Shown here: positions 1 through 64,000 of the stretch, one piece after another
Layout: each line of letters starts with the position of its first letter
Numbering within the stretch: the first letter of the stretch is position 1
Virus record (IMG/VR): IMGVR_UViG_3300037467_003067
Location: 160,001 to 224,000 of that record
Length of the DNA: 64,000 nt
Reading direction: 5' to 3' (one strand)
DNA from: a virus
Taxonomy: Duplodnaviria > Caudoviricetes
Translations under genes and position numbers: made by a program
The notes under the pieces: model-generated
The model's database searches: none
Told to the model about the DNA's origin: nothing
What the model saw: the letters and a program-made list of their open reading frames with translations, nothing else

Positions 1-594
1 CCCGCCCAATACACCCTCATGCTGTTTCGGCATCGGCACCATCCCACTCACGCTCACGTCGTAACTCTCAAATGAATCGTAAGCCGTAAAGCCGAACACG
101 AAGGGATAGCCTTCAACCAAGCAAGACTTCAATTCGTACAGATTGGTATTGTCCAGCAACAAGGGATCGGAAATCCGACAATTTAGACCATCCGCGTAAA
201 CTCGGAGATTGGGCTTCACCTTGTATTTGACGATGTTGTACCACCAGACCGCCTCATTAGGCGACCCAAGGTTAGTCGCAACATTCATTGTATCAGTCAA
301 AGAGGCCCCGGAATCTTCCGAGACCAAATTTTCCAAGACCCTAGAATTGTAATAAACAAATAACCTAGATGGCGTAAAAACCTTGCGATTGGCTTTCTTT
401 TGGAGTACCTGGACTAATCCTCCAAGAGCATTTGCCGTACATGCCCCCAAATCACCTTGGTCATAAACCGCAGGACAGAAATTTCTAAGGTCAACGACCG
501 AAGGCAAAATAGATGCACTACGAATCGATGAATATCGTAAACAAAAAGGGTCTGGTTTTCCAGGATACCAACCATATTTTCGACTAATCTTCAT
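1..594 (-). CDS. Papain-like C1 family cysteine peptidase (3' end outside window; not in ORF track)
   Basis: Manual translation MKISRKYGWYPGKPD...VDLRNFCPAVYDQGDLGACTANA...SRLFVYYNSR...EGYPFVFGF...EGVLGG. Contains QG-x-LGAC catalytic Cys motif; AGGAGG RBS upstream. Confidence 0.88.
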   Translation of the reverse strand, partial: MKISRKYGWYPGKPDPFCLRYSSIRSASILPSVVDLRNFCPAVYDQGDLGACTANALGGLVQVLQKKANRKVFTPSRLFVYYNSRVLENLVSEDSGASLTDTMNVATNLGSPNEAVWWYNIVKYKVKPNLRVYADGLNCRISDPLLLDNTNLYELKSCLVEGYPFVFGFTAYDSFESYDVSVSGMVPMPKQHEGVLGG

Positions 595-605
595 TCAACC
601 TCCTT

Positions 606-1103
606 TTATCTAATCTTTGGTCCTCGCTTCATCGGAACCGGTTTCATCTTATCAATATGTCGATCTGGGAGATTCTTGACTTCATTCATTAACGTGCGAA
701 TCTCTTTAACAATCTCGCTCGCCTCCGTCCCTTTCGCCTGATGGCTGGACTGGATCGCTACCGTCTTGCGGTCCTTGTTGAAGAAGCCCTTGGACAGCAC
801 GAAACAATGCTTGCCCGAATGCCATGAGACCACACCGATCCACTCGCCATCATCCCAATTGCGAGTCGATATCAAAATCCTGAAAGGTCTCTGCTCGTAA
901 ACGTGTCTGATGTGAAAGCCAAGGTTCTTCATCGCTGCCGAGACGAAACCAAGGCATATCTTGGCGAAATTATCCAAGACCTCCTCTGTCGAGGTGCGAT
1001 AATTGACCTCAACGCTGTACCGCCCCGCTGACGACACCTCGTTGAGGTTCTTCATGCCCTCGGAAGCCTTGTTCTCTTCACGATATTCTGAAAAGTTTTT
1101 CAT
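606..1103 (-). CDS. Hypothetical phage protein with capsid-targeting-like N-terminus
   Basis: 165-aa ORF beginning MKNFSEYREE. Confidence 0.7.
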   Translation of the reverse strand: MKNFSEYREENKASEGMKNLNEVSSAGRYSVEVNYRTSTEEVLDNFAKICLGFVSAAMKNLGFHIRHVYEQRPFRILISTRNWDDGEWIGVVSWHSGKHCFVLSKGFFNKDRKTVAIQSSHQAKGTEASEIVKEIRTLMNEVKNLPDRHIDKMKPVPMKRGPKIR

Positions 1104-1135
1104 ACTTGCCTTTTCTCAATAACCATTAAATAGCA

Positions 1136-2029
1136 TCAGTATAGGGTGATGGGAAGCAAATCGCCGTACCTATAGATCAAATCTTCTTGCCATTGCTTCA
1201 ATTCGTCGTTGCCTTCCTGGAGCAGAACCGTCCCGTCAAGCTGCATGCCGCTGTTCGCCGGACCGTAACTTCCCTGGTATTTCGACCTGATTCTGCCCAA
1301 CATGATCTTGGCATAAGCCAATGCCCCCGCCCTCATCGCCTGGGTCGACTTGTTCCAGTCCTTGCACTTCTGAAGATAATGAACCACGACAGCCTGTCCG
1401 CTGAACGGAGTCGGATACAATTTGATCGTGCCTTGGTCGCCGAGCCACTCCCAGCCACCGGTCTGGGACGAGATGTTGGCGAACATCTGCTCGTACTGCT
1501 TGTACAATACCCACTCGCCCATGTGACCCCAGATCGGCTGGAGTGGGTCAATCATGCCACCGCCTCCGACCGAGCCGTAACCACCACCAGGATAGAAGTA
1601 TTCCAGGGGCAATGCTCCATCCAGGTCCCTGGCACTGAAGGCGATTTGAGGAGTCTCCTTATAGAAGACATTGCGGACAATGCCCACATCGGGTGGCATC
1701 TTGTAGACGCTACGACCAGGGGTGGCATTGAAGACGTAATATTGGAAGTATTCCCTCGGTGCGTAATCCTCGAAAACATCCAATGCCAAATCAACAGCGT
1801 GATCGAGTTGCTGCTGGTCTAGCTCGATACGAACCGTCGGAGCGCCCAACATGAAAAGAATGTGGTCCTTAATTTGCTCCCGCGTCCTCTCACGGTTACG
1901 GCGAGGACCGATGTTGGACGGACAAGGGAACCCGCCGTCGGCTCCCCCGTTACATGATGAAGTCGGGCAATTCGCCTGTCCCTGGCTCGGGCGTCCCATG
2001 ATAAACGTATTGTTCCCACAATTCGCCAT
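1136..2029 (-). CDS. Neck protein (T4 gp13-like)
   Basis: LGAPTVRIELDQQQLDHAVDLAL and LGRIRSKY...LDGTVLLQEGNDEL segments typical of gp13-like proteins; structural context. Confidence 0.75.
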   Translation of the reverse strand: MANCGNNTFIMGRPSQGQANCPTSSCNGGADGGFPCPSNIGPRRNRERTREQIKDHILFMLGAPTVRIELDQQQLDHAVDLALDVFEDYAPREYFQYYVFNATPGRSVYKMPPDVGIVRNVFYKETPQIAFSARDLDGALPLEYFYPGGGYGSVGGGGMIDPLQPIWGHMGEWVLYKQYEQMFANISSQTGGWEWLGDQGTIKLYPTPFSGQAVVVHYLQKCKDWNKSTQAMRAGALAYAKIMLGRIRSKYQGSYGPANSGMQLDGTVLLQEGNDELKQWQEDLIYRYGDLLPITLY

Positions 2030-2111
2030 AATTCCCCCCTTTAATTAACTGTCGCTACCTCATATATACCCTCTAGACTTGAAATAGCTATATCAGTTGG
2101 GATAGATCACA

Positions 2112-5100
2112 ATGATTAAGATTGAAGATTATATTATGGAACCGGACACCCTGGAAATCTACGGGGAATGTGCTGTGTATACTCCAACAGAGTTTCAGGA
2201 ATACATGAAATACCTTGAACTACTTGAGGAGATTTACTCAACTGCCGGGCGTCTATTGCCGGGCATCTACAACAAATTCGATGCTTTTTTCGGCTTGTCG
2301 GAAAATGACCAGCCCACGCAAGACGCACCTCAAGATGATCTGAATGCTGACTGGAATCCCCAAGGTACTATCAAGAAGTACCAGATGCAGCCGATCAGCC
2401 GCGAGAACATCCTCTTCAGCCGAAGGCTAATCAAGTCGCTCAACCAGGTTCCATTCGAAGCAATGCCCGGCTTGCTAGGAAGGACCCTGATGAGTAGCGA
2501 CCCGGTGGCACAGCGATATATCGGCGACGGGTTCCAGGGTGCCCTGAGGTATCGCAAGAAAACCGGCAATCAACTGAGCAATTATGCCGTGGAAATGCGA
2601 TTCCTCAAACGAGGAAAACCGAGACCAAATATTATCGACCCAAAAACGATGACGACGATCCCACTGCTTCAGGCAATCGTGGCTCCTAGTCGCGTAGAAG
2701 CGATTAAAAAATCAAATGGTGGCGATGTTGTCATGTATGACAGTAAAACCATTTCCAAAGTCATGCCGACACCTAACCCGCATCCGGGATACCTCTACGA
2801 CGGCAAGGACGACCAAGGCAATACCCTCTTCAATGGCAAGGGCGGCACTCGTCCCGAATTGCAAGGATACTCACAAGGTGTTTTCTTGCCCTATAGAGAC
2901 CTTGCCAGTCAAATTGAAACCCCGGTTGGAGCGCCACGTGGTTATTGGACCGACCCCGAGACAGGCAAAAAGTATCCTTTAAGGAAGCAAGGAACCGTAG
3001 GCACGAGCCTGGAACCACCCGAACCGAATGACCCGGATTCATATCTCGGCAAAGTTCCCGCTGCCCTCGGCTACAAGCCCATGGCTACCGTTGCTGGAAG
3101 CCGCAAACAACACGCTGATGCCGACGAGGAGCCATTGGAGCCGGGAGAAGGCGAACAAGGTCTTTACTACGACAGAAACAAAAGAACCGGAGGCGCTGGG
3201 ACATTTGATAAGGCATTCAGAAGAACCATCCAATATCACGGAGAAACTCCCGGATCTTTTAATCAAAGAACATTCCGATATCTGCTTCACAGGTTAAGAG
3301 GAGGCAGCACAACTACTGGTCTGGTGCCAGACAAGAATCCACGCCCACATATGACTCGCGCCCCCAACGCCGACGAGCAAGGCAACGCACGTAAACGAGC
3401 CAAGAGACAATTGGTCCCCGGCGAAACCTCACGATACAGGACGGAGCCAGCGCATGTGGTCCAGGCATCGCCCGAAAGGACCAGTGCCTTGACTTCGTTC
3501 CTGGCGAAAGACCCGGATTACTATCAGAAGCAAATTGATTACTACAATTCCATCGGACGACAGGACATTGCACAGAAATTCCAGGCTGAATTGCAGAATT
3601 CCCAACAGGTCCCCATGGCAGTCGGTCGGATGCGACAGAACTTCGCTAATCCAGGATCTCAGCCTATCGGGGCTCAGTATGGCGATTTCGGCAAAGGACT
3701 GGAAAAAGTAGGAACCGGAGAATTCTACACCAGTGGTCGCAACAAGGGCAAGGAAATCCTTAAGGCAAAGCGAGAAAAAGGGATCGACAGCAAGGGCAAA
3801 GAGACTAGCTCCCAAGTAAAGCGAACCCACGAGATTCCTATGATCAGGAAGGTAATTTCCAACCTGTTCACTTTGGTTCCTGTTGCCGATGAACAAAACC
3901 CGATCACCATCTCGGCAGCATTGGCTCAAGAAATAAACGCCATCCAAGAAAAGTCCAAAGGAAAAGGAATCAAAAATGTGAAGCTTACCCAAGGTGACAA
4001 TAGCCCTTCCGATCAGGCTATTCGAGCCAATTACGGCAAGCAAAACAAGGATGAGGGGGGAGTAGTCCTCTACCTCGTCGGACAAGCTGCCAGTGGAGAA
4101 GGCGAAAATGCGAGGTATTTTGTTCATCCTAACGACAAGACCTACCGCAAGAAGCGATGTTATTTCGCCAAGCTCGACGAGAATGGTGAGGTCTTGTTCG
4201 CCTATACTAAGACCAAAAAAGATATAGAAGAAAAAGACCAGCCCATCCTTTCACCAGGCGTACTCAACCAACACATGGGCGGCGCGATTGCTGCTGCCTA
4301 TGGTGGCATCAATGCGGCTCCAGCGGGCGAAGAAACTAAAATGCCGCACCAGGACTATGACAAGCATATGACCGCTTTGTATGGTCCACCCGATGAAAAC
4401 GGCAACTACAATACGAACCAACCATTGAACACCAAAACCCCCACCGGCTTGAGTGTTTCTATCTACAACAACCTCGTCAGTGGTGTAGACCATTATCTGG
4501 AAAGCAAGATCGATAAAAAACTCACGCCAGACCTCTATCGTCGGATGAAAGGACGAAGGGATGATATCATACAAGCTGCGTACAAGTTAGCATTGTTGAA
4601 CCTGAATAACGGGCAAATGCTGGACACCAGGGCTGGAGACAAGTCGAACTTCAACCTGAGATATATGCAGCATCAATTCCCCCACCTTTACGCAACCATC
4701 AGGCAACTCGACAATGCCGTAAAGAAGGGGATGGTCCCAGCCAAGATTCTCCCGTCCATGATGACGCTCAAGGAATTCGGACGGTTCATGAAGAATCCCG
4801 ATGTTCAGGAATTCCTCAATGCCAGAGATGAAAATGGCAAGGGCAATATCAATGTTAAAATCAAAACCAGAAACATCATAAGACGAGATGGCAAGGAACG
4901 AGCTTACAGGAAAGCCTGGTCGCCCGAAGATATGCAGTACCAGACCGATGCTTCCGGTCATGTGCTTTCGCCCGATGAAATGCACGATCCGGATGTGATC
5001 CACAGGGGATATACGAAAAGCGCTGTTGGCTCGAAGCAGCTTGAAGACATGGTCAATAACGCCCGACGAATGTATATTCGATGGATGGGCAAGGACATGG

Positions 5101-6041
5101 TCCGCAAGGTCATGCAGTCCGAAGAGTTGGCTAAAAAGTCGAACAAACTCAATAGAGGTGGAGCCTATGCCGATGGTGTCGACCTCGGGATGGAAGCGGC
5201 AACCAAAGACCACAGATTGGCTGTTGCCGCTGCCGCTGCAAAGGAATCCGGAGTGGGATACAGTCGCTACCGTGGGAAAATGGCGCAACTCATCGAGCAA
5301 AAAAGAATCGCCGCTGCTATGATCAAGAGGGAGTATGATAAGGCTAAGGCAGAAAGCGAGATGAAGCCCAATAGCCAAGCTCTAGCAGCACTCGCCATTC
5401 GTATGGGTATGAAATTAGACGCCGCTCTGATCGATTTCCAAGCGTACATCGACCTCAAGAAAGATGCCTTGGAAAACGTAAAAGTTGATCCGGAAACGGG
5501 GGAACCTTTGACCTTGGACAATCCCGATGCCTTGAACATGTACATTCTAAGGCACATGCCGTCCGAGGTCGCCGAAGTAGAACACCAGGTCGATATGGGA
5601 ATGCAATTGGATGCTGCGAAGAAGATCAAAAAGGTCCGTCCGCTCAGCCCCGACCAAATTAAAGAGGAAATCAAAAACCGTGTGGTGTCGAGCGGCGGAA
5701 ATCTTAAAGACCCCGAAGGCGAAGCCCTTGGGTATAATTTGATCGAGGGAGAACCCAGAGAAAGACAAGACGCCTACAGTGCCTTGGTCGCCCTTTCACG
5801 AGGACAAAAATACGACGACCATGGAGACCTTGTCGATATCGACAAGGATGAAGCATATGCCCTTGAAAGCGTTGCCGAATACCACGCTCTCGATACCCTG
5901 CAAACGGGAGAATATAATGACAAAACAATTGATCAAATTGTCAAACTTATCAATGCTTTGGACAGCCAAGGAATTATGCCCCATTTCGTACACGCAGCCA
6001 GAATGATCATAAGCGATCATAATCATGGAGGTGGCAAATGA
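2112..6041 (+). CDS. Large hypothetical protein (1309 aa), possibly a virion internal protein
   Basis: Long ORF in structural module; no recognisable motif. Confidence 0.7.
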   Translation: MIKIEDYIMEPDTLEIYGECAVYTPTEFQEYMKYLELLEEIYSTAGRLLPGIYNKFDAFFGLSENDQPTQDAPQDDLNADWNPQGTIKKYQMQPISRENILFSRRLIKSLNQVPFEAMPGLLGRTLMSSDPVAQRYIGDGFQGALRYRKKTGNQLSNYAVEMRFLKRGKPRPNIIDPKTMTTIPLLQAIVAPSRVEAIKKSNGGDVVMYDSKTISKVMPTPNPHPGYLYDGKDDQGNTLFNGKGGTRPELQGYSQGVFLPYRDLASQIETPVGAPRGYWTDPETGKKYPLRKQGTVGTSLEPPEPNDPDSYLGKVPAALGYKPMATVAGSRKQHADADEEPLEPGEGEQGLYYDRNKRTGGAGTFDKAFRRTIQYHGETPGSFNQRTFRYLLHRLRGGSTTTGLVPDKNPRPHMTRAPNADEQGNARKRAKRQLVPGETSRYRTEPAHVVQASPERTSALTSFLAKDPDYYQKQIDYYNSIGRQDIAQKFQAELQNSQQVPMAVGRMRQNFANPGSQPIGAQYGDFGKGLEKVGTGEFYTSGRNKGKEILKAKREKGIDSKGKETSSQVKRTHEIPMIRKVISNLFTLVPVADEQNPITISAALAQEINAIQEKSKGKGIKNVKLTQGDNSPSDQAIRANYGKQNKDEGGVVLYLVGQAASGEGENARYFVHPNDKTYRKKRCYFAKLDENGEVLFAYTKTKKDIEEKDQPILSPGVLNQHMGGAIAAAYGGINAAPAGEETKMPHQDYDKHMTALYGPPDENGNYNTNQPLNTKTPTGLSVSIYNNLVSGVDHYLESKIDKKLTPDLYRRMKGRRDDIIQAAYKLALLNLNNGQMLDTRAGDKSNFNLRYMQHQFPHLYATIRQLDNAVKKGMVPAKILPSMMTLKEFGRFMKNPDVQEFLNARDENGKGNINVKIKTRNIIRRDGKERAYRKAWSPEDMQYQTDASGHVLSPDEMHDPDVIHRGYTKSAVGSKQLEDMVNNARRMYIRWMGKDMVRKVMQSEELAKKSNKLNRGGAYADGVDLGMEAATKDHRLAVAAAAAKESGVGYSRYRGKMAQLIEQKRIAAAMIKREYDKAKAESEMKPNSQALAALAIRMGMKLDAALIDFQAYIDLKKDALENVKVDPETGEPLTLDNPDALNMYILRHMPSEVAEVEHQVDMGMQLDAAKKIKKVRPLSPDQIKEEIKNRVVSSGGNLKDPEGEALGYNLIEGEPRERQDAYSALVALSRGQKYDDHGDLVDIDKDEAYALESVAEYHALDTLQTGEYNDKTIDQIVKLINALDSQGIMPHFVHAARMIISDHNHGGGK

Positions 6042-6190
6042 AAACATTCAGGCAATGGCTAAGTGAGATGGTCGGAACTGGTGCTATCTGGGACGGGACC
6101 AAGAGTCCCGATTTCCAGTGGTGGGGAGACCCGAGTTCCGCCATCAACCCCAAACCAAAGAAGAAAAAAAGAAAAGGCAAAAGTAAATGA
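6038..6190 (+). CDS. Small basic protein (50 aa, not in ORF track)
   Basis: MKTFRQWLSEMVGTGAIWDG...KPKKKKRKGKSK; GGAGG RBS; ATGA overlaps with both neighbours. Confidence 0.75.
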   Translation: MKTFRQWLSEMVGTGAIWDGTKSPDFQWWGDPSSAINPKPKKKKRKGKSK

Positions 6191-6450
6191 ATCTCATGGA
6201 TAAAATGGTAAACCCCCGTGGGGCTGCCGCTAAAAAATGGCTCTCTGAACTCCTCAAAGACCGCTATCCAAATCATGACCAAATTGTCGAACGAATCAGC
6301 AACGTCATCGTAACCGACCAAGATATGCAGAACTTCGGCAAACTAGCCGTGGATCTCTACGAGGTCGGTTATATCAAATGCATGAATGATTACAAACGCA
6401 AACTCGATGAATTGGGCATCAAGGTCTCGATCGTCCCCGAGAAAAAATGA
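6187..6450 (+). CDS. Hypothetical protein
   Basis: 87-aa ORF translationally coupled to upstream gene. Confidence 0.7.
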   Translation: MNLMDKMVNPRGAAAKKWLSELLKDRYPNHDQIVERISNVIVTDQDMQNFGKLAVDLYEVGYIKCMNDYKRKLDELGIKVSIVPEKK

Positions 6451-6452
6451 CC

Positions 6453-7070
6453 TTAGAAACTAGGTTGTTCGTTGGAGGGAATGCACAATACCTTGAGACC
6501 GATGCCGGACGTTTCCGTGGCGTCGACCCGCCACCAGCGGGCATGTCCCGTCTGAGGATAGATGATCGAGCCGGGAGTGATCTTCTTGTTGGTCGTCCAC
6601 AACGCCAACACCAAATCAGTTCGATCCACTATGTTGGCGTCGAATTCAATTTTATTGCCGTAGCTGATAGTCCTGTGTTCCTCATCGTACAATTCGTCTC
6701 GATAGACCTTGATGGTTCCAGGCAGGCAATGAATCCTCGCCATTCTCTTGGTCGCCGGAACAGGGGCAGGAGTAGGCTCCGGGGGGTTCTCAGGGACCAG
6801 GACAGGTTCAGGGAGAGGGAGGACCGACTTGGGTTCCGAAATCACCATGGGTTGCTCGACAACGACCTTGGGAGCGGGCGTCGGCTCCGGGGGAGAAGGT
6901 AGAGGTGCAACTTGGTTTTTTGGGTCAGGAATAACGATATCTTTCCAGGAGAAATTATGGAAGACGATTTTGTTGATGTCCCATCGAACCTGGTCCTTCA
7001 TCAACGGATTTGGACCTCTTAACCTGTAGACCGTGCCGTCTTTATTCATAATAGGCATGAAAGACACCAA
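6453..7070 (-). CDS. Hypothetical protein with Pro-rich linker
   Basis: 205-aa ORF with PEPTPAP repeats; start may be the second Met. Confidence 0.65.
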   Translation of the reverse strand: MVSFMPIMNKDGTVYRLRGPNPLMKDQVRWDINKIVFHNFSWKDIVIPDPKNQVAPLPSPPEPTPAPKVVVEQPMVISEPKSVLPLPEPVLVPENPPEPTPAPVPATKRMARIHCLPGTIKVYRDELYDEEHRTISYGNKIEFDANIVDRTDLVLALWTTNKKITPGSIIYPQTGHARWWRVDATETSGIGLKVLCIPSNEQPSF

Positions 7071-7198
7071 GACAAAAAACTATTTCAAGCATATATATTA
7101 CATCTAACAATGATACTTTGTCCAGGGCAAGAACTTAAAACTCTGCGCATTTCTCGACTAATATAAATTGTACCCCCATTAATGGAGCAATATAAAAT

Positions 7199-7630
7199 AT
7201 GGCACTCACAGTTCCTCTCGTAAGCGGCGAGTTCTTGATGTTGCAGTACATCTTGGGCATGAAGTCGATCAACACCTCGATGACCGCTTCTTCTACCCAA
7301 GGTCCCGTCCTGCACCTCTACTCGAATGATGTCACAATTGACAACAGCACCGTGATCGCATCGCTGACCCAATGTACGTCTTCGGGCTATGCCCCAATCA
7401 CTTTGGTCTCAACCAACTGGACCACAACCCAGACCAACCCCGCTGGCATCACCACAGGTATCTATAGCCAGCAAACCTTCACATTTAACACCAACGCAAT
7501 CGCTTATGGATATTACGTGACCGATACCTTGAATAACCTGCTCTTTCTTGAAAGGTTCTCGGGCGCTCCATTCTCTCTGCCCGACGGCGGGGGCACGGTG
7601 GCAATCTCGCCCAAGATTACTTTAGCTTAA
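7199..7630 (+). CDS. Putative virion structural protein
   Basis: Thr-rich beta-type ORF (LHLYSND...AYGYYV...ERFSGAPF) in morphogenesis module. Confidence 0.6.
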   Translation: MALTVPLVSGEFLMLQYILGMKSINTSMTASSTQGPVLHLYSNDVTIDNSTVIASLTQCTSSGYAPITLVSTNWTTTQTNPAGITTGIYSQQTFTFNTNAIAYGYYVTDTLNNLLFLERFSGAPFSLPDGGGTVAISPKITLA

Positions 7631-7656
7631 ATTTAATCACCATAAAACATAAGGAA

Positions 7657-8898
7657 TCATTGTGATTCCTTATGTTTTATTTTATATCTCAAACATTTGA
7701 TGGGTTTCAGGAATGGCGAGACGCCATCGATAAAGTCTTGGTAACTTTGAGTTGGGATACGGATGCACCAATTGTCGTTTTTTCTACGATTTAGGGAAGA
7801 TTTTATCGAGAAATTCTCTAACATTTCTTGTAATTTTTCATTATCATCTTTTGTAAAGCTTTGAGAAAATAAATAAATTGCTTTATTTTGACGAGAATTA
7901 CAACCGTCATCGGCATACCAATAAGCGATAGTTTGCCAAGTTAGAGTCAAATCATCGGGGATGATTTTCTGAGAATTGATCTCATTAGGGAACAGATACC
8001 ATTTTTCTCTTAGCTCGGTGAAAAGAGGATGTGTAGATGTTCTAAACATCCAGCTAGGAAATTCCTTTCCATTCATCACTTTAGTGGTTCTTCTCATTCC
8101 GGTGGAAAACGGAGATAGGATTTCATAAGCCAATTCTACATACTCTTTATTTATTTCTTTTTGTCCAAAAGAAAAGCGGTTATTTCTGACATTATCTGAA
8201 TCTTTATTTTTGCAAGGAATTGAACCATCTCCTAGCATAAATCCATTTAGAACTTCTTTTTGGTCTTGAGTTAAAGATGCTGGTAGATGTCCATACAAAG
8301 CGAAATCAGTAGGGCATTTTCTTTCATAATCTATTTCAAATCTTTCGATTGCGTTTAAGACAGCGGTTTTAGAAACGCCGAGTTGATCCGCTATCTCTTG
8401 TTGATTGAAATTAGTTGCCAAGGACGATATCAACTCAGGGGACTGAATCGTATATTGATACTTTGGTATTGGTTGGATTTCAATATTCCAATCCTTGATC
8501 AATCTTTCTATTCTTGCCTTAGAGACATTGTATTGTAAAGCAATTTCCTGAATTGAAAAATCATTCCTTAGCTTTTCAAGGGTTTCCCTGTCGATAAAAG
8601 AATGCTTGCACTCATATTCTGTGAGGTCATAAGAGACCATCAATTTCTGAATTGTTTTTAAGGCAAAACCAAAATGAGACGCACATTCTGTGTAGGTGTG
8701 GTCAAACAAGAACGATTTTAATTCTTCCCGACTTGGTTTTTCTTTTGTAGAATTTCCATAGTATTCTCGTTTGGTTAATCCATATTTTTGAATTAGTTTT
8801 TCGACCCAATTTGCCGATTTTCCGTAGTGCTGAGCGATTTGCTTGATTGTGTGCTTAGATCGAAGTTCGGCAAGTTCTTCTTTTGTAGGTGTATTCAT
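7657..8898 (-). mobile_element. Free-standing LAGLIDADG homing endonuclease with N-terminal tandem HTH repeats
   Basis: LNGFMLGDGSI and IAYWYADDG motifs; about 4 HTH-like repeats; AT-rich and antisense to neighbours. Confidence 0.88.
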
Positions 8899-8952
8899 AG
8901 TGATGGTTATTTTACCACTTAAAAATTACCAAGTCAATCCTATCTTTTGAAT

Positions 8953-8960
8953 TATAAATA
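8953..8960 (+). promoter_or_regulatory. T4-type late promoter TATAAATA
   Basis: Exact consensus 5 nt upstream of the gp14-like ATG; a gp55-like sigma is in the window; variant TATAAGTA at 11421. Confidence 0.55.
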
Positions 8961-8965
8961 CTTCC

Positions 8966-9499
8966 ATGATAACCAACCCAGATGGAACGCCATATCAAGT
9001 CACCGGAAGTCTGCAAGTCTTTAGTCCTAATCAAGAGGAAAAAGAGTTGCTCAACGAATTCGATGCCGAGATCATCAAGATCAACGGTACTCCGATTCTG
9101 TACTACGAATATCTTGCCGATGCCAATACCATCGACCCGCTCTATTGGGAAGCCAGGGGAGCCATCTTCTCTCAGGTCCCCGTAGTCCTCTACGCGGCTT
9201 ACGACCCGATTACTTCGCAGAATTACCAGAACATGTTCGGTATCGACGCACCGGACAACATCACCTTCGAGTTGAACTACCAGGCGACGGTCGAGGCGAT
9301 TGGTCACATGCCGCAGGTGGGATCGCGGTTGTTCACCCCGCACCGGGGCGAGAATTGGGAGATTATCCAGAGGAGTGCTGGCGACTGGAAGTTGTGGGGG
9401 CAGATCCGCATGATCCTGGAGTGTGTTCGATTCCAGGAGAGCAAGACCAGGGGCGAGGGGAAGATCACGCAAACGCCCAATCCCTACAAGGTGAATTAA
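8966..9499 (+). CDS. Neck/head-closure protein (T4 gp14-like)
   Basis: EIIKINGTPILYY...DPLYWE...FGIDAPD...PQVGSRLFTP pattern. Confidence 0.65.
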   Translation: MITNPDGTPYQVTGSLQVFSPNQEEKELLNEFDAEIIKINGTPILYYEYLADANTIDPLYWEARGAIFSQVPVVLYAAYDPITSQNYQNMFGIDAPDNITFELNYQATVEAIGHMPQVGSRLFTPHRGENWEIIQRSAGDWKLWGQIRMILECVRFQESKTRGEGKITQTPNPYKVN

Positions 9500-9672
9500 C
9501 TCCGGTAGACGAATTCGATGGGGTTGCCTTGCGGCTCGACCTTAGTGATGAGCTTCAGGGGGACGTGAGGCTTGGGGAATTTGGTCACGATGAGGACCGG
9601 GGGTTTCTGTCCGGTCCAGAACTGCATGTAGCCGCCTGGATTGGCGTTCTTGTTGAGCTTGAATGGTTTCAT
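9496..9672 (-). CDS. Small hypothetical protein
   Basis: MKPFKLNKN... ORF coupled to upstream gene. Confidence 0.5.
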   Translation of the reverse strand: MKPFKLNKNANPGGYMQFWTGQKPPVLIVTKFPKPHVPLKLITKVEPQGNPIEFVYRS

Positions 9673-10577
9673 AGTAATTGACCGTGCTTTCTGAAGACCC
9701 AATCGGCGAATGGGAATTTCTTGTTCCGGTAATAAGGATGCATCAACTGGAGGTCTTGATCTTTTTGGTGATTGTTGGAAGCCCCGATTTCCTTATCCAT
9801 GCTCCCGTGGAATCGGTCTCGGGCGAGTTGCTTGATCCGTTGGATGGGATCTTGGGGAGGCTCGGGTTGTTGTCGCTGTACTTGTGCGGGTTGCTGTGGT
9901 TGTTGCTGAGCCTGATGTTGCGGCTGAGGCGATATAGTTGGTCGCTGTCCTGCCATCCGATCTAATTCTGCCAGGGTGAGGTCGTAGGATTTCTTGTTTG
10001 AATAGACGTATATGTAAAGTTCAAGTTGTTCGGCTTCCTCTTCGTCCTGAATATGGTTAGCGATTTCGCTCATGCCCTGGCTAATGGCATAGATGTCATT
10101 TTGGTTAAGGGTCCAAGTTTCTATGTTATGGTCATCGACTCGCTTCCAGCCCCAATGCTCCATAGCGTATTCTCTAGGATCACCTTGACCGTTGGCGATT
10201 TGGAATTCCTCGTCGCTGATTTTTGCCCTGGAGAGTGCTTCGTGCAGGAACGAGTCATAGTCTTCATCTTCCCAAGCAAAATCCAGTTCTTCCACTTCTT
10301 TCTGATTACCTTGCTCTTCGGCTTCTTGGCGTTTTTCTTCGTAGATTCCTTCGGCGGCTGATTTCTTGACCTCATCCCAATCAACATAATCATCGACCTG
10401 AACATCTAATCTATCGGCGATCATCCTCTGCATATGATCAATCACATAACCTTCGTGGTTCATGTCGCCAATGTCTCCATCGGCATACAAGGTGCCGCCA
10501 TCTTCTGTGATCCAGTATTCGCCGTTGATTTCCGGAGCATCGTCCCAATTCTCAAGCCAAGCCACGAATGTTTTCAT
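9669..10577 (-). CDS. Acidic hypothetical protein with capsid-targeting-like N-terminus
   Basis: Starts MKTFVAWLEN; Gln/Pro-rich linker. Confidence 0.7.
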   Translation of the reverse strand: MKTFVAWLENWDDAPEINGEYWITEDGGTLYADGDIGDMNHEGYVIDHMQRMIADRLDVQVDDYVDWDEVKKSAAEGIYEEKRQEAEEQGNQKEVEELDFAWEDEDYDSFLHEALSRAKISDEEFQIANGQGDPREYAMEHWGWKRVDDHNIETWTLNQNDIYAISQGMSEIANHIQDEEEAEQLELYIYVYSNKKSYDLTLAELDRMAGQRPTISPQPQHQAQQQPQQPAQVQRQQPEPPQDPIQRIKQLARDRFHGSMDKEIGASNNHQKDQDLQLMHPYYRNKKFPFADWVFRKHGQLL

Positions 10578-10582
10578 AGAAT

Positions 10583-11395
10583 CTATTTACACTTCAGCTT
10601 ATAACCTTTGATTTTCTTAGGCTCTTTGATTTTACTTGCCAATGTCTTTGATATATACTGATCCACACCTTGTTCGCCATCCTTATCGTTGATTTTGCTC
10701 ATCGTTTTGTATTTATTGTCGAATTTATGACCAAGATGGTCTGTGTAATGACGGGTGCAGAGTAGGCTTCCATGCTTGCCAAGTTGCTCGTCTCGCATCT
10801 GTCTGGTCGCGATCTCTTCTGGGGTCATGTGTTCGACCTTGTAATCGACTTCCTTGGGGAGGAAGAGGAGTTGGGCGTAGGGTTGGTTGGGCTTGAAGAC
10901 GTGGCATTGACCGGGCAAAGGTGCCTTGAATGCGATGAAGAAGATTCTGGACCACCATTCTGATTCGATATGACCGGCGACGGGGATGGGTACGGTTCCG
11001 GTTCGGTCGGTATAGAAGCTAGGGTGTGGCTCGATGCGGGTGACGATTCCCGGAGTGGTCTTGAGGTCGAGGGACGAGGTGAATCCGTAGTGATGCGGTG
11101 CGAATGACATGAACGGCGGCATTTTGATGCCGGTGATTTGTTCTTCGGCGGAGAAATCGCCTTCGAAGGTGGTGATATCGTTGTGGTCGGTACGGACGAC
11201 GCATTCATTCTTGAAGGGGTAAATGAGTTCGAGACCGTAGGTAGAGGCATCGACGAATGGTTTACAGTGCCACGGTTGTGGTTTTGAGTTATTGGAGTAT
11301 CCTTTTTCTCCTGCCCATCCTGGGATTTGGAGTTTGATTCGTTGGGGTGGCGTCCCCTTGAACCAGGTGCGGAATTTAATCTCGATCAATTCCAT
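10583..11395 (-). CDS. Hypothetical protein (DUF6065-like)
   Basis: HCKPFVDASTYGLEL and GHIESEWW segments. Confidence 0.55.
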   Translation of the reverse strand: MELIEIKFRTWFKGTPPQRIKLQIPGWAGEKGYSNNSKPQPWHCKPFVDASTYGLELIYPFKNECVVRTDHNDITTFEGDFSAEEQITGIKMPPFMSFAPHHYGFTSSLDLKTTPGIVTRIEPHPSFYTDRTGTVPIPVAGHIESEWWSRIFFIAFKAPLPGQCHVFKPNQPYAQLLFLPKEVDYKVEHMTPEEIATRQMRDEQLGKHGSLLCTRHYTDHLGHKFDNKYKTMSKINDKDGEQGVDQYISKTLASKIKEPKKIKGYKLKCK

Positions 11396-11447
11396 AGAAT
11401 TTCTCTATTAAGGTTATATCTATAAGTAATGGAGTCATAAAATTTAA

Positions 11448-12404
11448 ATGAGTCAAAACAACTTAGATCCTTGTTCAGTACCTCAACAACATCTTTATAT
11501 TGAAGACCCGGCACCTGCTAATTGCCCTGAATCGTGCGCCGATCCTAGTTTGCGTACGGTCCAGGGTTTTGATTTAGGTTGGGACAGTGGTGAGTGTGAT
11601 GTTCGGGATGGTGCTGCGGCGTTATGCGATCCGATGCAGACGGGTCATATTATCAATGACTTGGAGAATCCGAGGCATGATGTCATTTACCGGTATTCGA
11701 AGGGACTTCGCGGCTGCGACACGGCGATGCAGGATTTATTCCGAGACATTGTGGTGTTGGACAATGATGGGAAGGCGCATCGTGTGCCGATCATCATAGC
11801 GACACAGGAGCGAGCGGTCGCGGCGATTTTGCAGGAGAATGTCCATCAGGACAGTACGGTTGTGGATCGCATTAAGTTACCATTGATGTCGATATATGCG
11901 AATGGTTATAATTACAATCAAAGTAGGTACATATATCATCGGGCATTAGAATATATACGAGAAGTACGACCGCAGGGGACTCCTGGTTGGTTAGCGGATC
12001 AAGGGAAGGTTCCGACTGATGTTTACGGTGTTGCTCGGGGCATCCCGATAGATATTAGTTATACGCTTTATGTATGGACGATGTTTGTTGAGGACATGAA
12101 TCAAATCCTGGAGCAGGTGCTAACAAAATTTTCCCCCATTGCATATATACGAATACGCGGTGTCCAGTGGGAAACCAGGGTCAAACTAGACTCAATTGCT
12201 TCTAACATTGATGTTGAACCTGGGGACAAGAATAAAAGAGTGGTCAAGTTCGAATTCGGAATGACTGCTGAGACATTTATTCCTCAACCCATTGTTCGCA
12301 AGAAGGCGGTGCTCCGGACTAGGACTGAAATCTTAGACGGGCTAAGTGTAGAGGATACGACGAGGGTAATCGCCCGCATAGAGGAATCAGTTAAGGAAGA
12401 GTAA
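11448..12404 (+). CDS. Tail terminator/sheath stabiliser (T4 gp15-like)
   Basis: VPIIIATQER, RIKLPLMS, PIDISYTL...EDMNQILEQVLTKFSP; lies upstream of sheath. Confidence 0.8.
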   Translation: MSQNNLDPCSVPQQHLYIEDPAPANCPESCADPSLRTVQGFDLGWDSGECDVRDGAAALCDPMQTGHIINDLENPRHDVIYRYSKGLRGCDTAMQDLFRDIVVLDNDGKAHRVPIIIATQERAVAAILQENVHQDSTVVDRIKLPLMSIYANGYNYNQSRYIYHRALEYIREVRPQGTPGWLADQGKVPTDVYGVARGIPIDISYTLYVWTMFVEDMNQILEQVLTKFSPIAYIRIRGVQWETRVKLDSIASNIDVEPGDKNKRVVKFEFGMTAETFIPQPIVRKKAVLRTRTEILDGLSVEDTTRVIARIEESVKEE

Positions 12405-12643
12405 TGTATAAGATTACGAATAAGATAAAGAGTCCGGTGCAGGTACTTGTCAGGTCATATACAGAGGTGCCTGGCAGTGGAACTCGTGCCTTTACAACGT
12501 TGAACATTCCTGGTGTTGGGGCAGGCAATAATGTGTATATGCTTGAGGATGAACGTCATCTTCCCGAATATACAGAGAGGCTTAAGAAAGCCAAAATGAT
12601 TGATGTCCAGCACGTACCAAATAAAATTCGAAAGGAAAGCTAA
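12404..12643 (+). CDS. Hypothetical protein
   Basis: 79-aa ORF between gp15-like gene and sheath. Confidence 0.65.
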   Translation: MYKITNKIKSPVQVLVRSYTEVPGSGTRAFTTLNIPGVGAGNNVYMLEDERHLPEYTERLKKAKMIDVQHVPNKIRKES

Positions 12644-12646
12644 GCA

Positions 12647-15022
12647 ATGGCGATATTAACAGGATTTCCGCCTTCGAACACGATCAGCCCTAGCGTGCGG
12701 ATTGCGGAAACAGACCTTACATTTGTCGCCCCGGAACAATCGTTTCACCGGGCGGGGCTGGTAGGTTTTGCTAGCAAAGGACCCATCAATATTCCCACCA
12801 AGGTCACGACCATTCGGGAGTTGACTCAGAAGTTTGGATATCCGCATCCTGATAGCGGTGATCCTTACATGTTGTATGCAGGTCGATCATATTTGTTGGT
12901 GGCTTCGGAGCTTTACGTAGTCCGAGTAGCCCAGACCGAGAACGTGAATTACGAGCAGGCTTCGACGGCATCCGTGGATGTTCCTGCGGCTGGAGGGCAG
13001 ATCGAGATCATCTCGAACGTCGCCGGACCTTATGTGTTCGATGTAGACAGTTTCTTCCGTTTCCGCCTGAACGGCGTTCTTTCGGTCAAGACTTTGGTCG
13101 TATTGTCGGGCAGTTACACGGCACAGGCTTTGACTGATAGTTTGAATGAGCAGCTTGACCCGCAGGTTGACGGGATTGAGTTCTTTGTCAGCACGTCGTC
13201 TCCCAGCACCTTCATCGGCGTGAGGACGACCTTTGCTTTCGGACCTTCGAGTTCTTTGGAATTGGTCTCGGTTCAGGATAGCATCTACGGTGGCGCTCCG
13301 GTGAGCATGTCTGGTACGAACATCACTGGTTTGGGTCAGAGCATGACTCAGGCTGTTTTGATCGGGACCGCCGATCGTTATCCGTTCGCCTATAACACTG
13401 CTGGATTCTATGATTTCACCGACATTGATACCGGTGCTAATCTCTTGATCGTGGTTGACGGGACCGACAACGTTCTCGTGGACAACATCGTCCAGACGGT
13501 TGACCTTGATTCTTTGGTTGGTTCGATCCATGCGGCGGCTGATGTGGTTGATGCGATCAACGACCAGAAGATAGAGAATGGCGGCACGTTGCCTGGCGGC
13601 TGGGAAGCTTATTTGGTTGGTTCGAACGTCGCCCTCAAGACCTTGACTTATGGTCAGGACGCTCGCCTTCGCGTGAAGGGTGACAGCACGGTTGCCGACG
13701 TATTCGGTTTCCCTGATTTCACCTACACGGGGTCTTCGCCGACGGGTACGAGCGGTGGTTCGACCTATGCTTACGGCATTGTTAATGGCGACACAAACGC
13801 ATCGAACACCACGACTTTCACGCTCACGGCGGATTCTCCGGGGCAAGACGGCAATGCGACCGACGTGGTGATCCACAACGACATCAGGACCGGCACCTTC
13901 GAGATTGACATCTACAACAATGGTGTTCAGGTTGAGTCGTGGGGCGGCTTGGTCAAGGACCAGAGCAGCAGTTACTACGTCGCTACCTATCTGTCGCAGG
14001 TTTCCGAGTGGATTCGTATTCAGGATGTGACTTCCGTCCCGGCACCTCCGAAGGATGGCACGTACAACCTGCTGGGCGGTTCGGACGGTATTCCTTCCGA
14101 CCCGGATGTCCAGGACAGCCTCTTGGTTGGCAATGCGATCGGCTACACGGGGCTTTACTCCTTGTCGGAGCCTGAACAGATTGATATCGACTTGATTGCG
14201 ATTCCTGGTCATTCTTCGACGACGGTTGTCTTGGGCTTGCTTGATTTCTGCCAGAATGTCCGCAAGGACTGTATGGCGATTATCGACCCGCCATTTGGCT
14301 TGACGGTCAGTGAGATTGTGGCTTGGCAGAATGGTAGCCACCCGCTGAACTCGACCCGATTTGATTCGGACTTCGCGGCGTTGTACTGGCCGTGGGTGAA
14401 GATCCGCGACACGTTCAATCAGCTTGACATTTGGGCTCCGCCGAGCGGAAGCGTGATGGCGACCTATGCGTATTCGGATCGCATCTCGGCTCCTTGGTTC
14501 GCTCCTGCGGGCATGACTCGTGGTATCGTGCCGGGCATCACCGACGTTTTCAGCCGACCGACCTTGGAAGAACGCGATTTGATGTATGGCAATGCCAATG
14601 CGATCAATCCTATCGTCCAGTTTGTGGATGTTGATGGCTTCTTGATCTGGGGGCAGAAGACGCTTCAGCGTCGTCCGACCGCCCTGAACCGCGTCAATGT
14701 TCGCCGAATGTTGTTCGTCGCCGAGAAGCAGATTCGGGCGGCAGCACGAACGCTGCTTTTCGAGCCACACGATGATGAGCTACAGCAGAAATTTGTTCGA
14801 ATTGCGACCGGCATCTTGAACAACATGAAGGTGGGGCGTGGCATAACCGACTTCATGGTGATTTGTGATTCTACACTGAATACACCGGCTGTCATTCAGA
14901 GAAACGAACTCCGCGCTCAGATCGGTATCAAGCCGATGTACGCGGTTGAGTTCATCTTCATCGAATTTGCCCTCTTCCCGCTCGATAGTTTCACCGAATC
15001 TGGCACCGGACAAGTATTCTAA
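12647..15022 (+). CDS. Contractile tail sheath protein (T4 gp18-like)
   Basis: SPSVRIAETDLT, GFASKGP, YWPW, WFAPAG..RG, WGQKTLQ, RVNVRR, VEFIFIEF motifs. Confidence 0.96.
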   Translation: MAILTGFPPSNTISPSVRIAETDLTFVAPEQSFHRAGLVGFASKGPINIPTKVTTIRELTQKFGYPHPDSGDPYMLYAGRSYLLVASELYVVRVAQTENVNYEQASTASVDVPAAGGQIEIISNVAGPYVFDVDSFFRFRLNGVLSVKTLVVLSGSYTAQALTDSLNEQLDPQVDGIEFFVSTSSPSTFIGVRTTFAFGPSSSLELVSVQDSIYGGAPVSMSGTNITGLGQSMTQAVLIGTADRYPFAYNTAGFYDFTDIDTGANLLIVVDGTDNVLVDNIVQTVDLDSLVGSIHAAADVVDAINDQKIENGGTLPGGWEAYLVGSNVALKTLTYGQDARLRVKGDSTVADVFGFPDFTYTGSSPTGTSGGSTYAYGIVNGDTNASNTTTFTLTADSPGQDGNATDVVIHNDIRTGTFEIDIYNNGVQVESWGGLVKDQSSSYYVATYLSQVSEWIRIQDVTSVPAPPKDGTYNLLGGSDGIPSDPDVQDSLLVGNAIGYTGLYSLSEPEQIDIDLIAIPGHSSTTVVLGLLDFCQNVRKDCMAIIDPPFGLTVSEIVAWQNGSHPLNSTRFDSDFAALYWPWVKIRDTFNQLDIWAPPSGSVMATYAYSDRISAPWFAPAGMTRGIVPGITDVFSRPTLEERDLMYGNANAINPIVQFVDVDGFLIWGQKTLQRRPTALNRVNVRRMLFVAEKQIRAAARTLLFEPHDDELQQKFVRIATGILNNMKVGRGITDFMVICDSTLNTPAVIQRNELRAQIGIKPMYAVEFIFIEFALFPLDSFTESGTGQVF

Positions 15023-15031
15023 CATGCGAAA

Positions 15032-15060
15032 TTACCGGGGAGTATCCTACTCCCCGGTAA
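15032..15060. terminator. Hairpin between sheath and tube genes
   Basis: TTACCGGGGAGTA-TCC-TACTCCCCGGTAA inverted repeat. Confidence 0.6.
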
Positions 15061-15096
15061 TGCCCTTTGAATGACCTCACGATTAAGGAGACGAAT

Positions 15097-15687
15097 ATGG
15101 CACAGCCTATGGGTTTAGGACTACTTGGAGATCCAAATATCATCTTCAAGACTAAGTTCCGTTGGACCTTCGAAGTCGAAAATATTTGTGGGCTCGGAGC
15201 GGATATTCCGTCGAGCTTCGTTAAGGTAGCGGCGCGTCCGAACCTAGACATTGAAGAAATCCAAATTGATTATTTGAACGCCAGGACGTGGATTCCTGGC
15301 AAGGGTTCTTGGAATGAGATCCAAGTTACTTATTATGATGTTTCATTGGCTTCTGGAGTTGCGGTTCCAGCGGGAGCCGACCCGCTCTTGCTCTTCACCT
15401 GGATTCGATCGGTCTACGATTACGGCGACCCGATCCAGTTGAACAATGGTGCTCGTCGCAGTGCCTATGCGGCAACCGGAGTCTTGACCCTTTATGATGG
15501 TTGCGGATCTCCGTTGGAACAGTGGATTCTTCAGCACATGTGGCCCAAGACAATTGACTTCGGCGACTTGGACATGGGAAGCACGGAGACCTGCGATGTT
15601 TCGCTGACTCTTCGTTATTCCGACGTTCAGTTCACGAATCTTTGCGGTCGCCAGCCTCAGCCTCCTTGCTGCAAGCCTTGTAGTTAA
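15097..15687 (+). CDS. Tail tube protein (T4 gp19-like)
   Basis: KFRWTFEV, AARP, LYDGCG..LEQW, WPKTIDFGDLD, LTLRY; AAGGAG RBS before ATG 15097. Confidence 0.9.
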   Translation: MAQPMGLGLLGDPNIIFKTKFRWTFEVENICGLGADIPSSFVKVAARPNLDIEEIQIDYLNARTWIPGKGSWNEIQVTYYDVSLASGVAVPAGADPLLLFTWIRSVYDYGDPIQLNNGARRSAYAATGVLTLYDGCGSPLEQWILQHMWPKTIDFGDLDMGSTETCDVSLTLRYSDVQFTNLCGRQPQPPCCKPCS

Positions 15688-15743
15688 GGTTACTCATATA
15701 CTGGTAGGGTATACACCCTACCAGTATATTTTTTGGAGGTATT

Positions 15744-16256
15744 ATGGCACGCACAATGGGACTTGGAGGCGGCTTACAGGGAGACGCCTGTCTCAAGCAA
15801 AGACATCGATGGCTAATGTTTATCCCCAACGTATCATCGGAAGGGACCAATGTTCTCCCGCCCCAGAAGGCTGCACGTCCTAACATCGCGTTCAAGGAAA
15901 TGTCAGTCGAGCACCTCACGGAGACCCTCTGGTTTCCCAGCAAGCCCGAATACAAGCCGATTCAGATCACTCTCTACGATATCAAGGTAGGCAGCTTCAG
16001 CACTCATCCAGTCTTGGATTGGTTTAAGAAGTGTTATGACGCGAGAAGTGGTCAATGGACACTTCCGGGTCAAGGGTTGATGGAGAATGTCCGACTGGAA
16101 TTGTATGATGGATGTGGGACAACGATCGAGGCGTGGGTATTCGAAAATGCATGGCCGCAACAGATCGACTTTGGGGATTTAGATATGGGAAGTAGCGAGT
16201 TAATCACATGCGATATAACTTTGCGATATGCTCGCAGCTATCTCTCAAGTGATTAA
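15744..16256 (+). CDS. Second tail-tube paralog
   Basis: AARP, LYDGCG..IEAW, WPQQIDFGDLDMGS, ITLRY; clearly similar to preceding gene. Confidence 0.85.
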   Translation: MARTMGLGGGLQGDACLKQRHRWLMFIPNVSSEGTNVLPPQKAARPNIAFKEMSVEHLTETLWFPSKPEYKPIQITLYDIKVGSFSTHPVLDWFKKCYDARSGQWTLPGQGLMENVRLELYDGCGTTIEAWVFENAWPQQIDFGDLDMGSSELITCDITLRYARSYLSSD

Positions 16257-16270
16257 CTCACTTCGGAGGA

Positions 16271-16522
16271 TCAGTCGTTTTCTTCGACATCGTCGCTGAG
16301 ATCGTTCCTCAGGATTTCCCTGCATTCCTGCAAGGCGTCTTCCAATTGTTTGGTCTTCCAGGAGAGGACTCGGCAAGCGCCGCTTTTGTTGAGCCTTCCC
16401 TTCTTCGTGTACACCTTGTTCTCGTTCGTCAGCAGCGCCTCAACCAAAGGACCGTAACCCTTCGCTGTCAGCTTCTCGATGAGTTCTTGACGTTCGATGA
16501 TTTCAATAAGATTATTAGCCAT
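16271..16522 (-). CDS. Small helical protein with HTH-like C-terminus
   Basis: LNKSGACRVLSWKTKQLEDALQECREIL; directly downstream of sigma gene. Confidence 0.6.
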   Translation of the reverse strand: MANNLIEIIERQELIEKLTAKGYGPLVEALLTNENKVYTKKGRLNKSGACRVLSWKTKQLEDALQECREILRNDLSDDVEEND

Positions 16523-16572
16523 ATGTGTATATTCTATCACAAATTAAATTAAATGTCAAATAAATTTAAAAT

Positions 16573-17127
16573 TTATTTATAATCATACTCAGAGTTGAGG
16601 TTTCTAATTTTAGTGAAGTTCTTGGTTTTAAGGCTATTTGTAATAGACTGGTTAACTTGTGAGTAAAGAAAATCCTGATATTTCTTTTTCAATTCATTGT
16701 AATTACGCGCAGTTCGATATTGTTGCCTTAAGTGATTTAAAGTAACAGTGGTCATGTAATTAAATGCTTTGCCCATTTCAGGATTGAACTGGTCCAGTTT
16801 GGCAAAACAAATCATAACCCCTTCTTGAATAGCATCATCTAAATCAATATGATTGAATTTCTTATATCTCGCTAGGTTATCGGCTAATGTAAGAAAGGCA
16901 ATCGCCAACAGGCTTTGTAATTCTTCGTATTCTACGACTATGTTTTTATAGTTTTCTTGGTATTCTTCGAGTAGACCATCTTCCAGAACGAATCCTTCCA
17001 CGGATTCGTCAAGGGGATTTTCAAGCACACCAATCATCAACTCGTGCTTGACTTTTTCTTTCTTACACTTCTGGAATCGTACTATGACTTTTTCCAGATA
17101 CTTGTTGTTAAGATACTCGTTGCTCAT
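16573..17127 (-). CDS. Late-transcription sigma factor (T4 gp55-like, sigma2 only)
   Basis: YLNNK at N-terminus; DDAIQEG..CF..LDQFNPE..KAFNYMT sigma2 signature. Confidence 0.85.
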   Translation of the reverse strand: MSNEYLNNKYLEKVIVRFQKCKKEKVKHELMIGVLENPLDESVEGFVLEDGLLEEYQENYKNIVVEYEELQSLLAIAFLTLADNLARYKKFNHIDLDDAIQEGVMICFAKLDQFNPEMGKAFNYMTTVTLNHLRQQYRTARNYNELKKKYQDFLYSQVNQSITNSLKTKNFTKIRNLNSEYDYK

Positions 17128-17234
17128 AATGGTTTAAACACTTGCCGAAAAATGGGTTCATTATCTATGCCTTTCTTCCTAAAAATCAAAATTAGGACTT
17201 TCTTTCATTCATTCGGATACTAAACTAAATTAGT

Positions 17235-17447
17235 ATGTCTATATCTAATATAATTTGGGGTCTACTAGACAGCCCCGCCGCTCCCGGTCCGTATAGGGAA
17301 CTACATAGGTTTTACAAGAAGCAACGTATGCCTCATGAGGCTTCCGCAATAGCTCACTTGATCAAGGTGAAATTCGGCGAAAATGTTGACGATACAAGTT
17401 CTGGTGGATCAGGCGACTCAGTCAGAAACCCTCAAGCAATGCCTTGA
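17235..17447 (+). CDS. Hypothetical protein
   Basis: 70-aa ORF. Confidence 0.45.
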   Translation: MSISNIIWGLLDSPAAPGPYRELHRFYKKQRMPHEASAIAHLIKVKFGENVDDTSSGGSGDSVRNPQAMP

Positions 17448-18369
17448 ATCCGTATTTGCCTTGATCCCTTCCAAATTTTGCGAGACCATGATCGGCAACA
17501 TTGGATGCTCTCAAGAAGTATTTCAATTATTGAAATATTATGACGCAACTATAATTCCAGTCTCTATCAAGAATGGCATGCATCTCTGCCGTAATTCACT
17601 CCTGGATCGTTCCCGATACGACTGGCAATTGTTATTGGACCCATGGGAAATGCTGGTCCAGGGGGACATACTGGACCGGCTTCGCACCGACGGCAAAGCC
17701 GCCAAATTCTCTGTCATACAAGGCGACCATTTGTCCTATCAGACTCGATTCTGGCGAAAGTCTAAGGCTCGGTTCGTCAATCCGGTATTCGAACGAGTCG
17801 ACCTAGACGGGGAACCCTCGGGCGGGATGATCATTTCCGGGCACGGCGACACGTTGGCAAGAGACCTAGCTCTCGCCAACGATTGGGTGAATAATGCCCC
17901 GACCAATCCCGACCCGTATTACTATCGCGCCTGTCTCCATCTATTCTCGATGGAGAATTACGATAGCTTTCTCCAAGATGCTGAATCCTACTTCTTCATG
18001 GAATCCCAGACCGATTCCCCCTCGGCGATCATGATGCGATATTACCTCGCCGGGGTTTATTGCTTCGCCAGGAAAGATGTCCCCAAGGCAATTCAGAATC
18101 TCGCTTCTTGCCTCGCAATGCGACCAACGATGGCGGAATTCTGGTGTCTCTTGGGCGACATCTATTACCACCTTATGAGGCAATATGGGAAAGCGGCAGT
18201 ATTCTATGAGAACGCCATGATCTTGGGATCACGGAGGCTGAATATAGACGCCTTCCCTATGGAAATATCCAAATACGAAGAATACCCCAAGAAGATGTTG
18301 ACCAATTGTAATGAGATTATTGCCGCTTCTGTTCGTGTGGGGGAAATTCGTAATCGTACGACCCATTGA
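17383..18369 (+). CDS. Glycosyltransferase-2-like protein with TPR C-terminus
   Basis: LKQCLESV, RNSLL...WQLLLDPWE, FVNPVFE; TPR-like AEFWCLLGDIYY. Confidence 0.65.
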   Translation: MLTIQVLVDQATQSETLKQCLESVFALIPSKFCETMIGNIGCSQEVFQLLKYYDATIIPVSIKNGMHLCRNSLLDRSRYDWQLLLDPWEMLVQGDILDRLRTDGKAAKFSVIQGDHLSYQTRFWRKSKARFVNPVFERVDLDGEPSGGMIISGHGDTLARDLALANDWVNNAPTNPDPYYYRACLHLFSMENYDSFLQDAESYFFMESQTDSPSAIMMRYYLAGVYCFARKDVPKAIQNLASCLAMRPTMAEFWCLLGDIYYHLMRQYGKAAVFYENAMILGSRRLNIDAFPMEISKYEEYPKKMLTNCNEIIAASVRVGEIRNRTTH

Positions 18370-18721
18370 TGCAAAATTCCCTGGTCCTCACGCGGTCGAA
18401 ATCATTGTTCTCTATGGTTGACTTGAGCAATTGAAACGCTTCGTCGAAGTCATTGGGGATGTCGGCGACTTCGCGATAGTAGTTCTGGATTCCGTACATG
18501 CCGCATCCCAAATAAACATCCTTCAAAGATTCAGTTTTTTGGTCATATCCCATGATGTAGCTATTTGGCTTAAAAGATGATTTGTGAATAGAGATACCTT
18601 TGTAGATATCGCCAACTATGATCATTGCTGTTTTTTCAGAAAGAAGGGCGAAGTATTGAAGATCGCGACCGGGGAAATGATCTACAAGAGCGGCATAAAG
18701 GCGATCGATATCTAGTTTCAT
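18317..18721 (-). CDS. Hypothetical protein
   Basis: 134-aa ORF. Confidence 0.5.
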   Translation of the reverse strand: MKLDIDRLYAALVDHFPGRDLQYFALLSEKTAMIIVGDIYKGISIHKSSFKPNSYIMGYDQKTESLKDVYLGCGMYGIQNYYREVADIPNDFDEAFQLLKSTIENNDFDRVRTREFCINGSYDYEFPPHEQKRQ

Positions 18722-19134
18722 TAAAATATATCCAGTTCATTTACGATTACGGTAACATGGTCTTCGTGTCGGGCGATGGCGAGTTGCTTGCGACCGGGTG
18801 GCAGGTTACGGAGCTTGGTCTCAAGTTCATCGACATGGCAATTGATAACGCTCCAGTAGTTCTGTGATAGCTGCTTCGCCTCTTCTTCCGGACTCTGATA
18901 CTCCTTGGACGGGAAATATTTTCTCAGTACGTCACTACAGTCCTGGAGTATCTTGCGGTAGATCGGGACGTTGCAGGCACATCCTGGATTCTTAAGGAAT
19001 TTCTGGACATCGGGGAGAACGTGGTCGGGAAGTTGGTCACGAAAACGGGCATCCAGGAGCGCCTGCTTGACATCATTCAGACGTATCGTGTTCTTGCTTG
19101 GGTTCTGGGACATTGGGTTGACTCTTCGGGACAT
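18721..19134 (-). CDS. Hypothetical protein
   Basis: 137-aa ORF with NPGCACN motif. Confidence 0.65.
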   Translation of the reverse strand: MSRRVNPMSQNPSKNTIRLNDVKQALLDARFRDQLPDHVLPDVQKFLKNPGCACNVPIYRKILQDCSDVLRKYFPSKEYQSPEEEAKQLSQNYWSVINCHVDELETKLRNLPPGRKQLAIARHEDHVTVIVNELDIF

Positions 19135-19354
19135 TGTATTTCTTGAGGGTGACGCCCCTGCCGCACTTGGGGCATTTGAATTTAGGCATCACCGGAATCG
19201 GGTCGAATGTTTCGGTCTTGTTGGTTTGCTTATTGAGAACCGGTATCCTGCCGGGGACATTGGATACGGTCCTCGCAACCAAATCCACGTTGAGCGGGTC
19301 TTCGACCACCTTCTTGTACCCGCACGGCTCGCAATAAATGACGTAGGTTCTCAT
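19073..19354 (-). CDS. Zn-ribbon protein
   Basis: CEPC...CPKC. Confidence 0.65.
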   Translation of the reverse strand: MRTYVIYCEPCGYKKVVEDPLNVDLVARTVSNVPGRIPVLNKQTNKTETFDPIPVMPKFKCPKCGRGVTLKKYNVPKSQPNVPEPKQEHDTSE

Positions 19355-19716
19355 AGGCTCTCGTATGGGTACTCCTCATCATCAGGAGGACCGTCGGCAA
19401 AAGGAAAGGGGATGGCGGTATTGGCTTCGATATACTCAGCCAGCAACGCGGCGAAATGGGACAGGAAACTCCCGGCGAATCCTGCCATCAGGACAACGGG
19501 CAGACTGTGGGATAGCATGACGAATCCCGTCAAGAGTCCAGCCCAGAAGCCGGTACACTGGTAGCATTCAAGAACTTCGAACACCTTTTCGGGCAAATGA
19601 TCCCTGAGAAAATTACGGGGAACATCGAATATCTTTCCGTAGACCAAGATGTTCGTCAGACCAATCGTCGATAAAATAAACAAGACTAAATTAACCATAT
19701 TCATCTCCAAAAACAT
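19351..19716 (-). CDS. Membrane protein (DUF1360-like)
   Basis: TM segments; IFDVPRN and CYQCTGFW motifs. Confidence 0.65.
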   Translation of the reverse strand: MFLEMNMVNLVLFILSTIGLTNILVYGKIFDVPRNFLRDHLPEKVFEVLECYQCTGFWAGLLTGFVMLSHSLPVVLMAGFAGSFLSHFAALLAEYIEANTAIPFPFADGPPDDEEYPYESL

Positions 19717-20066
19717 ACTTTTACTTCTTCTTTATTTCTTGTAATACAAAAATGAGGAAATAATTCTTGACTATTGAGAGAATTTTCTACATCATCCAAG
19801 GAATAATTCAAATTTTTTACTATGTTATAATCTAGAATCTCTTTTTTAATTTCATCGCCTACATGATCGGCGATGATTTCCAAATGGTCGTCGCCGACCG
19901 TCTTGATGAAATCCAGTATTGACCTTTTGCCGAGTTGCCGCATCGCTGGCACGTGCTGTGCCAATGTCCAAGAATCAAATAAGGATTTAAACTCTGGCAA
20001 TTTCCGCTGGAGAGATTTGTCTTGGAAAACGACTTCTTGCGTGGTTGATAAATTAAGTTCAATCAT
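19701..20066 (-). CDS. Hypothetical protein
   Basis: 121-aa ORF. Confidence 0.6.
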   Translation of the reverse strand: MIELNLSTTQEVVFQDKSLQRKLPEFKSLFDSWTLAQHVPAMRQLGKRSILDFIKTVGDDHLEIIADHVGDEIKKEILDYNIVKNLNYSLDDVENSLNSQELFPHFCITRNKEEVKVCFWR

Positions 20067-20136
20067 ACTAATTTAAAATAATTGATTCGACTCTTCATTG
20101 CTCTCCATTTAATCTAGTTTTCAAATAGGATATTTT

Positions 20137-21240
20137 ATGTCTGATGAAACTTTTCGTCCCGAAAGGCGACGACCCACTCGCGACCTTTTCGCCGACAAGG
20201 ACCCCGGATTGGCTTGGGAAGAGCCGGAAGCTCCGACCAATGTCGATCCCGTACAGCATTCCGAAGCTGTTCAACCGGCAACCCCGGCAACCCCGGCGAC
20301 CCCGCCCGGCGTTGAAATTCGCGGCAATGTACCACCTCAATTTGCTGCCATGCTGAAGGGGGAAAACACCCGACGTGAAACTTCGCCGCAGCGACCTGCC
20401 CCGAGGCCGCAGTCCTTCGGGACGAGCGCGAGCCAGGGTGCCAACAACGAGCACATCGAGTCGCTGTTCCGTCGCCTGACTGCCAAGACTCACCACTATG
20501 ACGAGGTTCTCCTGCCCTCCAAGGGACGATTCTACAATGGCACGGACGGTCCCACGGACGGCATCATCTACATCCGACCGATGACCGGCGAAGAAGAGCA
20601 GATACTTGCTACTCCCCGCTACGTGAAGCGAGGCAAGGCGATCGACATGATCTTTGAAGATTGCATCCAGAACAAGATCACGGCGAGCAAGCTCCTGAGC
20701 GTCGACCGGACCTACCTGCTGATCTACCTTCGCGGGATCTCTTATACCCCGATCTACGAGGTTGAGGTCAAGTGCCCCGAGTGTTCACACAAGCATCCAG
20801 CACAAATTAATCTTGACGAACTTACGGTCGAGCATTGCCCCGATGACTTCGGATACGATAGCCTCGAAGGAGTCCTTCCGGTTTCCGAATTCAAGTTCTC
20901 CTACCGACTGGCATGCGGCGCGGACGATGCCGAAATCAGCCAGTATCGCGAACGTCGATCCAAGGCGTGGGGAGACCAAACCCGAGACGACACGCTCCAT
21001 TATCGAACCGCGTTGTTGCTGAATGAGGTTGAGGGCGTTACGGACAAGGGACAGATTCAGCAGCTTGCCAAGCGGCTCCCAATCAATGACGTGGCTCACA
21101 TCCGCAATTTGGTCAATAACCCCCCGTTCGGCGTGGACACGAAAATCGAGATGATCTGTCCTGCGTGTTTCGCGGAATACTCGGTTGAACTGCCGATGGA
21201 GACGGGTTTTTTCTTCCCGAGTCGGAAGACGTCGAGCTAA
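20137..21240 (+). CDS. Baseplate hub/tail assembly chaperone (T4 gp26-like)
   Basis: LPSKGRFY, IRPMTGEEEQIL, DRTYLLIYLRGIS, two CPxC motifs, C-terminal GFFFP. Confidence 0.8.
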   Translation: MSDETFRPERRRPTRDLFADKDPGLAWEEPEAPTNVDPVQHSEAVQPATPATPATPPGVEIRGNVPPQFAAMLKGENTRRETSPQRPAPRPQSFGTSASQGANNEHIESLFRRLTAKTHHYDEVLLPSKGRFYNGTDGPTDGIIYIRPMTGEEEQILATPRYVKRGKAIDMIFEDCIQNKITASKLLSVDRTYLLIYLRGISYTPIYEVEVKCPECSHKHPAQINLDELTVEHCPDDFGYDSLEGVLPVSEFKFSYRLACGADDAEISQYRERRSKAWGDQTRDDTLHYRTALLLNEVEGVTDKGQIQQLAKRLPINDVAHIRNLVNNPPFGVDTKIEMICPACFAEYSVELPMETGFFFPSRKTSS

Positions 21241-21266
21241 ACTGTATTGATTTGTGGAAAAATCTC

Positions 21267-21425
21267 ATGGAAGAGATTTTCCTGTTCCAGTATCATTTAA
21301 GAATGAGTAGATTTGATAGCATGACATTGCCCGTTTACGAACGTAAGTGGATCATCCAAAGGTTCATTAGTCAAAAAGAGAAGGAAAACGACGCAATGGA
21401 GAAGGCTAAGAAGAAAGCGAAGTGA
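21267..21425 (+). CDS. gp51-like small hub assembly ORF; probable -1 frameshift extension of upstream gene
   Basis: MEEIFLFQYHLRMSRFDSMTLPVYERKWIIQRF; frame open back to slippery GGGTTTTTTC at 21204-21213. Confidence 0.75.
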   Translation: MEEIFLFQYHLRMSRFDSMTLPVYERKWIIQRFISQKEKENDAMEKAKKKAK

Positions 21426-21426
21426 A

Positions 21427-21606
21427 ATGGTCAATAATTTTTGGGTTGATAAGCGTCGAGAGCGAGAGTTGATGAAGTACCGCGAGGAAATCGCCAAGCA
21501 TTTCAAGATCACGGTCAGTGAGTTTCTGGGCATGGGGAAGATCGAGCGGTACGAACTACTGGAAGAATACCTCAGGAAATCCAATTCCAAGAAGAAGGGG
21601 AAGTAA
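21427..21606 (+). CDS. Small hypothetical protein (59 aa, not in ORF track)
   Basis: MVNNFWVDKRR...KKKGK* fills the gap exactly. Confidence 0.55.
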   Translation: MVNNFWVDKRRERELMKYREEIAKHFKITVSEFLGMGKIERYELLEEYLRKSNSKKKGK

Positions 21607-22341
21607 GTGAAGGAGAGGCATCAGAACCCAACCATCGGCGATACGGTACGGCTGAGGCTGTTCGTCTACAACTCGAACAACCTCGCCGACCTCGTCAGCG
21701 TCGATTCTATCAATCTCTACGTTTGCGATCCGACCGCAGCGACCATGGAAAATCCCGAGGGAAAGACCTTGGTCGCCGAACTCGATCCAGCCAATGTTGT
21801 CCATGAAAGCACTGGAACGTATTACATTGATGTATTACTTGAGAATCCTCAATTCACTCTGGGCAAGTACACGGACGAATGGACCATCACGGTCGATTCC
21901 AACATCCCCGCTCAGGTGGTCCAGAATGAATTCAGGGTCTATCCACAGTTGTGGTATACCACACCAGTACCGGTTGTCTATGATTTTTCTTTCGACTTTC
22001 AACCGAACAAGATTCGCAAGGGGTCGAAACAATACCTGCGAATCCGCGTGACGCCCAATGTGCCTCGCGCCACCGACCTCGCCCGCTACTACGAAAACCT
22101 CGCAATCGTGGGCGACGTCAAGGTGTCGATCGAGCAGAAGTGTGGTCCGTGTGTCCCCGCCGAGCGTGACCTCAGACTCATCGTCGATGAGGAATCCGTC
22201 TGTTACAAAGAGAAGTGCTACGGTTATTTTTTGTTGGACACAGAGGATATGGACTGTGGCGTCTACGGCATCTGGTTCACCTTGTGCATCGGCGGCAATC
22301 GCTACCTCTCCGATGTGATGAACTTACAGATTTTCGAGTAA
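21607..22341 (+). CDS. Putative virion structural protein (Ig-like/BppU-like)
   Basis: GDTVRLRL, STGTYY, beta-rich; structural context. Confidence 0.55.
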   Translation: MKERHQNPTIGDTVRLRLFVYNSNNLADLVSVDSINLYVCDPTAATMENPEGKTLVAELDPANVVHESTGTYYIDVLLENPQFTLGKYTDEWTITVDSNIPAQVVQNEFRVYPQLWYTTPVPVVYDFSFDFQPNKIRKGSKQYLRIRVTPNVPRATDLARYYENLAIVGDVKVSIEQKCGPCVPAERDLRLIVDEESVCYKEKCYGYFLLDTEDMDCGVYGIWFTLCIGGNRYLSDVMNLQIFE

Positions 22342-22351
22342 GGATGATCGA

Positions 22352-22780
22352 ATGAGCGATGGAAAATTATACGATGAGAAGCTCGCCGAATTAGCGACCA
22401 GTCAATGGCTGAGCGACACTGTCAAGACCGCGACCTCTGATAGATTCATCTTGATGTCGGGAGGTTTCGGCATCCTCAACCCTTGGGTCAAGCGAGCAAG
22501 ATATTCTTTGATGCCCAACAGGAGCATCGATATCCGATGGTATGACATCAAGAGTCCCGATGGGCGGAATCCCCTGAGGGATTACCTGGTTCACATGTTA
22601 AATAGCAACAATTCCGATTCCTTCGTATTGACCAATTACGACGACCTTGGAAGGGAATTCGGAACGATCAGTTTCTACGGGTGTAAGTTGGTCGACCATT
22701 TCGCCGAATTCGACTACTTCGTGTCCGACACACTCTCGCACAAATTGGTCTTTAATTTTGCTGATTTCAAATTTGATTGA
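22352..22780 (+). CDS. Divergent tail-tube-fold protein
   Basis: IDIRWYD...LTNYDDLG...FYGCK...EFDY..SD..HKLVFNF parallels the tube C-terminal pattern. Confidence 0.5.
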   Translation: MSDGKLYDEKLAELATSQWLSDTVKTATSDRFILMSGGFGILNPWVKRARYSLMPNRSIDIRWYDIKSPDGRNPLRDYLVHMLNSNNSDSFVLTNYDDLGREFGTISFYGCKLVDHFAEFDYFVSDTLSHKLVFNFADFKFD

Positions 22781-22900
22781 AGAATTTGTTTGAATTCTTT
22801 AGACGTCTGTGATAATATATTCATGTTAGTTATTCCTCGGGAGGTATGACCAGACTCCCAAACACAAGCTCGACTGAGGATAAGAGTTTTCTTTATTTGG

Positions 22901-23827
22901 TTGCTAGGAAGTATTTCAGTGGGTTATTCTCAACGCTTCGTACTTTGTATTTTAGTTAATGGAGTTCCTCAAAAAGAACTCGCTAATGGCGAATGCCATA
23001 TCCCGTTTAATTCCCAATACAGTATCCGTCTGAGAAATCGCAACAATCGAGCCGCAGCCGTCCAGATATACATCGACGGCGAGAATGTCAGCGGCGAGGG
23101 CTACAAGGTCCCTGCAAACGACAAGGTCGACATCCATCGCTATGCCGAAAAGGACGTAACCTTCAAGTTCGTCGACCTCGAAAGCCCCGACGCCGTAGAA
23201 TACGGCAAGAATGGTCCTAACCCCGACAAGGTTAAGGGAACCATAGAAGCCAGGTTCTATCTTGAAAAAGAGAAACCGACTCCTGCCAAGGTCGAGCATC
23301 ATCACCATCATTATCCCCAACCCTATCCAGTCGACCCGTACGGTCCTTGGAAGTACCCTTATCGTCATCGCCCTTACAGTCATAGGTGTCTTAAACTATA
23401 TGATGATGCTCCTGGGGCAGAATGTAAATCACTAACATCTTTTGATGGAGTGATTAGTACCAATAGTAGCCTTCATGGTTCAAGCACTCCTGTTGAAGAG
23501 CGATGGCATCCACCAACAGCGGATGAAGATACTTGGATTCCAATTCGACCCAAGGAAAGCCACGATTTAGTTCGCGAAGGGGCTACCGTAGAGGGAACGG
23601 TTTCTGGTCAGAGATTCCACAAGGTCACGATGGACCTCGAAGACAGCTACGTCAGCGTCAAGGTCTTCCTGAAGGGTTACGATGCCAAGCCAGCCAAGGT
23701 CGAGGTCGTGGTTCCCCAAGAATCAGTAAACGTGCCGCAGACCCCAGCCAAGTTTTGTACTTCTTGCGGGACTTCAATTCAGCAAGGCAATAAATTTTGT
23801 GGTAATTGCGGCGTGAAGTTAGTATAA
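22901..23827 (+). CDS. Hypothetical protein with C-terminal double Zn ribbon
   Basis: YSIRLRN..R..AVQIYIDG; FCTSCG...FCGNCG; non-ATG start, exact start uncertain. Confidence 0.7.
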   Translation: MLGSISVGYSQRFVLCILVNGVPQKELANGECHIPFNSQYSIRLRNRNNRAAAVQIYIDGENVSGEGYKVPANDKVDIHRYAEKDVTFKFVDLESPDAVEYGKNGPNPDKVKGTIEARFYLEKEKPTPAKVEHHHHHYPQPYPVDPYGPWKYPYRHRPYSHRCLKLYDDAPGAECKSLTSFDGVISTNSSLHGSSTPVEERWHPPTADEDTWIPIRPKESHDLVREGATVEGTVSGQRFHKVTMDLEDSYVSVKVFLKGYDAKPAKVEVVVPQESVNVPQTPAKFCTSCGTSIQQGNKFCGNCGVKLV

Positions 23828-23844
23828 TCAGGATAATGATCCCA

Positions 23845-23874
23845 GACCGCCTGTGGTGATGCAGGCGGTTTTTT
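23845..23874 (+). terminator. Intrinsic terminator
   Basis: GACCGCCTG...CAGGCGGT followed by T-tract. Confidence 0.6.
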
Positions 23875-23892
23875 CGGTCAAGGAGAGATCAA

Positions 23893-24510
23893 TTGAAGAC
23901 ATACCCATCTATCCCCTACTACAAAGACCATATCGGCAAATCATGTATCACCTTCGTGAAATACGACGGCTCAAACTTGCGATTCGAATGGCGCAAGAAA
24001 CGGGGCTGGCACAAGTTCGGAACCAGGAGGCACCTGTTTGATCGAGACCACGCAACCTACGGGGTGGCAGTCGAGATTTTCGAGAACACGCTCGCCGAAC
24101 CCCTGGAACGGATCTTCTGCGATCACAAGGATTACCGGAGCGTCCCCGAGGTGACGGTGTTCGCCGAATTCTTCGGTCCGAACTCCTTCGCTGGCGACCA
24201 CGTGCCTGAAGATCCCAAGGAACTGATCCTTTTCGATGTCAATCCCTTGAAGAAGGGATTCGTCTCGCCCCGAGACTTTGTCAAGCACTTCGGGGATCTT
24301 CGGTATACTGCCGAGGTGTTGTACGAGGGTGACTTGACCGAAGAATTCATTCAAGACGTGATCGACGGGAAGGTGCCAGTCCAGGAAGGCGTGGTTGCCA
24401 AGGGAAATTCTGGACACCAATTATGGAGTTGTAAAATTAAAACCGCGTCTTGGGTGGAACGAGTGAAAGATAAATTCAAGGACAACTGGCAGCAATACCA
24501 CGATCAGTGA
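23893..24510 (+). CDS. ATP-dependent RNA-ligase-like nucleotidyltransferase
   Basis: Motifs KYDGSN (I), AEFFG (III), FDV (IIIa), EGVV (IV), KIK (V). Confidence 0.75.
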   Translation: MKTYPSIPYYKDHIGKSCITFVKYDGSNLRFEWRKKRGWHKFGTRRHLFDRDHATYGVAVEIFENTLAEPLERIFCDHKDYRSVPEVTVFAEFFGPNSFAGDHVPEDPKELILFDVNPLKKGFVSPRDFVKHFGDLRYTAEVLYEGDLTEEFIQDVIDGKVPVQEGVVAKGNSGHQLWSCKIKTASWVERVKDKFKDNWQQYHDQ

Positions 24511-24531
24511 AATAGATTTCAGATGCAATGA

Positions 24532-24576
24532 AAAAACCGGGGCGAAGTGTATTCAAGTACACTTCGCCTCGGTTTC
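24532..24576. terminator. Bidirectional terminator between convergent genes
   Basis: AAACCGGGGCGAAGTGTA...TACACTTCGCCTCGGTTT inverted repeat. Confidence 0.65.
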
Positions 24577-24582
24577 ATTTGG

Positions 24583-24810
24583 TCAACGTCGAGGACCGGA
24601 GATCTTGACTTGGGTTCGGATCGTGTTTCCGTGGCGGTAAGACCGAGTTGAATAAACGCGCATCCGGCCGCCCGAGTAGACGTTAGTGTACGTGCGGGTG
24701 GTAGGACCCATCCGATATACCCGAGTGGTGGAGTGGTACTCCCTCGCCTCGCTGGCGTTGAAGGAAACCATCGCGAGCATCAGAAACGCTAACGGCAGCC
24801 ACTTCTTCAT
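24583..24810 (-). CDS. Small secreted Arg/Thr-rich protein
   Basis: Signal peptide MKKWLPLAFLMLAMVSFNASEA; AGGAG RBS. Confidence 0.65.
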   Translation of the reverse strand: MKKWLPLAFLMLAMVSFNASEAREYHSTTRVYRMGPTTRTYTNVYSGGRMRVYSTRSYRHGNTIRTQVKISGPRR

Positions 24811-24837
24811 AGAAGTCTCCTGTCAAGGTGTGTGTTG

Positions 24838-25000
24838 GTGCGGAAACGCCTTTAGGACGTGGAATGAGAATCTCTACAAGATTGGTCCTCTAACCACTCG
24901 AACCTAGTGTTAAACGCCTCTAGGGCGTAGAGTAAAAAATATTACGTCTTAGATACCAGAAAGACGGGCAATGTGAAATGCCTCAGGGACGTGAATTGCC
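24838..25000. repeat. Three degenerate hairpin-like repeats with 64-68 bp period
   Basis: AAACGCCTTTAGGACGTG (24844), AAACGCCTCTAGGGCGTA (24912), AAATGCCTCAGGGACGTG (24976). Confidence 0.55.
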
Positions 25001-25014
25001 AAAGAACTATGCTA

Positions 25015-25764
25015 TCATTGTAGACTCTGTTGATCCTGTTGTAAACTAGATTCTTCCAATAATTTTTTCGCTCTCTGTTCTCTGTCCGAGATCATCGCGA
25101 AATACTCGGGATTCTTCTCGATCCCTATGTAGTTTCGCCCGGTTCTAATCGCAGCTTCAATCGTAGTCCCTGATCCGGCAAAGGCATCAAGCACTGTGTC
25201 CCCTGGACGTGATGACGATCGCATAATTTTCTCAATCAAAGCCAAGGGCTTTTGGTCTCGGTGACCAAGTCGTTCTTTGCTGAGATGTCCAAGTAACGCC
25301 GGACATTCGATCACGTCGCGCGGTAATGCCCCCTTGGAAGTGTCGTAGGGAGTCGTCGAAGACATCCTGCCAGCAGACGGTCGCATTCGTCCATGTAGCT
25401 TCAGTGTAGATTCTAAGTAAGGTATCCTCGCTGCATCTTCGTCGAAATAAGAATCAGAAGACTTATAGCCATAAATAATAGACTGCATCGCCATCCGCCA
25501 GCGACCCTTGGGCTTAGGGCTGTTCTTGTAATGCCAGACCAAGAAATCCTTGTGCGCAATCTTCAACTTTGAATACCAATGTTCGGCGACGATGCGTTTA
25601 TCACCGAAGATATAGACGCTGCCTGTATCCTTGAGGACGCGGACGAAATGGGCAAAGTGTTCGTCGATATCAATCATCTCGTAGGGAGGATCGGTCAAGA
25701 CGAGGTCGATCGAATTGTCGGGAATAAACGGCAGGATTTCGAGGCAATCTCCATGATGGAGCAT
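25015..25764 (-). CDS. DNA methyltransferase (N6A/N4C, beta class)
   Basis: TDPPY, HRDQKP, VLDAFAGSGT. Confidence 0.93.
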   Translation of the reverse strand: MLHHGDCLEILPFIPDNSIDLVLTDPPYEMIDIDEHFAHFVRVLKDTGSVYIFGDKRIVAEHWYSKLKIAHKDFLVWHYKNSPKPKGRWRMAMQSIIYGYKSSDSYFDEDAARIPYLESTLKLHGRMRPSAGRMSSTTPYDTSKGALPRDVIECPALLGHLSKERLGHRDQKPLALIEKIMRSSSRPGDTVLDAFAGSGTTIEAAIRTGRNYIGIEKNPEYFAMISDREQRAKKLLEESSLQQDQQSLQ

Positions 25765-26087
25765 TATTTTTTACTCCAATTGACGTCAACAGGATACTTA
25801 ACTCCCGTGACATCATGATTATCGATCCAAATATAATTGCCGCCTCGGGGCTTACCCATCAGGAGCGAATGATGCTTGAAACCCCATTGGTCGAGCCACG
25901 TTTTTGTAATCGCCCGCATATCCTCGGTCCGACTCGTGAAGAAGGTCACGATATGACCCGAGTCGTAGAGGTTATTGACGTAATCGACCGCACCATCAAA
26001 CGGAACCACGTGGGGCATCCGTTCCACTTCCTCATTGGGAACGTCTTCGGTCACACAGCCATCAATATCAACAAGGTAATTAGCCAC
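25764..26087 (-). CDS. Small HAD-superfamily phosphatase
   Basis: VDIDG, FTSR, GKPRG..WIDN. Confidence 0.8.
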   Translation of the reverse strand: MANYLVDIDGCVTEDVPNEEVERMPHVVPFDGAVDYVNNLYDSGHIVTFFTSRTEDMRAITKTWLDQWGFKHHSLLMGKPRGGNYIWIDNHDVTGVKYPVDVNWSKK

Positions 26088-26660
26088 TTATTTATCTTCC
26101 TTAAAAAAATACGCATCAGGAGCCTCCAGGAGCCTCTCTAACGCTACGCCAGTCCACTCCCGGTAGATCAGTTGGTAGTCGAAGGTCATGCCCTCTGGGA
26201 GCAAACTGGTGGGTACAAACGCAAGCCATTGTCTCAGGTTACGCTTATAGACCAGCAGCGGTTTCTTGCCACTACGATTGGAATCGGCTGTGACCTGATC
26301 GAAGAATTCGTTTAGCTTGGAGTTTCCCTTCAAAAACAAAGAATGGAAGTCTACTTCTTTTTCATATCCGCACTTCGATTCGATTACAAACCCAAAATTA
26401 TCTGGTCCGACCAAATCCCCCACAAGGCAATCCTTGGCACTCTCTGTAAGTTCAATGCCACGTGCCCAGTAATTTCCTGACCCTGAAGTCCTGCTAAAAG
26501 GCAGACCGTGAAATCGAGCGGAGAGCAACTTGCATAAGTTACGTTCCGCTCGATCACCCTTGTCGCCAGAATTGACTTTCTTCTTTTTTTGCTTCGCTGC
26601 CTCGTGATTGGCGATGAGGTCTTCGATTTCTTGCTCAAATGGATTTGGTTCGTTGCTCAT
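26088..26660 (-). CDS. Holliday junction resolvase-like PD-(D/E)XK nuclease
   Basis: KGDRAER, F.R..GSG, GDL, FVIESK, PLLVYKRN. Confidence 0.8.
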   Translation of the reverse strand: MSNEPNPFEQEIEDLIANHEAAKQKKKKVNSGDKGDRAERNLCKLLSARFHGLPFSRTSGSGNYWARGIELTESAKDCLVGDLVGPDNFGFVIESKCGYEKEVDFHSLFLKGNSKLNEFFDQVTADSNRSGKKPLLVYKRNLRQWLAFVPTSLLPEGMTFDYQLIYREWTGVALERLLEAPDAYFFKEDK

Positions 26661-26717
26661 AGATTAAATGAGCATCAGCGATCCAAAAACTACAAGCATA
26701 GCGATCCGCCGTTGTAT

Positions 26718-28250
26718 TCATACGGCGTCGAGCAGGTGTTGGGTGCCTTTCAGGTCGTCGTAGATCATCCTGAGGGCATCCAGGTTGTTCTGGAAGTCCT
26801 GCGGGGTGATCGACCCTTCGCCTGCCAGGTTGGTTGCGGTGGTTTCGATGTCCGAAACCAACTGCTTGATTTGCCTCACGACGGCTTCGAGACCGACGAG
26901 GTCGAATGCGGAATTGGAGTTCTCACTGTTATCGTTACTGTAGCCCACGGCATGCCTTTCGATTGAGACCAATTGATTGTTCTTGTCGATTTTATATGAC
27001 GTCATCCCTTGATAGGGCGACTCTACCGGGGCGAGTTCAATCAACTCGCCATCCTCGTCATCCCGCAGTGTGTCATCGTGATCATGGTAATCGTCACTAT
27101 CGATGACATAATCGTCATGAGAATTCTGGTCAGTGTAACGGGCTTGATTGCCGTCCCAGGTCAGTTGAGGAGCGTAGTGATACTCCTCATCGATGTGCTC
27201 ATGCCAAGCATCATTGCCGGTCCGATGCTGCTGATGGTGCTTCTTGTTCTTCTTGTGATTATGGCGATTGTTGGGAGTATTCCAGGTCGTTCCCGTAAGC
27301 GGCTCATCGTTGTCGCCCAGACCGGAGACAACCGTGAGCTTCTTGGATGGCGGCAGGATCGGGAAGATGGGTCCTTTTTCGTCCCATGGAGTGAACTCGT
27401 TCTTTCCATCCAGGACGAAACGATAATGCCCGTGACCCTGTCCTTCGACCGTAGGATGATCGTCATCAACCGAGAAATACCACGCTTCTTCGGTAGGTAA
27501 TTCCCTGATAGTGTGCTTGCGACCGCCGAGGATGCTTAACGCTTGGGGACACTCCCTCAAGGCGGCTGCCCATATCTCGGGCGTCGATACGAAGAAGATT
27601 TGCCCCAGATGTTCGCGGGCATCGACTGCCCAGAGCGGACGCTTGCTGTTGTGGAAGAGCCAAAGGTCGCGGCGGCTCCCTTCGTGTCGCTCTCCGATGG
27701 CGACCGCCATGTGGGAATCGTTGACGTGGCTGAATATCTGCCGGATTCCGAGCAAGCTGCTGGTGATGTCTTCGGGAATGTCGATCCCTTCCAACGGGTC
27801 ATCGGGGACTGAAGCCCTCGCTGCCTCGAATATCCTCAAGAGTATCTCGGAATCGCAGTCGGACCGGACGTTGTATCGCTTCTTGAGAAGCGCATATTCC
27901 CAGATTCGACCGTTATGGATGAGACCGACGCTCTTGTCGGTGTTGGTGAAGGGATGGTTGTTCTTATTGTACTTGGCATCGCCGATCCCCACCGAAGACG
28001 CACGGACATGCATCAACAGAAGGTTCGGATTCATGTTCTTCAGGTTTTTCCAAACGTCGCTGTGGACGAATTGGGTTGCCTTGCGAGGCTCCTTGTGGTA
28101 CAAGACCACTCCATCGTCGCCTGCGGTGCAGCCCCAGAATCCCGAAGCATCCGTGCCGCGAATCTCGCTCTTCTCGAACAACTTGGTCGCAAGTTGAAAT
28201 GTGGCACGTGGGTCTTTGCTTTTGCCAATGAATCCGCTTACACCACACAT
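26718..28250 (-). CDS. Class II (Ntn) glutamine amidotransferase domain protein
   Basis: MCG start at 28250 with AGGAG RBS; RGTDASG, HVR, NNHPF, HNG, DCDSE. Confidence 0.88.
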   Translation of the reverse strand: MCGVSGFIGKSKDPRATFQLATKLFEKSEIRGTDASGFWGCTAGDDGVVLYHKEPRKATQFVHSDVWKNLKNMNPNLLLMHVRASSVGIGDAKYNKNNHPFTNTDKSVGLIHNGRIWEYALLKKRYNVRSDCDSEILLRIFEAARASVPDDPLEGIDIPEDITSSLLGIRQIFSHVNDSHMAVAIGERHEGSRRDLWLFHNSKRPLWAVDAREHLGQIFFVSTPEIWAAALRECPQALSILGGRKHTIRELPTEEAWYFSVDDDHPTVEGQGHGHYRFVLDGKNEFTPWDEKGPIFPILPPSKKLTVVSGLGDNDEPLTGTTWNTPNNRHNHKKNKKHHQQHRTGNDAWHEHIDEEYHYAPQLTWDGNQARYTDQNSHDDYVIDSDDYHDHDDTLRDDEDGELIELAPVESPYQGMTSYKIDKNNQLVSIERHAVGYSNDNSENSNSAFDLVGLEAVVRQIKQLVSDIETTATNLAGEGSITPQDFQNNLDALRMIYDDLKGTQHLLDAV

Positions 28251-28311
28251 ATTGACTTCTCCTGTCGTATTTCTGACCATAGATTCCGATTCCATGGTCT
28301 TATCTCAATTC

Positions 28312-28698
28312 TCAGTTATCGTTGCCCACCGTCAGAATGTCGAATTGGATTTCCTCAGGGCGATCACCCCACCACACAAAACTCCACTTGTTCTCGATGG
28401 TTGGAGGTCCTAAGTCTTCGTCTGTGGCTGCAAAGGCACATGCGCCTTCTTTGGGGCGACGGATGGAAAATGGGGGAAGCGATACAGTAGCCACTAAGGC
28501 GTTTTCTTCCGGGAATTCTTCGAGAGCCAGAATGACCCCCATCTTCCGACTATGGTCGACCAGCCAAGGAAAGTTTCGGAGTTCGACCTTATTCATCGGT
28601 CGGATTATAACCCGGTCGCCTATCTTCGGCTTGCGGATCGGGACCTCGGTTTTTGGCTGGAAAAACGCCAGCAACTTCTTCAGAAAGGCAGGCAACAT
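28312..28698 (-). CDS. Hypothetical protein
   Basis: 128-aa ORF. Confidence 0.5.
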   Translation of the reverse strand: MLPAFLKKLLAFFQPKTEVPIRKPKIGDRVIIRPMNKVELRNFPWLVDHSRKMGVILALEEFPEENALVATVSLPPFSIRRPKEGACAFAATDEDLGPPTIENKWSFVWWGDRPEEIQFDILTVGNDN

Positions 28699-28782
28699 TG
28701 AGACGAGTCCAATGGGTTAAAACCCAGGAGAGGAGACCTCTCCCAGGTCGAATCAAAGGATACTTTACCACAGATTGAAGTC

Positions 28783-29145
28783 TTAATCAAGGTCTGCGCC
28801 GACTTGATTCAGGGGAGTGCCGAGCTTTTTAGAGACAACCTGGAGTTCGTAGACAACGCTGTTCAGCGTGGCTGGGAGGTCGCCCTGCTCGTCGATCGCC
28901 TTCATCAAGGCAACCCCAGCCTTCTGAATTTGTTCAAGATAGGGGCGTTGTTGCGCCGACCACCGACTCCTCAGGATTTGCCGGATCTGATTGACGACCT
29001 GTTCGACGAGGCGAGTCAGATGACGGGAACCCATGTTCTGCGAGTCCGAGGCGAGTTCCTGAACGGCGTTGAGGACATCGCCGATTTTAGCACCGAAATA
29101 CTGTGATTCCTCGTTGAGCAAAAAATTCTTGAAATGAATATCCAT
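28783..29145 (-). CDS. Hypothetical helical protein
   Basis: Start MDIHFKNFLLNEE with AAGGA RBS. Confidence 0.65.
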   Translation of the reverse strand: MDIHFKNFLLNEESQYFGAKIGDVLNAVQELASDSQNMGSRHLTRLVEQVVNQIRQILRSRWSAQQRPYLEQIQKAGVALMKAIDEQGDLPATLNSVVYELQVVSKKLGTPLNQVGADLD

Positions 29146-29146
29146 C

Positions 29147-30787
29147 TTATTCCTTATTGACACTATTACTGTTGAATCTGGCGGTTGCGGCGGCAATCAA
29201 CCCGTCAAAGAGGGGAGCCGGGGTGCCAAGGCGAGACTTGAACTCGGGATGCGCCTGAGTCCCCACGAAATAAGGATGTAAATCCTTGCTCAATTCCATG
29301 ATCTCTACAAGCCCGCTTTCCGGATTTCTCCCCGAGGTATAAAGCCCGCTCTCAGCCAATTGGTTGGCATAAGTCGCATTGACCTCGTAGCGGTGGCGAT
29401 GTCTCTCGGTGATGTTCCGCTTCCTATAGACCTCATAAGCAAGCGTGTCCTTGGCGATTTCGCAGCTAAAACTCCCGAGTCGCATCGTTCCCGACTTCTT
29501 CTGCAGGTTTTCCTGTCCTTCCACGTAGTGGATCACCGGATGCGGCGTGTCGGCATTAAATTCGATACTATTCGCATTTTCAAGTCCGCATACGTTACGG
29601 GCATATTCAATGACCGCACACTGGAGACCTAGACAGATGCCCAGGAAGGGGATCTTATTCTCGCGACAATAGCGGATCGCTCGAATCTTGCCTTCGACCC
29701 CGCGAGAATCGAATCCGCCCGGCACGATAATCCCGTCGAGACCATCAAGCAACTTCCTGACCCCTCGAATGTCCTTGCAGTTCTCCAAGTCTTCCGCGTT
29801 GACCCAGCGGCGACGGACCCGGATGTTGTTCGCCAGACCTGCGTGGTAGAGCGCCTCCTTGAGACTGATATATGCCTCGTCGGCATTGGCATACTTGCCC
29901 ACGATGCCGATTTCGACCGAGTCCAACTCGTCGGCGTTGACGTACTTTTCAACCAGGTCCTTGTATTTATGGATTCGCACACCGTTCCGCTGGAAATGGA
30001 ATCGGTCACAGATCAGGTCGTCGATATTCCGCTGCCAGAACTCGATAGGGACCTGGTAGATGCTCTTGACGTCGGGAGCTTCGAACACGGCATTACTGGG
30101 CACATTAGTCATGCGGGCAATCTTCTCAAGAATCTTTGGAGGAAGAGTGGGATCGGCTGGGGTTCGACACAGGAGCATGTCAGCTTGGAGTCCAAAGCTC
30201 TGGAGTGTCTTCACGCTGTTCTGGAGTGGCTTGGTCTTGAACTCCTGGATTGTGGGAACCCAGAGAATCGGACTGATCAGGCATATAATGACATCATTAG
30301 GGTGTTCTTGTTTGAATTGCCTTACAGCTTCCAGGAAGCACGCGGATTCCATGTCTCCGACCGTGCCCCCGATCTCAACGAAAACGATGTCGTTACCCTC
30401 TCCTAGGTCATCAAGTCGCTTGATAACTTTCGATGTTAAGTGACCCATTTGGATAGTCTGTCCCAGATAAAGACCGGCTTCCTCTTCAGCAAGCAATTCT
30501 TTATAGAGAGTGCCGCCTGTGAGGATGTTCTTGGCACTAACTTCAATGCCCGTAATCCGTTCGTAGGTTCCTAGGTCTAAATCAGTCTCGCTGCCATCGT
30601 TACAAACGAAGCTTTCGCCATGTTGGTTTGGTGAAAGAGTTCCTGCATTTAGGTTCAAATAAGGATCGAGCTTAAAAACCTGGACTTTGAGTCCCCGCAT
30701 CTTCATCAGGAGTCCCATTGACGCAGAACTTACGCCTTTGCCTGTTCCGGAGAACACGCCCCCAAAGGTTACTACATACTTTGCCAT
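29147..30787 (-). CDS. pyrG: CTP synthase
   Basis: GGVFSGTGKG, KLDPYLN, ETDLDLG, EIGGTVGD, KTKPLQ, GICLG, ERHRHRYE, QAHPE. Confidence 0.97.
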   Translation of the reverse strand: MAKYVVTFGGVFSGTGKGVSSASMGLLMKMRGLKVQVFKLDPYLNLNAGTLSPNQHGESFVCNDGSETDLDLGTYERITGIEVSAKNILTGGTLYKELLAEEEAGLYLGQTIQMGHLTSKVIKRLDDLGEGNDIVFVEIGGTVGDMESACFLEAVRQFKQEHPNDVIICLISPILWVPTIQEFKTKPLQNSVKTLQSFGLQADMLLCRTPADPTLPPKILEKIARMTNVPSNAVFEAPDVKSIYQVPIEFWQRNIDDLICDRFHFQRNGVRIHKYKDLVEKYVNADELDSVEIGIVGKYANADEAYISLKEALYHAGLANNIRVRRRWVNAEDLENCKDIRGVRKLLDGLDGIIVPGGFDSRGVEGKIRAIRYCRENKIPFLGICLGLQCAVIEYARNVCGLENANSIEFNADTPHPVIHYVEGQENLQKKSGTMRLGSFSCEIAKDTLAYEVYRKRNITERHRHRYEVNATYANQLAESGLYTSGRNPESGLVEIMELSKDLHPYFVGTQAHPEFKSRLGTPAPLFDGLIAAATARFNSNSVNKE

Positions 30788-30836
30788 CAATCTCACTCCC
30801 ATCTATTATCTTCAATATTATTTTAGTGTTATAGAA

Positions 30837-30869
30837 AAACATCCCGAAGGGTTAAGCTTCGGGATGTTT
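30837..30869. terminator. Hairpin/terminator after RNR
   Basis: AAACATCCCGAAG...CTTCGGGATGTTT. Confidence 0.6.
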
Positions 30870-30887
30870 AAGATATTATACATAACG

Positions 30888-33104
30888 TCAGACCAGTTCG
30901 CAAGCGCCGCCAGCACACGCAATGGTGTCTCCAACCTTGGTGCCGTCTTCTTCCTCGTACATGGTCGAATAATCCACATCGACGTATTCCTGCTGGAGCT
31001 TGTTCCACTTACGTAGATAGTAAACATCTTTAAGTAAGTAACAAGTTTTTTTGAGGTCGCCGTTAAAGTGCCTATCGGCGAAATTGACCACTTCCTGGAC
31101 CCAATGACGCTGGCTCGCAACCTGGAAGAATTCGTCTTCATCCTTCGGTTCTTCCAGGGAATTGATCCCGAGTATCACGTCACAAGCTGTCCAGAGTGTG
31201 TGGAAATGCTTTGACAGCATCTCAATCAATTCGTCGGTCTCAGTCCAGACATTGCCGTATTCTTCGGTCAGTTCGTCCTCAAGCTTGACGGCGACCATGG
31301 GAGCCTGCGGGTAATCGCGGTCACCCGAAGACGGGAGCAGCGAGACCCCGGCGAAGTGTTCCCTGTTGTCATAGATGAACTCCGCAACCGCATCCCATTC
31401 GTCTGGTCGTACGTTGACCGTATTCGAGACGTTGTGATTCAACCAAGGCTCGACGCACCGTTCTTCAACCTTGCCGTACGTAACCCAATTCTGTTGGGTC
31501 AGCTTGACGTTTTCAAGCAAGGTGATCGCGTCGATGTCTTTCTTGGTCTTGGCGGTGGGTGGTGCCGTGATACAGAAAGCGAGAAGTTTATCAGTCTTGT
31601 TGGCACTCCATACACTGTCCTCGACAGCCATTGAATTGTGCATCGCAAAGTGCTGAAGCGGGGCTTCCAACTCATTGCCCTGCATATGACGGATATAGTT
31701 CATGGCATGGTGAGCATGGATTCCACTTGCCGTCATAAGCAGGCAAGAGGTTGTCCCAGCGGGCTTCAAGCAGGTACAACGAGCAGCCGGGTTGATTCCG
31801 ATCAACTCCGCAAGCCACGCATTGACCTCTACGACTAGAGCCGCCATTTCACGTTGGATCTCAGGATCGAGAATGATATGGGGATTGTCCATGACTCCCG
31901 TAATGCTAACGCCGAGCAACGCCTCGCGACGGAAAATCCGTTCGGTGATTTCTCCTAGATAAGGCATGTCCGTATAACCAGCCTGAAGGGTTCCAATGAT
32001 CGCCGCAGCTTTGGCGGCAATCCTGAAATCCTCGACCGTGTGAATCGCCCCACCGTTAATTTCACATAGGTTGCATCCTTGGAATCCCGTTAATCCGGTT
32101 TCCTCATCGATGCCCCTGAGGTTGACCTCGACGCAGGGATTGAACAGACTCTCGGGGTCGTCGGACCAAACGAATCCCGGTTCGCCGAATTCCTTGACCG
32201 ACTCCATGATCTTGTAAAAAGTCTCGCGGCTGGTCTGGTCTCGGATCAGAAGAACGGAGTTGTTGGAACGCGCCCGCTGGGGGTTCTCAGTGAACCAGTT
32301 GCCGGTCTTCGCTTTGAGCATCAACTCATCTTCGGGCGAGAACAGGCAGATGGTCGCACTACGTCGCACACCGCCGCTGAGGACGGCATCGCTGGCGTGC
32401 ATCAGGATATCGTAGCAATCGATGGGACGAAGTCGTGTGAAACCCTGGACGAAGATCCTCTCAAGAATCAATTTACGGATGATGTCCAAGGATCGTCGCA
32501 GCGGCTCCGGTCCAGGTGCCTTGCCGACGCCCGAAGCCAAAACCGACCCTTTTTCGCGGATCTGAGAGTAGTCGAAAACAACCTCGTATCCTTCCCATTC
32601 GGGAAACTCGGAATGGGGCATGAAGGACGCCAGGAGAACGCCGAGGGCATCGGACCAGCCTTCGATGGTATCGGGAATGACGTAAGTCTTCTTGCCTTTG
32701 GAAGCATAGGACTTCAAGCAGGACTTGTGGAAATCAGGTAACTTGGCAACGTGATGGAGTTGGACGGAGAATCCGACGCCGGAACCGCAAAGAAGGAGCC
32801 AGAATGCCTCTTGGAAGAACCGGACGCGGTCGCAATACGACGAGGTGCAGTTGAAGATTCTACTATTTTTCTTTTCAATTGGTTCGCCACCGAACTGGAG
32901 GGCGCGCTGTGATCCTAGGACTCGTTTTTGGATGACCTGTTCGAACGCCCATTCGATGTGTTCTCGGACCTGAGGATACCGTCTGATGTGCATGTCGCGA
33001 ACGCGATAAACCGCCTCTTCCCACGTCTCCCTTCTCTTTTTATCTTTTAAATATCTGGCATATTTACTGGTAAATGTATAATCTGACATCGCTTTTAACG
33101 ACAT
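30888..33104 (-). CDS. nrdJ: Ribonucleotide reductase, class II (monomeric, AdoCbl-dependent RTPR type)
   Basis: RRETWEE, FNC, GSGVGFS, GGVRRSA, NPCVE, CNL, KPAGT, C-terminal CAGGACE; no small subunit adjacent. Confidence 0.88.
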   Translation of the reverse strand: MSLKAMSDYTFTSKYARYLKDKKRRETWEEAVYRVRDMHIRRYPQVREHIEWAFEQVIQKRVLGSQRALQFGGEPIEKKNSRIFNCTSSYCDRVRFFQEAFWLLLCGSGVGFSVQLHHVAKLPDFHKSCLKSYASKGKKTYVIPDTIEGWSDALGVLLASFMPHSEFPEWEGYEVVFDYSQIREKGSVLASGVGKAPGPEPLRRSLDIIRKLILERIFVQGFTRLRPIDCYDILMHASDAVLSGGVRRSATICLFSPEDELMLKAKTGNWFTENPQRARSNNSVLLIRDQTSRETFYKIMESVKEFGEPGFVWSDDPESLFNPCVEVNLRGIDEETGLTGFQGCNLCEINGGAIHTVEDFRIAAKAAAIIGTLQAGYTDMPYLGEITERIFRREALLGVSITGVMDNPHIILDPEIQREMAALVVEVNAWLAELIGINPAARCTCLKPAGTTSCLLMTASGIHAHHAMNYIRHMQGNELEAPLQHFAMHNSMAVEDSVWSANKTDKLLAFCITAPPTAKTKKDIDAITLLENVKLTQQNWVTYGKVEERCVEPWLNHNVSNTVNVRPDEWDAVAEFIYDNREHFAGVSLLPSSGDRDYPQAPMVAVKLEDELTEEYGNVWTETDELIEMLSKHFHTLWTACDVILGINSLEEPKDEDEFFQVASQRHWVQEVVNFADRHFNGDLKKTCYLLKDVYYLRKWNKLQQEYVDVDYSTMYEEEDGTKVGDTIACAGGACELV

Positions 33105-33216
33105 ATTTTTCCTTCTTTTTTCCATTACATTTTTTAATTGATTGTATCTATTCCTGCCTTTACACAAGCAGGGATGGTACATATTCATTATCAATTTATT
33201 TTTACAAAATTAATAT

Positions 33217-33268
33217 CTATTAACGAAATAGAGAGGTCTACTAATAGACCTCTCTATTTCGTTAATAG
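33217..33268. repeat. Perfect 24-bp inverted repeat
   Basis: CTATTAACGAAATAGAGAGGTCTA-ctaa-TAGACCTCTCTATTTCGTTAATAG. Confidence 0.85.
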
Positions 33269-33286
33269 GAATTTTGAGGGACGTTC

Positions 33287-35293
33287 TCAAGCCGCGATCA
33301 TGCGTGTTATGCCATCTCGGCGTTCCAAATTGATGGTCTGGCATCCCTGCAAAAGATCCAGGAGTTCCGGATCATGCGTGGTCACGAACACCTGGCGATT
33401 CGTCGCCAATTCTTGAATCATATCGAATGCTGCGACCTTGCCGTTGGTGTCGATATTGGTGACCACTTCATCCAAGAATAGAACCGAAGGACAAGCCCCG
33501 CAATTGAGCATCTGGATATGGGCTGCCGAATGGATGACTGCCAGGTTCATTCTTCGTCGCTCGCCACCCGACATCATGGAATAGATGAAGGGGTCGTCGT
33601 CGAATGGAACCCGCTCGATCGTCGGCTCCAGCATGTTGTCGAATCGAAGCTTTAGATTACCATAAATCAGGATATCTAGCCAGTATTCAATTTGAGAATT
33701 TAAAGCCGGAATGATTCCATCAATTACGAATTTGCGAATACCATCATCGCCAAAAGCATTGACCCAGAATTTGAAATAGGGGATCATTTTTTCAGCCTTG
33801 GTGATCTCCTGCCGCTTTGCCTCAGCCAAGTCGTTCTTCTGATTTACCTCTTCAGACGCGGAGAGCAGGATCGCATCGAACGGAGAAGGACCATCCAACT
33901 CCTTCTTGCGATTCTCGGCTTCCTGCTTGAGATCAGCGATCCTCTGATTGATCAGCGCGAGATCTTTGTCAATGCTGGGCTTGTCGATCTTCTCCAAACC
34001 CGAGACCTCCATTTGATTCTTGGAGATCCTTGTGGATATCTCTAGGTTCTTTGACCCAGCCATCTGAATCATGCCATCGACTTCTTTGAGCTTGGCGGAT
34101 TTCTGTGTAATTTGCTCCTGTTTCTTCTTAAGATCAAGAGAGTATTGGGCGATGTCTTGTTCTTGCTTGAAAATATCTTGCCTAGTTTGTTCGATCACAT
34201 GGGCAGCATTTTTGGGGTCAATCGTTCCGAAACACTTGCTACAAGCAACCCCGGCTTCCAGATTGCCTAGATCCTGGATTTTATGTTCTAAATTAGAATT
34301 AGAAATTTTTAATTCGTTGATTTGTTGGTTAAGATAGTTGGCTTCCATCGTGAGCGTATTGACTTCCAGCCGGATCGAGTCCTTCTTGGTTTTGATCTCT
34401 TCGGTCATGCGAGAGATCCGCTCTTGATTCTCGCGATCTGCCAGGATTGTCCTGTTCAAGTTAGCGATGTTCTCTTGGGCTTGATTGTAGAAGACCAGGG
34501 CAGATCCGGTATCGGAGGATTCCAGGCGATGTTGTTCTTGCTGGATTCTCGCGAGCAAGGCATCGATCCGTTCTTGCTGGTTTTCTCGCCAGGACCGTTG
34601 CTGACCGCTGACCTGATGGACCCTTCGCTTGGCAATATCGAGTTCCAGGAGTAGGCGTTCGTATTCGGCTGACATTGCCTTGATGGACTTGTCGGCTTCC
34701 AGGCGAACAGCCTTGGCGACCTTGTTGTATTCACGATACTTCTCCAGAGAGAGGAGATTCTCGATGAAGACCCGCTTGGTGGGTCCGTCCATCTCCAACA
34801 CGGCGTGGTCATTGCGGTCGTCGAAAACCGCCACGCTCACGAAGGATTTGTGATTCATGCCGAGGATGGCTTCAATCTTCTTCTGAGTCTCGGGAGCGCC
34901 AGCACCGCACGTGATTTCCGTGGAATCGTCCCAGATCCCTTCCTCGCTCTCCCACAATTGGAGATGGTCGGGCTTGCGACACCTCACGACCCGGTATTTG
35001 TCCCAGATAATCTCCACCTTGAGCTTCTTCTTGATCTCCTTGTGGATCAAGGCACTGACGACCGTCTTGTCCCGAGTGATCTTGCCGAAGAGGGCGTAGC
35101 TGATAATGTCGAAAATCGAGCTCTTCCCAGATCCGTTGCTTCCCGGTTTACCGGTCACGGGATCGACATCGTGCCAGTTCTTGCCGTTGATCAAGACGAT
35201 GTTTCCCATCGTCTCCAGGTTGAGTTCGATACCTTCGGGACCAAAACACAGGAAGTTATAAGCTGCTATATACTTAAAATTTAAATTAAACAT
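33287..35293 (-). CDS. SbcC/Rad50/T4 gp46-like recombination ATPase
   Basis: SNGSGKS Walker A, coiled coil with CSKC hook, MSGGE signature, LFLDE Walker B. Confidence 0.95.
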   Translation of the reverse strand: MFNLNFKYIAAYNFLCFGPEGIELNLETMGNIVLINGKNWHDVDPVTGKPGSNGSGKSSIFDIISYALFGKITRDKTVVSALIHKEIKKKLKVEIIWDKYRVVRCRKPDHLQLWESEEGIWDDSTEITCGAGAPETQKKIEAILGMNHKSFVSVAVFDDRNDHAVLEMDGPTKRVFIENLLSLEKYREYNKVAKAVRLEADKSIKAMSAEYERLLLELDIAKRRVHQVSGQQRSWRENQQERIDALLARIQQEQHRLESSDTGSALVFYNQAQENIANLNRTILADRENQERISRMTEEIKTKKDSIRLEVNTLTMEANYLNQQINELKISNSNLEHKIQDLGNLEAGVACSKCFGTIDPKNAAHVIEQTRQDIFKQEQDIAQYSLDLKKKQEQITQKSAKLKEVDGMIQMAGSKNLEISTRISKNQMEVSGLEKIDKPSIDKDLALINQRIADLKQEAENRKKELDGPSPFDAILLSASEEVNQKNDLAEAKRQEITKAEKMIPYFKFWVNAFGDDGIRKFVIDGIIPALNSQIEYWLDILIYGNLKLRFDNMLEPTIERVPFDDDPFIYSMMSGGERRRMNLAVIHSAAHIQMLNCGACPSVLFLDEVVTNIDTNGKVAAFDMIQELATNRQVFVTTHDPELLDLLQGCQTINLERRDGITRMIAA

Positions 35294-35296
35294 TAA

Positions 35297-36142
35297 TTAG
35301 TCAATCCTAGGTATTCCATGATTCGTCAAGATCTCGCCGCGATATTCGGTGCGGTCCCATTGGTGGAAAAGAGACCAAGGGACATTGTCGCGATTGACAA
35401 GCTTGCCATTCTCCCAGCGATAAGCGGTTGATCCGCGTGCTACATGATTCTTGATCGTATTCCCCGTGACCGCATAAGGGATCTTGTTGGGATCAGCTAG
35501 GAAGTAAGATTTGCCGAGATCCTTGTATCTCGGGTGATGATAGAGAAAATTGATGTAGCACTGGTCGGTAGTTGGTGCATTGCCGACGGCGGTCATCATG
35601 TACATGAGGAACGCGAAATCTCGAACGTGATTTGATTTACCTAGAACGACCCCTCCATTAACTACTGACCAGTGGTCGAAGTCATAATGATCGACGCGGG
35701 CGATTTCCCTGAGTCGGTCTTGCTCGGTGCTGTTCCATTCGCATTCGAAATGACTCAATCCTTCATTGCAAAGAATGACATTATAACGATCTAATCCCCA
35801 AGATTCAATATGGGAAATCGGGTTATATTGCCATAATACATCTTTACTATCAGTGAAGATTACATGATCATGTTTATGTCCATAAAGCGTTAAGTAATCG
35901 TTGAGGCACTTCCATCTGTAGGTGAAGACATTGGCGCGGGTTGGTGTCGGATAAACGAAGATCTCGTAGCCCATTCGGCTGAAGGTGTCGAGTTCGTTTC
36001 GACCCATCTCCGAGGTTATGATGACTCGCTTACCGTCGCCGAAGACATCCCTGAGCGTATTGGCGTAGACCATCACCATGGGATTTCGGCAATAGGTCTC
36101 GCCCGAGAGATAGGTGATGGCTAAATTAGTCAACGGCGTCAT
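35297..36142 (-). CDS. Glycosyltransferase-like protein
   Basis: VIFTDSKDV, VNGGVVLG, TDQ, HQWDR. Confidence 0.65.
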   Translation of the reverse strand: MTPLTNLAITYLSGETYCRNPMVMVYANTLRDVFGDGKRVIITSEMGRNELDTFSRMGYEIFVYPTPTRANVFTYRWKCLNDYLTLYGHKHDHVIFTDSKDVLWQYNPISHIESWGLDRYNVILCNEGLSHFECEWNSTEQDRLREIARVDHYDFDHWSVVNGGVVLGKSNHVRDFAFLMYMMTAVGNAPTTDQCYINFLYHHPRYKDLGKSYFLADPNKIPYAVTGNTIKNHVARGSTAYRWENGKLVNRDNVPWSLFHQWDRTEYRGEILTNHGIPRID

Positions 36143-37322
36143 GGAATTTTTCCTGGTAGTTTGAGGCGAGCAATGCGGGATGGAGGGCATCCTTGGCGGC
36201 AACCATGGCGTCCTCGTTATTCGGATCGGTCTCGATGATCCTTCTGCCGATTTCTAGGAGTATGTTGAGGTCCAGTCCTTCCAATTCCTCTTGGGTACAT
36301 TCGGCGATGTAGCGTTCCAGCATCTTGTCCTGCGATTCCAGAAGAGACTTGGCATCCTTGATCGCCTTCTGGTCTTCGGTTGTATCCTTCTTGTCTCGAC
36401 CATGCTTGAACTGGAGACTCGCCACTTCGTGGTTATTGAGGATGTCGCGGCGGATCTCGATCATCTCGGTCTGGGATGCGGTGCTCGGCATCACGACGGT
36501 CACGAAGTGGTGGGCGAGGTCATGCTTGTTGAGTTGCTCGGGCTTGAGGATCAGGTGTTTCGGTGAGAAGTCATTGACGATGTACTTCTTCTCGAACGTA
36601 TCAAGGTCATGGAGGATGATATGTTTCTGGCAGAAAGCTTCGGAGTTGGTGAGTTCCAGGGGAGAGCCGATATACTCAATTTCCTTGTTCTTGCCTAGGA
36701 CTTGGCTGTCATGGTAGTGACCGAGATAGACTTGGGTCCAGCCCGCCATGAATTCCTGGTCGATCTTGACCATTTCTCCATCGTTCTCCACGACCACGTC
36801 TGCTTCGGTGAAGGCATTCAATTTTGCACCGTCGACCGCGAGGTGGGAACAAAGAAGTCGCTTATCGCCCTTCTTGCGGGGAGAAAGAGTTTTTAGGACC
36901 GAAATATCGTGGATGGGGTTTTCGGTGAATGGGAGGAAATCGATCATTTCGCCCTGGATGGACATCGAGCAGGGCTTGTCGATGATGTTGACACAGTCGA
37001 ATGCTCGCAGGAATGCCGGGGAATGGACATCCCATTTATCTCTGTGCCACATGTCGTGGTTGCCGAGGAGCAGGTAGAGTTGAAAAGAACAACCGCGACC
37101 GAAGTATTGTTCAAAGACTTCGAAGACACGGAAGAGGGTGAGGACTTCGATTTTGGTACGGTCGTGGAAGAGGTCTCCCAGGAACAGGACGCTCTCGACT
37201 TTATTCTCGATTGCGGTGTCGAAGACCCACTTGAGGACGTTGATGCAGTCTTGGAGTCGGTCGCTCGACCTTTTATGAGAATGAAGATGCAAGTCTGAAA
37301 AAAGTAATATGTTATTGGGCAT
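36126..37322 (-). CDS. SbcD/Mre11/T4 gp47-like nuclease
   Basis: SDLH, GDLFH, GNHD, GHYH, YIGSP. Confidence 0.95.
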   Translation of the reverse strand: MPNNILLFSDLHLHSHKRSSDRLQDCINVLKWVFDTAIENKVESVLFLGDLFHDRTKIEVLTLFRVFEVFEQYFGRGCSFQLYLLLGNHDMWHRDKWDVHSPAFLRAFDCVNIIDKPCSMSIQGEMIDFLPFTENPIHDISVLKTLSPRKKGDKRLLCSHLAVDGAKLNAFTEADVVVENDGEMVKIDQEFMAGWTQVYLGHYHDSQVLGKNKEIEYIGSPLELTNSEAFCQKHIILHDLDTFEKKYIVNDFSPKHLILKPEQLNKHDLAHHFVTVVMPSTASQTEMIEIRRDILNNHEVASLQFKHGRDKKDTTEDQKAIKDAKSLLESQDKMLERYIAECTQEELEGLDLNILLEIGRRIIETDPNNEDAMVAAKDALHPALLASNYQEKFHDAVD

Positions 37323-37437
37323 GTTTTCTTCTGCGTTAATCTCAAGACTTATGTTAGTTTGCTTAACTGCTCTTAGGTTAGAGCGGGCATTCTAACATAA
37401 TTCAAAGAATAAAGAAAGAGATTAACGCAAGAGAAAA

Positions 37438-37935
37438 TCACATTCCAGGGACAGGAGCGGGAGAACCACTTGGACCGCCTGCGGGCGGCTCGCCCATTCC
37501 AGCGGCAGGATCGGGACCACCGGGGGGCGGTCCACCAGCACCACCCATATCGGGCGGGGGCGTCGGAGGCGTAGCGGGCTTCTCAGGCTTTCGGTCGTCT
37601 TTGATGGGCTTGTGGTGGAGTATCTTCTCCAGGACATCCCAGACGTCGAAGCTTTTGAGTTTCATAGGTCCGGCAGGGGAACCGCCGGGAGGCGCACCAC
37701 CGGGTGGAGGACCGCCCATAGGGGGCATGCCTCCACCACCGCCGCCAATCATCGGAGGAGGGGGAGGGGGACCACCGACACCACCGAGAGGAGGACCGCC
37801 TGGTCCCCCTCCAAGACCACCAGGCAGCCCACCGGGTCCACCGGGAGGAGGACCGCCTGGTCCGCCCCCAGGAGGAGGTGGCGGGGCGTCTTCACTGAAG
37901 AGTTCGGTATATTTAATGTAATCACGGAATCGCAT
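37438..37935 (-). CDS. Pro/Gly-rich low-complexity protein
   Basis: MRFRDYIKYTE followed by PPPGG repeats flanking a short helix (FDVWDVLEKIL). Confidence 0.7.
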   Translation of the reverse strand: MRFRDYIKYTELFSEDAPPPPPGGGPGGPPPGGPGGLPGGLGGGPGGPPLGGVGGPPPPPPMIGGGGGGMPPMGGPPPGGAPPGGSPAGPMKLKSFDVWDVLEKILHHKPIKDDRKPEKPATPPTPPPDMGGAGGPPPGGPDPAAGMGEPPAGGPSGSPAPVPGM

Positions 37936-38083
37936 GTATTATTTAAGCCTCGACGATAGGAAAATTATTACGGAAGTCCATGTTATCAATTTTTTGGTTT
38001 ACAGCCGCACAGTTTCACGTTAAGATTAGAGAGCGATGTGGTTTGGAATTTTCGATGCTAAAACCCACGGGAGATTGTAGCAG

Positions 38084-39928
38084 ATGCGGAAATTTTGCTT
38101 GCTGTTAGGTTTGTTGGTTTTGACAGCCGGTGCTACTCACCCGCCTGTCAGTTCGGTTCGGCCCAAGCCGTCCGATTCCATCGATTTTCCCACGCTCATC
38201 TGGGGCGGGGACGTGGCGACACTCGCGGCGAACGGGGGACAGCAGACCACCCCGTCATCCTTCTGGGGTAAGGCGGGCGTCAAGGTCCGGTTAGTCCCCG
38301 GCGACGACTTCGACCAGCAGGTCAAGCGGTATCTCATAGGCGAGACACCGTTCCTGCGGGGTGAACTCGGTATGCTCGGGGCAAGGTCTGAGTTGCTCAA
38401 TGCCTCGCCTGCGACCAAACCAGTGATCCTCTATCTGATGACGTACTCGGCAGGCGGGGACTGCTTGGTCGCAGTCGATCCGATCCGCAACGTCAACGAT
38501 CTCAAGGCGGTCGACGGCAAGAAGAAACGGGTCGCCCTCCAGAAAAACGGTCCGCACATGAACTTATTCAACATCATCCTCACGAACGCTCACATGACGT
38601 GGGATGATGTTGAGGTGGTCTGGTGTAAGGACCTGACGGGTGATCCTGCCAAGGGCGACCATCCTGGTGCCAGGCTCCGACGAGGCGAAGCCGATGCCTG
38701 CTTCGTCATCAGTCCTGACATGATCGGTCTCACGACCGGACCCGGCAAGGTGGGCAACGGCAAGGAAGGGACGGTCAAGGGTGCTCGCGACATCCTCGAT
38801 ACCAAAACGTTGTCCCGTGGCGTCATGGACGTGTTCGCGGTTCGCAAGGACTTCTACGACGAGAACACCGACTACTGCAAGAAGATCACAGCCGGGTTCA
38901 TGCGAGGGACCTATGACCTCATGTCGGGGCAGGTCGACTATGACGCCAAGAAGAAGACCCCGGCAGCCAAGGCATACATCGATAACCTGACCCTTGCCAG
39001 GAAGTATTTCGGCGACGTGGTGATCCCGAACGTCGAGATCGAGGGCGTGGGCATGGTCCACGACGCCGAGTTCCAGGGCATTCCCGGCAACATCGCCTTC
39101 TTCCACGACAAGGGCAACCTGAACAACTTCGAGCGGATGCAGACGGAAGTCCTCAATCTCGCCAACACGCTCAAGTTCGCGACCAAGCGTTCCGGGTTCT
39201 TGCCGTCGCCGTGGGACTGGAAGGAGATCGCGAGCGTAGCAGGCGTCAAATATGACGAACCCAATCTGTCCAAACCGCGAATCGCCGAGAACATCGACCT
39301 GCTTCCCGGCGACGAATCGAAGTATAGTTTCACCGTCAACTTCGGCGTAGACCAGGACACTTTCAACGCCGACACCTACGGCAATGTCCTGGACGACTGT
39401 ATCAAGCTCGCGGCGAGCTATCGCAACGGCGTGGTCTTGGTTCGGGGACACACCGATATCTCGAAGACCTTGTTTGATCTCGTGGTCGTATTGCGAGAGA
39501 ATGGCGTCCTCAAGGAAAGCGGCAACGGCACAAACAAGCAATACTTCCTCAACGGCGAGCCGCTCAACCTCGGCAACACTGCCGCGATCACCAAGTTGAT
39601 CTCGGAAAGTACGTTTGAGGGCTTCCCGAGACAGGTCAACATCCGGGGCAAGCAGGTCCAGGTGGACAATCCCAAGGATGACGTGAGTGCGATGGACACG
39701 CTTTCGCGGCGACGTGCAGAGGCGTTTCGTGCTGCCGTGATCCAGCGTGCCAAGGACACCAAGGTCAATCTCGACGCCAGTCAGATTCAGATCACGGGGG
39801 TCGGGATTCGCGAACCGTTGGTCTCGCGACCGAGGAATCCGCAGCAGGCGATGCAGAACATGCGGGTCGAAATCCAGGTACGTGAGGTCGGGGGCGAAGC
39901 CCTCAGCCCCGAACTGTTCAATCCGTGA
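38084..39928 (+). CDS. Periplasmic substrate-binding (SsuA/NMT1-like) + OmpA C-terminal fusion
   Basis: Signal peptide; YSAGGD; VRGHTD...LSRRRAEA...NMRVEI OmpA motifs. Confidence 0.8.
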   Translation: MRKFCLLLGLLVLTAGATHPPVSSVRPKPSDSIDFPTLIWGGDVATLAANGGQQTTPSSFWGKAGVKVRLVPGDDFDQQVKRYLIGETPFLRGELGMLGARSELLNASPATKPVILYLMTYSAGGDCLVAVDPIRNVNDLKAVDGKKKRVALQKNGPHMNLFNIILTNAHMTWDDVEVVWCKDLTGDPAKGDHPGARLRRGEADACFVISPDMIGLTTGPGKVGNGKEGTVKGARDILDTKTLSRGVMDVFAVRKDFYDENTDYCKKITAGFMRGTYDLMSGQVDYDAKKKTPAAKAYIDNLTLARKYFGDVVIPNVEIEGVGMVHDAEFQGIPGNIAFFHDKGNLNNFERMQTEVLNLANTLKFATKRSGFLPSPWDWKEIASVAGVKYDEPNLSKPRIAENIDLLPGDESKYSFTVNFGVDQDTFNADTYGNVLDDCIKLAASYRNGVVLVRGHTDISKTLFDLVVVLRENGVLKESGNGTNKQYFLNGEPLNLGNTAAITKLISESTFEGFPRQVNIRGKQVQVDNPKDDVSAMDTLSRRRAEAFRAAVIQRAKDTKVNLDASQIQITGVGIREPLVSRPRNPQQAMQNMRVEIQVREVGGEALSPELFNP

Positions 39929-39935
39929 GAAAACC

Positions 39936-40187
39936 ATGGCTGAGGTCGCACGTAATCGCCTATCGGCTGCGAGGGCAGCACTCAAAGAACTTGATGTTGC
40001 CCTCAACCATGACCGAAAGGCATACGCCCTGCTAGACAAAGTTGCCGAAGCAGGGCGGCAACTGCTCCAGCCAATCTTGGAAGGCAAGATGCCCTCGAAG
40101 TCGAATATCGACCGATTTCGAGGGGCAGTCCAAGAGGCTGAATTGTTCGAACCGACACAAGAACCATTACCCGATCCTGAGGATTGA
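39936..40187 (+). CDS. Hypothetical protein
   Basis: MAEVARN... 83 aa in operon. Confidence 0.6.
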   Translation: MAEVARNRLSAARAALKELDVALNHDRKAYALLDKVAEAGRQLLQPILEGKMPSKSNIDRFRGAVQEAELFEPTQEPLPDPED

Positions 40188-40188
40188 C

Positions 40189-41091
40189 ATGAGCCGAGTG
40201 AAATGGATCATCGTTTGCCTGTTGGCTTTATCTACACAGGCAATCGCCAAGGACACTTACGTGGTCGTGGTGGATGCCAGCGGGTCGATGGAAGAGCGGG
40301 ATATCCCGGTCAAGGGCGGCTACATGAGCCGGATGAATGTCGCCAAAGAAGCCCTGAAACGGGTCCTCGTCAACCTCCAAGGAGATGTCGATCTCGGGAT
40401 TGTGGTGTTCTCGGCAGGCAATCTTCAAAACGATTGGGTCTATCCCATCGGGAGAGTTGTTCGCGAGAAGGTCGCAGCAGCGATCGACTTGCCTTCGTCC
40501 TATGGTGGGACTCCGCTCGGCGATTACATCAAGATCGGTGCCGACCAACTCCTGGCGAAGCGGGCGAAGGCGGGCAATTCGGGGCGATATCGCCTGATCC
40601 TGGTGACCGATGGCGAAAGCAATGAAGGTCACGATCCCGCCGAATGGTTGGCTGAGGTCAAACGCAAGGGAATCGAAGTCGATTTGATCGGTTTAGCAAT
40701 GTCGTCGGAGCACGGACTTGCCCGTCAGGTCATATCGCTCCCGACTCCAGGGACCTATCAGAACGCTGCGAGCATGGAGCAGTTGGTGGAAGCGGTCGCA
40801 AATTCCACCAAGGAAGCTCCCGTGACCGCAAGCGGCGGGATCGATCCGGTGATCTTCGAAGAGATTGCCCCATTGCCCGACAAGGTCTCCGAAGCGATGA
40901 TCAAGACCATCTCCTACTACGACAATACACCGATCGGAGAACAACCTTCGACGGTCTCCGTGGATGACCAGGGCAATATCATCACGACCTCTGCTGCCGA
41001 CGAAGGCAGTAATTGGTGGATGATCGCCCTTGGCGTCCTGGTCGTCGTAGTCTTCGGGGTGATCGTCATCATGGTATTGTCGTCGCTCTAA
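40189..41091 (+). CDS. Exported vWA-domain protein with C-terminal TM anchor
   Basis: MIDAS motifs DASGSM, GGTPL, VTDGE; signal peptide and C-terminal hydrophobic helix. Confidence 0.88.
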   Translation: MSRVKWIIVCLLALSTQAIAKDTYVVVVDASGSMEERDIPVKGGYMSRMNVAKEALKRVLVNLQGDVDLGIVVFSAGNLQNDWVYPIGRVVREKVAAAIDLPSSYGGTPLGDYIKIGADQLLAKRAKAGNSGRYRLILVTDGESNEGHDPAEWLAEVKRKGIEVDLIGLAMSSEHGLARQVISLPTPGTYQNAASMEQLVEAVANSTKEAPVTASGGIDPVIFEEIAPLPDKVSEAMIKTISYYDNTPIGEQPSTVSVDDQGNIITTSAADEGSNWWMIALGVLVVVVFGVIVIMVLSSL

Positions 41092-41130
41092 CCTTCCGTC
41101 TCGCACCATGACCGATAAAGGGAGATCCTG

Positions 41131-42687
41131 ATGAAGAATATCAAGATTGCGGCGATTTGGATCTGTTTCGTTGTACTTCCGATTGCGGTCGTGGTGCGAT
41201 ATTACGTGATGCCCAAGCGGGCTGAACGGGTCGCCCAAGAGCAGCAACAACAAGGACGACAGAAGGTAGCGGCGACCGGGGCGAGATCCCACTATGACAA
41301 GAAGATACGCATCGTCCTGGACAGTTTCTCGGGATATTGGGCGTTTCGATCGCCTGAATTTGCCCGACAACTCGGAGGATTCGGGATCATGCCCGAACTC
41401 TACGACGACGGGGCGAACTATCCGGGTAGATACGCATTGCTTCAGTCGGGCGGAATCGATGCCGCCGTCTTCACGGTCGACGCTTACCTCAGCACGGCTG
41501 CGAAATTCGCCGAGAAGAACCCCGACGCCACCCTCGACCAGAAGTTGCCAGGGACAATCGCCTTGGTGATCGATGAGACCAAAGGGGCGGATGCCTTGGC
41601 GGGGTACAAGGCAAAGTATCCCAATATCGACAGCCTCAACAAGCCCGATACCAAGTTCGTCCTCACGCCCAATTCGCCCAGCGAAGCTCTGTCTCGCGTG
41701 GTCTTCGGTTACTTCAACCTGAACCGGGTCGACCGCAATAAGTGCTTCGTCCACACCAAATCATCGACCGAGGTTTACGAGATCGCTCGCAAAGCCAAGC
41801 CCGACGCCTCACAGGTCTACGGCGTCTGGGAACCAGACCTCTCCAAATTACTCCAGAATCCGAATATCCACGTCATTGTGGACAGCAGCCGATTTCGCGG
41901 GTATATTGTGGATGTCCTCCTGTTCAACCGGAACTTCCTGATCGAGAATCACCAGACAGCCAAGGATGTCATCGTTGCCTATCTCCGAACCCAATACGAA
42001 CGAAGAAACATGCTTCCCCAGGCTGTCAAAAGCGATGCCCTGCTCGCCTCCAATCTGTCCCTGAGCGACCAGCAAGCGAATCGCACGGTCCAAGGCATCT
42101 GGTGGAAGAACACGAGCGAAAACTATGGACACCTCGGAGTCACGACCGATTCGTCGCTCCAGAACATCGAGAATATCATCCGTCAGAATGCGGATATTTT
42201 GATCAAATCTGGGGCGATCGATTCCGACCCGTCCGAAGGACAACCGAACTACCTCTACTACCCCAAGATCCTCCAGGAATTGAAGGATGAAGGCTTTCAT
42301 CCCGGAGTGTCCACGGATTCGGCTGAGGAAACGGTCCGTGCAGAGAAGATATTGCCAGAGTTGAACGAAGATCAGTGGAATGCTCTCCACAAGATCGGGA
42401 CGCTGAAGATCGATGAATTGGTCTTCGCGAGGGGCAGCAGCGAGTTGACTGAGAATGCCAAGGGCAATTTAAACAAGTTGGCGGAAAGCCTGAGAGCCTG
42501 GCCGACCTACTACGTGACCATCCAGGGCAACAGTGCCGACGACCGGGAACTGGCACTGGAACGAGCCAGGACGGCTGAGGCTTACTTGGTCGACAAAGGG
42601 ATTGAACGAAGTCGAGTCCGCGCACTTGCTGGGAAACCGACCGGTGCGACCAGGGTGACGTTTACCTTGGGACAGCAGAGTTATTGA
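41131..42687 (+). CDS. Membrane-anchored substrate-binding + OmpA-like fusion
   Basis: N-terminal TM; DSFSGY, DETKGAD, WEP; VFARGSSEL...LALERAR OmpA-like domain. Confidence 0.8.
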   Translation: MKNIKIAAIWICFVVLPIAVVVRYYVMPKRAERVAQEQQQQGRQKVAATGARSHYDKKIRIVLDSFSGYWAFRSPEFARQLGGFGIMPELYDDGANYPGRYALLQSGGIDAAVFTVDAYLSTAAKFAEKNPDATLDQKLPGTIALVIDETKGADALAGYKAKYPNIDSLNKPDTKFVLTPNSPSEALSRVVFGYFNLNRVDRNKCFVHTKSSTEVYEIARKAKPDASQVYGVWEPDLSKLLQNPNIHVIVDSSRFRGYIVDVLLFNRNFLIENHQTAKDVIVAYLRTQYERRNMLPQAVKSDALLASNLSLSDQQANRTVQGIWWKNTSENYGHLGVTTDSSLQNIENIIRQNADILIKSGAIDSDPSEGQPNYLYYPKILQELKDEGFHPGVSTDSAEETVRAEKILPELNEDQWNALHKIGTLKIDELVFARGSSELTENAKGNLNKLAESLRAWPTYYVTIQGNSADDRELALERARTAEAYLVDKGIERSRVRALAGKPTGATRVTFTLGQQSY

Positions 42688-43430
42688 CACAGGGAGTGGG
42701 TGGTATGGATTTCAAGTGGAACCTTCGGTTTGTCGCGGACCTTTTCAGCACACCTCAGTGCTTGGTGCCTCTGACATTGGGAGCCGTGGTCGTACTCTCG
42801 GGGTGGGCGATCAGTACGACCACGGTGATCGGATTAGGATTCGCCATCATGGGGATTGGGACCGCACTCGGGTTGACCCGCCTCATCAACGACCGGGAAG
42901 CCTTGGTCAAGGGCTTCCTGGCACGGGAGCGACAGGAAAAGATCGCCCTAGACGAGGCTCGACTGGTGGCTCTTGCGGAACAGTTGAAAAACTTTCCCGG
43001 CAAGGAAATCCGCCAGTGTTTGCGTGACCTCCGGGCGCTCAAGCTGTCGTTCGAGGAATCGATCGCCCAGCAAGATATCGCCAACTTCATTGATGAAGAT
43101 TTCCGAAACAAGTTCACTTCGCTGTTCTGGAAATCCATCGATATGATGGACAAGGCGGTTCGCCTGCAGAAGACGGCAGCAAACATGACGAACAAGGACG
43201 GCATTTATGCCGCTCGGGACAAGATTATTGGGGAGGTCGAAGAAAACACGGTCGCCCTGAGACAGAGCTTCGAGGGACTGACGGTTCTCGCTTTGACCCA
43301 CGACGAGGGAGCCTTGGACAATCTGAGGCAGGATTTAGATAGCAAATTGTCGGTGGCGACGGAGGTCGAAAACGAGTTGCGGGGAATCGGCAAGAGCGTG
43401 GTCGACGAGGGAATGAAGGAATACCTCTGA
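42684..43430 (+). CDS. Two-TM + coiled-coil membrane protein
   Basis: Hydrophobic hairpin followed by helical domain; start may be ATG 42705. Confidence 0.65.
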   Translation: MTQGVGGMDFKWNLRFVADLFSTPQCLVPLTLGAVVVLSGWAISTTTVIGLGFAIMGIGTALGLTRLINDREALVKGFLARERQEKIALDEARLVALAEQLKNFPGKEIRQCLRDLRALKLSFEESIAQQDIANFIDEDFRNKFTSLFWKSIDMMDKAVRLQKTAANMTNKDGIYAARDKIIGEVEENTVALRQSFEGLTVLALTHDEGALDNLRQDLDSKLSVATEVENELRGIGKSVVDEGMKEYL

Positions 43431-43508
43431 ATTCCTGTTAACATTCCTGCCGTTATGTGATAGAATGTTTTTCCAAGGGCGATTTCAAACAATACTAGGA
43501 GAAGACAG

Positions 43509-44450
43509 ATGTTCCGGTTTTTCGGATCGATTTTTCGGTGGGTGGGGCTGAAGCTGGGTCTCGTGAACAGCAGCATCGACGCGGCGAATGACCGTCTGCT
43601 CAAGAAGAACCCGGAATTGCTCCGTCGCGAGGGGCAATTGGCGCAGGAGGAATTGAAGGCGAATTATCGCGATCTCCACAAGGTGATCGCGGGCAAGGTC
43701 GCCTCCCGGAATCAGAAGGATGAGCGAATCCTAGCCAATACCAAGCGACTTGGCTTGGTCGCGAAAGCCAAGTCGGGTCAAATCACGACCAAGAATGGCA
43801 AGGACCGGATCGAGCAGATCGGGTACGATCTCTCGCAGTTGTCGACCGCTCGTACCAACGCGACCAAGAAACTCAAGGAAGTGGCGAACCGACTTGGCGT
43901 GACCGACACGAACTCCCCGGCTGCCCAGAACGATCCGGAATTCCTCCAGCACAGGACCGCATTGTCGAACTTCCTCCAGAAGGAGAAGGACCTGAAGAAC
44001 GAGCTCGACCAGATCGAGGCGAACTTGAGGTCTGACATCGAAACCGACACGACCGCAGTCAACAAGCTCAAGGGACAGTTGTCTCACGACAAGACCCGCT
44101 TGGAGAAGATGGAGCGGGACATCAACAACATCCCCGGTCAGATCGAAGAAGCCATCAACGAAATCATGGGCGCTGAGGAAGCCAAGCGACAGAACGAGAT
44201 CCTCAGGTCGATCGACACGTCCAACGCCGAGAATCGTCTGGCGAACATCGACCGCCTGAAGAAGACGGCGGTCGCAGAGGGCGAAGTCGCCAACGAGATG
44301 GCATCGCCCGTTCATCTTGACAGCGAGTACCTCAACTACACCAACTCGTCGGACGTGGACGACGAGATCAACGCCCTCCTCTCGGTGGGCAACACGACCA
44401 CCGCCGACAACGAAAAGACCGCCGAGGTCGACCAGTTGCCAGAAGGTTGA
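43509..44450 (+). CDS. PspA/IM30 (ESCRT-III-like) coiled-coil protein
   Basis: Amphipathic N-terminal helix MFRFFGSIFRW, NPELL motif, long heptad helices, C-terminal VDDEINALL. Confidence 0.65.
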   Translation: MFRFFGSIFRWVGLKLGLVNSSIDAANDRLLKKNPELLRREGQLAQEELKANYRDLHKVIAGKVASRNQKDERILANTKRLGLVAKAKSGQITTKNGKDRIEQIGYDLSQLSTARTNATKKLKEVANRLGVTDTNSPAAQNDPEFLQHRTALSNFLQKEKDLKNELDQIEANLRSDIETDTTAVNKLKGQLSHDKTRLEKMERDINNIPGQIEEAINEIMGAEEAKRQNEILRSIDTSNAENRLANIDRLKKTAVAEGEVANEMASPVHLDSEYLNYTNSSDVDDEINALLSVGNTTTADNEKTAEVDQLPEG

Positions 44451-44542
44451 TCAGACCAGCACTGAGGTATACAGACAGCCGGATGCCTCAGTGTCCTTTT
44501 TAGGCTGGAACCGAACTGCTTCAAGACAAGAGGTCGAATCCG

Positions 44543-45664
44543 ATGAAACGTCAGTGGTACGCAATTACGGCAATCTTGATCGTTGGTCTGGTGGGATGCG
44601 GTGGGACCAATCCTGCCGGGCGTCCGGCACCGAAGCCTGAGACCACGGCTCAGAATGATGCCCCCGTGGTTCGGACGCTTGCCAACAGCGACTACCCAAG
44701 TTGGCAGGTCTTCGATGTCGCCCACAAGCTGGGTCTGGTCGACAAAGACCAGGGCAAGCTCACCGACTTGGAACGGAAGTACAACGTGGACTTCGTCCTC
44801 CGTCGCGGCGACTATACCGAGACCATCAGCATGTATGGCTCGGGAGCGGTGGATGCGGTGACCATTACAAACACCGACATCCTGGCACCGGCGTTGACGC
44901 GAGAGGCAGTCGCGATCTTCCCGACCAGTACGTCGCAGGGAGCCGACGCCTGCCTCGTGACCGGCATCGAAAAGATCGAAGACTTGAAGGGCGTGCCGAT
45001 CTATGGTGCCGAGAAATCGGTCTCCGAATACGCCTTCCGACGCCTTGCCAGCAAACACGGGCTTGAGTCCAAGGACATCGTCTGGAGGAATATGGACCCG
45101 TCGGCAGCCGCGACCGCGATGATCCAGAAGCAGAACGGCATCAACGCGATCATGGTCTGGGAGCCGCAGGTGGAAGAGGTCCTTAACCAGCGGAAGGATG
45201 CCAAGGATATCTTCAATTCCAGCGAGATTCCCGGCGAGGTCATCGACATGGTCGTGATGGGTAGGGACTCCTATGAGTCGCCGGGCGGCAAGGAGTTCGC
45301 GACCTTCCTGGCAGACGTCTACTACCAGACTTGCCGGAAGATCAACACCGACGACAAGGCGTTGACTCAATTGGGCGAGGATTTCGCCCACCTGGACGCC
45401 GAACAGATGAAGGTCGTGCGGTCCAAGTGCAAGTTCTTCGACACGCCCGAGCAGGGGATCGCCGTCTTCAAAGCCCCAACTTTTCCCGACGCGATGAAGA
45501 TGATCAGCCAGTTCAGTAAGGACCGCGACATCATCGCCAAGAACCCGATCGTGTCCTATCTTGACCCGTCCGGAATGGGCATCTATCCGGCGAAGGCGGA
45601 TACCAAGCCACCGGTCCCTAACTTGTCCTTCCTGACCAGCGTCATGGGACAGTTGGCTAAGTGA
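44543..45664 (+). CDS. ABC transporter substrate-binding lipoprotein (NitT/TauT type)
   Basis: Lipobox LVGC; YPSW, TNTD, SQGADA, VWEP, IPGEVIDM. Confidence 0.85.
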   Translation: MKRQWYAITAILIVGLVGCGGTNPAGRPAPKPETTAQNDAPVVRTLANSDYPSWQVFDVAHKLGLVDKDQGKLTDLERKYNVDFVLRRGDYTETISMYGSGAVDAVTITNTDILAPALTREAVAIFPTSTSQGADACLVTGIEKIEDLKGVPIYGAEKSVSEYAFRRLASKHGLESKDIVWRNMDPSAAATAMIQKQNGINAIMVWEPQVEEVLNQRKDAKDIFNSSEIPGEVIDMVVMGRDSYESPGGKEFATFLADVYYQTCRKINTDDKALTQLGEDFAHLDAEQMKVVRSKCKFFDTPEQGIAVFKAPTFPDAMKMISQFSKDRDIIAKNPIVSYLDPSGMGIYPAKADTKPPVPNLSFLTSVMGQLAK

Positions 45665-45685
45665 TCGTCGGTTCTCACTAACCTC

Positions 45686-45717
45686 AGCCCCGTTCTAGCC
45701 TGGACTAGAACGGGGCT
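45686..45717 (+). terminator. Intergenic hairpin between SBP and permease
   Basis: AGCCCCGTTCTAG-cctgga-CTAGAACGGGGCT. Confidence 0.6.
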
Positions 45718-45734
45718 TTCTCAATCAAGGACCA

Positions 45735-46652
45735 TTGACGGCAATGACTGCTTACAAGAAGCGAATCCATCGAGTCGCTAGCCCTTGGAACATCCGCCAG
45801 GCGATTTCCCTGCCAACGAGAGTGTTTCTCCAACTTGCGGGAATTGCGACCGTCATCGGTCTTTACTCCCTGATGAGTCAGCACCAGCATCAAGTCAATC
45901 CCAACGACACAACCGTCCCCAATTTCAGTCAATTTGTAGAAGGCTTCAAGACAATCACGGAAATCCGGTACGACGGCAACTCCTGGATCGTCACCGACAC
46001 CGCTGCGACCTTCGGACGACTAGCCAAGGGCATGATGATCAGTTTCGCCCTCTCCGTAGTCATTGGAACTCTGATGGGTTGTTACGAGGCAGTAGAATGC
46101 TATTTCGGGCTAATCGTCTCGGCGATGGCGAAGGAACCGGCAACTGCCATGCTTGCCGCCTTCTTCGTCCTGCTCGGGACCGGAGAGTCGCTGTATGTTG
46201 GCGTGGTGGTCTTTGGCACGTTGCCATGGATGTCTCAAGCTATATTCGAATCGGTCCGACATGACGTCCACCGCAATTCGATCAATAAGATGATCACGTT
46301 TAATGCCAGTCCATGTGAACAGATATACAACTTGGTTTACAAGAGGATTTTCCCCAAGATCATCGACTCGACCCGGATCGCGACCTCAGCCGCCATGATC
46401 GGTCTGCTCGCTGCCGAGATGCAAGTGGGCGACGTCGGCTTCGGCTACCGCATGAAAATCAACAGCCGTCGCCTGGACATGAGCGTGGTCTACCTCTACC
46501 TGACGATCCTCGTCCTGATCGGGTATTCGATCGACTACGCCTTCACTCAGTTCCGGATGTACTGGTGTCCCTGGTACGGTGAACAAAAAGAAAACAGGAC
46601 ATCTTGGGTTTCCATGCTGTTCTCTAGGTTCAAGAATCGGAGCAGGTCGTGA
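45735..46652 (+). CDS. ABC transporter permease (NitT/TauT type)
   Basis: Multiple TMs; degenerate EAA loop; AAEM..GDVGFGY. Confidence 0.85.
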   Translation: MTAMTAYKKRIHRVASPWNIRQAISLPTRVFLQLAGIATVIGLYSLMSQHQHQVNPNDTTVPNFSQFVEGFKTITEIRYDGNSWIVTDTAATFGRLAKGMMISFALSVVIGTLMGCYEAVECYFGLIVSAMAKEPATAMLAAFFVLLGTGESLYVGVVVFGTLPWMSQAIFESVRHDVHRNSINKMITFNASPCEQIYNLVYKRIFPKIIDSTRIATSAAMIGLLAAEMQVGDVGFGYRMKINSRRLDMSVVYLYLTILVLIGYSIDYAFTQFRMYWCPWYGEQKENRTSWVSMLFSRFKNRSRS

Positions 46653-46885
46653 AAAGAATAGCCCCAGCAAGCTTATGCCATCAATTACTTTTGGTAGCAT
46701 GTATGATCGACATTCTCACCTGTTGGTGTCAATTTCGATCGACGACAAGCTGCCAGGTGCTTTCTTACGTCGCATACGCTTTGCTCATCATCGGGATCGC
46801 AATCTTGCCCGATAACAGACCCCTCATTATTCAGCTTGAATACAAAAGGAAAGAGACCGACAATGTCATTGAAGCCGATTCTTGA
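46649..46885 (+). CDS. Possible small membrane protein
   Basis: Two hydrophobic stretches; GTGA overlap with permease. Confidence 0.35.
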   Translation: MKRIAPASLCHQLLLVACMIDILTCWCQFRSTTSCQVLSYVAYALLIIGIAILPDNRPLIIQLEYKRKETDNVIEADS

Positions 46886-47846
46886 GATCGAGGGTCTCTC
46901 CCATTCCAGGAACGGAGTGCCGGTCCTCAACGACATCAACCTCAAGATCATCCAAGGCGAGACGGTCGCGATCGTCGGTCCGAGCGGTTCGGGCAAGTCC
47001 ACCTTGCTCGACATCCTCATGGGAACCATCTCCCCCACACAGGGCGAAATCTACGTAGACAACGTCAAGGTAGTCGAGCCATCCCGAGACCGAGGCATCG
47101 TCTACCAGAAGTATACCTTGCTCGACCACGAAACTGTAGAAATGAATGTGGCAATTGGTCCGATCCTGGAAAAGACCAATTTGCCGCAACGCTTCCTCTG
47201 GTCCTTGAAAGACAAGCCGATCAAGTTCCTGAGGAAACTCAGGATCGGATCGGGCTGGAAGACCCTGGAAGATCCCTACCTGATAGAGAGTCACGTCTGG
47301 CTCTCCAAGGTGGGATTGAGCCATGCGGCGACTCGCTATCCGTCCCAACTCTCGGGCGGTATGCAGCAGCGATGCGCCATTGCTCAATGTATGATCATGA
47401 GACCAAAAATCCTTCTCATGGACGAACCCTTCGGCGCGCTCGACCCCAAGACGCGGCACGACTGTCAGCGGATCATGCTCGACATCGCTCAGGAGAATAT
47501 CGACGCGGTGGCAAACGACAAGGAGCCGCCCGTCACGGTTATCTTTGTGACCCATGATCGGGCTGAGGCGATCAAGATCGCCGACCGGGTGATCGCCATC
47601 TCTCAGTTTCACCCCGACGGAGAAAACGGGGCGACGATCGTCTTCGATGCGGCAACCCCGAATTTCGATCCCAAGAATCCCGTGACCTTCGATTTTCCCA
47701 AAGCCATGATGATGGAGGAAGATATCACGGCTGCAGCCATGGACCCGATGAACAATGGGGTCAAGAAACAGTTCCATACCTTTTGGCGGGACGTGGAACT
47801 CGGGAGTGTCAAGGGGATTTTCGCAGGCAAAAAAATGACATTTTGA
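46863..47846 (+). CDS. ABC transporter ATP-binding protein
   Basis: GPSGSGKS, LSGGMQQR, LLMDEPFGALD, VTHD. Confidence 0.96.
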   Translation: MSLKPILEIEGLSHSRNGVPVLNDINLKIIQGETVAIVGPSGSGKSTLLDILMGTISPTQGEIYVDNVKVVEPSRDRGIVYQKYTLLDHETVEMNVAIGPILEKTNLPQRFLWSLKDKPIKFLRKLRIGSGWKTLEDPYLIESHVWLSKVGLSHAATRYPSQLSGGMQQRCAIAQCMIMRPKILLMDEPFGALDPKTRHDCQRIMLDIAQENIDAVANDKEPPVTVIFVTHDRAEAIKIADRVIAISQFHPDGENGATIVFDAATPNFDPKNPVTFDFPKAMMMEEDITAAAMDPMNNGVKKQFHTFWRDVELGSVKGIFAGKKMTF

Positions 47847-47922
47847 TGACATTGGTGTTGTGAAATGCCAATGTCGTTGTTATAGTATTCCCTGCTGATG
47901 TTCAAGCCAAAGGATTCTTCCA

Positions 47923-48228
47923 ATGAATGCGGAAATGATTCTCAGCGGCGTCACGGCAAAATTCGCCGGATACACCTTGCTCACAACTCTTGGATTATGC
48001 CTTGCGGCTCTGGTCTTCGCGGGGGTCGCCAGTCTCATTGTCATGATGTGGGACGATGTGGGGCGGTATATCAAAGGCAAAAGGACCGAGTCTCAGCAAG
48101 ATATGGTCAAGAGAGAGATCGTCATTGCCAAGTCCAAGATCGATCTTCTTTATGAAGAGAACCGGTTGAGGGAATTGCTTGAGAAACGTGAAACGCAGTA
48201 TCGTCAGATTGAGGCATCGAAGAAGTAG
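47923..48228 (+). CDS. Small TM + coiled-coil protein
   Basis: 101-aa ORF with one long TM. Confidence 0.6.
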   Translation: MNAEMILSGVTAKFAGYTLLTTLGLCLAALVFAGVASLIVMMWDDVGRYIKGKRTESQQDMVKREIVIAKSKIDLLYEENRLRELLEKRETQYRQIEASKK

Positions 48229-48251
48229 CTCTGCTCTGGACGAAGGGGGTT

Positions 48252-48839
48252 TTGATGAACGCAAAGACACGTGCGGAATTGATTCAGTTGGTGCGGCGGG
48301 ACGCGCTCAAGGTTGGCGCATTCAAGCTCGCCAGCGGGAGAGAATCCCACTACTACCTCGATTGCCGGAAGATCACGCTCTCTGCTGAGGGATCGCATAC
48401 GGTGGCAACCGCGATCTGCTCAGCACTTCGCAACCAGCAGGTCGATGCGATCGGCGGATTGACCATGGGCGCAGATCCGATCGTCGGGGCGGTCCTGGCA
48501 CTCTCAGCACCCATCAGGACCAAGCCGCTCCGGGGCTTCCTCGTTCGCAAGGAAGTCAAGGGGCATGGTCTGGGGCGGTTGATCGAGGGGACTTTGCGTG
48601 ACGGCGACCGTGTCGCCATCATAGAGGATGTCACGACCACGGGCGAGTCCGCGTTGCGTGCTGCCAAGGTGGTTCAGGAGGTCGGAGGCATCGTAGATGT
48701 CGTGATCTCCATCGTGGATCGCATGGAAGGTGCCGACGAGACCTTCGCGTCGCATGGCTTGGCATTCCAGCCATTATTGACTATTCGTGAGTTGGGCGTC
48801 GAACCCCAGGTTTTTTCAGCGACTCAGGTTGCCGGTTGA
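48252..48839 (+). CDS. pyrE: Orotate phosphoribosyltransferase
   Basis: FKLASGRES.YY.D, VRKEVKGHG, IEDVTTTGES. Confidence 0.95.
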   Translation: MMNAKTRAELIQLVRRDALKVGAFKLASGRESHYYLDCRKITLSAEGSHTVATAICSALRNQQVDAIGGLTMGADPIVGAVLALSAPIRTKPLRGFLVRKEVKGHGLGRLIEGTLRDGDRVAIIEDVTTTGESALRAAKVVQEVGGIVDVVISIVDRMEGADETFASHGLAFQPLLTIRELGVEPQVFSATQVAG

Positions 48840-48849
48840 GGGCTTTGTC

Positions 48850-50778
48850 ATGTCAACGAAAACGGAATTTGTCGATATGCCGATGATTCCGGCTCTCCCG
48901 GCTCCCGAGCCGAAGCCGGACGTGCCGACCTATGAGTTCATCAAAGAACTCACGACCGCCATGAAGAGCGGTTCGAGTCGGAGCTTGATCCTCTCGGGCA
49001 GCGTCCAAGACCTCTTCTTCTCCAAGACAAAGTCCAAGGAGAGCTACGTCCCCCTCGTGTCGCTGCTCATCGACAAGTTTTCGTTCGACAACAAGGTCAA
49101 CGTGGGCGGCGAGGAAGTCAAACTCGCTATCCTCCAACTCGACCTCAATGACGGTATCCGGTTCCTGAATGGGTGTGAAACCTCCGTGGTCGATATGTTC
49201 GTCGCCTGGCAGATCGGTCTCAAGAAAGTCGAGCATCTGCCCGCCGCGTCGAAAACCACGATGGCGAAAGTCCCCGGTCCGACCAACCCCAGCACGAAGG
49301 GTGGCAGCCTCGAAGCAAGCCGCAAGTCCATCGTGGACACGCTCTATGCCAACCTCCGAGAAGCCCGCAACAACTACGGGACCGCCCTGCAGATCCTTCG
49401 CCGATTCGTCGAAGCCTCGCAGTTCACCAATGGTCCAAAGCTGTTGATCATCATCGAGGGTGCCGACCTGATCGTGCCAGCCGGGGGCGACCTTGCCACC
49501 TTGCCGACTTCCATGGTCCGTAAACTCGGCATCTTGGAAAGTTGGTTCTCTGACCCCGATTTCATGGACGGCAAGAGTACCGTCGTCATGTTGGCGGATT
49601 CGATGTCGGCGATCCATCCGCGAGTAACTCGGCTGATGCAGATCACGAACATCGAAGTGCCAGCGCCGAGCCTGAATGACCGCTGGCACTTCATCGACCA
49701 CTACTACCAGTCGAAGGGGAAAACCACTCAGAACAACCCCAAGGAATTCGCCGAAGAGACAGCCGGATTGTCCATCCATTCGATCCGGCAACTAATCGTG
49801 TCCCAGATTGCCTTGGATGAGACCAAGCCGATCCCATCCAAGGCAATCTCGAAACAAGTGTCCGAGTTCCTCAAGTCGCAACTCGGGGAATCCATCAAAT
49901 ACTACAAACCCAATCACAAGCTCGACGCGGTCAGGGGCAACCGCAAATTGAAGGTTTACGGTAAGGACGAACTCATTCCGCGACTCCAGTCCAAAAATTC
50001 CAGCGCCTTGCCAGCAATGGTCATCACGGGTCCGATCGGCGTCGGCAAGACCTTCTACATCGATGCGATTGCGGCTGAGATGGATTGCCCAGTCCTAGAA
50101 CTCGGCAATATCCGTAGTCAGTGGTACGGCGGCACCGACATCATCCTCGATAAATTGGAACGCCTACTCTGGGTCATCCCCAAAGTCCTGATCATGGTGC
50201 CGGAAGCCGATACGGCATTCGGCGGGGTCGACAAGGGAATCCATGATACTGAACGGCGGTTAACCGGCAAGATACAGTCCCTCATGTCCAATCCGGGTCT
50301 GAAAGGAAAGGTTTGTTGGGTCTTGGATACCGCCCGCGTCGACCAACTCAGCCCCGACATCCGGCGTCCAGGTCGAGCCGACCTGATCATTCCGATGTTT
50401 GATCCCGACGATGAGGACCGCAAGGATTTCGTCGATATGCTCTTCGACAAAATCCCTCAACTGAAGACCGCCGAAGCGATGACCAGTCTGACCTCGATAA
50501 CCAAGGGATTCTCTGCAGGTCTCTTCGGCGCGATCCGAGGGCGAATCCAGTCGGCGATCGACCAGGGCAAGATGGAATCCCTGGACCAATTGATCTGGAT
50601 CGTGAATGACACCATGGTCCCGGATATCACGACGGATCGAAGGGTGCAAGAATTGAACGCCCTCTTGAACAGCACCAGTCGGTCACTCCTGCCCGACATC
50701 TACCAGAATGGCGACATGAGTCAATACCGAGAGAAGTGGGCGAATGAGATCAAAGCCTTGAAGGGAAAAAGTGTGTGA
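48850..50778 (+). CDS. AAA+ ATPase with degenerate N-terminal AAA module
   Basis: GPIGVGKT Walker A, SQWYG pore loop, MVPEAD (altered Walker B), RRPGRAD arginine finger. Confidence 0.85.
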   Translation: MSTKTEFVDMPMIPALPAPEPKPDVPTYEFIKELTTAMKSGSSRSLILSGSVQDLFFSKTKSKESYVPLVSLLIDKFSFDNKVNVGGEEVKLAILQLDLNDGIRFLNGCETSVVDMFVAWQIGLKKVEHLPAASKTTMAKVPGPTNPSTKGGSLEASRKSIVDTLYANLREARNNYGTALQILRRFVEASQFTNGPKLLIIIEGADLIVPAGGDLATLPTSMVRKLGILESWFSDPDFMDGKSTVVMLADSMSAIHPRVTRLMQITNIEVPAPSLNDRWHFIDHYYQSKGKTTQNNPKEFAEETAGLSIHSIRQLIVSQIALDETKPIPSKAISKQVSEFLKSQLGESIKYYKPNHKLDAVRGNRKLKVYGKDELIPRLQSKNSSALPAMVITGPIGVGKTFYIDAIAAEMDCPVLELGNIRSQWYGGTDIILDKLERLLWVIPKVLIMVPEADTAFGGVDKGIHDTERRLTGKIQSLMSNPGLKGKVCWVLDTARVDQLSPDIRRPGRADLIIPMFDPDDEDRKDFVDMLFDKIPQLKTAEAMTSLTSITKGFSAGLFGAIRGRIQSAIDQGKMESLDQLIWIVNDTMVPDITTDRRVQELNALLNSTSRSLLPDIYQNGDMSQYREKWANEIKALKGKSV

Positions 50779-50814
50779 TTAACTGGAACCGGTCACGAGC
50801 AAAGAGGACTAGGC

Positions 50815-51099
50815 ATGGAAGTCCATGAGAGTGCAAAGCCACCATTCACGCCTCACCCCGAGGAAGCCGCTGAGTTTCATGTTTTCCGTGTAGGCATCGT
50901 TCATGCAGAAATATGTTCGAGCCATACGGAGACCTTGCAGGTCCAATCTCTCCTGGAAGAAGTCCACCCTGCAGGGTCGGGGAATTGCTGGAAGCTTCTC
51001 CAGAGGTCGGTGAACGGCAAGTCCTATCCTAGTTCGTGCTCCAAATTTCCGAAATCCCACTACCATTACCTATTCGCCATCGGCGAGAAAGAGAAATGA
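50815..51099 (+). CDS. Hypothetical protein
   Basis: 94-aa ORF with GAGG RBS. Confidence 0.55.
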   Translation: MEVHESAKPPFTPHPEEAAEFHVFRVGIVHAEICSSHTETLQVQSLLEEVHPAGSGNCWKLLQRSVNGKSYPSSCSKFPKSHYHYLFAIGEKEK

Positions 51100-51269
51100 T
51101 GCCAGATATCATCAAAACAATCGAATACAAGGGATACAACTTGGTCCAGTGCCAGTGTTTCTGTGGTTCCACTTTCCACGCCCTCAAATCGGAGGTGGAG
51201 AGTGGCGAAATCAAGTCATGCGGTCACGTCCGTGCTGGCAACATCCTGGACCGTCTCGTCGCACAGTAA
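51096..51269 (+). CDS. Small Cys-rich protein (CxCxCG...SCG)
   Basis: Motif resembles N-terminal domain of phage HNH proteins. Confidence 0.55.
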   Translation: MMPDIIKTIEYKGYNLVQCQCFCGSTFHALKSEVESGEIKSCGHVRAGNILDRLVAQ

Positions 51270-51290
51270 ACCAATCCAGAGGAATCTTCC

Positions 51291-51698
51291 ATGCGAACCC
51301 CCGAGACACTGAAATTCGCGGTGTCCCATGAATGGGCCGCACACGACGACGCCGATATCCAGAGCGATATCATCGTCTGCGGAATCTCCCAATTCGCCGT
51401 GGACCAATTGACCGACATCATTGTCATCGACCTTCCCAAGGTCGGAACCCAAGTCACGCAAGGGAAAGCGGCGGGAGAGATCGAGTCGGTCAAAGCCGTC
51501 TCAGACATCTACTCGCCCGTGACCGGCGAGATCATCGAGGTCAATGACAAGTTGGTTTCCGATGTTTCTCTGCTCTCCAGCGATCCCTACGGAGAGGGAT
51601 GGCTCTTCAGGATTCGACCAGTCCAGGCAAACTCGGTCGAGAGTCTCATGTCCTATGAGGAATATCAAGCCCAAATTGCAAAGGAAAAGGAACACTAA
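51291..51698 (+). CDS. gcvH: Glycine cleavage system H protein
   Basis: SHEW, GISQFA, ESVKAVSD lipoyl-Lys, SDPYGEGW. Confidence 0.95.
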   Translation: MRTPETLKFAVSHEWAAHDDADIQSDIIVCGISQFAVDQLTDIIVIDLPKVGTQVTQGKAAGEIESVKAVSDIYSPVTGEIIEVNDKLVSDVSLLSSDPYGEGWLFRIRPVQANSVESLMSYEEYQAQIAKEKEH

Positions 51699-52300
51699 TG
51701 TCTTATCTCCCCACAGTAAAAAACAGAAAAAACAAAGCCGTTGAGCCGGATCGAAACCAGCAAATTGTTGCAAAGTACACCAGGTCCGACTCGACGGCTA
51801 TAAGGTCATATCCTAAAGCACAATTTGTCAGTGTGTACAGGATCACACGCCATGCCCGAGAACGATATCTCCAGAGATTTTCCAACTTATCGAAATACAA
51901 ACACATTGATTCTTGTCCTCAAAGAGATACCTGCAAGCACTGCCATTCCCTTCGCATCGCCCTCAAGCAACTCGCCGATGACCAAAGGTTCGAGGTCGAC
52001 AAGGAAATTGAACGACGGATCAACCAAGCCAAAGAAGAACGCTCTTATATCAATAATACCGAACTGATGCTTCGCCTCTGGGAAGAGTACGGCTACGATT
52101 CAAGATTCCGGTTCCTGAGAGATCAGGATGCCGTGTTCGTCATCGGTCAGAATGGTCCGATCCAGACTGTTATCACGGTATTACCCATGGGGTCTCCGAT
52201 CGGGAAACAAATCTCTGTTCATGTCAAATTCCGCAAGAAAGACAAAGGACGGCTTCCTCAACCAGAACCCGAAGAAGAAACTTACATTGCCGACAGGTGA
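51698..52300 (+). CDS. Hypothetical protein
   Basis: ITRHARERY..R and TVITV resemble BECR/RelE-like fold motifs (weak). Confidence 0.55.
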   Translation: MSYLPTVKNRKNKAVEPDRNQQIVAKYTRSDSTAIRSYPKAQFVSVYRITRHARERYLQRFSNLSKYKHIDSCPQRDTCKHCHSLRIALKQLADDQRFEVDKEIERRINQAKEERSYINNTELMLRLWEEYGYDSRFRFLRDQDAVFVIGQNGPIQTVITVLPMGSPIGKQISVHVKFRKKDKGRLPQPEPEEETYIADR

Positions 52301-52307
52301 CCCAAAG

Positions 52308-53513
52308 ATGCCAAATACTTCTCTTGACGGGATGATTGCACACCTGACCAAGGGAGCGAGGATCGAGACCAACTACAACGAGTTTCGTGACAAGCTCGCC
52401 GAAGGTCGACCATTGGTCGTGAAGTACGGCATCGATCCCACAGGGGTCGATGTCCATCTGGGTCATACCGTGCCCTTGCGTATTCTCCGGAGATTCCAGG
52501 AAGCCGGTCATCAGGCAACGATCATCATCGGTGACTTCACCGCACAGATCGGAGACCCAAGTGGTCGTAATGAGACCAGACCTCCATTATCTCGTCAGCA
52601 GATCAACGAGAACATGAAGGGCTACCTTTCGCAAATCGGCAAGTTCATCGACATGTCCAAGGTCAGGACGTTCTACAACTCCACCTGGTGTCACCGTATG
52701 CGGTTGGTGGATGTCCTCGCCGAATTCGCGCCCATAACCGCACAAAGAATGCTCGACCGCGACGACTTCTCCAAGCGGCTCAAGGAACAACAGCCCGTCT
52801 ACCTCCATGAATTCATCTATCCTGTGATCCAGGGCATCGACTCAAGAGAAATACACGCTGACGTAGAACTCGGCGGCACGGAACAACTCTATACTCTCTT
52901 GATCGCCAGAGATATCCAGCAACGCGCCGGACAACCTCAACAAACCTGCATCACGGTGCCGATCCTCCGGGGACTCGACGGCAAAAGAAGGATGGGCAAG
53001 TCCCTCAAGAACTATGTCGGGATCAATGACAGTCCTGCCGACGTGTTCGGCAAGACGATGAGCATTCCCGATGAATTGCTTCAGGAATGGTACGATCTCC
53101 TCACTGACCAAACATATAATCCCGAAAAGCACCCGAAAGGACAGAAACTCGCCCTTGCCTCCATCCTCGTCACGCAAATCTATGACAAGGAGACGGCGGC
53201 AAAAGCACAAGAAGATTGGGAGACGCAATTTTCCAAGAAGCAAGATCCCAGCGAGATTACCGAAGTCGTAATCCCGCCGCAGGAAATGTCCATCTGTCAT
53301 CTTTTGGTGGCGAGTCAACTTGCTGCCAGTCTCAGTGAAGCAAGACGTGCCATCATCCCCAACCCAAAGACAGATGGAGATGGTTCCAAGAGTAGCGTGA
53401 CACTCGGTCCCGATCGCACGAAGATCCTTGATCCCAAGACAGTGGTTGCGATCGAGGACAATATGATCCTGCGATTGGGCAAAAGGAAGATTGTCCGCAT
53501 TCGAACCAAGTAA
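52308..53513 (+). CDS. tyrS: Tyrosyl-tRNA synthetase
   Basis: GIDPT..HLGH, GDFTA.IGDPSG, ELGGTEQ, RMGKS, C-terminal S4-like domain. Confidence 0.96.
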   Translation: MPNTSLDGMIAHLTKGARIETNYNEFRDKLAEGRPLVVKYGIDPTGVDVHLGHTVPLRILRRFQEAGHQATIIIGDFTAQIGDPSGRNETRPPLSRQQINENMKGYLSQIGKFIDMSKVRTFYNSTWCHRMRLVDVLAEFAPITAQRMLDRDDFSKRLKEQQPVYLHEFIYPVIQGIDSREIHADVELGGTEQLYTLLIARDIQQRAGQPQQTCITVPILRGLDGKRRMGKSLKNYVGINDSPADVFGKTMSIPDELLQEWYDLLTDQTYNPEKHPKGQKLALASILVTQIYDKETAAKAQEDWETQFSKKQDPSEITEVVIPPQEMSICHLLVASQLAASLSEARRAIIPNPKTDGDGSKSSVTLGPDRTKILDPKTVVAIEDNMILRLGKRKIVRIRTK

Positions 53514-53639
53514 ATTGGGAACTTGGTAGATTTTACGTTGCCCCACTCCCTAGATGCCTATATCATTATAGATAGTCCGTCCCAATGGGGCTGGCTATCT
53601 TGTAGGCATCCATGATTCCATGCATCTAGGGAGGGTAGA

Positions 53640-54224
53640 GTGATGAGCAGCAGAGAGGAACGTAGATCCACCAGGAGCGATCGTCGCGAGGCAATGAGCG
53701 GGAGGGACCGGAGTTCGCGACGGGATCAACCGGAAGAACGTCAGCCGGTTCGCCGCGAGGGCAGTCGGCATGGCTACCGAGCCAAGGACTACGGCTCTTG
53801 GGACGGCACCAAGGAATCGATCCCCGGCGACATCACCCGCGACAATACGCCCGACATGCGGGATGCCCGCAACCGCGAGGCATTCCTCGGGGAGTCCGAA
53901 GAAGAGCGACGGGAGCGGACCGCCCGCCAGATCCAAGGACAAAGCACGGAAGGTGGACGTCGCGACCGAACACGCAGGCGGGAACCAGAGGATCGGAGTC
54001 GGCGTACCGAATCACGGCGTGACCAAAGTGACCGATCCCAAGGGGGCGGCAGTGATCAGCCCCAACGGGCAACCATGGATGATCTCGATAGTGTCCTGAA
54101 CGATCTCGAAGACATCATCGAGGACGCCGACGACAACGATCTCCTCTCCGTGGCTGAGGACTTGTACAAGATCCAGGGGAATCTCTTGAGCGAGATCGGA
54201 CGTCGTGACCGTCCAAGGAGTTGA
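53640..54224 (+). CDS. Arg/Asp/Glu-rich disordered protein with C-terminal helical hairpin
   Basis: 194-aa ORF with GGGAGG RBS. Confidence 0.65.
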   Translation: MMSSREERRSTRSDRREAMSGRDRSSRRDQPEERQPVRREGSRHGYRAKDYGSWDGTKESIPGDITRDNTPDMRDARNREAFLGESEEERRERTARQIQGQSTEGGRRDRTRRREPEDRSRRTESRRDQSDRSQGGGSDQPQRATMDDLDSVLNDLEDIIEDADDNDLLSVAEDLYKIQGNLLSEIGRRDRPRS

Positions 54225-54245
54225 ATCTGATCTGTTCAAAAACCA

Positions 54246-54283
54246 ACGACTCGGGTACTATGTGTTGAGTACCCGAGTCGTTG
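54246..54283. terminator. Hairpin
   Basis: AACGACTCGGGTACT...AGTACCCGAGTCGTT. Confidence 0.6.
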
Positions 54284-54526
54284 AATGGAGAATGGAAATA
54301 TGCCTCAAGACCTTGCAAAGATGAAGTCGAAAGTAACAGACTTCGTGACCATCGAAATTCGAGGAAGAAAAATCAAGGTGGCACGTGCCACTGCGTCACC
54401 CAATCCCGAAGGCGTCCGTGTGCTTCGCTCAATTTTTGAGTCAGCAGAGGCGATGCGGATTCGCGACTCCTTGAGAGATTGATTTTCGCTGCTGAAAACA
54501 AAATTGGAATTTTTTCAAAAATTGTC

Positions 54527-54555
54527 TTGTAAAATTGAAGCGACCTTGATATATT
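54527..54555 (+). promoter_or_regulatory. sigma70-type promoter upstream of leader peptide
   Basis: TTGTAA-17 bp-TATATT with extended -10 TG. Confidence 0.65.
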
Positions 54556-54609
54556 AGTACAAGACTCACTTGTAGTTCATTAGACCCTTTCAGACAAGGA
54601 ACCCGAAAA

Positions 54610-54687
54610 ATGTTATTGTCGTTGCTTAGTTTGTTTTCCTTTAGCTCGTTGCTTTATAGCAACCTGAGCATCGGAGGCATCTCGTAG
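54610..54687 (+). CDS. Putative attenuator leader peptide MLLSLLSLFSFSSLLYSNLSIGGIS (not in ORF track)
   Basis: AAGGA RBS; 8 Leu, 8 Ser, 2 Phe, 1 Tyr in 25 codons; TAG TAA double stop; terminator 27 nt later. Confidence 0.7.
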   Translation: MLLSLLSLFSFSSLLYSNLSIGGIS

Positions 54688-54714
54688 TAAGCGAATGGCA
54701 TACAAGGGTTCCTG

Positions 54715-54763
54715 AAAACCCGCCCGCTGAACCGAGAGACACGGTTCAGCGGGCGGGTTTTTT
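54715..54763 (+). terminator. Strong intrinsic terminator (putative attenuator)
   Basis: CCCGCCCGCTGAACCG-agagaca-CGGTTCAGCGGGCGGG + TTTTTT. Confidence 0.88.
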
Positions 54764-54822
54764 ATTTGGACTTTTTGACCTTCCAACAAATATCCAAAAA
54801 ATGTATAATACACGAGGCAACA

Positions 54823-54996
54823 ATGAAGAAAAAAGTCAACGAAGTCTTGAAACTAAAAAACAAGAAACCCTGGCAGGTGTCCCGAGGGCATCGAGTGGTC
54901 AAACAAACCGGTGGCATCCACGCCGACAAGCGGGTTGACGAGCCAGGCAAAGGCGGAAGAAAACAAGACCAATTCCGCAAGCTCATGGATGACTGA
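54823..54996 (+). CDS. Small basic protein (57 aa)
   Basis: MKKKVNEVLKLKNKKPWQVSRGH...GGIHADKR; GAGG RBS. Confidence 0.65.
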   Translation: MKKKVNEVLKLKNKKPWQVSRGHRVVKQTGGIHADKRVDEPGKGGRKQDQFRKLMDD

Positions 54997-55005
54997 AATA
55001 CAAAT

Positions 55006-55077
55006 GGGACTGAGGTGTAATTAGTAGCATGTTAATCTGAAAAGTTAACGGGTCGAGTGCGATTCTCGGCGGTCCCG
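55006..55077 (+). tRNA. tRNA-Phe(GAA)
   Basis: GGGACTG/CGGTCCC acceptor; TTAAT-CTGAAAA-GTTAA anticodon arm. Confidence 0.8.
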
Positions 55078-55113
55078 CTTCTTTGACAATTTGGCAAATC
55101 TTTAAGCATAATT

Positions 55114-55224
55114 CATTGACGATGCCCCTCGCAACCGGGGGTGCCTCACGTTGATTAAGCCGGATAAAAGCTAGGTTAGAAGCTCGCCGGTCCTAGGAGC
55201 GAGTGAAGGCTATATTCGTCAGTG
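55114..55224 (+). ncRNA. Unidentified structured RNA candidate (~110 nt)
   Basis: Closing stem CATTGACGA/TCGTCAGTG with nested hairpins. Confidence 0.4.
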
Positions 55225-55263
55225 AAAAACAATTTAAACAATAACTTAAATTCAAACTAAGCA

Positions 55264-55515
55264 ATGAAAAAAGTAATTCACGTTAATCAACACAAGATTA
55301 AAAGTAACCGTAAAACAGGTCTTAACGAACCGGTCCTTACCGTCAAGACCTACAAGACTAATGACTACGCTCACGAGGTCTACATCGACGGACCCTGTAA
55401 GATCATCTATCGTCCAAATAAGCCGCTCTCGTGCGGTGCCGAAGTCTGGATCGAGGTAGAGAGCGGGGTTGAAGTGGAGATAACTGATTTTCAGGGAGAG
55501 AATAGAGATGGATAA
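55264..55515 (+). CDS. Small phage hypothetical protein
   Basis: IHVNQHKI...PLSCGA.VWIE. Confidence 0.7.
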   Translation: MKKVIHVNQHKIKSNRKTGLNEPVLTVKTYKTNDYAHEVYIDGPCKIIYRPNKPLSCGAEVWIEVESGVEVEITDFQGENRDG

Positions 55516-55705
55516 CAGCAAAAATGAGGAACCAAAAATAAGGTCGTGGACTAAATTTTTGGATGCCATCTTTCCTTGGAACGGCGGTACTTGTCGGATC
55601 TGCCGCCAAAAATTTAAAACAGACGAACAATGGCATCACGTAGATGGATTGTTTGGCTATCAAATATGGAGATGTAATTGTAAAGGAAGATCGATCAATA
55701 GGTAA
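55508..55705 (+). CDS. Small Cys-containing hypothetical protein
   Basis: CRIC...CNC. Confidence 0.5.
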   Translation: MDNSKNEEPKIRSWTKFLDAIFPWNGGTCRICRQKFKTDEQWHHVDGLFGYQIWRCNCKGRSINR

Positions 55706-55717
55706 ACATTATCAAAC

Positions 55718-55794
55718 GGCAGTGTAGGAGAATTGGCATATCCGCTCAGTTCAGACCTGAGTGCTTTTGTGGGTTTCGAATCCCACCACTGCCA
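55718..55794 (+). tRNA. tRNA-Leu(CAG), short variable arm
   Basis: GGCAGTG/CACTGCC; CTCAG-TTCAGAC-CTGAG. Confidence 0.8.
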
Positions 55795-55800
55795 TCATAT

Positions 55801-55882
55801 GTCCACCTGGGGGAATTAGCAGACCCGTGGTACTCAAAATGCCATGCCGAGAGGCGTACCGGTGCGAGTCCGGTGGTGGATA
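55801..55882 (+). tRNA. tRNA-Leu(CAA)
   Basis: GTCCACC/GGTGGAT; TGGTA-CTCAAAA-TGCCA; long variable arm. Confidence 0.85.
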
Positions 55883-55886
55883 CTGC

Positions 55887-55967
55887 CAGGACGTGGCGTA
55901 AAGGCAGCCGCGCTAGTCTTAGGAACTAGTCCCGTAAGGGGTGAGGGTTCAACTCCCTCCGTCCGTA
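55887..55967 (+). tRNA. tRNA-Leu(TAG), imperfect acceptor stem
   Basis: CTAGT-CTTAGGA-ACTAG; GGTTCAACTCC T arm; only 5 acceptor pairs. Confidence 0.7.
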
Positions 55968-55973
55968 CTACAT

Positions 55974-56055
55974 GACCATCTGGGGGAATTAGCAGACCCA
56001 TGGCACTTAAAATGCCATACCGCAAGGTGTCTCAGTGCAAATCTGAGGATGGTTA
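55974..56055 (+). tRNA. tRNA-Leu(TAA)
   Basis: GACCATC/GATGGTT; TGGCA-CTTAAAA-TGCCA. Confidence 0.85.
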
Positions 56056-56062
56056 CTCGAAT

Positions 56063-56143
56063 GCGTCGGCTGGGCATTGACGAGCCCAAGTGGCTGTAAC
56101 CCACTCGCCTCTGGCTGTGGCGGTTTAACTCCGTCCCGACGCA
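56063..56143 (+). tRNA. tRNA-Tyr(GTA)
   Basis: GCGTCGG/CCGACGC; AGTGG-CTGTAAC-CCACT. Confidence 0.85.
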
Positions 56144-56163
56144 CTTTATTCAGGAGAAGACCA

Positions 56164-56346
56164 ATGGCGAAGAAAAAGATGACGATTCCGGAGCAGATCA
56201 AGCACGAGGAAGCGTACGTGGACTTCCTTCGCAAGCGATTGGATTCCGAGAACTACAAATCCAGTGTAGCTCCGGAAGAGTACCAAAAGACCAAAGAGAA
56301 GTATAACAAGGCGAAGTTTCGACTGAAGACCTTGAAGACTAAGTAA
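56164..56346 (+). CDS. Small basic coiled-coil protein
   Basis: MAKKKMTIPEQ...; AGGAG RBS. Confidence 0.65.
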   Translation: MAKKKMTIPEQIKHEEAYVDFLRKRLDSENYKSSVAPEEYQKTKEKYNKAKFRLKTLKTK

Positions 56347-56359
56347 AACAAATCAATCA

Positions 56360-56444
56360 GACCTTGTGCTGGAACAGGTATACAGCGTCGGCTTAGACCC
56401 GACGGTCCCTAGTAGACATGAGGGTTCGACTCCCTCCAAGGTCA
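56360..56444 (+). tRNA. tRNA-Leu(TAG)
   Basis: GACCTTG/CAAGGTC; GTCGG-CTTAGAC-CCGAC. Confidence 0.88.
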
Positions 56445-56450
56445 TTTTAT

Positions 56451-56534
56451 CGTCCCGTGCTGGAATTGGTATACAGCACCGATTGAGGATCGGTGATCCT
56501 TAGTGATATGAGGGTTCGACTCCCTTCGGGACGA
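56451..56534 (+). tRNA. tRNA-Leu(GAG)
   Basis: CGTCCCG/CGGGACG; ACCGA-TTGAGGA-TCGGT. Confidence 0.88.
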
Positions 56535-56590
56535 CTAAATAATTATTGGATAAAAACCATATAAAAGTTAGGATTCAACTATGTTATTGA

Positions 56591-57328
56591 ATGGCAAACT
56601 CAAATGTAGAATATACTAAAGAACTTCTAGAACCATTAGTCAAAACTAGCTATTCAGTAGCCCAAGTATTACGAAAACTTGGTAAAAGATTAGACGGAGG
56701 CGTTCATTCTCATTTATCTAAAACAATTAAAAACTTAGAATTGGATACATCTCATTTTACGGGACAAAGAAGCAACTGCGGTCCGAATCACAAAGGAGGA
56801 CTTCGCAGAAGAACATGGCAAGAAGTATTAGTTTTAAGGGCTAACGATAGAAGAAAAGAAGACACATACTTATTAAGACGCGCATTAATTGAATTTGGTC
56901 GTGAATATGTTTGTAGTAATGAAAAGTGTAAAATAGCAGGAGAGTGGCTAGGACAAGAAATAACCTTAGAAATTAATCATAAAGACTGTGATTGGTCGAA
57001 CAATAAACCAGAGAACTTAGAGTTTTTGTGTCCTAATTGCCATTCTCAATACCACAAATTTCTGACACAGTCCAAACGCAAGCATAATAGACAGATTAAA
57101 ACCAAATCTAATAAGTCTAATCATTGCGTTGATTGTAACAAAGCAATATATAATAAATCTACTCGATGTAAATCATGTCAAGGTAAAACATCTCCCAATA
57201 AAATTAATTGGCCGCCAACTAATGTTTTAATTGAAATGGTCCAACAAAGTAATTACTTAGCTGTGTCAAGACAGCTAGGAGTATCTGATAACGCAATTCG
57301 TAAGAGAATTAAAAATCACGCCGCTTAG
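56591..57328 (+). mobile_element. HNH homing endonuclease inserted in tRNA array
   Basis: LEINHKD..WSNN..ENL..LCPNCH; C-terminal HTH LGVSDNAIRK; AT-rich. Confidence 0.88.
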
Positions 57329-57340
57329 TGTAGCATAAGT

Positions 57341-57427
57341 GACCTTGTGGTGAAATTGGCGAGACACGGCGGGCTTAAACCCCGTTGCCTGTTAAAGGGC
57401 ATCCCAGTTCGAATCTGGGCAAGGTTA
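57341..57427 (+). tRNA. tRNA-Leu(TAA)
   Basis: GACCTTG/CAAGGTT; GCGGG-CTTAAAC-CCCGT. Confidence 0.85.
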
Positions 57428-57433
57428 TCATTG

Positions 57434-57515
57434 GGAGGGGTGGACACAGGCACGTCAGACCGGTTGCTAACCGGCTCGCCGGAAACGGTTGCAGGTTCAA
57501 ATCCTGTCCCCTCCG
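57434..57515 (+). tRNA. tRNA-Ser(GCT)
   Basis: GGAGGGG/CCCCTCC; CCGG-TTGCTAA-CCGG; G73. Confidence 0.82.
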
Positions 57516-57574
57516 CTCAATCAAAAAATCGAGAAATAAAATGAGTATCTTTTGAGTTGACAAATACATAATGC

Positions 57575-59644
57575 ATGAGCAAAAATTTGATCAACATCAA
57601 TAACGCCTGTATCCCCAATAAGATATTGAGCGACACAATTTACCCCCTACTTAATAACGCTTTGTTGATCGAAGGACCGCAAGGACCATCGGGACCTCAA
57701 GGTGGTGGAGGCTCTTTGGAAATTGGAGGCGATATCATTGGGGGAACGGCATCATCTGTTCTCTTTGTGGGCAATTCTGGAATTCTCAATCAAGACACAT
57801 CAGGACTTGTTTACAACGTTAGCTCCAAGAGATTGGGTGTAGGTGTATCTTCTCCCACGGCAGCTTTACATGCGGCTTGCAGTTCATCATCCAGCAAAGC
57901 CGCTGTTTTTCAAGGTGCATCTGGACAATCTGCCAATATTACTGAAATTCAAAATAGCAATGGAGACATACTTCACAGTTTTGATGGCTCTGGCGTTACG
58001 ACTATCAACCACACTGCCGAGGGCGGCACATCCTACTTCAGTTATATAAATAACGTAAGTGAAAGCGCCGCGACGAGTGTTCCATTTCTTCAATCCTATG
58101 GCGGCACTCCATTTACCAATACTCCGATTGGCGGTGGCGCACCAACCTCTGTCATCGACAATGTTTTTGCACAGGGTTGGGAGCGTGTACCTGGGGAGCT
58201 ACCAGGATATACGGAGAATTGGGAACATTATTGGCACACCCAATACATGACCGAGCGTCATGGCAACTTCACATCTATTGACGGAACTGTCGCTTATCGT
58301 CCATGGTACTGGATTATCAACAATGAAACTTATCGTCTAAACCGAATTGATAGAGGATACATTTATGATTGGTTTGGACGATTAGGTACATTCCCACTTT
58401 TAAGAATCCTCACGAACGACAACGACTCTGGAAGTGTGATCATTCAGAACGACGGGACCGCCCCGCCTCTGCAAGTGACCAGTCCTGGAGGCAATGTTTC
58501 ATTCACTCTCAACCCAGATGGAGCTATCCTTGCCCAATGCGGCATCAATGCAACCTCTGATTCTCCTATCCATAACGGTGTAGGGCTATTCTCAATTGGA
58601 ACCTACTGGACGGGGAGTGCTTCTTCAGGAGCCACGACAGGAATACAAACAATTGTCGCTGGAAATAACGATTTTCATCTGCTGGCTACTTCTGGAAACG
58701 CCAATTACCGCTTCATGAATAATGGCAGAATTGGAGCCAATGTAACAACAGATCGTATAACAGAAAATATTGTTATGTCCCCTGGATATCTAGCCAGCAT
58801 CAATAACGATACTCCCGCTAATGCTACTTATCGTCTAATTGGCTTGAATGCTACAGATCAAGTGGACATTGACACAGATCGACGTGGAGTTGTATTTGGA
58901 ACTGGCATTCAATTTTCTGAGTCTGACTTTGGCAACGGTCGCATTCCCATAGTCACACTCGGCCTAACTGGAACCACAGGATCGCCTAACGGAATTGATG
59001 CAACGATTTCCACTTGGTTCCAAAGAAGGGTGGTTAGTCGAGAAATATGGATTGGAACTGACACCGACACAGGGGCCACACGCATCCAAGGATCGGGAGG
59101 TTTGACAGTAAGCTGTGGGGCTTCGGGTACGAATAATTCGTTATTCCTCTCCACCTCGGCAAATTATACCGTCGCCAATAGTTGCCGCATCCTCTTTGGA
59201 CCCCACTTCGGGTTCTTACCCGCTAACGCGAATTGCCCCTTCATGGAAGGATACAACGACCTTAGCTCAAATGGCGGCGTTGACGGTGGATTGAAGTTTG
59301 GAACCTATTATTCATCAGGCGATGGGCTGGCTGTTCGGCTGAAGATTTCTCCCATTGGATTTATTGGAATTCACGAGACATCTCCCGGTGGTCAACTCCA
59401 TGTTACCACCAGTTCCGCAACCACCATCGGAACGATTACCAGAGCCGCCCCGTCACAGACTGCAAATCTCTCCGAGTGGCAGGACAATAATGGCAATCCT
59501 TTATCTTCCATCAAGTTTAACGGGAGCTATGCGCCACCATCACTAGCCGACTCCGCAGCCGCAAACAATTCAATATATTACAGCACTACTCAATCGAAAC
59601 TATGCTACAAAGATCCAGGAGGAGTATCTAATCCACTTTACTAA
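57575..59644 (+). CDS. Tail fibre/adhesin-like protein
   Basis: GPQGPSGPQG collagen-like stretch; repeated G(V/I)G...P...LH and QSANITE/QTANLSE fibre motifs; Gly/Ser/Thr-rich. Confidence 0.7.
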   Translation: MSKNLININNACIPNKILSDTIYPLLNNALLIEGPQGPSGPQGGGGSLEIGGDIIGGTASSVLFVGNSGILNQDTSGLVYNVSSKRLGVGVSSPTAALHAACSSSSSKAAVFQGASGQSANITEIQNSNGDILHSFDGSGVTTINHTAEGGTSYFSYINNVSESAATSVPFLQSYGGTPFTNTPIGGGAPTSVIDNVFAQGWERVPGELPGYTENWEHYWHTQYMTERHGNFTSIDGTVAYRPWYWIINNETYRLNRIDRGYIYDWFGRLGTFPLLRILTNDNDSGSVIIQNDGTAPPLQVTSPGGNVSFTLNPDGAILAQCGINATSDSPIHNGVGLFSIGTYWTGSASSGATTGIQTIVAGNNDFHLLATSGNANYRFMNNGRIGANVTTDRITENIVMSPGYLASINNDTPANATYRLIGLNATDQVDIDTDRRGVVFGTGIQFSESDFGNGRIPIVTLGLTGTTGSPNGIDATISTWFQRRVVSREIWIGTDTDTGATRIQGSGGLTVSCGASGTNNSLFLSTSANYTVANSCRILFGPHFGFLPANANCPFMEGYNDLSSNGGVDGGLKFGTYYSSGDGLAVRLKISPIGFIGIHETSPGGQLHVTTSSATTIGTITRAAPSQTANLSEWQDNNGNPLSSIKFNGSYAPPSLADSAAANNSIYYSTTQSKLCYKDPGGVSNPLY

Positions 59645-59772
59645 TGTATTCGTGAGTTTTTTCGTCATATCGCAGAGGTTGGATCGTTCTCGTGTGCGGG
59701 GCTGTATGCGTGCGATCCGAAACCGGTGATCGAGGTGGTCATGGAAGTGACCAAGCAGGAGTTTGAAAAGCT

Positions 59773-59804
59773 GCGAAGCCCACGGGACATTCCGTGGGCT
59801 TCGC
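59773..59804. terminator. Hairpin between convergent genes
   Basis: GCGAAGCCCACGG...CCGTGGGCTTCGC. Confidence 0.6.
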
Positions 59805-59807
59805 TAG

Positions 59808-60275
59808 TCACTCGCCACCAGCGACAAATCTACCGCGTCGAACCATTGGACCAACGCTCGACCTGTCAGGTGCGAAGGCTAGTTGATTGTAGTTTGCACC
59901 GGGACCGCTGTGTCGTGAGAAGTGCGGAAATTCGGATGGCAATCCATTGTCGCCGTAATCGGACGGGACATGACCGGCATGAGGACCACGGCCCATTGAC
60001 GCAGCCTTGATTGGATTGGACGGCATCTCGGTTCCGTACTTCTTGTCCATGATCATGTCGATGATACGATATCGCAGTTTCTTTTCCTCTTGATCATCGT
60101 TGACCGTGTGGAGCTTATTCCAGAATTTGGCAGCCAGTGGTTTGGGGAGCATGTCGAGAAGTTGGTCGGTGTCGAGGTAGTGGAGATACGCCCAATGATT
60201 GGCGTAGTCGCTGTTGTTTTCTCGCATCGCCATATCATACTTCATTTGCTCATAGAATTGATAGAAAGATTGCAT
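59808..60275 (-). CDS. Hypothetical protein with capsid-targeting-like N-terminus
   Basis: Starts MQSFYQFYEQ; AGGA RBS. Confidence 0.65.
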   Translation of the reverse strand: MQSFYQFYEQMKYDMAMRENNSDYANHWAYLHYLDTDQLLDMLPKPLAAKFWNKLHTVNDDQEEKKLRYRIIDMIMDKKYGTEMPSNPIKAASMGRGPHAGHVPSDYGDNGLPSEFPHFSRHSGPGANYNQLAFAPDRSSVGPMVRRGRFVAGGE

Positions 60276-60339
60276 GAATTGGTTTCCTAAAGAGACTAGG
60301 TGATATTTTATATAGATTGGTATAATTATTTAATATATT

Positions 60340-60421
60340 GGTAGTGATCCGAAGTTGGCGAGGACACCCGCTTGAACCGGGCTGCCCGAAAGGGTTGAGA
60401 GGTCGGCACTCTCCGCTACCG
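60340..60421 (+). tRNA. tRNA-Ser(TGA), atypical T loop
   Basis: GGTAGTG/CGCTACC; CCCG-CTTGAAC-CGGG; long variable arm; T loop lacks TTC. Confidence 0.7.
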
Positions 60422-60445
60422 CTCTTATTTAGAAAGGACAAGATT

Positions 60446-60736
60446 ATGGCGGGCTATATTGCGTGCTATGAACACAGCGACAACGCGACTAAGAACAAGG
60501 CGGCGGCGATGGTCAAGGTGACATGCCAGACCGATTTCGCTGCTAAAACTGAGGAGTTCGTCAGTTTTTGTCAGCGGATTGCCAAGCTGGCGTGTGGGTT
60601 CCAGATCGAGGACACCAAGGCGTTCCTCGAAATCATCGAAAACGATTTCGAGGATCTTGCTGCTGATCTTGATGCTTTAAGAACTGACCTCAAAGAAAAC
60701 ATTGAAATTGCCGCAATCCGGGTCATGAAACTTTGA
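60446..60736 (+). CDS. Truncated elongation factor Ts-like protein
   Basis: GYIACYEH...MVKVTCQTDFAAKTEEF...LKENIEI matches the EF-Ts core (TDFV) subdomain; 96 aa. Confidence 0.75.
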   Translation: MAGYIACYEHSDNATKNKAAAMVKVTCQTDFAAKTEEFVSFCQRIAKLACGFQIEDTKAFLEIIENDFEDLAADLDALRTDLKENIEIAAIRVMKL

Positions 60737-60744
60737 AATTAATC

Positions 60745-60772
60745 TTGTAGCACATATCGATATGTGCTACAA
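60745..60772. repeat. Perfect loop-less 28-bp palindrome
   Basis: TTGTAGCACATATC|GATATGTGCTACAA. Confidence 0.85.
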
Positions 60773-60789
60773 TAATCAAATACAAAATT

Positions 60790-60885
60790 TCAACTCCGGA
60801 AGAAGCTGCTGAGGTATATGATAAAGCAGCACTGGAGAGATGGGGAGATAAAGCAGTGACTAATAAGTCCTTAGGGCTTTTATAA
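60790..60885 (+). pseudogene. AP2 DNA-binding domain remnant
   Basis: STPEEAAEVYDKAALERWGDKAVTN*; no in-frame ATG back to TAG at 60748. Confidence 0.65.
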
Positions 60886-60904
60886 TTTGCTGAATTAAAA
60901 TCAT

Positions 60905-60991
60905 AGTAGGAAGGCGAATGTTGGTTTGTCGCGACTAGTTGGAAGCTAGTTCCAGGTAACACTGGCAGCGGTTCAATTCCGCTTCCTACTG
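60905..60991 (+). tRNA. tRNA-Ser(GGA)
   Basis: AGTAGGA/TCCTACT; ACTAG-TTGGAAG-CTAGT; G73. Confidence 0.82.
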
Positions 60992-60995
60992 CTAA

Positions 60996-61088
60996 ACCCG
61001 ATAGGCGAATCGTTGGATAGTCGCGCCCAATTAACCCTTGGGTCCGTCTGAAATTACGGCGGGGCATGTTCGACTCATGTATCGGGTG
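60996..61088 (+). tRNA. Atypical tRNA: Ser-type body with AAC (Val) anticodon
   Basis: ACCCGAT/ATCGGGT acceptor; CCCAA-TTAACCC-TTGGG; long variable arm; TTCGACT T loop; G73. Confidence 0.65.
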
Positions 61089-61092
61089 TTAT

Positions 61093-61179
61093 GGGGGATA
61101 GGTGGATGTTGGTTTGCCTCACTTATTTCGAAAATAAGACCGTCTAATCGCGGCGCAAGTTCGATTCTTGTGTCCTCCG
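61093..61179 (+). tRNA. tRNA-Ser(CGA)
   Basis: GGGGGAT/GTCCTCC; CTTAT-TTCGAAA-ATAAG; G73. Confidence 0.8.
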
Positions 61180-61218
61180 CTTAAAGATTTGCCCTAGGAC
61201 ATGGAGGTCCTTAAATAA

Positions 61219-61722
61219 ATGATTAGAATTGCCGGACATGAATTCGCCCTCGAACTCGTCAAGCACGAGTTTCTGAGTGCGCTCATCCTCAACGACCCTG
61301 GCGACGTCTATAGAACGGTGCGACAGATACGAAGTATCGCCAGAGGCTCTCTCTATCTGGAGTTCTTCGACTTAAGCGAGGAACGCAAGACTCACCGAGG
61401 TCCCATCGCTGAGGATGTGGTCCATGCGATCGAGTGGTACAAGAAGATTCAGCGTGCGACCTGGAATGATGTCGTTGTGACCTGTACAGCAGGAATTTCC
61501 CGTAGTGCTGCGATGGCGTTTGTGTTAGAATGTGTGGACAAGACGCCGCAGGAAGCATCTCAAGTCTGGAATCCCCGTCTTCACTATCCCAACAAATTGA
61601 TTGTCCGTTTAGGTGCTGAAATTCTCAGCAAGCCGGACATGATCAAGGTCTGTGATGAGTTCTGGGATGAGCGGCTTCGGAGGCGGGCATCGAAGGGGAA
61701 ACCTGCCAAGGTCGATGTTTGA
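61219..61722 (+). CDS. Cys-based phosphatase (PTP/DSP-like)
   Basis: CTAGISRSAA (CX5R), FFD, YPN. Confidence 0.8.
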   Translation: MIRIAGHEFALELVKHEFLSALILNDPGDVYRTVRQIRSIARGSLYLEFFDLSEERKTHRGPIAEDVVHAIEWYKKIQRATWNDVVVTCTAGISRSAAMAFVLECVDKTPQEASQVWNPRLHYPNKLIVRLGAEILSKPDMIKVCDEFWDERLRRRASKGKPAKVDV

Positions 61723-61723
61723 C

Positions 61724-62140
61724 ATGTCTATCATATTTCAAACCGCCAGCGGGCATACAATAACTTTCAATGACCTAGGTAAATCGATATCAGGAGACGG
61801 TAAGATGTCTGAAGGTTCAGAGAAGGTGATTAAGCAGGGTGATTGGGTCCGAATTCTTCGCAACACTGTGGGGGCGATTAGTCCGCACAATGAGGGACAG
61901 ACTGCGGTCCCTTACGAGGGAATCAGGGTAGCAAAGGTCGAAGCCCGAAGCGGCAGGAACGGAGATCGCGAGACGGTCCTCTATTATATGGTAGGGAGGT
62001 CTTCGAGCTATCTGCCCGAGAAGGACGTGGAGAGGATCGAGGACTGTATCTGTGCTGGACCGGTCAAGAACGTGCTTGGCTGTCGGTGTGGATACGAGAC
62101 CATGAAGAACCATAAGGTAAAGAAAGCTCAAGGAAACTGA
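61724..62140 (+). CDS. Hypothetical protein (SH3/KOW-like)
   Basis: KQGDWVRI; start uncertain. Confidence 0.5.
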   Translation: MSIIFQTASGHTITFNDLGKSISGDGKMSEGSEKVIKQGDWVRILRNTVGAISPHNEGQTAVPYEGIRVAKVEARSGRNGDRETVLYYMVGRSSSYLPEKDVERIEDCICAGPVKNVLGCRCGYETMKNHKVKKAQGN

Positions 62141-62141
62141 G

Positions 62142-62573
62142 ATGAAAATCGTCATCAACGAGAAAGACATCAAGCGGCAGACGTTTCGCGCCGGTGGGAA
62201 GGGCGGGCAGCACCAGAACAAGACCGAGTCAGCGGTCAGGTTGACCCATATCCCCACCGGCATCATCGCCGAGTCGCGGGGCGAGCGGTGCCAGCATAAG
62301 AACAAGGAAATTGCCCTGAAGCTTTTGCTGGGCAAGATCCATCGCTACTACGAGGAGCAGGCGAATCGGAGTCAGCAGGACCAGTATAACTCCAAGGCAG
62401 ATGCGGCGTTCGGACAGCAGGTAAGGTCATACGTGTTACACGGCAAGACCCAGCAGGTGACCGATCACCGGACCGGGCACAAGGAGATGAATCCGGACCA
62501 GGTCTTACGCGGTGAGATCGACGGGTTCATCGAGGCATTTTTGAGGAAACAAATAAATGAAGGACGAGGATAA
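62142..62573 (+). CDS. Truncated peptide chain release factor (GGQ domain + RF2-like C-terminus)
   Basis: RAGGKGGQHQNKTESAVRLTHIPTG, QVRSYVL, DHRT, GEIDGFI; no N-terminal or codon-recognition domain. Confidence 0.9.
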   Translation: MKIVINEKDIKRQTFRAGGKGGQHQNKTESAVRLTHIPTGIIAESRGERCQHKNKEIALKLLLGKIHRYYEEQANRSQQDQYNSKADAAFGQQVRSYVLHGKTQQVTDHRTGHKEMNPDQVLRGEIDGFIEAFLRKQINEGRG

Positions 62574-62952
62574 GGAAACCTGGTCTGAATTTGTCCGTGG
62601 TTGTTTGGCATTTATCTGCTATTTTGGGATCATTGTAGTCGTGGGTACTTTTTACGAATTCTACTCCAGGGTCATGGGATTGATTTTCGGATATGGACCC
62701 GAAGTAATTGGTCGCAGTGCCAGTCGCAGTGTTCGGTACGATGCCGAGAAGGATGAAATGTCTTACGAGTGTGTATGTCATCGATATATACTCTATCGGG
62801 ATCGGCTAGGACGGGGGAGAATAGTCACGCAGATACTTAGTCCCTGGACGGATAAGGTCAAAGGTAAAACCACCCCTTATTTTCACCCGAGATTTGAAGA
62901 TGTTCAGCGATACACAGGCGAGACTCCCAAAGAAGTTGACGGGATGATATAG
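62557..62952 (+). CDS. Hypothetical membrane protein
   Basis: One TM segment. Confidence 0.55.
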   Translation: MKDEDKETWSEFVRGCLAFICYFGIIVVVGTFYEFYSRVMGLIFGYGPEVIGRSASRSVRYDAEKDEMSYECVCHRYILYRDRLGRGRIVTQILSPWTDKVKGKTTPYFHPRFEDVQRYTGETPKEVDGMI

Positions 62953-63036
62953 AATTTAGGACGAACTGCTGATGGGTTTGCATAGATAATTATGTAAATA
63001 ATAGCAGAGGCTATAACCATCAGTGGACGGATCTTT

Positions 63037-63327
63037 ATGAACATCAAAGTTAATTTACAGAAGCATGCGAAGTATGTCTACATTGCGGAGTGTGAGGGAT
63101 TGAAGGGTCACGCAATGGGTAGTGACCCTGAAGGCGCATTCTTGGCGATCGGTCATTTATTCCAGTTGATGCATGAGCAGGGCAAGGAATTGCCTTTCAA
63201 GATCGAGGAAGGTGTTGAATTGCGTCGGACTCGGGAAGAAACGAAAAGGCAATTGGTCAAAGAAAAGGAGAGCGAGATCGAGGCTGCCAAGCGGGTTCTG
63301 AGCGAGGCGGGATTCGATGTCGTCTAA
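63037..63327 (+). CDS. HicB-like fold small protein
   Basis: YIAECEGLKGHAMGSDPEGA...EQGKELP resembles HicB N-domain. Confidence 0.5.
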   Translation: MNIKVNLQKHAKYVYIAECEGLKGHAMGSDPEGAFLAIGHLFQLMHEQGKELPFKIEEGVELRRTREETKRQLVKEKESEIEAAKRVLSEAGFDVV

Positions 63328-63342
63328 CGTAGGATAAGTTTT

Positions 63343-63963
63343 GTGATAATCAAGGAAGATTATGTTTATCCACATATTGTGAAACCGGTTCGCGAGCGAT
63401 TTCGCTTATGCGGCGACAAGGACTGTTGGATAATCCGAATTGCCGATGATGAGTACGATATTTGTCGCGATCCGGTCATGTGGTCAAGCAGCAAGCCTGG
63501 GGAATATGGTCGAGGGATCATGAACAGCAGTGTCGATCCCAAGCGAGTCGAGCGGACGAGTCGGCTCGGGGAACTGGCATTTGCCAAGGTATTTCCCGGT
63601 CTTGGAATGAACATCCGCTACAAGAAGGGCGGGGACCGGTCCGATTTCCTGTTGGGGTGTTTCTCGGTTGACGTGAAAACGGCGGTCGAGAACAAGGGCG
63701 TGAACTGCATCCAGGTGGTCAATGATCGTGGGATCAGGACCGATCTGAAGTCGGACATCTATGTCGGTTCGTTCATTGAGAGGGACTTGAGGAATCACGG
63801 GTTCGCGGATGTGGTTTTGGTCGGCTGGACTTGGCGGGGTAGTCTTGAGGGGCTTCCCGACACTCGCGGGCGGCGGGGCAATTGGCTCAACAAGGAGATG
63901 ATGTTCGCTGATTTGAAGCCGATGGAAGGTCTCCATAAGGCACATAGGGCGCACATCGCTTGA
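63343..63963 (+). CDS. PD-(D/E)XK nuclease-like protein
   Basis: GELAF...SDF...VDVKT. Confidence 0.6.
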   Translation: MIIKEDYVYPHIVKPVRERFRLCGDKDCWIIRIADDEYDICRDPVMWSSSKPGEYGRGIMNSSVDPKRVERTSRLGELAFAKVFPGLGMNIRYKKGGDRSDFLLGCFSVDVKTAVENKGVNCIQVVNDRGIRTDLKSDIYVGSFIERDLRNHGFADVVLVGWTWRGSLEGLPDTRGRRGNWLNKEMMFADLKPMEGLHKAHRAHIA

Positions 63964-64000
63964 TTTCAGGTGAAAAATGCGAGCTTTGATCGCGGGCGGT

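Follow-up and report, generated by a model that had tools for sequence, protein, structure and literature searches.

A putative leader-peptide attenuator preceding a Leu/Ser/Phe/Tyr tRNA array in a jumbo phage

Why should a 25-codon ORF and a strong intrinsic terminator stand in front of an array of phage tRNA genes? Leader-peptide attenuation is a textbook mechanism of amino-acid operons and of one synthetase operon, and our literature search found no description of it before tRNA genes or in a phage. The window that we analyzed (64,000 nucleotides of a jumbo-phage genome of 298.6 kb) carries on its (+) strand, in this order, a promoter, a Shine-Dalgarno (SD) sequence, the 25-codon ORF, the terminator, a small gene (orf57), tRNA-Phe and an array of Leu, Ser and Tyr tRNA genes. 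The original prediction had proposed that the leader senses failed decoding of the same amino acids that the downstream tRNAs serve. We examined this proposal in the window and in two distantly related loci, L076 and L077.

Anatomy of the leader unit and its codon content

The features of the locus, all on the (+) strand, are as follows.

54527–54555, +: sigma-70-type extended –10 promoter, TTGTAA-17-TATATT (consensus scan), with TG 1 nt upstream and an upstream tract rich in A/T
54596–54600, +: SD sequence AAGGA, 9 nt 5′ of the ATG
54597–54650, +: region 1 (from the SD through the start codon to mid-ORF), paired with region 2 in the minimum-energy fold
54610–54687, +: leader ORF, 25 codons, MLLSLLSLFSFSSLLYSNLSIGGIS, ending in the tandem stops TAG TAA
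54644–54669, +: apical hairpin within the leader ORF, GCTCGTTGC...GCAACCTGAGC, whose DNA sequence is conserved in L076 and L077
54673–54713, +: region 2 (last codons, stops, spacer and anti-SD GGGTTCCT), for which region 1 and the terminator 5′ arm are alternative partners
54676–54741, +: candidate antiterminator (2:3) hairpin, UCUCG/CGAGA, AGCG/CGCU, GGC/GCC and GGGUU/AACCC, –18.9 kcal/mol
54715–54770, +: intrinsic terminator (3:4), 20-bp stem (13 G-C), 7-nt loop, TTTTTTATTT tail, –39.7 kcal/mol
54775–54809, +: two overlapping promoter-like sites, TTGACC-16-AAAAAT and TTCCAA-17-TATAAT, in a stretch of ~50 nt lacking in the relatives
54823–54996, +: orf57, whose 57-aa product is small, basic and conserved; first gene 3′ of the terminator in the window and in L077
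55006–55078, +: tRNA-Phe(gaa), 10 nt 3′ of orf57, in the same position in L077 and L076
55083–55112, +: promoter-like site TTGACA-18-CATAAT (11/12), after tRNA-Phe
55718–61180, +: remaining genes of the tRNA array (seven Leu, Tyr, three Ser and a Ser-like AAC tRNA), between which lie an HNH gene, a 689-aa ORF and an EF-Ts-like ORF

The promoter, ribosome-binding site and ORF were all found where they had been predicted to lie. The promoter ranked 14th genome-wide by sigma-70 scoring, and its –10 region could be aligned with those of L076 and L077. The SD sequence and its spacing match the AGGA/AAGG motif with a 6–9-nt spacer that is enriched 5′ of this phage's long ORFs. Assuming the transcription start, promoter and terminator delimit a discrete stretch of ~205 nt, whose body (54562–54714) is structured, with a folding z of –2.66. 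Upstream lies a co-oriented TyrRS operon, which the terminator at 54715–54770 also ends.

The leader codons had been listed correctly, and the predicted bias in codons 2–20, 18 of which (18/19) encode Leu, Ser, Phe or Tyr, proved to exceed chance. Among 4511 ORFs of the genome the leader was the sole outlier in this respect, the runner-up reaching 15, and when its 57 nt were shuffled 200,000 times with dinucleotides preserved, 18 was never reached in any open frame. The enrichment is specific to the reading frame, and base composition cannot account for it. The regulatory codons make up 72% of all leader codons and comprise about ten codon types for the four amino acids, with Ser encoded by both AGY and UCN codons. 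The encoded peptide is hydrophobic (GRAVY 1.4–1.5) and has a low helical moment; it lacks both charged and anchoring residues and shows no amphipathic periodicity.

The tRNA genes downstream largely match this codon set. ARAGORN identified seven Leu tRNAs (cag, caa, tag, taa, tag, gag and taa), three Ser tRNAs (gct, gga and cga), Phe and Tyr, as well as a 93-nt Ser-like tRNA with the anticodon AAC, so that the 13 genes of the genome's array serve Leu, Ser, Phe and Tyr apart from this one Ser-like tRNA. The claim that the array includes all four Ser isoacceptors remains unconfirmed for the window, because no Ser(TGA) tRNA was found in it even with lowered thresholds; one of the relatives carries a Ser-tga tRNA.

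Conservation in two distant relatives

Among 1.8 billion representatives, orf57 had only two homologues, both distant and 60–68% identical to the window's protein (L076 and L077). Both keep the arrangement: on the 5′ side of each orf57 homologue lie a long-stem terminator and a short ORF with its own SD, again rich in the four amino acids Leu, Ser, Phe and Tyr, and on the 3′ side lies tRNA-Phe. The L076 phage is also syntenic with the window further downstream. The leaders of L076 (MFYLSLSLSSYSSLLFSSLSDGTLSSG, preceded by AGGTGA with a 6-nt spacer) and L077 (MQFFLLSSNLSNLSLLLSNLSYFDIL, preceded by AGGA with a 9-nt spacer) differ in sequence from that of the window, and their best windows contain 19/19 and 16/19 codons for the four amino acids, respectively, with L077 also having Asn at three codons and Gln at one. 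The terminator stem begins 27 nt after the leader stop in the window, and 23 and 22 nt after it in the relatives.

Within a comparison set of only three sequences (the window, L076 and L077), the changes between the window and L076 were informative. Of codons 2–20, 12 of the 19 differ, four synonymously and eight non-synonymously (including exchanges between Ser and Leu and from Phe to Ser), and all eight of the latter stay within Leu, Ser, Phe and Tyr (P = 3.6e-5). This pattern fits selection that would act on membership of the codon set and not on peptide chemistry.

The loci also differ between the terminator and the next gene. In the window this gap spans 61 nt and holds an insertion with promoter-like hexamers that L076 and L077 lack, including the possible internal promoter that had been noted, TTCCAA-17-TATAAT, which is indeed present at 54781–54809. 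Because promoter-like sites follow both the terminator and tRNA-Phe, the array of the window need not rely on read-through, although these sites have modest scores (221st or unlisted genome-wide). No promoter-like site was found between the terminator and the next start codon of L076 or L077, where the gaps of 20 and 26 nt leave no space for a promoter.

Predicted alternative folds and their calculated dependence on ribosome position

A GC-rich terminator with a T-tract had been placed at 54715–54763, and it is there, although its stem has 20 bp and not 16; it is the strongest terminator predicted in the 298.6-kb genome. All three units combine an ORF-enclosing hairpin with a terminator and can form 1:2, 2:3 and 3:4 alternatives, and in the minimum-energy fold of each, the SD and early ORF pair with the segment that follows the stop while the terminator stays intact. 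In the window this fold includes the pairing of AGGAACCC (54597–54604) with GGGTTCCT (54706–54713), as had been predicted. The alternative GGGTT/AACCC pairing also exists, but it is merely the base of a longer 2:3 helix, the candidate antiterminator at 54676–54741, which the original prediction had missed and which engages 14 of the terminator 5′ arm's 20 nt.

We then calculated how strongly this arm is sequestered as a function of ribosome position. In the window, sequestration amounted to –10 to –12.7 kcal/mol with a ribosome on the Leu/Ser/Phe/Tyr codons, –6.0 kcal/mol with a ribosome at the stop and –4.9 kcal/mol with no ribosome. Across the three phages the corresponding values were about –11 to –17, –5.5 to –6.9 and –3.5 to –5.5 kcal/mol, and in all three the drop started directly after the run of Leu/Ser/Phe/Tyr codons. 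The same calculation gave the same switch for all seven E. coli attenuators that served as controls, in which sequestration with the ribosome at the stop was about 0, compared with the residual of about –6 kcal/mol in the phages. In an equilibrium model that allowed long-range pairs and one ribosome, almost no switch appeared. The barriers to refolding from antiterminator to terminator were 9.7–12.0 kcal/mol in the phages (about 10 kcal/mol in the window) versus 5.8–15.6 kcal/mol in E. coli.

Shuffling region 2 gave p values of 0.002 and 0.022 for the relatives and 0.000–0.068 for the E. coli controls. The antiterminator of the window was the weakest of the three and individually not significant (p = 0.06–0.10); with its value of 0.098, the Fisher combined p for the three phages was 3.9e-4. 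Swapping region 2 between phages weakened the pairing for L076 and L077, whereas the terminator arm of the window paired with its own region 2 no better than with that of L076. The phage terminators have stems of 15–21 bp and energies of –34 to –40 kcal/mol, compared with shorter stems and –12 to –26 kcal/mol for the E. coli attenuators as isolated stem-loops.

A proposed decoding sensor and its alternatives

The anatomy of the unit, the calculated dependence of its folds on ribosome position and its conservation in two relatives support the core of the prediction, a leader-peptide attenuator matched to the downstream tRNAs. Against it speak the weak antiterminator of the window, the residual sequestration at the stop, the near absence of a switch in the equilibrium model, the unusually long terminator stems, the promoter-like sites after the terminator and after tRNA-Phe, and the Asn and Gln codons of L077. 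Not supported are exclusive expression of the array through this gate, its predicted reach to the rescue factors 6–8 kb downstream, and a trigger that would be tRNA destruction by a defence nuclease as opposed to a general shortage of charged tRNA. From sequence and modeling, we put at roughly 70% the probability that the element is a ribosome-mediated transcription attenuator of the trp/thr/ilv/pheST kind that senses Leu/Ser/Phe/Tyr decoding. Transcription would start from the promoter at 54527, and a ribosome would load at AAGGA and translate the leader. When decoding of the four amino acids is fast, the ribosome would reach the tandem stops and cover region 2, letting the terminator form; when the leader is untranslated, region 2 would pair with region 1, and the 20-bp terminator would again form. 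Either way the terminated transcript would be ~205 nt long, with its 3′ end at about 54768. When charged Leu, Ser, Phe or Tyr tRNA is short, a ribosome slowed in codons 2–20 would leave region 2 free to pair with the terminator 5′ arm (54676–54741), allowing read-through into orf57, tRNA-Phe and the Leu/Ser/Tyr array. The net effect would be negative feedback, with slow decoding of four amino acids increasing transcription of the matching phage tRNAs. Because the arrangement is kept in two distant relatives, it resembles a feedback switch through which slow reading of these codons would raise phage tRNA production. We infer both that read-through changes with tRNA supply and the degree to which the array depends on it.

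The closest known systems are the leaders of E. coli amino-acid operons, which include multivalent cases (thrL for Thr and Ile, ilvL for Leu, Val and Ile) as well as trpL, hisL, leuL and pheL. With these the phage unit shares a promoter, an SD, a leader dominated by regulatory codons (14–32 codons), a stop codon 22–62 nt 5′ of an intrinsic terminator, the predicted 1:2, 2:3 and 3:4 pairings and, in the side-by-side calculation, stall-dependent sequestration of the 5′ arm with comparable refolding barriers. It differs in being phage-borne, in preceding tRNA genes and the small protein orf57 instead of biosynthetic enzymes, in its use of four amino acids, in the length of its terminator stems and in the residual pairing with a ribosome at the stop. 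pheST of E. coli, whose leader pheM was one of our controls, likewise couples a component of the translation apparatus to decoding of cognate codons, but pheM responds to a single amino acid and its target is a synthetase, whereas the proposed products here are tRNAs, so that the phage sensor would monitor the very molecules whose supply it controls. T-box riboswitches also attenuate transcription of translation-related genes in response to tRNA status, but they bind uncharged tRNA directly, without a leader ORF, and no T-box match was found in Rfam even at E ≤ 10. At the gathering score, the Rfam search returned tRNA matches only, the best leader-type match being Phe_leader, whose 19 bits (E = 1.9) fall short of the cut-off of 55.

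It has been proposed that phage tRNA arrays substitute for host tRNAs that defence nucleases have removed (PMC10264068), among them Schlafen-type tRNases (PMC13056530). The array described here resembles these in its restriction to few specificities and in its neighbors, which encode TyrRS, EF-Ts-like and RF-1-domain proteins, although neither report describes leader-peptide cis-regulation of phage tRNA genes. A more specific and rather doubtful version of our reading would make the leader a counter-defence sensor, off while the host's Leu, Ser, Tyr and Phe tRNAs are intact and switching on orf57 and the replacement tRNAs once a tRNase depletes them. That tRNase, host-encoded or phage-triggered, would target Phe tRNAs and those with a long variable arm, and stalling on the leader would report immune activation.

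Other explanations dispense with attenuation, at least in the window. The strong promoter, SD and strong terminator that bound the ~205-nt unit could also belong to an independent gene whose product is a hydrophobic peptide of 25 aa (membrane-active, type I-toxin-like or lysis-related). Its agreement with the tRNA set would then be coincidence or an indirect effect, and leaky read-through would reach the downstream genes of the relatives. The ORF is kept in three phages, the hydropathy and low helical moment are compatible with a membrane segment, and type I toxin mRNAs also sequester their SD in a long hairpin. We nevertheless consider such a gene improbable. Ser and Leu, and Phe and Ser, have been exchanged freely while the four-residue set was never left, unlike the evolution of a membrane helix; the peptide lacks charge, anchoring residues and amphipathic periodicity; and no antisense promoter of the kind that a type I toxin or small membrane peptide gene should have was found by consensus scan in 54500–54800. 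Such a gene would also leave unexplained the complementarity between region 2 and the terminator arm, which co-varies in L076 and L077, and the missing promoter before the relatives' next gene.

There is a similarly small chance that the attenuator has decayed or been bypassed in this phage, with the leader always terminating and orf57 and the tRNAs expressed constitutively from 54775–54809 and 55083–55112. Of the three phages, the window does have the 2:3 helix that is weakest (p about 0.1) and the terminator that is strongest, and its 61-nt gap holds sites that the relatives lack; yet the ORF with its codon bias, the SD, the 1:2 hairpin and the refolding barrier are all preserved, and the promoter-like sites are modest. 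Least probable is a non-coding small RNA, or an insulating terminator of the TyrRS operon, in which the short ORF would have no role. A discrete, structured unit whose terminator also closes the co-oriented operon upstream would suit it, and the Rfam search was uninformative in this respect, but it fails to predict a frame-specific enrichment beyond base composition, the use of both AGY and UCN Ser codons, or the retention of ORF, SD and codon set in relatives despite 12/19 changed codons.

If the attenuator works as its anatomy suggests, the phage would gauge decoding speed for four amino acids simultaneously, and this reading would set transcription of the matching tRNAs in a direct feedback loop on tRNA supply, with the conserved protein orf57 as its proposed first regulated product. 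It would then offer a testable handle on narrow phage tRNA sets, for which codon supply and replacement after tRNA cleavage are the competing explanations, and, for use as a reporter, a compact sensor from nature that responds to Leu/Ser/Phe/Tyr decoding.

A leader ORF rich in Leu, Ser, Phe and Tyr codons

Eighteen of 19 consecutive codons in the leader ORF encode Leu, Ser, Phe or Tyr (L/S/F/Y codons), which makes it the sole such ORF among 4,511 of at least 20 codons in six frames (the runner-up had 15); together these amino acids account for 22.8% of the phage proteome. When the ORF's 57 nucleotides were shuffled with dinucleotides preserved, none of 200,000 shuffles gave 18 such codons in an open frame and three gave 17. 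The bias is therefore frame-specific and no by-product of T-richness, and the codon content of the leader exceeds chance. The genome contained no other unit of Shine-Dalgarno (SD) sequence, ORF and terminator with biased composition, and comparing the leader with genome codon usage revealed no clear rare-codon bias.

The original prediction had laid out a promoter, a ribosome-binding site, the leader ORF, a terminator and a tRNA array, and each element was present where it had been placed. Its tRNA list needed correction, as ARAGORN found no Ser(TGA) in the window, even at lowered thresholds.

Features of the window
52128-53513, tyrosyl-tRNA synthetase (PF00579, E=4e-65)
54527-54555, promoter
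54610-54687, leader ORF, 25 codons
54715-54763, terminator stem
54770-54822, stretch between terminator and orf57
54823-54996, orf57, a 57-aa gene
55006-55078, tRNA-Phe
55718-55794, Leu(cag) tRNA, 77 nt
56591-57328, HNH homing-endonuclease gene
60338-60736, truncated EF-Ts-like ORF (PF00889, E=5e-10)
60996-61088, 93-nt Ser-like tRNA, anticodon AAC
61219-61722, 167-aa Cys-phosphatase-like protein
62142-62573, RF-1/GGQ-domain protein, 143 aa (PF00472, E=5e-30)

The promoter (TTGTAA-17-TATATT, TG-extended and preceded by an A/T-rich tract) ranked 14th of ~2,600 candidates by a crude genome-wide sigma-70 score, and the AAGGA and its 9-nt spacer fit the kind of SD sequence, and its distance from the start codon, for which the phage's long ORFs are enriched. 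The terminator, a perfect 20-bp stem with 13 G-C pairs and a U-tract, is the strongest predicted genome-wide (-39.7 kcal/mol versus -32.2 kcal/mol for the next best). On the minus strand at 54243-54284, between plus-strand ORFs 53640-54224 and 54285-54482, there is also a 17-bp hairpin with a T-tract (-29.6 kcal/mol), with no nearby minus-strand gene to terminate.

Relatives of the locus

When 1.8 billion representatives were searched exhaustively with an orf57 profile, just two homologous clusters came up, one 68% and the other 60% identical. The protein is Lys/Arg-rich with an invariant core (GHR.V.Q.G.IH.DKRVD.PG..GRK.DQ); it fell into no Pfam or PHROG family, its Atlas matches were hypothetical viral proteins only, and its AlphaFold2 model had a pLDDT of 50. 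Both homologues lie on contigs of divergent relatives, L077 and L076, and the arrangement that the original prediction had proposed to look for in related phages, an upstream ORF and terminator before tRNA genes, is present in both. On L077, a 1.3-kb A+T-rich contig, a strong promoter-like sequence (TTGAAA-17-TATAAT) precedes AGGA, set 9 nt from a 26-codon ORF (MQFFLLSSNLSNLSLLLSNLSYFDIL), and a 21-bp terminator, followed after 26 nt by the orf57 homologue, a 56-aa ORF and tRNA-Phe. On L076, a 3-kb contig, the same -10 region precedes AGGTGA, an ORF with a GTG start (MFYLSLSLSSYSSLLFSSLSDGTLSSG) whose codons 2–20 are all L/S/F/Y, and a 15+3-bp terminator. An inserted HNH gene begins 20 nt later and overlaps the start of the orf57 homologue, beyond which lie two tRNA-Phe genes, Ser(tga), another HNH gene and five Leu tRNA genes. 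A second contig from the same sample as L076 shares gene order with a more downstream part of the window (EF-Ts-like, phosphatase-like and epimerase genes), and Ser tRNA clusters adjoining the phosphatase-like gene are kept in other relatives.

Our comparisons, all of them computational, rest on three sequences: the window, L076 and L077. Across the leader ORF the window and L076 can be aligned gap-free, and 12 of codons 2–20 differ, 4 synonymously and 8 non-synonymously (Ser↔Leu, Phe→Ser and Leu→Tyr among them). All 12 changed codons remain L/S/F/Y (P=3.6e-5 given an equal number of base changes per codon), a pattern that, judged from sequence, reads as the signature of selection on the codon set and not on peptide chemistry.

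Most neighbour genes of the leader had no informative relatives. The phrog_8676 neighbour led to 45 loci, none syntenic and none leader-like, and the 194-aa upstream protein led to identical copies without variation (L046–L048) and to loci at 41–44% identity in which a convergent gene comes next and tRNA genes are absent. A 689-aa ORF downstream had one clear homologue (L055, 41% identical), without tRNA neighbours. Against viral contigs, neither TyrRS nor orf57 as single queries nor the back-translated leader pattern gave a match, and none came from scanning metagenomes and genomes with protein alignments; BLAST against phage records returned short tRNA matches only, and Rfam held no fitting family for the leader. 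The conserved hairpin pattern had ~120 matches in bacterial genomes, all of them chance and none with an L/S/F/Y ORF.

Predicted folding of the leader RNA

Untranslated window RNA is predicted to form a long imperfect hairpin in which region 1 (the SD sequence, start codon and first 10 codons) pairs with region 2 (the last codons, stop codons and spacer), with the terminator (regions 3:4) immediately next. Masking region 1 lets region 2 pair with the 5′ arm of the terminator (54676-54741, -18.9 kcal/mol, 14 of 20 arm nucleotides), the putative antiterminator. When the upstream region was tested as a simple duplex with the terminator arm, the pairing was not significant (16% of shuffles).

For calibration, identical calculations were run on seven E. 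coli attenuators (thrL, trpL, hisL, leuL, ilvL, pheL and pheM); for the phage, the transcription start was assumed. A single-ribosome equilibrium model that let bases pair over any distance gave an almost flat response for the phage and a weak one for three of the seven controls. Because of this weakness we replaced it with a queue/local-span model, in which the mRNA from the SD sequence to the lead ribosome is covered and pairs are restricted to local spans, which recovers all seven: sequestration of the 5′ arm was -6 to -15 kcal/mol while the ribosome occupied regulatory codons and ~0 once it had reached the stop codon. In the window, sequestration was -10 to -12.7 kcal/mol on codons 2–20 and fell from codon 21 onward, but, unlike in the E. 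coli attenuators, -6.0 kcal/mol remained at the stop codon (-4.9 without a ribosome). The barrier to refolding from antiterminator to terminator was 9.7–10.5 kcal/mol, within the E. coli range of 5.8–15.6. Region 2 of the window was not individually significant against shuffles (p 0.06–0.10, versus 0.000–0.068 for the controls), and from modelling of the window alone the case for an attenuator would be open.

Sequence comparison suggests that the relatives decide the question. Minimum-energy folds of L076 and L077 contain both the 1:2 hairpin and the terminator, and in our models both show a ribosome-position-dependent antiterminator: mean 5′-arm sequestration on L/S/F/Y codons was -17.4 and -13.3 kcal/mol, respectively, with a drop that begins directly after the L/S/F/Y run, to -6.9 and -5.5 once the stop codon is reached; the ribosome-free values were -3.5 and -5.5. 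Region 2 of each beat shuffles when paired with its own arm (p = 0.002 and 0.022; Fisher combined with the window, 3.9e-4) and paired far less well with another phage's arm, and the refolding barriers were 11.6 and 12.0 kcal/mol. The gaps from terminator to next gene (20 nt in L076, 26 nt in L077) contained no promoter match and no room for one, which leaves read-through as the only route by which that next gene could be transcribed.

From the comparative sequence and folding results together, the element is most likely a leader-peptide attenuator whose input is how fast Leu, Ser, Phe and Tyr codons are decoded. A leader that instead encodes a functional hydrophobic peptide is disfavoured by the Ser/Leu swaps between the window and L076, by the lack of charge and of amphipathic periodicity, and by the co-varying complementarity between region 2 and the arm; the related idea of an amphipathic channel peptide was rejected, as the helical moment was no better than that of permutations. 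If the unit were just a small RNA or an insulating terminator, the frame-specific, conserved codon bias would be left unexplained.

The proposed regulated unit and the tRNA array

Under leader-peptide attenuation, decoding speed would set read-through into orf57 and tRNA-Phe, which sequence conservation points to as the regulated unit, and the Leu, Ser and Tyr tRNA genes would be reached by continued transcription. The ~50 nt of 54770-54822, missing from both relatives, carry two overlapping promoter-like sites and could be a lineage-specific bypass, and a further promoter-like site lies 3′ of tRNA-Phe; the window's element may be partly bypassed. Given these sites, the proposal that the attenuator solely gates the whole array and distal 'rescue factors' is unsupported.

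Any shortage of charged tRNA could act as the trigger. A host tRNase is a speculative candidate; the tRNAs cut by the bacterial Schlafen tRNase examined so far were those for Lys, Met and Ala rather than long-arm tRNAs in particular (PMC13056530), which makes it context only, and phage tRNAs as counter-defence are a published hypothesis (PMC10264068). The class of mechanism is already known, with leader-peptide systems on record for amino-acid operons and for a few synthetase genes (PMC2965389); the new aspect would be its control of tRNA genes or its occurrence in a phage, for neither of which did our literature search find a report.

The window covers bases 160001-224000 of a single 298,603-bp contig (49% G+C) with jumbo-phage-like gene content. 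Co-oriented genes 5′ of the leader encode an AAA+ ATPase, a GCV_H-like protein, the tyrosyl-tRNA synthetase and two unknown proteins; on the 3′ side are 13 tRNA genes, with the HNH endonuclease, the 689-aa ORF and the EF-Ts-like ORF among them, and then the phosphatase-like and RF-1-domain ORFs. A translation module (TyrRS, EF-Ts-like and RF-1/GGQ proteins) surrounds the array. The rest of the genome has three tRNA genes.

ARAGORN called the array as seven Leu, three Ser (gct, gga and cga), Phe, Tyr and the 93-nt Ser-like tRNA, which sits between Ser(gga) and Ser(cga). An odd-anticodon long-arm tRNA seems to be a conserved cluster member, because L074, another relative, also carries one at the equivalent spot after its Ser cluster (618-705, 88 nt, called Cys(gca)). 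Between Ser(cga) and this tRNA, L074 has a stretch (376-617) with two copies of the short direct repeat GAACTGGTCTTAGAA and then a variant of it, in which no gene was called. Several Leu- and Ser-anticodon tRNAs are just 73–77 nt and lack the long variable arm (the window's Leu(cag); in L076, four Leu of 74 nt at 2270-2580 and the 73-nt Ser(tga) at 1193-1265), and the arrays are therefore not purely of long-arm tRNAs. The tRNA regions of both the window and L076 are interrupted by HNH homing-endonuclease genes (in L076, 240-575 and 1404-2039). The phosphatase-like protein has a weak DSPc match and a conserved C-x5-R-type motif, and in the window, as in L074, L075 and L198 (52–53% identity), its gene comes right after the Ser tRNA cluster.

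Follow-up and report, generated by a model that had tools for sequence, protein, structure and literature searches.

A leader peptide and terminator precede a Leu/Ser/Tyr/Phe tRNA array conserved in a clade of huge phages

The tRNA genes at positions 55006-61180 of a 64,000-nt window of phage DNA (the whole stretch analysed, positions 160,001-224,000 of the 298,603-bp IMG/VR phage record IMGVR_UViG_3300037467_003067, hereafter G000) are best read, on balance, as a demand-sensed Leu/Ser/Tyr/Phe operon, one part of a huge-phage tRNA complement that is split into separate arrays. In the clade of 400-600-kb phages to which G000 belongs, all Leu/Ser/Tyr tRNA genes stand in one array near sbcCD, and in the subclade of G000 the Phe gene also lies inside it. 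All features given below by window coordinates are on the + strand.

tRNA genes were called with ARAGORN on the window, then on the whole record and then with relaxed thresholds, which gave 13 genes in the array, in the order Phe-GAA; Leu-CAG, CAA, UAG, UAA; Tyr-GUA; Leu-UAG, GAG; Leu-UAA; Ser-GCU; Ser-GGA; a Ser-shaped oddity; and Ser-CGA. An initial annotation, made from the letters of the window, had counted 14; its seven Leu genes, one Tyr, one Phe and one Ser-bodied oddity were all recovered, but its four Ser genes became three, there being no Ser-UGA. It was right that CCA is not encoded, as read from the sequences of all 13 genes. Rfam RF00005 is less accepting than ARAGORN, reporting 8/13 genes at E≤1 and 6/13 at the gathering score. 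Several array genes are deviant, yet the five missed by Rfam, with unusual elbows, have intact stems that show compensatory changes relative to paralogues and orthologues. The discriminator is A73 in all seven Leu genes and Tyr, and G73 in all three Ser genes and the oddity; as far as sequence can tell, the genes thus appear to carry the bacterial identity sets for Leu and Tyr (A73, with GUA for Tyr) and for Ser (G73 plus a long arm). A long arm is present in 11 of the 13; the description of the array as class II only is inexact, failing for Phe (73 nt, class I) and for Leu-CAG (77 nt, variable region ~7 nt). Amino acid, and not strictly tRNA shape, decides which genes are in the array.

tRNA-Phe(GAA) (55006-55078; Rfam 45.9 bits) has the loop CUGAAAA. 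It is followed by the short-armed tRNA-Leu(CAG) (55718-55794; A37-C38; 45.4 bits) and by tRNA-Leu(CAA) (55801-55883), which has G1-U72, a D-loop without GG and the T-loop UGCGAGU (G at position 55). The latter, for which Rfam gave no report at E≤1, is a paralogue (77% identical) of the first tRNA-Leu(UAA) copy (55974-56056), which shares the unusual elbow and is nearest to a Leu-UAG gene of the related phage G001 (77%), indicating anticodon switching. Between these two lies the first tRNA-Leu(UAG) copy (55887-55968; G37; 38 bits over model positions 3-68), in which C1/U72 and A2/G71, the two outermost acceptor pairs, are mismatches. The class II tRNA-Tyr(GUA) (56063-56144; A37-C38; T-loop UUUAACU; no Rfam report at E≤1) precedes the second tRNA-Leu(UAG) copy (56360-56444; A37-C38; 46.5 bits), 66% identical to the first, and tRNA-Leu(GAG) (56451-56535; G37; 45.1 bits). 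The second tRNA-Leu(UAA) copy (57341-57429; long arm; A37-C38; G1-U72; 49.2 bits) is 63% identical to its counterpart, and tRNA-Ser(GCU) (57434-57516) was matched in Rfam solely through the tRNA-Sec model, below threshold. The last three genes are tRNA-Ser(GGA) (60905-60992; A37-G38; no Rfam report at E≤1), the oddity (60996-61088) and tRNA-Ser(CGA) (61093-61180; 25.3 bits, below the gathering score). The oddity, with intact stems, a long arm and the anticodon loop UUAACCC (pyrimidine at 37), is called Val-AAC by ARAGORN, and its nearest matches in the other arrays are distant (≤62%). Odd bases on the 3′ side of anticodon loops, as first described, are real for A37-C38, seen in four genes, and for the A37-G38 of Ser-GGA, but not for the 'GA' type, since G37 is the bacterial norm in CUN-reading Leu tRNAs; the unusual trait in G000 is A37 in its other two CUN-Leu genes.

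Six related huge phages each have a Leu/Ser/Tyr/Phe array near sbcCD, with 13 genes in G001, 16 in G003, 11 in G004, 15 in G002, 5 in G010 (whose contig end cuts the array) and 12, Phe being absent, in LR756511.1. Together with G000, 84 of the 85 genes in the seven arrays are for these four amino acids. Shared proteins are only 36-49% identical (~40%) and gene order differs, and retention of the composition over such a distance upholds the initial view that it is non-random and selected. The chance of 13/13 such genes in G000 is p ~4e-8, taking the 27% share that they have of the full set in G002; the restriction is far beyond chance.

Only the contigs of G002 (436 kb) and LR756511.1 (595 kb) extend far enough to show the other arrays, which lie 136-194 kb downstream and supply all remaining tRNAs. 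In G002, ~42 tRNAs at 165-196 kb cover every other amino acid, without Leu, Ser, Tyr or a normal Phe gene; in LR756511.1, ~47 tRNAs, mostly class I, are mixed and dispersed at 233-291 kb. Reading of UNN codons, or membership of the MiaA-modified class, is not the sorting rule it had been taken for: CUN-Leu and AGY-Ser genes lie inside the array, and Cys and a UCA/Trp-type tRNA lie in the others. The initial annotation had gone on from the composition to a countered, class-specific host tRNase, and this step is left unsupported, all other tRNAs being present in separate arrays of both far-reaching relatives. It had also held that an unbiased, complete tRNA set, together with cleavage of these tRNAs as ready as that of host ones, would refute it; at the level of the clade the first half applies, such a set being present in G002 and LR756511.1, while the G000 record, at ~59% completeness, stops 77 kb past the array. 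Since the relatives show the block to be one separately switched part of a full set, it is by itself no evidence of an anti-tRNase weapon.

Upstream of the array, a promoter-like site (54527-54555; 9/12 matches and a TG-extended -10 in a consensus scan only) stands ahead of a 25-codon leader ORF (54610-54687), in which 16 consecutive L/S/F/Y codons follow the start and 19/24 codons are L/S/F/Y. It is the sole ORF of such kind in the 298.6-kb record (p 4e-11), and each of the 10 distinct array anticodons is probed by its codons. A strong intrinsic terminator (54715-54761; 20-bp stem with 13 GC pairs, T-run, dG ~-36 kcal/mol) separates the leader from the tRNA genes. In 7/7 phages, a leader in which 10-16 L/S/F/Y codons follow one another and a strong terminator are found just upstream of the array; the composition of the peptide is kept although its sequence has diverged, and each distinct anticodon of every array is matched by at least one codon of its leader. 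G000 and its six relatives all have an attenuator-like layout, with a run of matching codons in a short ORF and a terminator before the tRNA genes. Antiterminator folding without the 3′ arm gave, in some members, only short GGG/CCC pairings with the first part of the terminator arm, and no common geometry.

The two class I operons of G002 have their own leader and terminator, with a composition matching the downstream tRNAs (p ~1.5e-6 each), and all three parts of the complement are therefore leader-matched in at least one phage. No matching leaders were seen for the class I tRNAs of LR756511.1, and these genes are also mixed and dispersed, which leaves leader gating conserved for the class II operon alone. 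Within G000, the terminator is separated from the tRNA genes by a 57-aa basic ORF (54823-54996; no PHROG match) and promoter-like sites, and a 3.4-kb insertion sets the last three genes apart, so not all 13 need be leader-controlled.

We propose that the leader acts as a multivalent attenuator of the trp/his/leu/ilv type. Scarcity of charged L/S/F/Y tRNAs would slow ribosomes on the leader codons, the terminator would be bypassed, and transcription would enter the tRNA genes, such that supply would track demand. Membership of an operon of this sort would explain the restricted composition, and the phage need not be limited to those tRNAs. The leader peptide and terminator suggest expression that senses demand, a pattern with which nuclease attack and plain supply control would agree equally well. 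The promoter-like site, leader and terminator together form a compact test system of ~250 nt.

The array would be remodelled by local duplication, by anticodon switching among Leu or Ser genes and by insertions. Such switching would be feasible because neither LeuRS nor SerRS reads the anticodon, and several Leu genes have their closest relatives among genes with other Leu anticodons. One candidate insertion inside the array is a putative HNH homing-endonuclease-like gene (56591-57328; weak Pfam HNH and HNH_3 matches), to which two G001 genes, lying within that phage's array or where it begins, are homologous at 35% and 48% identity. Another, splitting the array, encodes a Gly/Ser/Thr-rich, tail-fibre-like protein of 689 aa (57575-59644), which has no Pfam or PHROG match and whose nearest ESM Atlas clusters, phage tail/fibre proteins all below 0.9, serve as leads only. 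A fragment-like EF-Ts homologue of 132 aa is encoded at 60338-60736 (Pfam EF_TS, E 5e-10; TIGR00116, 36 bits, below the cut-off). A bacterial-type tyrosyl-tRNA synthetase gene (52128-53513; Pfam PF00579, E 4e-65; NCBIfam TIGR00234 tyrS equivalog, 300 bits against a cut-off of 114) precedes the array by 1.5 kb; a search of four relatives yielded no homologue.

Two observations run against this operon reading. The position of class II as the sole conserved leader-gated unit leaves something special about class II unexplained, and simple dosage would not predict same-anticodon duplicates that are old and divergent. Both favour a counter-defence explanation, which we regard as doubtful but as the chief competitor: host effectors that read the long arm or other class II features would deplete Leu, Ser and Tyr tRNAs during infection, and the leader would sense the resulting stalls and induce phage versions that are poor substrates. 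The conserved class II operon and leader fit this account, class I genes being organised differently in G002 and LR756511.1, as do the divergent isoacceptor copies (57-85% identical) that each phage retains. Short-armed Leu tRNAs occur repeatedly, in G000 and G001 and with four in G002 and two in G010, A37 replaces the bacterial G37 in 16/23 CUN-Leu genes, C38 variants recur, several G000 tRNAs have altered elbow pairs, and HNH genes are located in these arrays. To our knowledge, however, no nuclease has Leu+Ser+Tyr(+Phe) specificity, and the characterised defence tRNases target other sets: bacterial Schlafen proteins act on Lys, Met and Ala tRNAs (PMC13056530), and OLD on those for Thr, Gly, fMet, Val and Pro (10.64898/2026.07.10.737580). 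In its favour, MenT3 shows a marked preference for tRNA-Ser (PMC11541572; see also PMC11162799). Against it, Phe is class I and nevertheless belongs to array and leader in the subclade of G000, and because the relatives have full sets and the class I operons of G002 are gated likewise, the design needs no class-specific enemy. Slightly less likely still is the fully specified version, in which the operon would be an inducible countermeasure against long-arm-reading PtuAB/Septu-like nucleases or MenT/AbiEii-like nucleotidyltransferases, with the leader as damage sensor and the short-arm Leu, A37 CUN-Leu, altered elbows and divergent duplicates as escape forms. The anti-tRNase idea is thus no longer needed, and is kept alive by the duplicates, the short-arm Leu and the A37 CUN-Leu genes; why class II should be a conserved separate unit is a question that touches on recent studies of defence nucleases directed at the variable arm.

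It is improbable that G000 has a truly restricted set, in which only Leu/Ser/Tyr/Phe plus stray Val, Leu and Cys genes were left after loss of the other arrays and fill a host-specific shortage. Such a loss would agree with four contigs of 225-299 kb (G000, G001, G003 and G004) that have array 1 but no class I array; these contigs, however, continue beyond array 1 for only 77, 56, 108 and 45 kb, respectively, all short of the +136 kb at which class I arrays appear in G002 and LR756511.1, and their CheckV completeness is only 44-59% (59% for G000). The final 8 kb of G000 match G002 at ~90-94 kb. Outside the array, ARAGORN found tRNA genes only for Val, Leu and Cys in the 298.6-kb record; a Cys gene on its own and a short Leu gene lie at G000 103-118 kb. 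That stretch also has weak homologues of two genes from within the G002 class I array region, but a deletion cannot be called from synteny as patchy as this. The case is also a warning against inferring a 'restricted set' from the tRNA genes of an incomplete phage contig.

Shut-off by the phage itself, which would destroy host class II tRNAs, much as T-even phages cleave a host tRNA-Leu, and replace them from the array with the leader timing the switch, is very improbable. The leader-gated design and the deviant tRNA bodies, which would permit discrimination of self from host, are all that bears on the idea; the array has no phage nuclease candidate linked to it and, HNH aside, none of the proteins encoded within it is conserved in the relatives. 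Least probable of all is codon compensation, by which the tRNAs would serve codons common in the phage and rare in its host; the phage, at 49% GC, may infect a GC-richer host, but, as the initial annotation had it, phage codon usage fails to explain the set, being even for all amino acids without tracking tRNA copy number, singling out no L/S/F/Y codons, and having TTA (8% of Leu) and CTA (6%) as the rarest Leu codons even though Leu-UAA and Leu-UAG are duplicated. The partition follows amino acid and not codon rarity.

The operon reading can be set beside three kinds of known system. Enterobacterial attenuators (trpL, hisL, leuL, pheL, ilvL, thrL) likewise have a short translated ORF crowded with codons of the regulated amino acids and then a strong terminator before functionally linked genes, and those of ilv and thr sense several amino acids at once, as the phage leader would. 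The phage-borne arrangement differs in having tRNA genes downstream instead of biosynthetic enzymes, and would therefore regulate tRNA supply. If the attenuator works as proposed, decoding itself would feed back on tRNA supply, a use of attenuation that was not found described; literature searches returned neither a leader-peptide attenuator of tRNA genes nor a description of such leader-gated tRNA arrays.

Huge phages have up to ~60-70 tRNAs, plus aminoacyl-tRNA synthetases and translation factors. The relative LR756511.1, a 595-kb GenBank 'uncultured phage', resembles them in its near-complete tRNA set and its aminoacyl-tRNA synthetase, EF-Ts-like and CCA-adding enzyme genes. The papers that could be searched showed no strict partition of Leu/Ser/Tyr(/Phe) from the rest, and no matching leaders.

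Phage tRNA genes are usually accounted for by codon compensation or, lately, as decoys or replacements against tRNA-cutting defences. The tRNAs of T5/T6-like phages neutralise such defences, with tRNA-Tyr acting against retron-Eco7/Septu PtuAB and tRNA-Lys against PARIS and PrrC (PMC13096335, PMC11555353, PMC11464382, PMC10264068). The array resembles those tRNA regions as a cluster with embedded homing endonuclease genes and deviant bodies and loops, and the class II tRNA-Tyr is a known target there through its variable loop. Those cases concern a single isoacceptor and a known nuclease, whereas here a whole amino-acid set is grouped and, in the relatives, the other tRNAs lie elsewhere. The clade offers a third organising principle, in which the complement is split by amino-acid set and its Leu/Ser/Tyr(/Phe) part stands behind a leader of the same amino acids.

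Thirteen tRNA genes, all on the + strand, were identified at 55006-61180 by ARAGORN on the window (positions are those of the window unless stated), and the same 13 were returned by a scan of the whole 298,603-bp IMG/VR record, in which the window spans 160001-224000 and for which CheckV completeness is 59%. From 55006 onward they are Phe-GAA, Leu-CAG, Leu-CAA, Leu-UAG, Leu-UAA, Tyr-GUA, Leu-UAG and Leu-GAG, followed after an HNH ORF by Leu-UAA and Ser-GCU and, beyond a 3.4-kb insertion, by Ser-GGA, a Ser-shaped tRNA-like gene (the oddity) and Ser-CGA. The seven Leu, one Tyr, one Phe and single oddity of the initial annotation were confirmed by ARAGORN, as was, from the gene sequences, its statement that no array gene encodes CCA; its four Ser genes are three, however, and its 14 genes 13. 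With lowered ARAGORN thresholds, the only additions on the two strands were low-scoring, overlapping calls; no 14th tRNA was found by Rfam at E≤1. The discriminator base is A73 in the Leu and Tyr genes and G73 in the Ser genes and the oddity. The label of class II, or long-variable-arm, tRNAs is inexact, as the variable region of Leu-CAG (77 nt) is short. The second sorting rule proposed, that of UNN-reading substrates of MiaA, fails: the array includes CUN-reading Leu and AGY-reading Ser genes, and genes of the Cys and Trp type lie outside it.

Searches of IMG/VR with a 689-aa ORF inside the array and with a nearby TyrRS returned no relatives. One related huge phage (G001) was reached through a 19-nt word common to two Leu genes, and alignment of a nearby SbcC-like protein gave the others, comprising 26 loci and the 595-kb GenBank record LR756511.1; shared proteins are 36-49% identical. 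Every relative covering the region has an array near sbcCD containing Leu, Ser, Tyr and Phe genes only, with 13 genes in G001, 15 in G002, 16 in G003, 11 in G004, five in G010 (where the array is interrupted by the contig end) and 12 in LR756511.1 (six Leu, four Ser, two Tyr, no Phe). Of the 85 array genes in the seven phages, this one included, 84 fall within the Leu/Ser/Tyr/Phe set. Since gene order and copy number vary between phages, it is the composition rather than the arrangement of the array that is conserved.

In G002 (436 kb, 85% complete) the Rfam tRNA model gives 62 matches. About 42 of these lie at 165-196 kb and account for Met, Asn, Lys, Ile, His, Gln, Arg, Cys, Gly, Pro, Asp, Thr, Glu, Val and Ala together with a UCA-anticodon tRNA; Leu, Ser and Tyr genes are absent from that interval, as is any normal Phe gene. 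LR756511.1 has 60 matches, about 47 of them, nearly all class I and including both Phe genes, at 233-291 kb. In both phages the class I arrays are on the same strand as the class II array and 136-194 kb downstream of it. The shorter contigs end 77 kb (the record studied here, G000), 56 kb (G001), 108 kb (G003) and 45 kb (G004) downstream of the class II array, none as far as the class I arrays, and the terminal kilobases of G000 have their matches in G002 at about 90-94 kb. Because the two relatives with longer records have separate arrays beyond the reach of these contigs, the evidence from the clade favours the array being part of a partitioned full set over its being the whole tRNA repertoire of the phage; the set of G000 itself may extend beyond its contig.

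Outside the array, the only other tRNA genes in the G000 record are Val-GAC, a short Leu-UAA and Cys-GCA. The short-arm Leu-UAA (77 nt; genome 107668-107744, - strand) and Cys-GCA (108313-108386, - strand) are isolated, about 107 kb upstream of the array. Weak homologues of two genes from within the class I array region of G002 were found at 103-118 kb in G000, and the Leu-UAA/Cys-GCA region could be the remnant of a class I array. G002 also carries tRNAs with anticodons UCA and CUA (L048 8390-8460; L049 16243-16320, - strand), which could read UGA and UAG, and may recode stop codons; no sign of recoding was seen in G000, whose ORFs end in TAA (106), TGA (101) and TAG (16).

A 25-codon leader ORF lies at 54610-54687; its start codon is followed by an unbroken run of 16 L, S, F or Y codons. 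Downstream of the ORF is a terminator (54715-54761) consisting of a 20-bp GC-rich hairpin and a T-run. The leader is the sole such ORF among all short ORFs preceding terminators in the 298.6 kb (p 4e-11). A leader and terminator directly upstream of the array were present in 6/6 relatives, with L/S/F/Y runs of 10-16 codons and, in G002, G004 and G010, only 65-74 nt from the leader stop to the first tRNA. The peptides are alike in composition but not in sequence, and in each phage the leader codons between them probe every distinct array anticodon at least once. As no common antiterminator geometry emerged, the direction in which the leader would regulate the operon is taken from the classical model. 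Two stronger readings of the leader were set aside: the 10-13 distinct codons in 14-19 positions of the leaders resemble random draws from 16 codons rather than a designed sampling, and Phe does not covary cleanly between leader and array, as LR756511.1 has no Phe gene in its array yet one Phe codon in its leader. Leader control over all 13 genes of G000 is putative, because a 57-aa ORF and promoter-like sites intervene between the terminator and tRNA-Phe and the final three genes lie beyond the 3.4-kb insertion. A stall sensor of this kind would also respond to nuclease damage, as expected if the array counters a host tRNA-cutting effector, the explanation offered by the initial annotation.

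Each of the two class I operons of G002 likewise has an upstream short ORF and terminator, with a composition matching the downstream tRNAs. One leader has 16 of 19 residues in N/K/I/H/Q/R/C, ahead of Asn, Lys, Ile, His, Gln, Arg and Cys genes, and the other 23 of 25 in M/P/G/D/T/E/V/A, ahead of Met, Pro, Gly, Asp, Thr, Glu, Val and Ala genes (p ~1.5e-6 for each, among about ten candidate ORFs). That class I operons share this putative control speaks against a counter-defence role. The class I genes of LR756511.1 are mixed and dispersed and no convincing matching leaders were found at its class I arrays, so the conserved core of the design is the class II operon together with its leader.

Codon demand was considered from the phage side only. 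Across 223 long ORFs of G000, 22.8% of codons specify L, S, F or Y. Because usage is even and the rarest Leu codons, TTA and CTA, are those served by the duplicated genes (Leu-UAA and Leu-UAG), the phage's own demand does not explain the set, in agreement with the initial annotation.

Only six array genes reach the gathering score of the Rfam tRNA model, and eight reach E≤1, so several are deviant. The deviant genes nevertheless show compensatory stem changes relative to paralogues and orthologues, with the unusual D-arm and T-loop held constant, as among Leu-CAA, Leu-UAA and the Leu-UAG of G001. Leu-CAA (55801-55883) and Leu-UAA (55974-56056) have a T-loop UGCRARU, with G at 55, and a D-loop lacking GG, both common to the G001 Leu-UAG; Tyr (56063-56144) has a T-loop UUUAACU, with U at position 56, and GA in the usual GG place. 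These elbows are suggestive of compensated changes in the 18-55 and 19-56 tertiary pairs. Leu-UAG at 55887-55968 has two mismatches atop the acceptor stem (C1/U72, A2/G71), and its Rfam alignment spans model positions 3-68 only. A37 occurs in 16 of the 23 CUN-reading Leu genes of the clade, where bacteria have G37, the m1G37 site of TrmD, and C38 is a recurrent variant among Tyr and Leu genes. Several Leu genes have nearest relatives with other Leu anticodons, which fits anticodon switching, a change that LeuRS and SerRS tolerate. Same-anticodon duplicates within one phage are only 57-85% identical, and four phages have Leu genes of 74-77 nt that lack the long arm; both features would fit escape from a tRNA-cutting effector.

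In the oddity (60996-61088) the stems are intact, the arm is long and the discriminator is G73. The gene product is unlikely to decode normally because its loop, UUAACCC, places a pyrimidine at position 37. The oddity occupies the place of Ser-UGA in relatives, the sole Ser isoacceptor missing from G000. A 97-nt tRNA-like gene of G002 (L049 3778-3874) has UUAAC, five of these bases, in its loop. Class II-shaped tRNAs of 90 nt with anticodon UAU and A73 occur in both G002 (L049 3406-3495) and G003 (L043 18860-18949). Further odd tRNA-like genes in G002 (L048 12521-12601, L052 5840-5927) and LR756511.1 (L056 28614-28689, 28999-29073) include "Phe-AAA" genes of 81 and 88 nt, a four-base "GAAA" anticodon call and a 75-nt "Ser-CGA" outside the class II array.

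A bacterial-type TyrRS gene lies 1.5 kb upstream of the array; this adjacency is specific to G000, relatives carrying other aaRS genes. Neither LeuRS nor SerRS was found in the G000 record, which removes both as array partners, and a CCA-adding-enzyme homologue is encoded elsewhere in it. The genes inside the array are HNH endonuclease-like, tail-fibre-like (the 689-aa ORF, rejected on this ground as a tRNA enzyme or nuclease) and truncated EF-Ts-like, the last a 132-aa translation-gene fragment at 60338-60736. In G001 a 196-aa class II aaRS-core-like ORF directly follows the array (contig 199962-200231). Just past the array of G000, a 167-aa ORF (61219-61722) shows weak similarity to dual-specificity or tyrosine phosphatases (Pfam DSPc, E 1e-3; phrog_5614), and its product could be an RNA or protein phosphatase. 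The region 55083-55235, between tRNA-Phe and an 83-aa phrog_8676 gene, comprises a near-consensus promoter-like site (TTGACA, 18-nt spacer, CATAAT) and, after it, a stretch of 123 nt free of ORFs. With a 10-bp closing stem and a predicted -42 kcal/mol (z -2.6; 2/200 shuffles fold equally well), this stretch may be a small structured RNA.

Taken together, the best-supported reading, to which we give somewhat more credence than doubt, is that the array forms one demand-sensed operon within a partitioned tRNA complement. That it counters a host tRNA-cutting effector appears improbable: effectors directed at the variable arm exist (PMC13096335, PMC11162799, PMC11541572), but no known effector has such a target set and Phe does not fit. 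A bacterial Schlafen is a poor candidate for a class II tRNase, the characterised one cutting Lys, Met and Ala tRNAs (PMC13056530). Literature searches turned up no account of phage arrays confined to class II tRNAs or of leader-gated tRNA operons.

Follow-up and report, generated by a model that had tools for sequence, protein, structure and literature searches.

A phage-encoded tRNA gene that joins a serine-type class II body to a valine anticodon

The tRNA trio and its surroundings

The DNA analysed here, referred to as the window, is a stretch of 64,000 nucleotides that corresponds to bases 160001–224000 of a 298,603-bp IMG/VR virus record (IMGVR_UViG_3300037467_003067) with a completeness rating of 59%. 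A TyrRS identical to that of the window is also recorded on a 585-kb contig, which indicates that the source, a soil phage, is a megaphage. The window contains three adjacent tRNA genes in a neighbourhood rich in translation genes, and the middle gene of this trio is referred to below as the candidate. The tRNAs of the window are nearly all class II (Leu, Ser, and Tyr), together with one Phe. The features of the region are as follows.

52128–53513: TyrRS gene
55006–57516: tRNA array containing Phe, Leu, Tyr, and Ser (ARAGORN)
60338–60736: EF-Ts-like ORF, similar to EF-Ts over positions 1–75 of the latter (E = 5e-10)
60865–60879, plus strand: terminator-like hairpin (consensus scan and sequence)
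60881–60886, plus strand: TATAAT hexamer, 19 nt upstream of the tRNA trio (consensus scan)
60905–60991, plus strand: tRNA-Ser(GGA), a member of the A8-G9 scaffold described below (ARAGORN; covariance model, 87 bits)
60992–60995, plus strand: 4-nt spacer (read from the sequence)
60996–61088, plus strand: candidate class II tRNA gene, 93 nt, anticodon AAC (ARAGORN; covariance model; parse)
61089–61092, plus strand: 4-nt spacer (read from the sequence)
61093–61179, plus strand: tRNA-Ser(CGA), a member of the A8-G9 scaffold (ARAGORN; covariance model, 80.2 bits)
61219–61722: ORF weakly similar to dual-specificity phosphatases, downstream of the tRNA trio
62142–62573: RF-1-domain, ArfB-like ORF (E = 5e-30)

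The ARAGORN ends for the two Ser neighbours (60905–60992 and 61093–61180) run one base beyond G73. The 4-nt spacers imply that the trio is made as a single transcript that is cut at each tRNA, and the TATAAT hexamer is a possible promoter of the trio's own. An encoded CCA is absent from all three genes, and an ORF of the PolyA_pol/CCA-adding family is present in the phage record at G000:4730–5176. The phosphatase-like ORF has a homologue that adjoins tRNAs in a related 430-kb phage (G002), which shares 64 ORFs with the present phage and whose Ser pair is without a third gene.

Directly 3′ of the EF-Ts-like ORF lies a hairpin with a 12-bp stem and a 4-nt loop (60745–60772), a near-perfect palindrome that is listed as terminator-like for the minus strand only; it may be an operator or a terminator that acts in both directions. 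Among named cellular proteins, the phage TyrRS is closest to those of Gemmatales/Gemmataceae (about 50% identity), a hint at a planctomycete host, and its relatives in phages from the protein search show 56–60% identity. A minus-strand ORF at 60723–61067 has no family match and was treated as spurious. The 689-aa neighbour was considered as a tRNA enzyme and rejected, with no Pfam, PHROG, or PDB match and with weak Atlas leads to tail-fibre-like proteins. A related-locus search with three neighbouring proteins gave no relatives. A phage-encoded SerRS or ValRS was also rejected, since no match to a SerRS-type or ValRS-type synthetase core was found in the 298.6-kb record (59% complete).

The initial annotation had described the candidate as a Ser-bodied tRNA with a Val anticodon, situated between tRNA-Ser(GGA) and tRNA-Ser(CGA). 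ARAGORN likewise calls a tRNA-Val(aac) at this position on the plus strand, flanked by the two Ser genes. Its parts are as follows.

60996–61002, plus strand: acceptor 5′ strand, ACCCGAU, pairing with 61081–61087 and holding A1:U72 and C2:G71
61003–61025, plus strand: A8 G9, D arm (stem 61005–61008 / 61021–61024), and G26
61026–61042, plus strand: anticodon arm, with a 5-bp stem (CCCAA/UUGGG) and the loop UUAACCC at 61031–61037
61033–61035, plus strand: anticodon AAC, with C37 at 61036 (A34, A35, C36, C37, C38)
61043–61063, plus strand: long variable arm, 21 nt, with a 5-bp stem and a 9-nt loop
61064–61080, plus strand: T arm, stem GCAUG/CAUGU (G49·U65, C50-G64, A51-U63), loop UUCGACU
61081–61088, plus strand: acceptor 3′ strand, AUCGGGU, and discriminator G73, with CCA not encoded

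The parse gives a cloverleaf with a 7-bp acceptor and a 5-bp T stem (7/5), in which 21 of 21 main-stem pairs are standard. It contains all of the parts that had been noted, that is, the D stem GCGA/UCGC as in Ser(GGA), A8 and G9, the long variable arm, and G73. The anticodon AAC in the loop UUAACCC, with a pyrimidine at position 37, is seen both in the sequence and in the ARAGORN call. The length of the variable arm lies within the family range of 16–24 nt. The D loop consists of 12 nt with G18 G19, and differs from that of the family by one inserted C and a U-to-A change.

The unconstrained minimum-energy fold of 60996–61088 is not the cloverleaf (−35.2 versus −29.0 kcal/mol), which counts against the reading that we favour below. 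This fold contains an 11-bp helix joining the 3′ half of the D arm to the T arm, and two pairs of the helix involve the two As of the segment GGAUAG in the candidate's D loop, where the neighbours have U. Two further ideas about the anticodon arm were discarded: hairpin inversion would give a loop without U33, and the anticodon loop has no complementarity to the variable loop.

A phage class II scaffold with A8 and G9

Relatives of the trio were collected by a scan whose query joined the T loop to the shared D arm. They define a scaffold with A8 G9, the D arm AGGCGAAUGUUGGUUnGUCGC, a long variable arm, the T loop UUCRAUU, and a 7/5 cloverleaf, in which A8 replaces the usual U8. The scaffold is present in the window (60905–61180) and at the loci L011, L014–L038, L043, and L044. 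Its matches in the metagenome collection are on 25 contigs, all of the stretches lying within dense tRNA arrays. IMG/VR contained one true match, and 2 of 185,579 species genomes contained the scaffold, both within tRNA arrays. A search of cultured phages with the Ser(GGA) gene gave no D-arm match, blastn of the locus against cultured phages gave no match, and no mention of the D-arm sequence was found in the literature searched. Within the collections compared, the A8-G9 D-arm class II scaffold is phage-restricted, and it is defined in the present analysis.

The 17 distinct members have a mean column identity of 69%, with A8, G9, and nearly all of the D arm and T loop invariant. Their identities comprise Ser anticodons with G73 or U73, Tyr with A73, and one His with G-1:C73, and the anticodon and the discriminator change together in every member except the candidate. 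The His member (L028:466–553, minus strand) combines the A8-G9 D arm with a class II body and a GUG anticodon; its variable arm of 17 nt contains a 5-bp stem, G-1 faces C73, and CCA is encoded. Its occurrence on this D arm indicates that an identity which normally goes with class I can be taken on by the scaffold.

The collected arrays had further unusual contents. On a 1.95-Mb MAG contig, L044:3557–5390 is an all-class II array (Ser x4, Leu x6, and Tyr x2) located between FG-GAP repeat protein genes on this bacterial-size contig, and its Tyr tRNAs have the A8-G9 D arm. L043:3800–6930, on a 277-kb contig binned as a Chloroflexi MAG, has 35 tRNA genes within 8 kb, a phage-like density, and in at least six of them (Val, Met, Ser, Ala, and two Thr) the near-universal U33 is replaced by C33. 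In the megaphage arrays, tRNA-like genes whose anticodon loop has 6 or 8 nt, and which ARAGORN reports as 'tRNA-???' (ga, tg, aagg, or ggaa), recur at L022:2865–2937, at L027:1757–1831, 1948–2020, and 3105–3178, at the equivalent places in L031 and L032, and at G002:399874–399948; the L027, L031, and L032 contigs are 98–99% identical, so that their agreement says little about conservation.

A family covariance model was built from the 17 relatives, with the candidate excluded. The candidate matched this model over its full length with 51.1 bits (E = 6e-13) and zero non-standard pairs, a match far beyond chance. With the same model, the Leu tRNAs of this phage scored at most 37 bits and true Ser members 78–95 bits. 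The generic Rfam tRNA model did not report the candidate, and gave weak scores to the flanking Ser genes (25.3 and 22.5 bits), which had raised the suspicion of an unusual tRNA family. The candidate keeps 23 of the 25 family-invariant columns, including A8, G9, G18 G19, U33, and the T-loop core, and deviates from the scaffold by the inserted C, U20 to A, and U59 to C.

The closest relative of the candidate is the adjacent Ser(CGA), with 60% identity. Between the candidate and each neighbour, 21–23 of the 42 stem bases differ, and 10–11 pairs are changed on both sides with no pair broken. Random substitution at equal density kept all 21 pairs in none of 200,000 trials. A compensated stem divergence of about 50% indicates that the cloverleaf has long been under selection, and argues against a drifting pseudogene. 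The suggestion that this is a decaying gene is weakened by these compensatory changes, and neutral decay appears unlikely. As judged from the alignment, the candidate is a divergent member and an old paralogue of the phage class II (Ser/Tyr-type) scaffold and is paralogous to its two Ser neighbours, and the earlier view of it as a Ser-type body with a Val anticodon is supported.

An orthologue of the candidate was found neither in IMG/VR nor in the metagenome scan nor in G002, and only paralogues of at most 60% identity were recovered. Candidate-specific DNA patterns searched in IMG/VR gave only chance matches for the anticodon arm and none for the T arm.

The initial annotation had also pointed to an 8-bp acceptor with a 4-bp T stem, the 8/4 geometry of allo-tRNAs. 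The candidate by itself can indeed adopt this fold, at −28.3 kcal/mol compared with −29.0 kcal/mol for 7/5, a difference of 0.7 kcal/mol. Variation in the family, on the other hand, speaks against the 8/4 geometry. On the 17-member alignment, the 7/5 structure has 98.6% of its cells paired, and 17 of the 21 pairs change on both sides. The pair 49:65 is formed in all 17 relatives and covaries (GC 9, GU 4, AU 3, CG 1), whereas A8 is invariant and pairing of 8:65 is possible in only 7 of the 17, in each of which position 49 is a purine able to pair with U65. The covariation of 49:65 and the invariance of A8 together indicate that the scaffold family is 7/5 with A8 unpaired, and the A8-U65 option in the three genes of the window reads as a by-product of U65.

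A search with an allo-tRNA-type model did not bear out the proposed kinship either: the tRNA-Sec model RF01852 gave 17.0 bits against a gathering score of 47, with an alignment that begins inside the D loop. One point favours an allo-like shape. The two private D-loop changes (the inserted C and the U-to-A change) give the D arm, in isolation, three extra Watson–Crick pairs closing a GUUG tetraloop. The 4-bp stem and G18 G19 are kept, and family variation, with two covarying pairs, backs the 4-bp D stem.

Anticodon loop, identity elements, and the meaning of GUU

The anticodon loop was compared with those of 247 tRNAs, which are the distinct standard-loop tRNAs from all of the phage arrays compared. 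At position 37, 201 have A, 44 have G, one has U, and one, the candidate, has C, and A34 occurs in the candidate alone. Strict conservation of a purine at position 37 has been described (PMC7812866). A34 and, above all, C37 predict that the candidate should read GUU poorly. The loop is not of the Ser type: each of the 14 Ser members combines an NGA or GCU anticodon with A37. It is one substitution (A37C) away from the Val-type loop UUNACAC of the other phage Val tRNAs, so that C37 may be an error in base calling or a lesion of recent date.

The acceptor stem begins with A1:U72, C2:G71, C3:G70, and C4:G69. The pair 2:71 is G:C in 16 of the 17 relatives, including all of the Ser and Tyr members, the exception being the His member. 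In most bacterial tRNA-Ser, G1-C72 and G2-C71 are conserved, and C2-G71 is reported to count as an antideterminant for the SerRS of E. coli (PMC9976931). In E. coli, Ser-type tRNAs of odd shape and with non-Ser anticodons are charged by SerRS, an enzyme that accepts many shapes and disregards the anticodon (PMC5389517). From the indifference of SerRS to the anticodon, the initial annotation had proposed that the candidate, if charged, could insert Ser at GUU. The long variable arm and G73 agree with such charging, whereas C2:G71, in place of the G2:C71 of all Ser members, speaks against it and may block SerRS altogether.

For valine identity, A35 is a major ValRS determinant, A73 is universally conserved, and C36 is among the transplanted elements, while G3-C70 and U4-A69 matter in E. 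coli tRNAVal (PMC9976931). The candidate has A35 and C36, and also C38 as in four of the seven phage Val loops. It has neither A73 nor a class I body with a short variable region, which the other seven Val tRNAs of the arrays have (A73, 73–77 nt). G73 also blocks LeuRS and TyrRS (PMC9976931). With C2:G71 counting against SerRS and G73 against ValRS, the identity set of the candidate is, by these comparisons, mixed: the variable arm and G73 are of the Ser type, and A35, C36, and C38 of the Val type.

GTT occurs 1224 times in 270 long ORFs of the phage (14.3 per 1000 codons, 22% of Val codons), and the TyrRS by itself has one GTT only. In the 64 ORFs shared with G002, the residues opposite 189 GTT codons are V (0.34), I (0.22), L (0.08), and S (0.05), a distribution indistinguishable from that of GTC codons in the same comparison (V 0.35, I 0.20, S 0.04). 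The phage has a normal tRNA-Val(GAC) with A73. Reassignment of GUU to Ser was rejected on the basis of the codon usage and the 189 aligned codons; GUU is still valine in this phage, and efficient insertion of Ser would therefore harm the phage's own proteins.

Proposed role and comparison with known tRNAs

The candidate is probably neither a normal adaptor nor a decayed gene, but a specialised, poorly decoding tRNA. The reading that we favour, tentatively and as possible rather than likely, is that it is a maintained, co-processed tRNA that is chargeable mainly by SerRS and is a poor decoder. The candidate would most likely be co-transcribed with tRNA-Ser(GGA) and tRNA-Ser(CGA) and excised by RNase P and 3′ trimming, and CCA would be added by a CCA-adding enzyme, of which the phage encodes one family member. 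Any aminoacylation would, judging from the long variable arm and G73, be by SerRS, for which C2:G71 would make it a weaker substrate than both neighbours. On the ribosome, it would be a poor reader of GUU through A34 and, above all, C37. It would thus act as a 'non-proteinogenic' tRNA, mostly outside bulk decoding and with at most a trace of Ser-for-Val, and would be free for another tRNA-shaped job, such as an aminoacyl donor or a body double that binds tRNA-directed host factors. As regards the former, FemAB, Acetyltransf_6, and LPG_synthase_C had no match in the 298.6-kb record (59% complete), and a Fem or MprF-type aminoacyl-tRNA transferase as partner was rejected.

An active, allo-tRNA-like missense tRNA, charged by SerRS and inserting Ser at GUU at a level that matters, would have the same long variable arm, G73, non-Ser anticodon, and cloverleaf held by compensatory change. 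Such a tRNA would perhaps also read GUC and GUA if A34 becomes inosine, and its uses would perhaps be damage to host proteins or diversification of phage proteins. It would, however, poison the phage itself, which uses GUU at Val/Ile/Leu positions, and would compete with the phage tRNA-Val(GAC). Weak decoding is predicted from C37 and A34, each unique among the 247 tRNAs, and the acceptor has the reported SerRS antideterminant instead of the Ser-member pair. Three of the defining features of allo-tRNAs (the 8/4 or 9/3 split of the 12-bp acceptor/T branch, a tRNA-Sec-type D arm with a long stem and a tetraloop, and a match to the tRNA-Sec model) are without clear support. We regard this alternative as unlikely.

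A class II tRNA that was disabled recently, its loop hit lately, and that is still folded and functionless, or an assembly or base-call error at C37, would account for a singleton whose orthologue is absent from IMG/VR, the metagenome scan, and G002, and on which generic tRNA models fail. The loop violates two near-universal rules, and one inserted base and two substitutions fall in otherwise invariant loop columns. The zero broken pairs at about 50% stem divergence from the paralogues and the retained invariant columns oppose this explanation. Moreover, at least four changes in five adjacent bases separate the loop from any Ser loop, while the 42 stem bases show no disrupting change, and C2:G71, C3:G70, and C4:G69 are all compensated. 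Compensated acceptor pairs that depart from the family indicate that selection has long acted on the candidate in a capacity different from that of a family-type Ser tRNA. We regard recent disablement or error as unlikely too.

Recruitment of the Ser/Tyr scaffold as a tRNA-Val that is charged by ValRS via A35 and C36 and supplements the decoding of GUU, which makes up 22% of Val codons, is quite improbable. The loop, with A35, C36, and C38, departs from UUNACAC at position 37 only. Transplanted A35 and C36 are among the changes that confer valine acceptance, A35 being a major determinant (PMC9976931). The L028 tRNA-His provides a precedent for recruitment to a class I-type identity, and the Ser-type G2:C71 has been lost from the acceptor stem. 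Conversely, C37 replaces A37, C3:G70 and C4:G69 are unlike the G3-C70 and U4-A69 of E. coli tRNAVal, and G73 stands against A73 in all seven other phage-array Val tRNAs; the discriminator is unchanged, whereas the His and Tyr members of the scaffold changed theirs with their identity.

As an uncharged decoy or regulator of tRNA shape, produced along with the Ser tRNAs, the candidate would bind a hypothetical host factor directed at class II tRNAs (a nuclease, toxin, or sensor) and never enter translation, a reading that we regard as decidedly improbable. In its favour, the window tRNAs are nearly all class II, a role against tRNA-cleaving defences has been suggested for phage tRNAs, and the anticodon GA at which VapC-type nucleases cleave Ser tRNAs is lacking in the candidate (PMC10264068); the mixed identity set is poor for SerRS and ValRS and blocked for LeuRS and TyrRS. 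Against it, a decoy for an anticodon nuclease should bear the target loop, and the candidate departs in its acceptor stem and D loop from the scaffold to be imitated.

The broader proposition, that a giant phage keeps a seryl- or otherwise charged class II tRNA with a Val anticodon as a dosed Val-to-Ser mistranslator, a non-ribosomal aminoacyl donor, or a decoy, has a low probability in our estimate. To our knowledge, natural tRNAs with a disagreement between body and anticodon and with a tested function are few, namely the allo-tRNAs and the yeast CUG decoders. If the candidate is a dedicated off-code tRNA, it would be the first in a virus with a defined role, on a phage-only scaffold that is re-used for Tyr and His. 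A phage-encoded mismatch tRNA would show that viruses can carry translation-altering or non-translational tRNAs, which go beyond codon supplements or nuclease-resistant replacements. If the candidate is inert, caution is needed before decoding capacity is read from the 'tRNA-Val' calls that ARAGORN makes in megaphage arrays. The A8-G9 scaffold set provides material for why phages keep their own Ser/Tyr body and how readily identity shifts.

The nearest known systems are the allo-tRNAs and the phage (8/4) tRNA-Ser (Mukai et al., 2017, PMC5389517), which, like the candidate, join a long variable arm and G73 to an anticodon that is not of the Ser type. The allo-tRNAs have G73 or U73, and the candidate has G73 with a 21-nt variable arm that contains a 5-bp stem. 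Both the tRNAs of that study and the candidate are located in tRNA clusters of uncultured phages. Allo-like options of the candidate include the A8-U65 pair, a possible sixth anticodon-stem pair (G26·U44), and a D arm that can extend to a tetraloop hairpin. Unlike allo-tRNAs, the candidate keeps a canonical 4-bp D stem with G18 G19, its family covaries as 7/5, and the tRNA-Sec model that found the allo-tRNAs gives it 17 bits. C37 and A34 are not among the reported features of allo-tRNAs (PMC5389517). The sole reported Val allo-tRNA pairs with GUC, whereas the anticodon of the candidate pairs with GUU.

The yeast tRNA-Ser(CAG) that reads CUG also has a Ser-type body with the anticodon of a hydrophobic amino acid. 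In these yeasts, CUG is reassigned or ambiguous genome-wide (PMC6041473), whereas GUU in the phage behaves as valine.

In Staphylococcus, the np-tRNAGly, with C37 and with the weak pair A51-U63 in its T stem, is charged yet kept out of ribosomal decoding, and serves cell-wall synthesis outside translation (PMC6103715); it is the closest functional precedent found. The candidate likewise has C37 and A51-U63. A51-U63 is also present in 4 of the 17 ordinary scaffold members, and both A51-U63 and G49·U65 occur in ordinary Ser members, so that these pairs are not special. The np-tRNAGly belongs to class I, its anticodon is cognate for Gly, and its Fem partners are known, whereas in the candidate the anticodon mismatches the body.

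Compared with the A8-G9 scaffold itself, the candidate shares the D arm, the T loop, the variable arm, and the overall cloverleaf. Among about 27 distinct scaffold sequences, it is the sole one with a mismatch between anticodon and discriminator, and C2:G71, C37, A34, the inserted D-loop base, and C59 are private to it.
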